Origin: Promethearchaeota archaeon
GTDB taxonomy: Archaea > Asgardarchaeota > Lokiarchaeia > Sigyniarchaeales > SOKP01
Assembly: GCA_016840165.1 (NCBI GenBank)
Contig: JAEOSU010000105.1
Span: 1 to 19,208, forward strand
Direction of reading: 5' to 3'
DNA: 19,208 nt
The notes under the pieces are model-generated. The model saw nothing but the letters and a program-made list of their open reading frames with translations, did not search any database and was not told the DNA's origin. Every line of letters starts with the position of its first letter. The first letter of the stretch is position 1. The translations under genes were made by a program, and so were the position numbers. Of this stretch, positions 1 through 19,208 are shown piece by piece.

Positions 1-401
1 AAATCAGAGGGACATATTAGGTTACCTACATTTTCGATAAAGACCGTATCATAATCACTTAAATCATAGTTATTTATTACTTGAGAGATATGATATGAGT
101 TTAATGCACATTCTCTTCCTGTGTTAATCTGAATTGTTTTAACCCCGTATTTAGCAATGCGGTTTGCATCAATTCTTGTAGTGACATCCCCATTAATTAC
201 CAAAACTTTTCTTAAATGTGATATTTTTTGAACTATTGCTTCAATTAGGGACGTTTTACCTGCACCAATCGCACCTACAATATCAAATGATAAAATGTGA
301 TGTTTTTTAAAGGTTTCATTATTTTTTGAGGCTAAAAGATCATTATTACTAATTAAATCTTCATTCAATTCAATGATTTTAGATAAATCTTCCTTTGTCA
401 T
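1..401 (-). CDS. hypB: Hydrogenase nickel-incorporation GTPase HypB (runs off the window edge)
   Basis: Not in the ORF track; translated by hand from ATG at 401: MTKEDLSKIIELNEDLISNNDLLASKN...FDIVGAIGAGKTSLIE (P-loop)...VINGDVTTRIDANRI...QINTGRECALNS...FIENVGNLICPSD. ENVGNLxCP is the HypB signature. Confidence 0.9.
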   Translation of the reverse strand, partial: MTKEDLSKIIELNEDLISNNDLLASKNNETFKKHHILSFDIVGAIGAGKTSLIEAIVQKISHLRKVLVINGDVTTRIDANRIAKYGVKTIQINTGRECALNSYHISQVINNYDLSDYDTVFIENVGNLICPSD

Positions 402-507
402 TTTTCAAATATTTATATTGTTGAATAAATAAGAATACGTATAGTAAGACTTTATCCTTCATATTAATTTCGGATTGTAATCTTAGTAAGTTAATTTAAC
501 AATTAAA

Positions 508-1407
508 TTATCTGGTTTTATATTTAAAATAGTACAACAAATATGAACCAAAAATACCGCCAAGATCAGGTAAATAGACCAATAAATAAAGGAGATCCCC
601 TATAGCTAATAAAAGACCGGGAATTAAGTTCAATAGAACTAAAAAAATGATAATTGTTCTTCCTTTCATTCTTATAGGCATAAAGAAAACCAAGAAAGTC
701 ATTTCTCGATTTATATTTAGAAAAATCATAAAAGAAATGACTCCTAATAGCGCACCTGAAGCCAAACCAATCGGTACAACAATTATATAACCGTAAAACG
801 GCTGTAATGCAAGCCATAACAAGATATAAAATAGTGCTGTCATAAAACCGCATAAAAAATAGAGTCTTAATAAAAATTTTGTACCAAATGTGCGTTCAAG
901 GTTTTTTATCATTACATAAAATAATATTATTAGAATAATTAAAAAGAATAGACCAAATAAATCTTGAGTATAAGATACAAAAAATGAAGTTATAAGACTC
1001 CATAACCATAAATTTAAAAAACTTAAACTACTCAGAGTTAAAAAGAGCGGATAGATGAAAGTTACCAATGAAAGAATAAATATCAATGCAATTAAATATT
1101 TAGTTCCTTTTGCTCCTCTATATCCATAATCTTCAAAATCTCTGATAGTTTTTATCTTCTGCTTTTCTTGTCTTTTGAGATATTTTTTAATTTTTCTGGG
1201 AGTGTTTGTAGATGACTTTTGAGAGATTGGACTTATTGTTTGGCTTAAACTTCTTGTTGGAACCGGTACTACGGGAGTATGCTTTAATTCAAAAGTACAA
1301 TCATGATTTTCAGGTAATCTATGCTTCTTACAGAATACTCCTCCACAGTACTTGCACTTAAACGGTAAATACCCTATCTTTTCTCCACAAGTCTCACAGA
1401 ATGGCAT
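508..1407 (-). CDS. AN1-type zinc finger fused to a rhomboid-family membrane domain, probably catalytically inactive
   Basis: N-terminal [21 protein letters not shown] matches the AN1 pattern. A basic linker is followed by about 6-7 hydrophobic segments with rhomboid-like motifs ([31 protein letters not shown] in place of AHLGG). Confidence 0.8.
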
Positions 1408-1557
1408 AACTTAAAAAAAATAACAATAATTTTAATTGATATTATTCTAATTTGAAGAAATTTATTTAAAGATTTACTTTAATGATTATTTATTATGTAA
1501 ACTACTATCCTTGATAACTTTTTAGGTTAATTCTCAAAACAACTTCAGCAAAAATTA

Positions 1558-2547
1558 TTAAAGAGGGAAAAAAACAGAAGTTCCGAATGGAGTATAAACA
1601 AGCACGATAGTTACTATGAGAAATACAATCAAACTTGCCATTAGTATAACGTATACTTTTTTATTCCACTTAAAAATATTTTGACCATCCAAGATGCCTA
1701 AAGGTATCATATTAAAAGTTCCAAGCATATAATTTAAGTACGCTGCGAGCGCGAAGAAATAGTTTAAAGGATAGAGTGTCGAAGGAATGAGAAATGAAAT
1801 CAATAAAAGAGTAGATCCATATAACAAATTAATAGTTGGACCTGCAGCTTTACAAAGTCCCGTTTTTCGATTGACTTTATCTAATCCTAATACGACTACT
1901 GCTCCAGGAAGAGCAAGAGATGGAAGTGCTGGAGAATTAGATATTAAACTAAAGAGTCCAGTTAATAAGCCAATTATTGTCAAAATCATACCAAAAGTGA
2001 GGAGTCTAAATTTGGTTTGCAATCCAAAATGAATTGCAACTTGGCGATGACCCAATTCATGAAAAAGGAAAGCGGTCATATAAAAACCAGCAAGCATAAA
2101 TACTGCCCAACCATAACCTATTGAAAATAATTGGGGGTCCCAGAAAGCTATTAACCCAATTATAAAAATAAGACCCCCTCCTATAATGAAATGCAGTAGT
2201 TCCGACTTATGTGCAAGCAAAATACCTTTAAAATCTATTCCTGAACTTGGGCTGAATGCGTCTTCCGGGATCTGTTTTTCTTGACGATACCATGTATATG
2301 TTCCATCTGTAGTACCCCTCACAATAGAATTGCCTTCTGAATTAACGGAGGGATATGCAACCTGGGTTTCAGAATAAGGAGGATTGAAATTACTTAGGCT
2401 AGTTAAAGAATTTATCCCTTGAGGCTCAAGAACAAGATTACACTCATGATCAATTGGATTTTTATGAATTGAACAATAACTTTGTCCGCATTGTTCACAT
2501 CGAAACGTTTCAATAACTTCTCTTCCACAGTGATAACATATCGGCAT
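1558..2547 (-). CDS. AN1-type zinc finger fused to an M50/site-2 intramembrane metalloprotease
   Basis: MPICYHC..CEQC..YCSIHKNPIDHEC (AN1), HELGH zinc motif, AGPTINL, and FNMIPLGILDG (NxxPxxxLDG). Start moved from TTG 2601 to ATG 2547 because it parallels the MPFC start of the neighbouring gene; ATG 2559 is also possible. Confidence 0.88.
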   Translation of the reverse strand: MPICYHCGREVIETFRCEQCGQSYCSIHKNPIDHECNLVLEPQGINSLTSLSNFNPPYSETQVAYPSVNSEGNSIVRGTTDGTYTWYRQEKQIPEDAFSPSSGIDFKGILLAHKSELLHFIIGGGLIFIIGLIAFWDPQLFSIGYGWAVFMLAGFYMTAFLFHELGHRQVAIHFGLQTKFRLLTFGMILTIIGLLTGLFSLISNSPALPSLALPGAVVVLGLDKVNRKTGLCKAAGPTINLLYGSTLLLISFLIPSTLYPLNYFFALAAYLNYMLGTFNMIPLGILDGQNIFKWNKKVYVILMASLIVFLIVTIVLVYTPFGTSVFFPL

Positions 2548-2666
2548 ACTATAATTCATATAAAATTTAGTGTTAATAATATTACGCTTATTAACTAACA
2601 AAACTTTTAAATTTGTAGAAATTGGTATTTTAAAATAGTGCTAATGGATTTTTTTAGGTGTTTACC

Positions 2667-2795
2667 ATGAGTGAGGAAGAGAATAATCAAGAAGATTTAG
2701 AAGATGAAAGAAAGAAATTGGATGAATTAGGAGTCAGTAGTACTTGGAATATTCTTTCTGATTTAACTAAAAAGAAAAAAGAAAACGAAAAATAA
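2667..2795 (+). CDS. Small 42-aa hypothetical protein with an acidic N-half and basic C-tail
   Basis: Manual translation: MSEEENNQEDLEDERKKLDELGVSSTWNILSDLTKKKKENEK*. SD-like AGGTG at 2656-2660; purine-rich, coding-like composition. Confidence 0.6.
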   Translation: MSEEENNQEDLEDERKKLDELGVSSTWNILSDLTKKKKENEK

Positions 2796-2917
2796 ATAAA
2801 AAGCGATTAAAATGATTTTATTACTTATATTTTATAGTAATATTATATATTCACAAAATAATTAAATTATTAAGAATTTCCTCTAATATTAAAAATCAAG
2901 TTATTAGGGTAATTATT

Positions 2918-3142
2918 ATCACGGGAAAAAATACTGCTTATTGCCCTGTTTGCCAGCGCGAGGTTATTTTAAGAAGAAAGAACTTTGATCATATATATCA
3001 TGAAGTTTTGTGTTTTATGGTCCTTTTAACATGTGGTGTAGGATTCTTTATATATTTAGCACTCAAATATAGTAAAAAAAAGGACAGATGCCCTAGTTGT
3101 GAGACCAAATTTGATCTAGAAACGCTTAAACCTATAGAATAA
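2918..3142 (+). CDS. LITAF-like zinc-ribbon membrane protein (CxxC - hydrophobic segment - CxxC), about 74 aa, start codon uncertain
   Basis: Manual translation: ITGKNTAYCPVCQREVILRRKNFDHIYHEVLCFMVLLTCGVGFFIYLALKYSKKKDRCPSCETKFDLETLKPIE*. There is no in-frame ATG/GTG/TTG between the TGA at 2813-2815 and the first CxxC. SD-like AGGGT at 2906-2910 precedes ATT ATT ATC. Confidence 0.7.
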   Translation: MTGKNTAYCPVCQREVILRRKNFDHIYHEVLCFMVLLTCGVGFFIYLALKYSKKKDRCPSCETKFDLETLKPIE

Positions 3143-3160
3143 GTTTTTAAAAATAATAGA

Positions 3161-3418
3161 TTATCTTTTTAATTTCATTTCCCTCTTACATTTGGGACAA
3201 ATTTTATCTCTGCTCTCTAAAGATCGTTTCATGAGTACTTTTTGATATTTACATTTTGAATTAGAGCAAATCAGTGTAAATTTAGAGAGTTGTTTCTGAG
3301 ATTCCCTCGGTCTCTTTTTTTTAGTTTTTTGCTCCTTCTTGTCTGAAATATTGACCTCAGGTTCTTTAGGCTCTTTTTCCCGGTCTTTATCAGACTGTAT
3401 CCATTTATCTAATCCCAA
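3161..3418 (-). CDS. Small basic protein with a C-terminal zinc ribbon
   Basis: CSNSKC...CPKC and a Lys/Glu-rich linker. Likely TTG start at 3418 (MGLDKWI) downstream of SD-like AGGT; the ORF track start is TTG 3427. Confidence 0.7.
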   Translation of the reverse strand: MGLDKWIQSDKDREKEPKEPEVNISDKKEQKTKKKRPRESQKQLSKFTLICSNSKCKYQKVLMKRSLESRDKICPKCKREMKLKR

Positions 3419-3557
3419 AATAAACAACCTTTTGAAAATTAGCTAACTCAGTTTATCTTTAACTCTTACAATAATAAAATTTTTAAATTTTTTAAAAATT
3501 GGGTATTCTTTCACACTTAAATAATAAAAAAATAAAAAAGAAAAAATTCTAAGGATT

Positions 3558-4799
3558 TTAGAAAACTTGTACTTTTCCTTCAATTAATCTTCGTCTAAGA
3601 TTTATCATATATTCTTTGGTCAAGAATTCATCAGACACTTCTTTCCCTATCTTTTCAATACTCGCAAAATTCACATTAGGAGCAGGTATTAATTCGATAG
3701 AATTTACCCAGGGATCTGTAATTGGTCTCCCGATTTGGGATAAAAGTTTAACGTGAGCTTCAGTGATATCTCCCTCCCCTCTCTTCACTATTTCTCTGGC
3801 TATTTCAGTGGATAAAACATTATATATTTTACCAACATGATTGATGGGGTTTTTCCCACAAACCGCTTCCAGGCTCATAGTTCGGCAAGGGGTAATTAAG
3901 CCATTGCTTCTATTGCCCCGACCAACCTCTCCATCATCTCCTGCTTCTGCACTTGTCCCTGTTATCGTTAAATACATGATACCTTTCTCAATTTGGTCAG
4001 CAACATTTACTTGACATGTTACTTCTCTTTCAGGAATTACCTTAGCTGCTAAATCTAAAACTGATTCTTTGATTTGATTAGTATAATTCATATATTCATC
4101 TTTGTCATTGATAAATTTACTTACCATTGCAGCAGCTACCGTAATTCCTACTTTGTTTCCAATTCTTTCCGTCATGATTTTTACGTCCTCTCCTGATCCT
4201 TTACATTTGTCTTTAAATTTCGAGGAGTTTATCAAATATTCTGCTTCTAATGTTATTTTTTCTACATCTGAGTAGGGAGCATATCCTACTCCAAAGCTTG
4301 TATCATTTGCTAAAGGTACTTCTTCAGTGTGATGAGAATCATCGAACACACCTGTCAAATCTATCGAACCTGGTCGAACGGCATAATCAAACTGAATGTC
4401 TTTATTCAAATCAAGATTACGGAATATCTTTCCTAATTCTTGTCTTTGAGTCTCTAGACAAATAGTAGCCACCGGGACATATTCCAATTTGGTTTCTGTA
4501 CCACATTCAGTTAGAATTTGATTAATCGCTCGCCCTACAATTAGAAAATATTGCGGTTGGATAATCATTCCTCCACCAAATGAAGGCTTTGCGGTTCCAC
4601 CAACGAGTGCAGCTTTATCAACATTATGATGATATACGCGATCATAATTTTTCAAATAGTAAGCACAAAGCGCTCTAGAACAAGCATCAGCAACAGCATC
4701 ACATACAGTATCGGGATGACCAATTCCCTTTCGTTCACAGATTTCAGGAAAATCGCTCTTTTCAATAGGTAAAAAGTTTGCACGTGTTATTTTTAACAT
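3558..4799 (-). CDS. mat: Archaeal-type S-adenosylmethionine synthetase
   Basis: [65 protein letters not shown]. Confidence 0.97.
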
Positions 4800-4934
4800 A
4801 TTTATAACTATTTTAGATAATTATCTTTTTAAATTAATGATTAATTAAAATAATTATTGTTTAAATTATGCATTTAAAGAATATTATATGCACTAAGATT
4901 ATACTAAATAAATTTTACTAATTTGAATTTGAAT

Positions 4935-5519
4935 ATGACAATACTGCCAGACCTCTCTGAAATTAAATCTATAAGAAAATCTCTTAATATTAGTCAAAAA
5001 GAACTTGGAGAAATTTTAAATATTCCCCAATCTACCATTTCAAGAATTGAAAATGGTTCAATGGATCCCCCCTATTCAAAAATTAAGAAGATATACACCT
5101 ATTTACAAAAGGAACTGGCAAAGAGCAAAGAATCTACTATAAGAGCTGAAAACATTATGACCAAAAAAATATATAGTATAGGTTCAGATTCAACAGTAAA
5201 AAATGCTGTTGAGATAATGAACCAGTACAAAATTTCTCAAGTTCCTATTATTGATGATGAAAAAAATGTTGGAAGTTTAACTGCCAAAAAAATCCAGAAG
5301 CTTCTAACTGATAATTCTAATTTCTTAAACATGAAAGTTATTGATATAAAAGAATTACCCTTTCCTGAGGTTGAAAAAAACTGGAGCACGAAAGAAATAT
5401 CAAATTTGCTTTTAAACTATCCAGCTGTTTTAGTAAAGCATTTAAATAAATATATCGGGATTATAACGGATGCAGATTTTTTGAAACTCACAAACAGGTA
5501 CGATTATAAAATTAAGTAA
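4935..5519 (+). CDS. XRE-type HTH plus CBS-pair transcriptional regulator (COG3620-like)
   Basis: IRKSLNISQKELGEILNIPQSTISRIENGSMDPPYSK HTH followed by two CBS repeats (ISQVPIID..VGSLT; PAVLV..GIITDADFL). ATG at 4935; the track start is TTG 4923. Confidence 0.9.
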   Translation: MTILPDLSEIKSIRKSLNISQKELGEILNIPQSTISRIENGSMDPPYSKIKKIYTYLQKELAKSKESTIRAENIMTKKIYSIGSDSTVKNAVEIMNQYKISQVPIIDDEKNVGSLTAKKIQKLLTDNSNFLNMKVIDIKELPFPEVEKNWSTKEISNLLLNYPAVLVKHLNKYIGIITDADFLKLTNRYDYKIK

Positions 5520-5598
5520 TGACGTTGTTAAGCATAACAATATCTTTATTATGAAAAAAGATTTTTTAAATAGTTTTTCTTTAAATTACTTAGATTAG

Positions 5599-6600
5599 AT
5601 GATCGAAAAAGTTCTTGAAAGAATTAATTTTTTACTGAAACGAGCTAATTTTGAAACTTTATCCTTAGATAGTTTTTCAACAAAAAAAAATAAATTTTGT
5701 TTTGATATACTTGTAAAAAGACAAGATTTAATATTCACTATAAAGGTATTTCCCAATATCGATAATCTCAACCAAGATATCCTCCGTGATATGAAATCTT
5801 TATCTCTATTATTAAAATCAAAACCATTATTAATTGGTATAAGAAACCGCTATCAGAAATTAGAGGATAATACTATTTATATAAGAGAAGATTTGCCTTT
5901 TATAACAGTAAACACCTTAGAAAACATTCTTAATAATAATTATCCTTATATCCTTGCTAAAAGAGGAGGGGGTATAACGTTCCTAAATGGTGATTTAGTT
6001 AAAGAGTTAAGAATTAAGCATAATATATCCAGGCAGGAACTAGCAGATAAGATTGGGGTAACTAAGAGAACAATTTGCTCCTATGAAACTGAAAATATGC
6101 GTCCAAGTGAAAAGATCGCTCAAAAGATATTAGAAATATTTGGAGATAATTCTATTTTTAAGCAAATCAATGTACTCGAATGGAATTTTAAATTAAACAG
6201 AGATATCATGATAACTTCAGAAGAGAGCGAATTAAGCCCTTTTGAGGCTCATATATACGAAGTGATTAAAGACATTGGTATCTCTTCTTATTGGTATAAA
6301 AAAGGACCTTTACCCTTCAAATGTTCAATTTATTCTGAAAATTTGGAATCCAAAGAAAGAAATGATTTTTACCCTCTTTTTTCAGGTATTTTTGATGAGA
6401 AAAAGAGCATTAATGAATTAAATATAAAATGTCTTAAGGTCTTTAATAGTTTATTTAATAAACAAGCTCTTTTTATTATAAATAATGACATTAAAATCCC
6501 TGATTCGGAAAAAGATAAGATTCCAATCGTGAAGATTAAAGAATTGGAAAAAATTGATGATGAGGATCAATTTATCGAGTTTATACAAGAATCTAAGTAA
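5599..6600 (+). CDS. Archaeal HTH transcriptional regulator (COG1395-like)
   Basis: CFDILVKR..IKVFPNIDNL N-domain, P.I.A.RGG motif, and central HTH LRIKHNISRQELADKIGVTKRTICSYE. Confidence 0.85.
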   Translation: MIEKVLERINFLLKRANFETLSLDSFSTKKNKFCFDILVKRQDLIFTIKVFPNIDNLNQDILRDMKSLSLLLKSKPLLIGIRNRYQKLEDNTIYIREDLPFITVNTLENILNNNYPYILAKRGGGITFLNGDLVKELRIKHNISRQELADKIGVTKRTICSYETENMRPSEKIAQKILEIFGDNSIFKQINVLEWNFKLNRDIMITSEESELSPFEAHIYEVIKDIGISSYWYKKGPLPFKCSIYSENLESKERNDFYPLFSGIFDEKKSINELNIKCLKVFNSLFNKQALFIINNDIKIPDSEKDKIPIVKIKELEKIDDEDQFIEFIQESK

Positions 6601-6656
6601 TTAACTAAATAACTAAGTAATATTAAAATTGCTAAATTACTCAAATTATGGAAGTT

Positions 6657-7349
6657 ATGAAAATCTGTGGGATAGACGAGGCTGGTAGAGTATAATTCAC
6701 TTCGAATTAACCGCTAAAAGGGCCCGTTATAGGTCCTATGGTAATATGTGGAATTTCTTTTCTTAGCTCCAAGTTGGATTTTTTATCTGAGTTGGGGGTA
6801 AAAGACTCTAAAAAGCTTAGCCCCAAAAAAAGAACTAAGTTAGCTATTCTTCTCAAGGAAAACTGTTTATCATATAAAATAACAATAGTCCCAGTAGATG
6901 AAATTGATGGGAGAATTTCTAAGAAAATTACCCTTAATCGGTTAGAAGAATTAAAAATGGCTGAAATTATTAATGAATTAAAACCAGAAGAGATCTATCT
7001 TGATGCGGCCGATGTAAATGAAAAAAGATTCGGTATGTCCATTAAGAAATTACTATCTTTCAATCCGAAATTTATTATTTCTGAACATAAAGCTGATGAG
7101 AAATATCCGATTGTTTCAGCGGCTTCTATTGTGGCTAAATATGAAAGAGACTCAATTATAGCAGATTTAAAGCAGACATATGGAGATTTTGGGTCAGGTT
7201 ATACCTCTGATAGAAAAACCATTGATTTTATGCGTAATTGGATAATTAAAAACAAATCAATCCCTCCTTTTGTACGAAGATCATGGGAGACAACTAAAGT
7301 TTTGGCAGAAGAACTTATATATAATAAAAAATTGACAGATTATCTATGA
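6657..7349 (+). CDS. rnhB: Ribonuclease HII, two exons: join(6657..6688,6719..7349), 220 aa after splicing (alternative ATG at 6648)
   Basis: Exon 1 gives MKICGIDEAGR and exon 2 gives GPVIGPMV...GVKDSKKL...YLDAAD...HKAD..YPIVSAASIVAK..RD...GDFGSGY.SD, ending in PIP-box-like KKLTDYL. The track ORF (6738) lacks the catalytic DE residues, which lie in the same frame upstream of two TAA codons. Confidence 0.93.
6689..6718 (+). other. Putative 30-nt bulge-helix-bulge intron in rnhB mRNA
   Basis: Sequence AGTATAATTCACTTCGAATTAACCGCTAAA with in-frame TAA at 6693 and 6708. Central helix UGGU(6683-6686)/GCUA(6713-6716); 3-nt bulges AGA(6687-6689) and AAA(6717-6719); closing pairs C6682-G6720 and G6690-C6712; inner stem UAAUUC/GAAUUA. 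Confidence 0.82.
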
Positions 7350-7372
7350 GTTTTTACGAAAATAATGCGGTT

Positions 7373-8074
7373 TTATATTTTTTTCCTTGCAATCAGAATT
7401 AAATGATTAGCCGCAAATTTATGGATATTCACACTTTCTACTATTTCAAAACCACTTGATTCTAAGATTTTTCTCTCTTCTTGATAAACTCTTTCCGATT
7501 TTTCAATACTATCAATAGATTGAGACTTAACTGCAAAAATAAGATAACTATCATCTTTTAGATAATAATTACAATTTTTTATAGCAATTTCTGCTTGATT
7601 AGGTTGAGCAACGTCTTGATAAACTATGTCTACTTCTGTAAATACCGATCTTGCATAACTCTCAGGATAGTTGGCATCTCCTAATATTGGAATAATATTA
7701 TCTCTTTGAGATGTGTTTTGAATTAATTGACGAATACTTCTCTCTGCAACTTCAATCCCAAATATTATACCTTCTGATAACATATCCGAAAGGTGAGAAA
7801 TTGTGGTTCCAGAAGAAGCTCCTAAATAAAGGCATAGGTGATTTTTTAAAAATAAATCTAATTTTGGCTTTAACAACAAAAGTGCTGCTAATTTGCTTCT
7901 AAATGGATCCCATTCTCTATATTCCTTTCCATTAAAAAAAGTTAAATTTTCATCATACACTCTTATACCTTTACATATATTTCGAGTATATAATTTCATA
8001 TTGTTTTGCGAACCCGAATAGTATACATTTGGAAATGTTGAATATGGTCTTAGTTCAATCTTACTCAAACCCAA
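7373..8074 (-). CDS. flpA: Fibrillarin-like rRNA/tRNA 2'-O-methyltransferase
   Basis: EYREWDPFRSKLAA, LYLGASSGTTISHLSD, NIIPILGDA..P..Y, DIVYQDVAQPNQAEI. TTG start after a GGAG SD. Confidence 0.96.
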   Translation of the reverse strand: MGLSKIELRPYSTFPNVYYSGSQNNMKLYTRNICKGIRVYDENLTFFNGKEYREWDPFRSKLAALLLLKPKLDLFLKNHLCLYLGASSGTTISHLSDMLSEGIIFGIEVAERSIRQLIQNTSQRDNIIPILGDANYPESYARSVFTEVDIVYQDVAQPNQAEIAIKNCNYYLKDDSYLIFAVKSQSIDSIEKSERVYQEERKILESSGFEIVESVNIHKFAANHLILIARKKI

Positions 8075-8083
8075 ATTTCTCCT

Positions 8084-9301
8084 TTAATGCTTTTTCTTTT
8101 GTTGTTTGTTTCTATGTTTTTTATGCTTCTTTATTATTTCCTTTTTAGGTGGTGGCTTTAGATATTTTCTCTCAATCTCTTTTATCTTTTCCCCAATGTC
8201 TTCCATTAATTCACCACCCATATAATCCCCATTGAAGAAGTCAAGTTTGGATGCTAAACCTATTTTCCCTGATACCATTCTTGCTATTTTCCCTCTATGG
8301 TATGGTTTAGCCGAACGGATTTGATTCCATTGAAAAATAAGGCCATGCTTCGGTCTTTTCTCTCCCGTCTTTAAGAATCGATATAACGCTTTTTCGGCGC
8401 CTAAAAGCTGTACTCTTGAAGCGGGCATAAAAGCAAGTTTTTCAAGACTCCCCGCTTTTGCTATTAATTTCGCACTTACCAGACTCCCTACTATTGCCCG
8501 CATATTGGGAGCGACTTTTTCCATTAATATATCTAAATATTTTTCCAGCTCTGTCCTGTAGCTGTCTAAACTGACAATCTGGTTTGTATATCCTTGTAAT
8601 ATTTCTATATCAATATCAGAACCCATAGAATTCAATGCTAAATCGAGCAATTTCTGTATTCTGGTTTCATTGAATTCGAAATGTTCATATAAACTTTCAG
8701 AACTATAATTATCCCTTGTACCAATCTTGGAAATAATTTTAGCTAAAACAATATTATCTTCTATCAACTTATCTGTTAATTCTGGAAAATGTAACCCGTA
8801 CCATTCTCGCATTCTACTAGAAAGAAGACTTATTGATTTCTTAATTATATCAAGACTTTCGATAATTTGGATAACTATAACGTCATCTCTCGTACCAACT
8901 TTTTTAATTTCATATTTTGTTAGCTCTTCTTGAATGCTTTTAAATTTTTGTAGAATTTCTCTTTCAGAAAGATTAATTCCTATAGATTTAAATCGATGGT
9001 CTAAAGAAAGCCTAAAACTTTTAAATTCGAGAGATTTTGGTAAAAATTTGGCCTGATAATTCTTAATGTTAGCAGTAATAACTTCTAATTTTTTATTATC
9101 AAATATAAATTCCCTAAATCCCGAGTTATGTATCTCTTCTAAAAATTTAGTATAATCATCAGGCACTTTTCCTTCTTCAATAGATTTAAAGAATTCAATT
9201 GCTTTTTGTGGGTCATCATTAAAATTTCTAAAATTAATGATGGTCCCTGTATCATCAACTGCAAAAAGGGCGATTAACGTGTCTATGATATAACATTTCA
9301 T
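8084..9301 (-). CDS. nop5: Box C/D RNP protein Nop5 (Nop56/58 homolog)
   Basis: RMREWYGLHFPEL, VAPNM..IVG....AKLIAKAGSL..LA.MPASRVQLLGAEKALYR, PKHGLIFQ, RGKIAR, and a Lys-rich tail; directly upstream of fibrillarin. Confidence 0.96.
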   Translation of the reverse strand: MKCYIIDTLIALFAVDDTGTIINFRNFNDDPQKAIEFFKSIEEGKVPDDYTKFLEEIHNSGFREFIFDNKKLEVITANIKNYQAKFLPKSLEFKSFRLSLDHRFKSIGINLSEREILQKFKSIQEELTKYEIKKVGTRDDVIVIQIIESLDIIKKSISLLSSRMREWYGLHFPELTDKLIEDNIVLAKIISKIGTRDNYSSESLYEHFEFNETRIQKLLDLALNSMGSDIDIEILQGYTNQIVSLDSYRTELEKYLDILMEKVAPNMRAIVGSLVSAKLIAKAGSLEKLAFMPASRVQLLGAEKALYRFLKTGEKRPKHGLIFQWNQIRSAKPYHRGKIARMVSGKIGLASKLDFFNGDYMGGELMEDIGEKIKEIERKYLKPPPKKEIIKKHKKHRNKQQKKKH

Positions 9302-9332
9302 TTTTTTAATGGGGTTGAATTATAATTTCTTA

Positions 9333-9350
9333 AATAATAATAATAATAAT
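9333..9350. repeat. (AAT)6 microsatellite in the 68-bp divergent nop5/pyrD intergenic region
   Basis: AATAATAATAATAATAAT read directly. Confidence 0.8.
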
Positions 9351-9369
9351 TCCTTACATAATAATAGTA

Positions 9370-10299
9370 ATGCTTGAAGTAAACCTTGCTGGATTAAAAT
9401 TAAAAACTCCACTTATTTTAGCATCTGGGATTTTGGGGGTTTCTTCTTCTGTAATGAATAGGTTAAGCAAAGCGGGGTTAGGAGCAATTACAACTAAATC
9501 TATAGGACCACGCCCAAGAATCGGCTTCAAAAACCCCTCTATTGTTGAAGTACAACCCGGGACCTTCATAAACAGTGTTGGTCTTGCAAACCCGGGAATA
9601 GATAATTTCATTTCCGAGATTAAGGACTTCAAGAGAAGTAAATTTCCTTTAATCGTAAGCGTATTTGGCTATGACGATCCATCTTATATTGAAGTTGCTA
9701 CTAAGGCTGAAAATGCTGGAGCTGATGCCATCGAAATTAATATTTCATGTCCACACTCAGAAGTAGCTTCTATAGGAATTGATAAGAACTTAACTCATAA
9801 TATTGTCTCTAAAATAAAAGATAAAATATCTATACCCCTATTTGTTAAACTCAACCCTAATGTAACTAATATTGTAGATATTGCATTGGCGGCAGAACAA
9901 GGAGGAGCTGATGCCGTTGTCGCAATAAATACAATGACTGCCATGGCAATTGATATAAACACGCGAAGGCCGATATTATCTCATGGTAGTGGAGGACTTT
10001 CAGGTAGAGCTATACATCATATAGCGGTAAAGAAGGTATATGATCTGTTTAAAAGTGTGCATATCCCTATAATAGGCTGTGGCGGTATTACTAATTGGCA
10101 AGATGTAATCGAATTTTTCTTAGCTGGGGCCACTGCAGTCCAAATAGGAACCTTGTTATATAATGGTTTCGATATTATTAAAGAAATTAATGATGGATTA
10201 AAAAAATACCTCAAAAAGAATAATTTAAAATCTATTTCTGAGTTAACTGGATTAACTCATAATTTTAACATTCAGGAGGTTCCAGATTTTATTGATTAA
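9370..10299 (+). CDS. pyrD: Dihydroorotate dehydrogenase family 1B, catalytic subunit
   Basis: LASG, GAITTKS, NSVGLANPG, EINISCPH, FVKLNPN, AINT, GGLSG, IIGCGGI, AGATAVQIGT. Confidence 0.95.
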   Translation: MLEVNLAGLKLKTPLILASGILGVSSSVMNRLSKAGLGAITTKSIGPRPRIGFKNPSIVEVQPGTFINSVGLANPGIDNFISEIKDFKRSKFPLIVSVFGYDDPSYIEVATKAENAGADAIEINISCPHSEVASIGIDKNLTHNIVSKIKDKISIPLFVKLNPNVTNIVDIALAAEQGGADAVVAINTMTAMAIDINTRRPILSHGSGGLSGRAIHHIAVKKVYDLFKSVHIPIIGCGGITNWQDVIEFFLAGATAVQIGTLLYNGFDIIKEINDGLKKYLKKNNLKSISELTGLTHNFNIQEVPDFID

Positions 10300-11131
10300 T
10301 TCCATAAAAACTATAAAAATTAAAAGTATTGTTGATGAATGTTCTGATATAAAATCCTTCTCATTTGAAATACCTAAAAATAATAAAGATATGTCTATAG
10401 AACCGAAACCAGGACAATTTATAATGGTTTGGGTACCAGGTGTTGATGAAGTCCCAATGTCTATATCCGACTGTAACGATATGGGAGATTGGAGTTTTAT
10501 GGTAAAAAGCGTAGGAGAGTGTACTAATGCTTTATTTAATCTAAAGGTCGGAGATTTTATTGGAATAAGGGGGCCCTATGGTACCTTTTTTTCTCTCCCT
10601 TCAAAAAATATTGAAAAAGCATTTTTAGTAGGAGGTGGAACAGGTATTGCTCCCCTTAATTATTTAGCAAAGGTATTAACTCAACACGAAATAAAAACAG
10701 TTATTATTGAGGGAGCAAAAGTAGTTGATAATTTAATTATTAATGATAACATAAATAAGGAAATCTCTGAGATTATCTACTGTACAGATGATGGAAGTTA
10801 TGGTCAAAAAGGATTTGCTTCAGAGACCTTTGAAAACGTGATTAATGAAGAATCAAACGAGCGCCTTAAAAAAATTGAAGTATATACCTGTGGTCCTGAA
10901 AAAATGATGTATAAGGTTTTTCAAATATGTGAACAAAAGAAAATCCAATTTCAAGCAAGCTTAGAACGTATGATGCGATGTGGTTGTGGATTATGTGGAT
11001 TATGTGCAGTAGATCCAACAGGCTTATTAGTTTGTAAAGATGGACCAGTCTTTGATTCGAAAACATTAAGAGAAATGGAAGATTTTGGTAAGTATAAAAG
11101 AGATATGACTGGGAAAAAAATATCTCTCTAA
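10292..11131 (+). CDS. pyrK: Dihydroorotate dehydrogenase electron-transfer subunit
   Basis: PGQFIMVWVPGVDEVPMSIS, GIRGPYG, GGGTGIAPL, TDDGS, CGPEKMM, and the 2Fe-2S motif MRCGCGLCGLC..VCKDGPVF. Overlaps pyrD by 8 nt; GGAGGT at 10275-10280. Confidence 0.94.
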   Translation: MINSIKTIKIKSIVDECSDIKSFSFEIPKNNKDMSIEPKPGQFIMVWVPGVDEVPMSISDCNDMGDWSFMVKSVGECTNALFNLKVGDFIGIRGPYGTFFSLPSKNIEKAFLVGGGTGIAPLNYLAKVLTQHEIKTVIIEGAKVVDNLIINDNINKEISEIIYCTDDGSYGQKGFASETFENVINEESNERLKKIEVYTCGPEKMMYKVFQICEQKKIQFQASLERMMRCGCGLCGLCAVDPTGLLVCKDGPVFDSKTLREMEDFGKYKRDMTGKKISL

Positions 11132-11168
11132 TAATGTTATTGAGCAGTATTAGTCTTTTAGGCATCCT

Positions 11169-12806
11169 ATGTCCATGGTCAAATCAAACCCAGAAAATGA
11201 AGAGATTATTAAAAAGATAGCTCGAGCAACTATTGAATACATTAAGAAGCATCCGCAAATTTCCAAAGAGAAAATTACCAATATTAAAGGAAAATTTGCT
11301 AAAAAGTATAATTATAACGGTGTAATCAAAAATGCAAGGGTATTAGAATATTTAAAAGAAGCTGAAGAACTTGAAGTTCTCCCGATTTTAAAACGACGAA
11401 CTACAAGAACTTTATCAGGAGTATCAGTTATTGCGATAATGACTAAACCACTCCCCTGTCCTGGTGTATGTGTCTACTGTCCAGGACAAGAATCTCAACC
11501 TGGAGCTAAAGTCGCTCAATCATATACAGGACAAGAACCTGCAGCGTTAAGATCAATTCACAATAATTATAATCCATATTTACAAGTAAGCAGTAGGATT
11601 GATGATTTAGAAGCAATTGGTCACAAAGTTGATAAAATCGAACTTATTATAATGGGAGGGACTTTTCTCTCTGCCGATCTTGAATATCAAGAGCAATTTA
11701 TCAAAGGTGCCTATGAAGCAATCATCAATAAAAAGGTTAAGACTTTAACGGAGGCAAAAAGATTAGCAGAATCTTCTAAAAAACGATTAATTGGTCTTAC
11801 CATAGAGACAAGACCCGATTATTGCGATGAAAATTTTGTTGATTTAATGTTAAATTACGGTACTACCCGTGTAGAATTAGGTATTCAGACTGTCTTTAAT
11901 GACATTTATTATCTTGTGAATCGTGGGCATACCACAAAAGAAAGTATCGAAGCAATACGAATAGCTAAAGACGCGGGATTCAAAATAAATGCCCATATTA
12001 TGCCCAATCTACCAGGATCCGATTATGATAAAGATCTTGAGACGTTTAAGCATTTGTTTGCTAATCCCGATTATCGTCCTGACATGTTAAAAATTTACCC
12101 TTGCTTAGTTTTAAAAGGTACTGAATTATATAATTGGTGGAAAGAGGGTAAATACCTTCCTTATAGCACCGAAAAATTAGTAGAATTGATTGCGAAAGCT
12201 AAAAAAGAGCTTCCTTCGTACGTTCGAATTCAAAGAATTATGAGAGATATCCCCGCTCCACTAATACAGGCTGGTTGTAACAAAAGCAACCTACGTCAAT
12301 TAGTTCAAAATAAATTAAAAAAAGAGGGTGCTAGTTGCAACTGTATAAGGTGTCGAGAATATGGAATCTCCAAAAGAAGGCAATTTTTTGACGAAAATCT
12401 TTTAGAAGGTGTTAAATTAAGGAGGTTGGATTATGAAGCTTCTAAAGGCTATGAAGTATTTTTATCATATGAATATGAATCAGATAAGGTCTTATTTGGG
12501 TATCTTCGACTGAGAAAACCTTCGAATCTAGCACATCGTTCCGAATTAAACAATGGAAATACGATGATTGTAAGGGAAGTGCGAGTAGTAGGAGAACTCG
12601 TGCCAACTGATATTGATCCCGTGCGAAAAACTCAAATTCAACATCGTGGATTTGGAAAAAAATTAATGAAAAATGCTGAAAAGATTGCTCGAGAAGATTT
12701 TGATGCGAAGAAATTATCAGTTATAAGTGGAATTGGTGCCCGAGATTGGTTCTATGATTTAGGTTATACATTGGATGGCCCTTATGTCTCAAAATCCCTA
12801 ACTTGA
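11169..12806 (+). CDS. elp3: Elp3 tRNA uridine(34) acetyltransferase (radical SAM plus KAT domain)
   Basis: RTLSGVSVIAIMTKPLPCPGVCVYCPG, QSYTGQEPA, MGGTF, ETRPD, HIMPNLPG, LKIYP, RIQRIMRDIP, CIRCRE, QHRGFG, VISGIGAR. Confidence 0.96.
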   Translation: MSMVKSNPENEEIIKKIARATIEYIKKHPQISKEKITNIKGKFAKKYNYNGVIKNARVLEYLKEAEELEVLPILKRRTTRTLSGVSVIAIMTKPLPCPGVCVYCPGQESQPGAKVAQSYTGQEPAALRSIHNNYNPYLQVSSRIDDLEAIGHKVDKIELIIMGGTFLSADLEYQEQFIKGAYEAIINKKVKTLTEAKRLAESSKKRLIGLTIETRPDYCDENFVDLMLNYGTTRVELGIQTVFNDIYYLVNRGHTTKESIEAIRIAKDAGFKINAHIMPNLPGSDYDKDLETFKHLFANPDYRPDMLKIYPCLVLKGTELYNWWKEGKYLPYSTEKLVELIAKAKKELPSYVRIQRIMRDIPAPLIQAGCNKSNLRQLVQNKLKKEGASCNCIRCREYGISKRRQFFDENLLEGVKLRRLDYEASKGYEVFLSYEYESDKVLFGYLRLRKPSNLAHRSELNNGNTMIVREVRVVGELVPTDIDPVRKTQIQHRGFGKKLMKNAEKIAREDFDAKKLSVISGIGARDWFYDLGYTLDGPYVSKSLT

Positions 12807-13286
12807 ATTAAAAACAACCCTGAAAATTTGTCCTTATTTTAGCTAACTCCCTATAATTTTATATAAAGCAGGAGTCTCCGTAAAATTCTCAATAAAAATT
12901 TTTTTTAATATCATTTAAATTAACTCACATTTTATATATAAAGTAATATGTTAGATTCTAATCTTTAATAAATTAGATATTTTTAAAATAGGGATGAAAT
13001 TATTAACTAGGATCTTGTATTAGGCATACATTTTTTCAGTATATGTTGTCTGATAAAGATTTAAAACGTTATAATAAAGAAATGCTATAAGTTAAGAGAT
13101 AAATTTATTATTAAAAACTGATCAAAACTGGGATATAAATAAAATCTTGGTCAAAATGTATTTCCCTCTATTAATTTTGATTAAATAAATTGAAATGAGA
13201 TTGACAACCATCAAAACTAAATTAATTTTAAATATAATAGATAGATATTGTAATTTAATTAAAATTGAAAAGAAGAGTAAAATTTA

Positions 13287-14384
13287 TTGCCAACCTCAAA
13301 AAAATTTTTATCAGAAAAGAAAACAGCCCAGCAAACCATCTCCATATCACCTGCATTGAAGGATTGGATTGAACGTTACGTAAATGTCACTAAGAAAGAT
13401 TTTCCTAAGGATAAACGATTTAAGAGCATATCCTCCTTTTATAATTACGTCATGGAGAAAAGTATGGAAGTTTTGAGTTATGGAAAAACTTTAGACGATT
13501 TCCAAATGTTTGTGGACCATCAAACTAAAAGTTTCTTTGAAAAGTTAACCTTTAGAGCTTTTATACCTCTTCATGAGGAGTGTGTTAGAACACATCGTTA
13601 TATTGATTTTACTTTAAAAGATTTTACCCGCTTCTTATTCTTGATCAGAAATCGTTATTTAGATGGGGTGGAACCATATGATTTTATAGAAATACAAAAA
13701 AGGTTTGACATCTTAAGAAATTTTTATTTAGAAAATAATATTGTAAAGGATATTCATTTAGAAATCATGAGTGATGACAAAAGATATCCTAAGGGTATTT
13801 TTTATTGGACGGGCAATTATAGAAATCTTTTCTGGGAAAATTCTAAAATGAATGCCGCAGTTTTCGGAATAATAGGAGTAAGAATCACAAAAGTAATTTA
13901 TTCAGAAAAAGATTTGTATTGCCGTTTTAACTTAAGAGCAACTGATTTAATGTTTGAAGAGGAAAAACCTCGAAAGCTCCGAGAGAAAACCCTTGAACTG
14001 GCAAATTATAATGTCAATTATCTACTTAAGCATCAAAAAATCCTTAAAGATGAAGATTTTTATTTATGGATGAAATTTGCTGAAGATAAAGATGCATATA
14101 TCAAATTTCACGAGGATAAAGTGAGGGATAAATGGATAAAAAAAATAATAGAAGATATTGAAAACATAAGCAAGCCAGAAGAAATAATTCCAAATCTCCT
14201 CAAACTTTTTAGTAAGCTCCATTGGATTGATATTGAAAATATAGGATCAAACGGCTTTAAAATTCGATTATCCGAGGAAACTGACAATAAGGAAATAGAT
14301 TATCTCTTAGATATTTTATCAAAATATTCGAATATCGCTAAAGCTGAAGGAAAATATTATTTAGAGCAAAAAATCAAAGTTTAA
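13287..14384 (+). CDS. Hypothetical protein with a possible N-terminal ribbon-helix-helix-like DNA-binding domain
   Basis: 365-aa ORF with TTG start. QQTISISPALKDWIERYV...FKSISSFYNYVMEKSM fits a strand-helix-helix pattern; the remainder is not recognised. Confidence 0.6.
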   Translation: MPTSKKFLSEKKTAQQTISISPALKDWIERYVNVTKKDFPKDKRFKSISSFYNYVMEKSMEVLSYGKTLDDFQMFVDHQTKSFFEKLTFRAFIPLHEECVRTHRYIDFTLKDFTRFLFLIRNRYLDGVEPYDFIEIQKRFDILRNFYLENNIVKDIHLEIMSDDKRYPKGIFYWTGNYRNLFWENSKMNAAVFGIIGVRITKVIYSEKDLYCRFNLRATDLMFEEEKPRKLREKTLELANYNVNYLLKHQKILKDEDFYLWMKFAEDKDAYIKFHEDKVRDKWIKKIIEDIENISKPEEIIPNLLKLFSKLHWIDIENIGSNGFKIRLSEETDNKEIDYLLDILSKYSNIAKAEGKYYLEQKIKV

Positions 14385-14526
14385 GGATCACTTTAAAAAC
14401 TTGGACTTAAAGCATTTTGATTACTTATTCTTTTAGTTAATTCTAAATTTCATTCTAAAAATAAATATAAAATCTCATCAATGATTAGTTAATGATAAGT
14501 AATTAATAAAAAAAAATAGAGAATAA

Positions 14527-16446
14527 ATGGCGCAATACGATTATAATAAAATAGGTCTTAAATGTGGTTTAGAAATACATCAGCAGCTTGAAACCGAGAC
14601 TAAGTTATTTTGTCGATGTCCATCCACCCTTCAAGGTACAAGGAAACCTGATTTTGAAGTAAAAAGATTTATGAGACCCGTTTTAGGAGAAATGGGTACT
14701 TATGATAAAGCGATGCTAACAGAATATGGAAAAGGAATGGATATTGTTTATGAAGGATATAACGATGTGATATGCACGTATGAGCTAGATGAGACCCCAC
14801 CTTTTCCTTGTAATTCAGAAGCAAGAAAAATTGCCTTAAAGATCGCATTGCTTCTTAATGCTAATATTATTGAAGAGATGCATGTTTGTCGAAAAAATTA
14901 TTTAGATGGTAGTGTTCCCTGTGGCTTTCAAAAAACGATGATCTTAGGAACTGATGGATATATAGCATTGGAAAATGGGAAAAAAATAAGAATTGATATC
15001 CTTAGTTTGGAAGAAGAGGCTGCAAGAAAAATTAAGACCGAAGAAAAAACATATTATTATCGACTTGATCGTTTAGGGATTCCATTAATAGAGGTAACCA
15101 CTAAACCAGATATTTCAACCCCTATTGAATGCAAAGAATGTGCTGAACGAATAGGGTTACTATTATGGATGACAAGTGTAAAGACCGTAATTGGTTCGAT
15201 TAGGCAAGATATTAATGTAAGTATAAAGTCTGGTACTAGAATTGAAATTAAAGGAGTTCAAAAATTAGGTTGGATACCAAATTTGATTAATCATGAAATT
15301 TCAAGACAGATAGGATTAATTGAAGTACGATCTTTACTGAAAGAGAGGGATTTAAATTCTGAGGACCTCCCTTCTAAATCCATTGATTTAACAGACTTAC
15401 TTCGGAGCTCTAAATCTTCCTTTATCTCAAAGGGTATAAAATCGGGAAATTCAGTATACGGGATAAACTTTAAAGGTTTTAAAGGAATATTTGGAAAGGA
15501 ATTAATGGAGGATTATCGATTTGGGACAGAAGTCAGTAGCAAGGTAAAAGTTATTTCTGGGTTAAGAGGAATTATTCATTCTGATGAGGATCTAAATAAT
15601 TATAAGTTTTCTGAAGAAGATGTTAAAAGCATTCGCGATGCACTAAATTCAGAAAAGGAAGATTGCTTTATAATGGTCCTTGGGTCAAAGAAAAAATTAG
15701 AAAAAGCCATTCAAGTCATTATAACTCGAGTTCAGGATGCATTTGAGGGAGTACCCCCTGAAACCAGAAAGGCTCTCGAAAATGGCAATACCGAATTTCT
15801 TCGCGATCTTCATGGTGGTGCACGGCTTTATCCTGATACAGATTCTCCCGCAATCCTAAATCCCAAATCAGAAATCGATGAGATAAGCAAAAATCTACCT
15901 AAATATCCTTGGATTATCATTGAAAATTACTCAAAAAAATATAACACAGAAACGAGGTTAATTAAGAAATTAATTTTTAAAGGGAAGCTAGAATTATTTG
16001 AACGCCTGGTAATTATTTACCCCAAAAATCCCTCTATAATATTAACTACATTATTGGAAACATCAAAAGCCATACGTCGAGAAGGAAAAAATATTGACCT
16101 AATTAAAGATTCCGATTATGTCTCGATATTTACAGAATTAAGTAAAAAAAAGATTGGAAAAGAAATTATCGAAGATATCATGCGAATGAAAACTGATAAT
16201 CCACATCTCTCTATTTCACAGATCAAGGATGACTTACATATAAAATCTATATCTTTAGATGAGCTTCAAAAGATCATCTCCGAGCTAGTGGAGAAAAATA
16301 TTAAATTGATTAAAGAAAGGGGAGATCGATCCTTAGGACCTCTTATGGGAGAAGCCATGAAGCAGGTAAAGGGGAACATTGACGGCTCTATTGTCAATCA
16401 AGAATTAAAAAAAGAAATTAAAAAAAGGTTAGAGGAGATAAAATAA
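14527..16446 (+). CDS. gatE: Glu-tRNA(Gln) amidotransferase subunit E
   Basis: GLKCGLEIHQQL..KLFCRCP, DETPP, RK..LDGS...GFQKT, LEEEAARK, LDRLGIPLIEVTT, IRQDINVSI..G.RIEIKGVQ, an AspRS-like insertion (GIIHSDE), GVPPETR, GGARLYPDTD. Confidence 0.96.
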   Translation: MAQYDYNKIGLKCGLEIHQQLETETKLFCRCPSTLQGTRKPDFEVKRFMRPVLGEMGTYDKAMLTEYGKGMDIVYEGYNDVICTYELDETPPFPCNSEARKIALKIALLLNANIIEEMHVCRKNYLDGSVPCGFQKTMILGTDGYIALENGKKIRIDILSLEEEAARKIKTEEKTYYYRLDRLGIPLIEVTTKPDISTPIECKECAERIGLLLWMTSVKTVIGSIRQDINVSIKSGTRIEIKGVQKLGWIPNLINHEISRQIGLIEVRSLLKERDLNSEDLPSKSIDLTDLLRSSKSSFISKGIKSGNSVYGINFKGFKGIFGKELMEDYRFGTEVSSKVKVISGLRGIIHSDEDLNNYKFSEEDVKSIRDALNSEKEDCFIMVLGSKKKLEKAIQVIITRVQDAFEGVPPETRKALENGNTEFLRDLHGGARLYPDTDSPAILNPKSEIDEISKNLPKYPWIIIENYSKKYNTETRLIKKLIFKGKLELFERLVIIYPKNPSIILTTLLETSKAIRREGKNIDLIKDSDYVSIFTELSKKKIGKEIIEDIMRMKTDNPHLSISQIKDDLHIKSISLDELQKIISELVEKNIKLIKERGDRSLGPLMGEAMKQVKGNIDGSIVNQELKKEIKKRLEEIK

Positions 16447-17805
16447 ATGACCGATAAATTAGAAGGATATAAAGGAAAGACTCGGGATTTTTTAAAGAAA
16501 AACAACATTGAAATTTGGGACATCATTTTAGTAAAAACTAAAAGAACCGAACTAGAGGGTATCTTATTACCCCGTAATGAATATGCCTCTCCTAATTATA
16601 TTGAAATAAAGTTAGAGAATAATTATAATGTAGGCATAAGTATTGCAGAAGTGGAATCCATCACCAAGAAAGGAAAACGTGAAGCTAAATATAAAATCCC
16701 TGAGAAAAAATTTCCGAAAAACAGTGATCTTCCAAATATCAAACTCTTAGGCACAGGTGGAACTGTAGCTTCCCGGCTAGATTACACTACAGGGGCAGTA
16801 ATCCCCTCTTTTACTCCAGGAGAATTATTTAGTGCCGTCCCAGAATTAGCAGATATTTGTAATCTTGATTGTGAGATTGTTTTTGAGATTTTATCTGAAA
16901 ATATGAAACCGGAATATTGGCAACAATTAGCTCTGAAAGTAAAAGAAGCAATTGATTCTGGAATAGATGGAATTATAATTGGTCATGGTACCGACACCAT
17001 GTCATTTACTTCTGCGGCACTATCATTCATGTTGAAAGATTTATCAATACCAGTTGTTTTAACTGGCAGCCAAAGAAGCTCAGATCGACCCTCATCTGAC
17101 GCAGCTCTTAACTTACAAAATGCTGCGGTGGTTGCAGGATCAGACATCGCAGAAGTAGTAGTTGCTATGTTAGGATCCTCATCTCATGATTATGGACTTA
17201 TACATAGAGGAACATTAGTCAGAAAAATGCACTCTTCATTAAGAAGCACTTTTAGAACTATTGATGATATCCCTCTTGGAATGGTGAGAGATAGGAAAAT
17301 AAAAATATTTAAAAATAATTACAATAAAAGAAGCAAACGGGAAACAACTCTTAAAAGTGAATTCGAAACAAAAATCGCATTGATTTATGAGTATCCAAAT
17401 ATCCAAAACGAACTAATAGAATTTTATATCGATAAGGGATACAAGGGTATAGTTATTGCTGGAACTGGACTTGGTCATGTCGGTACAGATATTTATCCCT
17501 CTATTGAAAGAGCTATTCAAGAAGATGTTACGGTATTAATGACTACTCAAACCATTCATGGGTTCGTGGGGATGCATGTTTACTCAACTGGGCGGGAATT
17601 ACTAAATCTAGGGGTTATACCGGGTAAAAATCTCATACCAGAAGTAGGATATGTAAAACTTGGCTGGGTTTTAGGCCAAACATCAGATCCTAAAGAAATC
17701 AAAGAATTATTGCTTACAAATATTGCGAACGAATTCATTGACAGAGAGCTTCCAATTGCATTTAACTATAACATCGATCAGCTTTTAGCAGACAAGAAAT
17801 TATAA
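16447..17805 (+). CDS. gatD: Glu-tRNA(Gln) amidotransferase subunit D
   Basis: IKLENNYNVGI N-domain, GTGGTVASRLDYTTGAV, HGTDTM, GSQRSSDRPSSDA, RKMHSS.R, GTGLGHV. Confidence 0.96.
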   Translation: MTDKLEGYKGKTRDFLKKNNIEIWDIILVKTKRTELEGILLPRNEYASPNYIEIKLENNYNVGISIAEVESITKKGKREAKYKIPEKKFPKNSDLPNIKLLGTGGTVASRLDYTTGAVIPSFTPGELFSAVPELADICNLDCEIVFEILSENMKPEYWQQLALKVKEAIDSGIDGIIIGHGTDTMSFTSAALSFMLKDLSIPVVLTGSQRSSDRPSSDAALNLQNAAVVAGSDIAEVVVAMLGSSSHDYGLIHRGTLVRKMHSSLRSTFRTIDDIPLGMVRDRKIKIFKNNYNKRSKRETTLKSEFETKIALIYEYPNIQNELIEFYIDKGYKGIVIAGTGLGHVGTDIYPSIERAIQEDVTVLMTTQTIHGFVGMHVYSTGRELLNLGVIPGKNLIPEVGYVKLGWVLGQTSDPKEIKELLLTNIANEFIDRELPIAFNYNIDQLLADKKL

Positions 17806-17892
17806 CTTTCTTTTGAAAAACTAAAAAAAATAAAAAAAAATTTAAAGTTTTGTTAATTAGATATTACAAATTAAATATTACTAGTGATATTT

Positions 17893-18612
17893 ATGGGAAA
17901 ACGCATTTTAGCCCAAAGGAAAGGACAAGGTAATTTGTGGGCTCGCTCACCAAGTCATAGACATGTTGGAAAAGTAAAATATCGACCTTTCAAACAAGAC
18001 GAGGATGAACTCCGATTCAAAGTGATTGAATTCGTTCATTCACCTGGACGTGGCGCTCCCGTCGCAGATATTCGATACCAAGATGGAACACGAGGTTTAT
18101 GGTTACCTCCAGAAGGTGTTTTTGAGGGAGAATCGTTTATCCAAGCTAAAAAAGGTCCAATTGAAGTAGGAAATATATTACCGCTAAAAGAATTACCACT
18201 CGGAACCCTTGTGTTTAATATCGAAAGCACTCCGCAAGATGGTGGAAAATTTGCCCGCTCCTCTGGAGTAACAGCAATTGTCAGAAATAAATCAGGCAAT
18301 AAAGTCGAATTACTCTTTCGATCAAAGAAGACTAAATGGGTAAATGAAAATTGCCTTGGCACTATTGGCGTTGTCGCTGGTGGGGGTAGAACGGATAAGC
18401 CATTCTTGAAAGCAGGCAATAAGGCATTCTATATACAATCTAAAGCTAAGAAGTGGCCAGTGGTTCGCGGGGTTACTATGAACGCTTGCTCACATCCGTA
18501 CGGGGGTGGAGCCAAGCAATCTCCTCACAAATCTACTACAACTAGCAGAAATGCTCCTCCTGGTAGAAAAGTAGGACAAATTGCTGCAAGAAGAACTGGA
18601 TACAGTAATTAA
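17893..18612 (+). CDS. rpl2: 50S ribosomal protein uL2
   Basis: MGKRILAQRKG, HSPGRGAPVA, NIE..P.DGGKFARSSG, GVVAGGGR.DKPFLKAG, WPVVRGV.MN...HPYGGG, PPGRKVG.IAARRTG. ATG at 17893; the track start is GTG 17884. Confidence 0.97.
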   Translation: MGKRILAQRKGQGNLWARSPSHRHVGKVKYRPFKQDEDELRFKVIEFVHSPGRGAPVADIRYQDGTRGLWLPPEGVFEGESFIQAKKGPIEVGNILPLKELPLGTLVFNIESTPQDGGKFARSSGVTAIVRNKSGNKVELLFRSKKTKWVNENCLGTIGVVAGGGRTDKPFLKAGNKAFYIQSKAKKWPVVRGVTMNACSHPYGGGAKQSPHKSTTTSRNAPPGRKVGQIAARRTGYSN

Positions 18613-18627
18613 ATCCCTCTATCTTAA

Positions 18628-18642
18628 TTCTCTTTCTCTTTT
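18628..18642 (+). terminator. Pyrimidine/U-rich tract, candidate archaeal terminator of rpl2
   Basis: TTCTCTTTCTCTTTT beginning 16 nt after the stop codon. Confidence 0.4.
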
Positions 18643-18698
18643 CAACTTCAAGATTTACTAGTTAAATTCATTTTTGATGAAAATTTTTTCCAAATGTG

Positions 18699-19208
18699 AT
18701 GCACCCTTTTCAGCTATTAATTAAGCCAGTATCCTATAGGTGCAATTTAAGATGTTCCTATTGTTTTTATTTGAGAGTGAAGGATGTCTATCCTAAAATA
18801 CAACATCCTAAAATGAATGAAAAAATCTTAGAAACCATGATCTCTCAGTATTTAAGATATCGATTTCAAGAATCAATCTTCGGGTGGCAAGGAGGAGAGC
18901 CTACACTCGCAGGTTTAGACTTCTTTAAAAATGTTGTAGCTCTTCAACAAAAATATGGAAAGTCAGGGCAAGTTGTAGGAAATGCCCTTCAAACTAATGG
19001 CGTCTTGATCGATGATGAGTGGTGTCAATTTCTAAATGAATATAAATTTTTAGTAGGTTTAAGTTTAGACGGTCCAAAATCGATTCATGATAAATATCGA
19101 AAGACTGCTGGTGGTAAATCTGTCTGGGAAAAGGTTATGAATGCTGCCAATTTAATGCGAAAATATCAGGTAGAATATAATATCCTCTGCGTAATTAGTA
19201 AAGCGAAT
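18699..19208 (+). CDS. Anaerobic sulfatase-maturase-like radical SAM protein (runs off the window edge)
   Basis: Not in the ORF track. Manual translation: MHPFQLLIKPVSYRCNLRCSYCFYL (CxxxCxxC)...FGWQGGEPTLAGLDFF...NALQTNGVLIDDEWCQFL...FLVGLSLDGP..IHDKYR; open to the window end. Confidence 0.9.
   Translation, partial: MHPFQLLIKPVSYRCNLRCSYCFYLRVKDVYPKIQHPKMNEKILETMISQYLRYRFQESIFGWQGGEPTLAGLDFFKNVVALQQKYGKSGQVVGNALQTNGVLIDDEWCQFLNEYKFLVGLSLDGPKSIHDKYRKTAGGKSVWEKVMNAANLMRKYQVEYNILCVISKAN

What the first reader, a model, noticed from the sequence alone, without database searches (positions are those of the whole stretch)
6657..6740. tRNA-type (BHB) intron splitting the catalytic motif of RNase HII
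Seen: the invariant motif GIDEAGR|GPVIGP is interrupted by exactly 30 nt carrying two in-frame TAA stops, so the unspliced RNA gives only MKICGIDEAGRV*. An AG repeat at both ends allows three equivalent excision registers (6689-6718, 6690-6719, 6691-6720). Only 6689-6718 fits BHB geometry: a 4-bp central helix U6683-A6716, G6684-U6715, G6685-C6714, U6686-G6713; two A-rich 3-nt bulges (AGA, AAA); closing pairs C6682-G6720 and G6690-C6712; an in-register intron stem UAAUUC/GAAUUA with an ACUUC loop; and further imperfect exon-exon pairing (GACGAGG 6675-6681 with CCCGUU 6723-6728). Established: the archaeal splicing endonuclease EndA cuts after the second nucleotide of each bulge and RtcB ligates the exons. 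Applied here, the cuts fall after 6688 and 6718 and give GGU AGA GGG CCC (G-R-G-P), the exact motif. BHB introns in archaeal protein genes are rare; crenarchaeal cbf5 is the classic case. I do not know of one in rnhB. Inference: this lineage splices mRNAs with its tRNA machinery, and such genes are being misannotated as truncated. Caveat: the central helix has two G-U pairs and the flanking helices are imperfect.
Basis: partly seen in the sequence, partly recalled or inferred. Interest (0 to 1): 0.95.

Follow-up and report, generated by a model that had tools for sequence, protein, structure and literature searches.

The report
tRNA-type mini-intron splitting Asgard RNase HII
The only RNase HII gene of this Asgard (Promethearchaeota) archaeon is interrupted inside its catalytic motif by a conserved 30-base insert shaped like an archaeal tRNA intron, so its mRNA very probably has to be cut and rejoined by the tRNA-splicing enzymes, which papers document inside a coding sequence for only one other archaeal gene (cbf5).

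Summary
ATG 6657 opens MKICGIDEAGR. Thirty bases with two in-frame TAA follow, then GPVIGP and an intact RNase HII.

Comparison supports a bulge-helix-bulge (BHB) intron, 6689-6718.
- 26 related Asgard loci (23 distinct sequences) carry a 30-nt insert at the same nucleotide. About 30 close relatives read ICGIDEAGRGPV without interruption.
- On the 23 sequences the proposed structure pairs in 88.5% of cells, against 23-42% when slid. Eight pairs show compensatory changes.
- In two copies only the EndA rule (cut after the second nucleotide of each bulge) restores the invariant Arg. Simple in-frame removal gives Ser.
- Exon 2 is under purifying selection (dN/dS 0.08-0.21).
- The genome encodes two EndA paralogues and RtcB.
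- Its EF-2 and mevalonate kinase genes carry similar 30-31-nt inserts.
- Public annotation calls these rnhB genes as truncated proteins.

Weak points:
- No RNA data could be obtained.
- Minimum-energy folding does not produce the BHB.
- The outer helix is imperfect.

I found no paper reporting an rnhB intron. Earlier agents of this scan noted the same rnhB intron on other genomes, both Asgard and DPANN.

Verdict: a new member of a known kind. I put 0.88 on splicing.

The parts
6657..6688 (+). rnhB exon 1: ATG, MKICGIDEAG and the first two bases (AG) of the Arg codon. It carries the catalytic Asp-Glu of the DEAGRG motif.
   Evidence: Sequence. The motif aligns to residues 4-17 of solved T. kodakarensis RNase HII through an intronless orthologue. 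Changes in this segment across 23 sequences are almost all synonymous.
6689..6718 (+). 30-nt BHB-type intron. It is phase 2, lying between bases 2 and 3 of the Arg codon, and has two TAA in the exon-1 frame.
   Evidence: Same-site 30-nt insert in 26 related loci and precise absence in about 30 close relatives. This is the only register with a 4/4 central helix that restores DEAGRGP. Cut rule tested.
6719..7349 (+). rnhB exon 2: the third base of the Arg codon, then GPVIGPMVICG... to the stop at 7347-7349.
   Evidence: Pfam RNase_HII E 8e-41, profile positions 9-199. dN/dS 0.15 against the nearest orthologue and 0.08-0.21 in other intron-bearing pairs.
6683..6686 (+). Central helix H, 5' strand (UGGU, exon 1). 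It pairs with 6713-6716.
   Evidence: 94.6% of cells paired over 23 sequences. Pair types are UA/UG/CG at the first pair and UG/CG/GC at the fourth.
6713..6716 (+). Central helix H, 3' strand (GCUA, intron).
6687..6689 (+). 5' bulge AGA. The predicted cut falls after G6688.
   Evidence: The bulge is AGA, AAA or AGU in relatives. In the AGU copies only a cut after the second base restores Arg.
6717..6719 (+). 3' bulge AAA. The predicted cut falls after A6718.
   Evidence: The bulge is AAA, AAG, ACA, ACG or AUA in relatives. The third base always completes AGA, AGG or AAA (Arg or Lys).
6690..6712 (+). Inner helix h' with its loop: G6690-C6712, a 2x2 internal loop, stem 6693-6698/6704-6709 and loop ACUUC.
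   Evidence: The fold holds this hairpin. In relatives it is a stem of up to 9 pairs with a 5-nt loop, and 6 of the 9 pairs show compensatory changes.
6675..6682 (+). Outer exon-exon helix h, 5' strand (GACGAGGC). It pairs with 6720-6728 and is interrupted by bulges.
   Evidence: The pairs at alignment columns 10-13/60-63, 16/58 and 17/55 form in all 23 sequences, and 15/59 in 22 of 23. Synonymous sites on both strands never carry A in intron-bearing genes.
6720..6728 (+). Outer exon-exon helix h, 3' strand (GGGCCCGUU).

Best explanation
Bases 6689-6718 are an archaeal bulge-helix-bulge (BHB) intron inside the single rnhB gene of an Asgard (Promethearchaeota) archaeon.

In the pre-mRNA, exon-1 bases UGGU (6683-6686) pair with intron bases GCUA (6713-6716) to form the 4-bp central helix. 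Two 3-nt bulges flank it on opposite strands: AGA (6687-6689) and AAA (6717-6719). The intron hairpin (6690-6712) forms the inner helix. An interrupted exon-exon helix (6675-6682 with 6720-6728) forms the outer helix.

The splicing endonuclease EndA, here probably a two-subunit (alpha-beta)2 enzyme, cuts after the second base of each bulge, that is after 6688 and after 6718. RtcB then joins the exons. The product reads GGU AG|A GGG CCC, which restores GIDEAGRGPVIGP and hence a complete RNase HII of about 214 residues.

Without splicing, translation stops after 12 codons. A restart at ATG 6738 would give a protein without the catalytic Asp-Glu.

What is shown: the anatomy, its conservation and covariation, the presence/absence polymorphism, selection on the exons, and the presence of the enzyme genes. 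What is inferred: the cleavage and ligation themselves.
For: 1. There is a 30-nt insert at one nucleotide position in 26 related Asgard loci (23 distinct sequences). It is precisely absent, leaving ICGIDEAGRGPV intact, in about 30 members of the same clade and in every other family sampled.
2. On the 23-sequence alignment the named BHB pairs in 88.5% of cells, against 23-42% for partners slid by 1-3 columns. Eight pairs change on both sides, a value no one of 500 shuffles reached. Helix H is 94.6% paired, with UA/UG/CG and UG/CG/GC types.
3. In L055 (Asgard) and L093 (a Woesearchaeota genome with a 38-nt insert at the same site) the 5' bulge is AGU. Cutting after base 2 of each bulge gives AGA (Arg), whereas removing the in-frame block gives Ser. 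All 101 uninterrupted homologues have Arg or Lys there.
4. Synonymous sites that must pair never carry A in intron-bearing genes (0 of 18 at Ala3, Gly3, Pro3 and Val3). In intronless relatives 6-9 of 24 carry A.
5. Exon 2 dN/dS is 0.08-0.21 in intron-bearing pairs and 0.12-0.23 in intronless pairs. Exon-1 changes are almost all synonymous.
6. The genome has one rnhB, two EndA paralogues that are 32% identical, one of them without the aligned catalytic His, and RtcB. Asgard EndA is reported as the broad-specificity (alpha-beta)2 type (PMC5829648).
7. The same genome has BHB inserts of 30 and 31 nt that restore conserved motifs of EF-2 and mevalonate kinase.
8. The L093 copy folds into the BHB as its minimum-energy structure, with z = -3.8.
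Against: No RNA data are available: no RNA run was listed, and no spliced-junction sequence was found in JGI metagenome contigs. Minimum-energy folding never draws helix H in the 23 Asgard copies. The window's fold is no better than shuffles (z = -1.1). H has two G-U pairs in the window, and 2-3 copies have a mismatch in H. The outer helix is one pair, then a 2-nt bulge, then further pairs, so the motif is relaxed. The inner helix of the window's copy has a 2x2 internal loop. The sequences are related, so the shuffle controls overstate significance.
Confidence: 0.88

Rival explanations
1. The insert is a true BHB intron, but its removal is inefficient or conditional. Splicing would then act as an on/off control of RNase HII rather than as constitutive maturation.
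For: Helix H is weak (G-U rich) and the outer helix is interrupted, and competing folds are more stable. Every copy keeps at least one in-frame stop, usually as the second codon of the insert, so unspliced mRNA yields only a short peptide. Removal of the Haloferax 5' UTR BHB intron was suggested to matter for expression (PMC7714728).
Against: Nothing here bears on regulation. Intronless relatives show that the gene works without the intron. In-frame stops are expected often by chance in 10 AT-rich codons and are inherited among relatives.
Confidence: 0.15
2. rnhB is a decaying or N-terminally truncated gene. The protein starts at Met 6738, or at an ATG inside the insert as annotated in public records, and the upstream 11 codons are a relic.
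For: Public gene calls give 203/204-aa or 212/213-aa proteins. No spliced RNA has been observed.
Against: The 11-codon exon 1 keeps CGIDEAGR in all 23 distinct copies, with almost only synonymous change. Exon 2 dN/dS equals that of intact relatives. It is the only rnhB in a 99.7% complete genome. The truncated form lacks the Asp-Glu of the active site (and my knowledge of the Tk-RNase HII residues D7 and E8). A relic would not show compensatory changes in a BHB.
Confidence: 0.04
3. The ribosome bypasses the 30 bases (translational hopping of the T4 gene 60 kind), or reads through the stops.
For: The gap is short, a multiple of three, and begins with a stop codon close to the take-off point.
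Against: Hopping needs matching take-off and landing codons. Here they are AGA against AAA, ACA, AAG, AUA or ACG. Hopping from GGU to the GGN after the gap would delete Arg-Gly. Read-through would need one to three stops to be decoded, and would insert 10 residues into the active site. L093's insert is 38 nt and shifts the frame. None of this explains the BHB covariation.
Confidence: 0.02
4. The insert is an assembly or sequencing artefact.
For: None.
Against: Homologous inserts occur in 26 further Asgard loci, from assemblies of many different studies, with their own substitutions.
Confidence: 0.01

Closest known systems
BHB intron in the cbf5 (pseudouridine synthase) pre-mRNA of Crenarchaeota (Watanabe 2002; Yoshinari 2006; Yokobori 2009, PMC2738675)
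   Same: It is a short intron inside a coding sequence, within the codon of a catalytic-motif residue. It is flanked by a mostly relaxed BHB, with predicted cuts between bases 2 and 3 of the bulges. The hosts have a hetero-oligomeric, broad-specificity EndA. The distribution among relatives is patchy and was read as gain and loss.
   Different: The host gene (rnhB) and phylum (Asgard) differ. For cbf5, spliced cDNA and in vitro cleavage exist; here there is no RNA evidence. This intron is a multiple of three and carries in-frame stops.
Archaeal tRNA and rRNA BHB introns (Marck and Grosjean 2003; Asgard tRNA intron census, bioRxiv 10.64898/2026.10.13.758758)
   Same: The motif geometry is the same (3-nt bulges, a 4-bp helix, half of the motif supplied by exon sequence), and so are the enzymes and the size range. 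This genome's tRNA genes also appear heavily interrupted: aragorn recognises only 23.
   Different: The host RNA is an mRNA, so the exon half of the motif must also encode protein. The outer helix here is built from the codons of DEA and GPV.
BHB intron in the 5' UTR of Haloferax volcanii HVO_1309 (PMC7714728)
   Same: EndA acts on an mRNA. That case was shown by circRNA-seq and in vitro cleavage.
   Different: That intron lies in the untranslated leader and does not interrupt the reading frame.
Unconventional splicing of HAC1/XBP1 mRNA in eukaryotes (Ire1 plus tRNA ligase RtcB or Trl1); from my own knowledge
   Same: A short intron is removed from an mRNA by a protein endonuclease and the tRNA ligase, without a spliceosome, and removal changes the protein made.
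   Different: The endonuclease is Ire1, not EndA/TSEN. The substrate is a pair of stem-loops, not a BHB. That splicing is triggered by stress.

Membership tests
Archaeal BHB intron (substrate of EndA and RtcB) | [quoted passage not shown] | tested here: met
   6683-6686/6713-6716 form 4 of 4 pairs (two are G-U), with bulges 6687-6689 and 6717-6719. Over 23 sequences H is 94.6% paired and covaries.
Archaeal BHB intron (substrate of EndA and RtcB) | Flanking helices h (exon-exon) and h' (intron) stacked on the bulges (strict hBHBh') | tested here: inconclusive
   h' is present: up to 9 pairs in relatives and 7 of 9 in the window. h is a single C-G pair, then a 2-nt bulge, then 2 + 4 pairs. The motif is therefore relaxed (HBh'-like) rather than strict.
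Archaeal BHB intron (substrate of EndA and RtcB) | Cutting after the second base of each bulge yields the functional mature sequence | tested here: met
   The rule restores CGIDEAG(R/K)G(P/S)V in all 24 distinct copies. In L055 and L093 it is the only rule that gives Arg rather than Ser.
Archaeal BHB intron (substrate of EndA and RtcB) | The host encodes the splicing endonuclease and the RNA ligase | tested here: met
   Two PF01974 genes lie above the cut-off (102 and 72 bits) and RtcB scores 556 bits. The paralogues are 32% identical, and one lacks the aligned His.
Archaeal BHB intron (substrate of EndA and RtcB) | Orthologues exist without the insert, with exact boundaries | tested here: met
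   About 30 members of the same clade and 70 other archaeal homologues read DEAG(R/K)G without interruption.
Archaeal BHB intron (substrate of EndA and RtcB) | Spliced RNA, a circular intron, or in vitro cleavage is observed | not testable with these tools
   No RNA run was listed. No spliced-junction DNA was found in JGI contigs.
RNase HII (Pfam PF01351) | Family profile match, and the catalytic DEAGRG segment present | tested here: met
   Exon 2 alone matches at E 8e-41, from profile position 9. Exon 1 supplies GIDEAGR, which aligns to residues 4-10 of solved Tk-RNase HII through an orthologue.
Programmed translational bypass (T4 gene 60 type) | Matching take-off and landing codons flanking the gap | tested here: not met
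   The take-off codon is AGA (or AAA, AGU). The codon before exon 2 is AAA, AAG, ACA, ACG or AUA. One copy has a 38-nt, frame-shifting gap.
Self-splicing group I or group II intron, or any other curated RNA family | Match to a curated covariance model; size of hundreds of bases | tested here: not met
   No Rfam match at E up to 1 in 6400-7000. The insert is 30 nt.

The most novel reading that the evidence does not exclude
Splicing of mRNA by the tRNA-splicing enzymes is routine in this Asgard lineage rather than a curiosity. On this reading many protein-coding genes need EndA and RtcB before they can be translated: at least rnhB, EF-2 and mevalonate kinase in this genome, and more according to unchecked notes of this scan. 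The DEAGRGPV codons of rnhB would be an insertion hot-spot, because they form an intrinsic inverted repeat that supplies the exon half of the BHB. That would explain unrelated introns at the same nucleotide in Asgard and DPANN archaea.
Probability: 0.55. Interest if true: 0.88.

Novelty: new member of a known kind. Interest (0 to 1): 0.74.

Why it matters
In the papers I could search, cbf5 is the only archaeal protein-coding sequence shown to need BHB splicing (PMC7714728 says so in 2020; PMC2738675 notes that other cases were only predicted).

A second gene family with such an intron would show that enzyme-based mRNA splicing is a living process in the closest prokaryotic relatives of eukaryotes. 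The case here is strong on three counts: the intron is conserved across dozens of Asgard species, the same genome holds further examples, and orthologues show clean presence/absence.

There is also a practical consequence. Gene callers truncate these genes or start them inside the intron. Catalytic motifs and whole enzymes are therefore scored as missing or defective in Asgard metabolic and replication reconstructions.

The system is also suited to studying how introns are gained and lost, because both states occur within one genus.

Tried and rejected
- Single-sequence folding. The minimum-energy structure of the window's element and of all 23 Asgard copies does not contain helix H, and z = -1.1. 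My attempt to force the helix with hard constraints did not enforce the pairs, so I do not use those energies.
- RNAalifold on the alignment found only the exon-exon helix and the top of the hairpin.
- A covariance model of the rnhB BHB (R1) found only the rnhB site itself in the genome. Only 150 of about 6,300 candidates were scored. I could therefore not show that the genome's other mini-introns are sequence relatives.
- Two genome-wide scans of my own for BHB geometry plus restoration of an open frame gave as many hits with a mirror-image decoy geometry as with the real one. They are uninformative in this AT-rich genome, although EF-2 was recovered.
- RNA evidence: no RNA holder was listed.
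- A scan of JGI metagenome contigs for the spliced junction found nothing.
- aragorn's tRNA introns were too few and too doubtful to use as a reference set.
In the window the upstream gene is a conserved PRK04140-type HTH regulator, present in intron-bearing and intronless relatives alike and unrelated to the ORF upstream of L093. The L093 ORF has only a sub-threshold LAGLIDADG_3 hit.
- Another genetic code was rejected: neighbouring genes have normal open frames that end in ordinary stops.

Full report
**What is in the window.**
The + strand has ATG at 6657, followed by AAA ATC TGT GGG ATA GAC GAG GCT GGT AGA, which reads MKICGIDEAGR. The next ten codons (6690-6719) read V * F T S N * P L K, with two TAA. 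From 6720 the same frame reads GPVIGPM and continues to a stop at 7347-7349. The part from 6720 matches Pfam RNase_HII at E 8e-41, but only from profile position 9 of 199. The missing start of the profile is the segment encoded upstream of the insert. Neighbouring genes are fibrillarin, Nop5, archaeal SAM synthetase, an Elp3-like radical SAM protein and HTH regulators. The titles of the nearest genome records name Promethearchaeota, the Loki-type Asgard archaea. The genome is 3.6 Mb, 99.7% complete, and has one rnhB match.

Removing 6689-6718, 6690-6719 or 6691-6720 gives the same product. Among registers that restore DEAGRGP, only 6689-6718 has a fully paired 4-bp helix with two 3-nt bulges and a closing intron pair. 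The single sequence is not convincing by itself. The minimum-energy fold pairs UAG 6686-6688 with CUA 6714-6716 instead, and is no more stable than shuffles (z = -1.1).

**Comparative evidence.**
I collected rnhB loci from the 42 genomes of the genus, from other families of the order and class, and from a scan of genome contigs.
- 27 loci carry an insert between GIDEAG(R) and G(P/S)V. In 26 it is 30 nt (23 distinct sequences). In one, L093 from a Woesearchaeota genome, it is 38 nt.
- About 30 members of the same clade, and all sampled members of the other families, read ICGIDEAGRGPV without interruption.
- The inserts align without gaps and share sequence, so the Asgard copies are homologous.
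- On a maximum-likelihood tree of the proteins the insert needs at least 4 to 6 changes of state. Intron-bearing clades are sister to intronless clades with strong support. One origin followed by repeated exact losses is the simplest reading, but I did not test it against a species tree.

**Structure.**
- 88.5% of cells form a standard pair, against 23-42% when the 3' partners are slid by 1-3 columns.
- Eight of 17 pairs change on both sides, a value that none of 500 shuffles reached.
- The central helix is 94.6% paired. Its first pair is UA, UG or CG, and its fourth is UG, CG or GC.
- Six of the nine inner-helix pairs show compensatory changes.
- The pairing drawn by the minimum-energy fold is contradicted by these changes. 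For example, C or G at the last H position cannot pair with the A or G it would need.
- The sequences are related, so the shuffle numbers are not probabilities. The slid controls, which keep relatedness, give the same answer.

**The cut rule.**
EndA cuts after the second base of each bulge (PMC2738675 uses this rule for cbf5). Applied to all 24 distinct copies, it gives CGIDEAG(R/K)G(P/S)V every time. In most copies, simple removal of the in-frame block gives the same protein, so they do not discriminate. Two copies do. L055 (Asgard) and L093 (Woesearchaeota) have the 5' bulge AGU. The rule joins AG to the A of the 3' bulge and gives Arg, whereas block removal gives Ser. All 101 uninterrupted homologues in my set have Arg or Lys at that position.

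**Selection.**
- Exon 2 has dN/dS of 0.08-0.21 in twelve intron-bearing pairs and 0.12-0.23 in seven intronless pairs.
- In exon 1 nearly all variation is at third codon positions.
- Third positions that must pair in the BHB never carry A in intron-bearing genes (0 of 18 at the Ala, Gly, Pro/Ser and Val codons). In intronless relatives 6-9 of 24 carry A. The Glu codon is GAG in 17 of 18 against 14 of 24.
- These contrasts are between related sequences, so they are indicative only.

**Enzymes and context.**
- The genome encodes two EndA-family proteins (201 and 205 aa), each with the N-terminal and catalytic domains and 32% identical to each other. The second lacks the His aligned with the His of the first.
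- This fits the (alpha-beta)2 type, which is reported for Asgard archaea and linked to cleavage of relaxed motifs (PMC5829648).
- RtcB is present.
- aragorn recognises only 23 tRNA genes. This fits published reports of heavily interrupted Asgard tRNA genes (bioRxiv 10.64898/2026.10.13.758758).
- Following leads from earlier notes of this scan, I checked two other genes of this genome. EF-2 has a 30-nt insert (contig 1, 7920-7949) with helix UCAG/CUGA, bulges AUU and AAG, and a 9-pair hairpin with a 5-nt loop. Mevalonate kinase has a 31-nt insert (contig 87, 6225-6255) with helix GGCG/CGUC. The cut rule restores DSDDEEQERGITI and LFGEHFVVYG respectively.

**Annotation.**
The closest public proteins (71-96% identical) are 203 or 204 aa and start at the internal Met. 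Others are 212 or 213 aa and start at an ATG inside the intron (MLKGSV..., MSIGSV...). Intronless relatives are 228-232 aa and contain CGIDEAGRGPV.

**A second lineage.**
- L093 has an unrelated 38-nt insert at the same nucleotide.
- Its minimum-energy fold is a near-canonical BHB with z = -3.8.
- None of 28 sampled relatives of that genome has the insert.
- The codons of DEA and GPV form an imperfect inverted repeat (GAYGAGGC against GNCCNGUY), in which four or five pairs are fixed by the amino acids. This supplies the outer helix.
- I infer that it makes the site receptive to BHB introns.
In L093 the upstream ORF has only a sub-threshold LAGLIDADG_3 hit. In the Asgard window the upstream gene is an unrelated conserved regulator.

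**Rivals.**
- A pseudogene or truncated gene is contradicted by selection on both exons and by the covarying structure.
- Translational bypass fails its defining test of matching take-off and landing codons, and cannot handle the 38-nt copy.
- An assembly artefact is excluded by recurrence in many independent assemblies.
- Conditional splicing is compatible with everything seen, but nothing here tests it.

**What is known.**
The papers I could search report BHB splicing within a coding sequence only for crenarchaeal cbf5, plus a 5' UTR intron in Haloferax (PMC2738675, PMC7714728). None mentions rnhB. Earlier agents of this scan had noted rnhB introns at this site in other Asgard and DPANN genomes. 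My results agree with those notes and were obtained independently on this window.

**Verdict.**
The anatomy and its evolution are shown. Cleavage and ligation are inferred. I put 0.88 on an EndA/RtcB-spliced intron. It is a new member of a known kind.

Noticed in passing
L093:1424-1500 (Woesearchaeota genome G066): An unrelated 38-nt BHB insert sits at exactly the same nucleotide of rnhB. Its minimum-energy fold is a near-canonical BHB (z = -3.8). None of 28 sampled relatives of that genome has it.
   Followed up: partly
L093:414-1427: The ORF ending at the start of rnhB exon 1 has a TrmB-type HTH and a sub-threshold LAGLIDADG_3 hit (E 0.0026), with GLWLAEGD and GFFAGEGN motifs.
   Followed up: partly
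own genome, contig 1: 7920-7949: The EF-2 gene carries a 30-nt BHB insert with an in-frame TAA. It has helix UCAG/CUGA, bulges AUU and AAG, and a 9-pair hairpin with a 5-nt loop. This is the same architecture as the rnhB intron of relatives.
   Followed up: yes
own genome, contig 87: 6225-6255: The mevalonate kinase gene carries a 31-nt frame-shifting BHB insert between LFGE and HFVVYG, with helix GGCG/CGUC and bulges AAA and AAC.
   Followed up: partly
own genome, whole: aragorn recognises only 23 tRNA genes, 13 of them with introns placed doubtfully, in a genome that is 99.7% complete. Most tRNA genes are probably interrupted beyond what the program can model.
   Followed up: no
window 6675-6682 and 6720-6728: The codons of the conserved DEA and GPV residues form an intrinsic imperfect inverted repeat. 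The protein motif itself therefore encodes the outer helix of the BHB.
   Followed up: partly
own genome, contig 14 near 37158 and contig 4 near 49673: There are two EndA paralogues, 32% identical. The contig 4 copy lacks the His aligned with the His of the contig 14 copy, which fits a catalytic alpha subunit and a structural beta subunit.
   Followed up: partly
window 5599-6600: The gene upstream of rnhB is a conserved PRK04140-type HTH regulator. Its C-terminal tail (...DDEEEFIELIQES) is found upstream of rnhB in nearly all relatives. In intronless relatives the rnhB open frame overlaps its end, and there is no canonical start codon between its stop and ICGIDEAGR.
   Followed up: no
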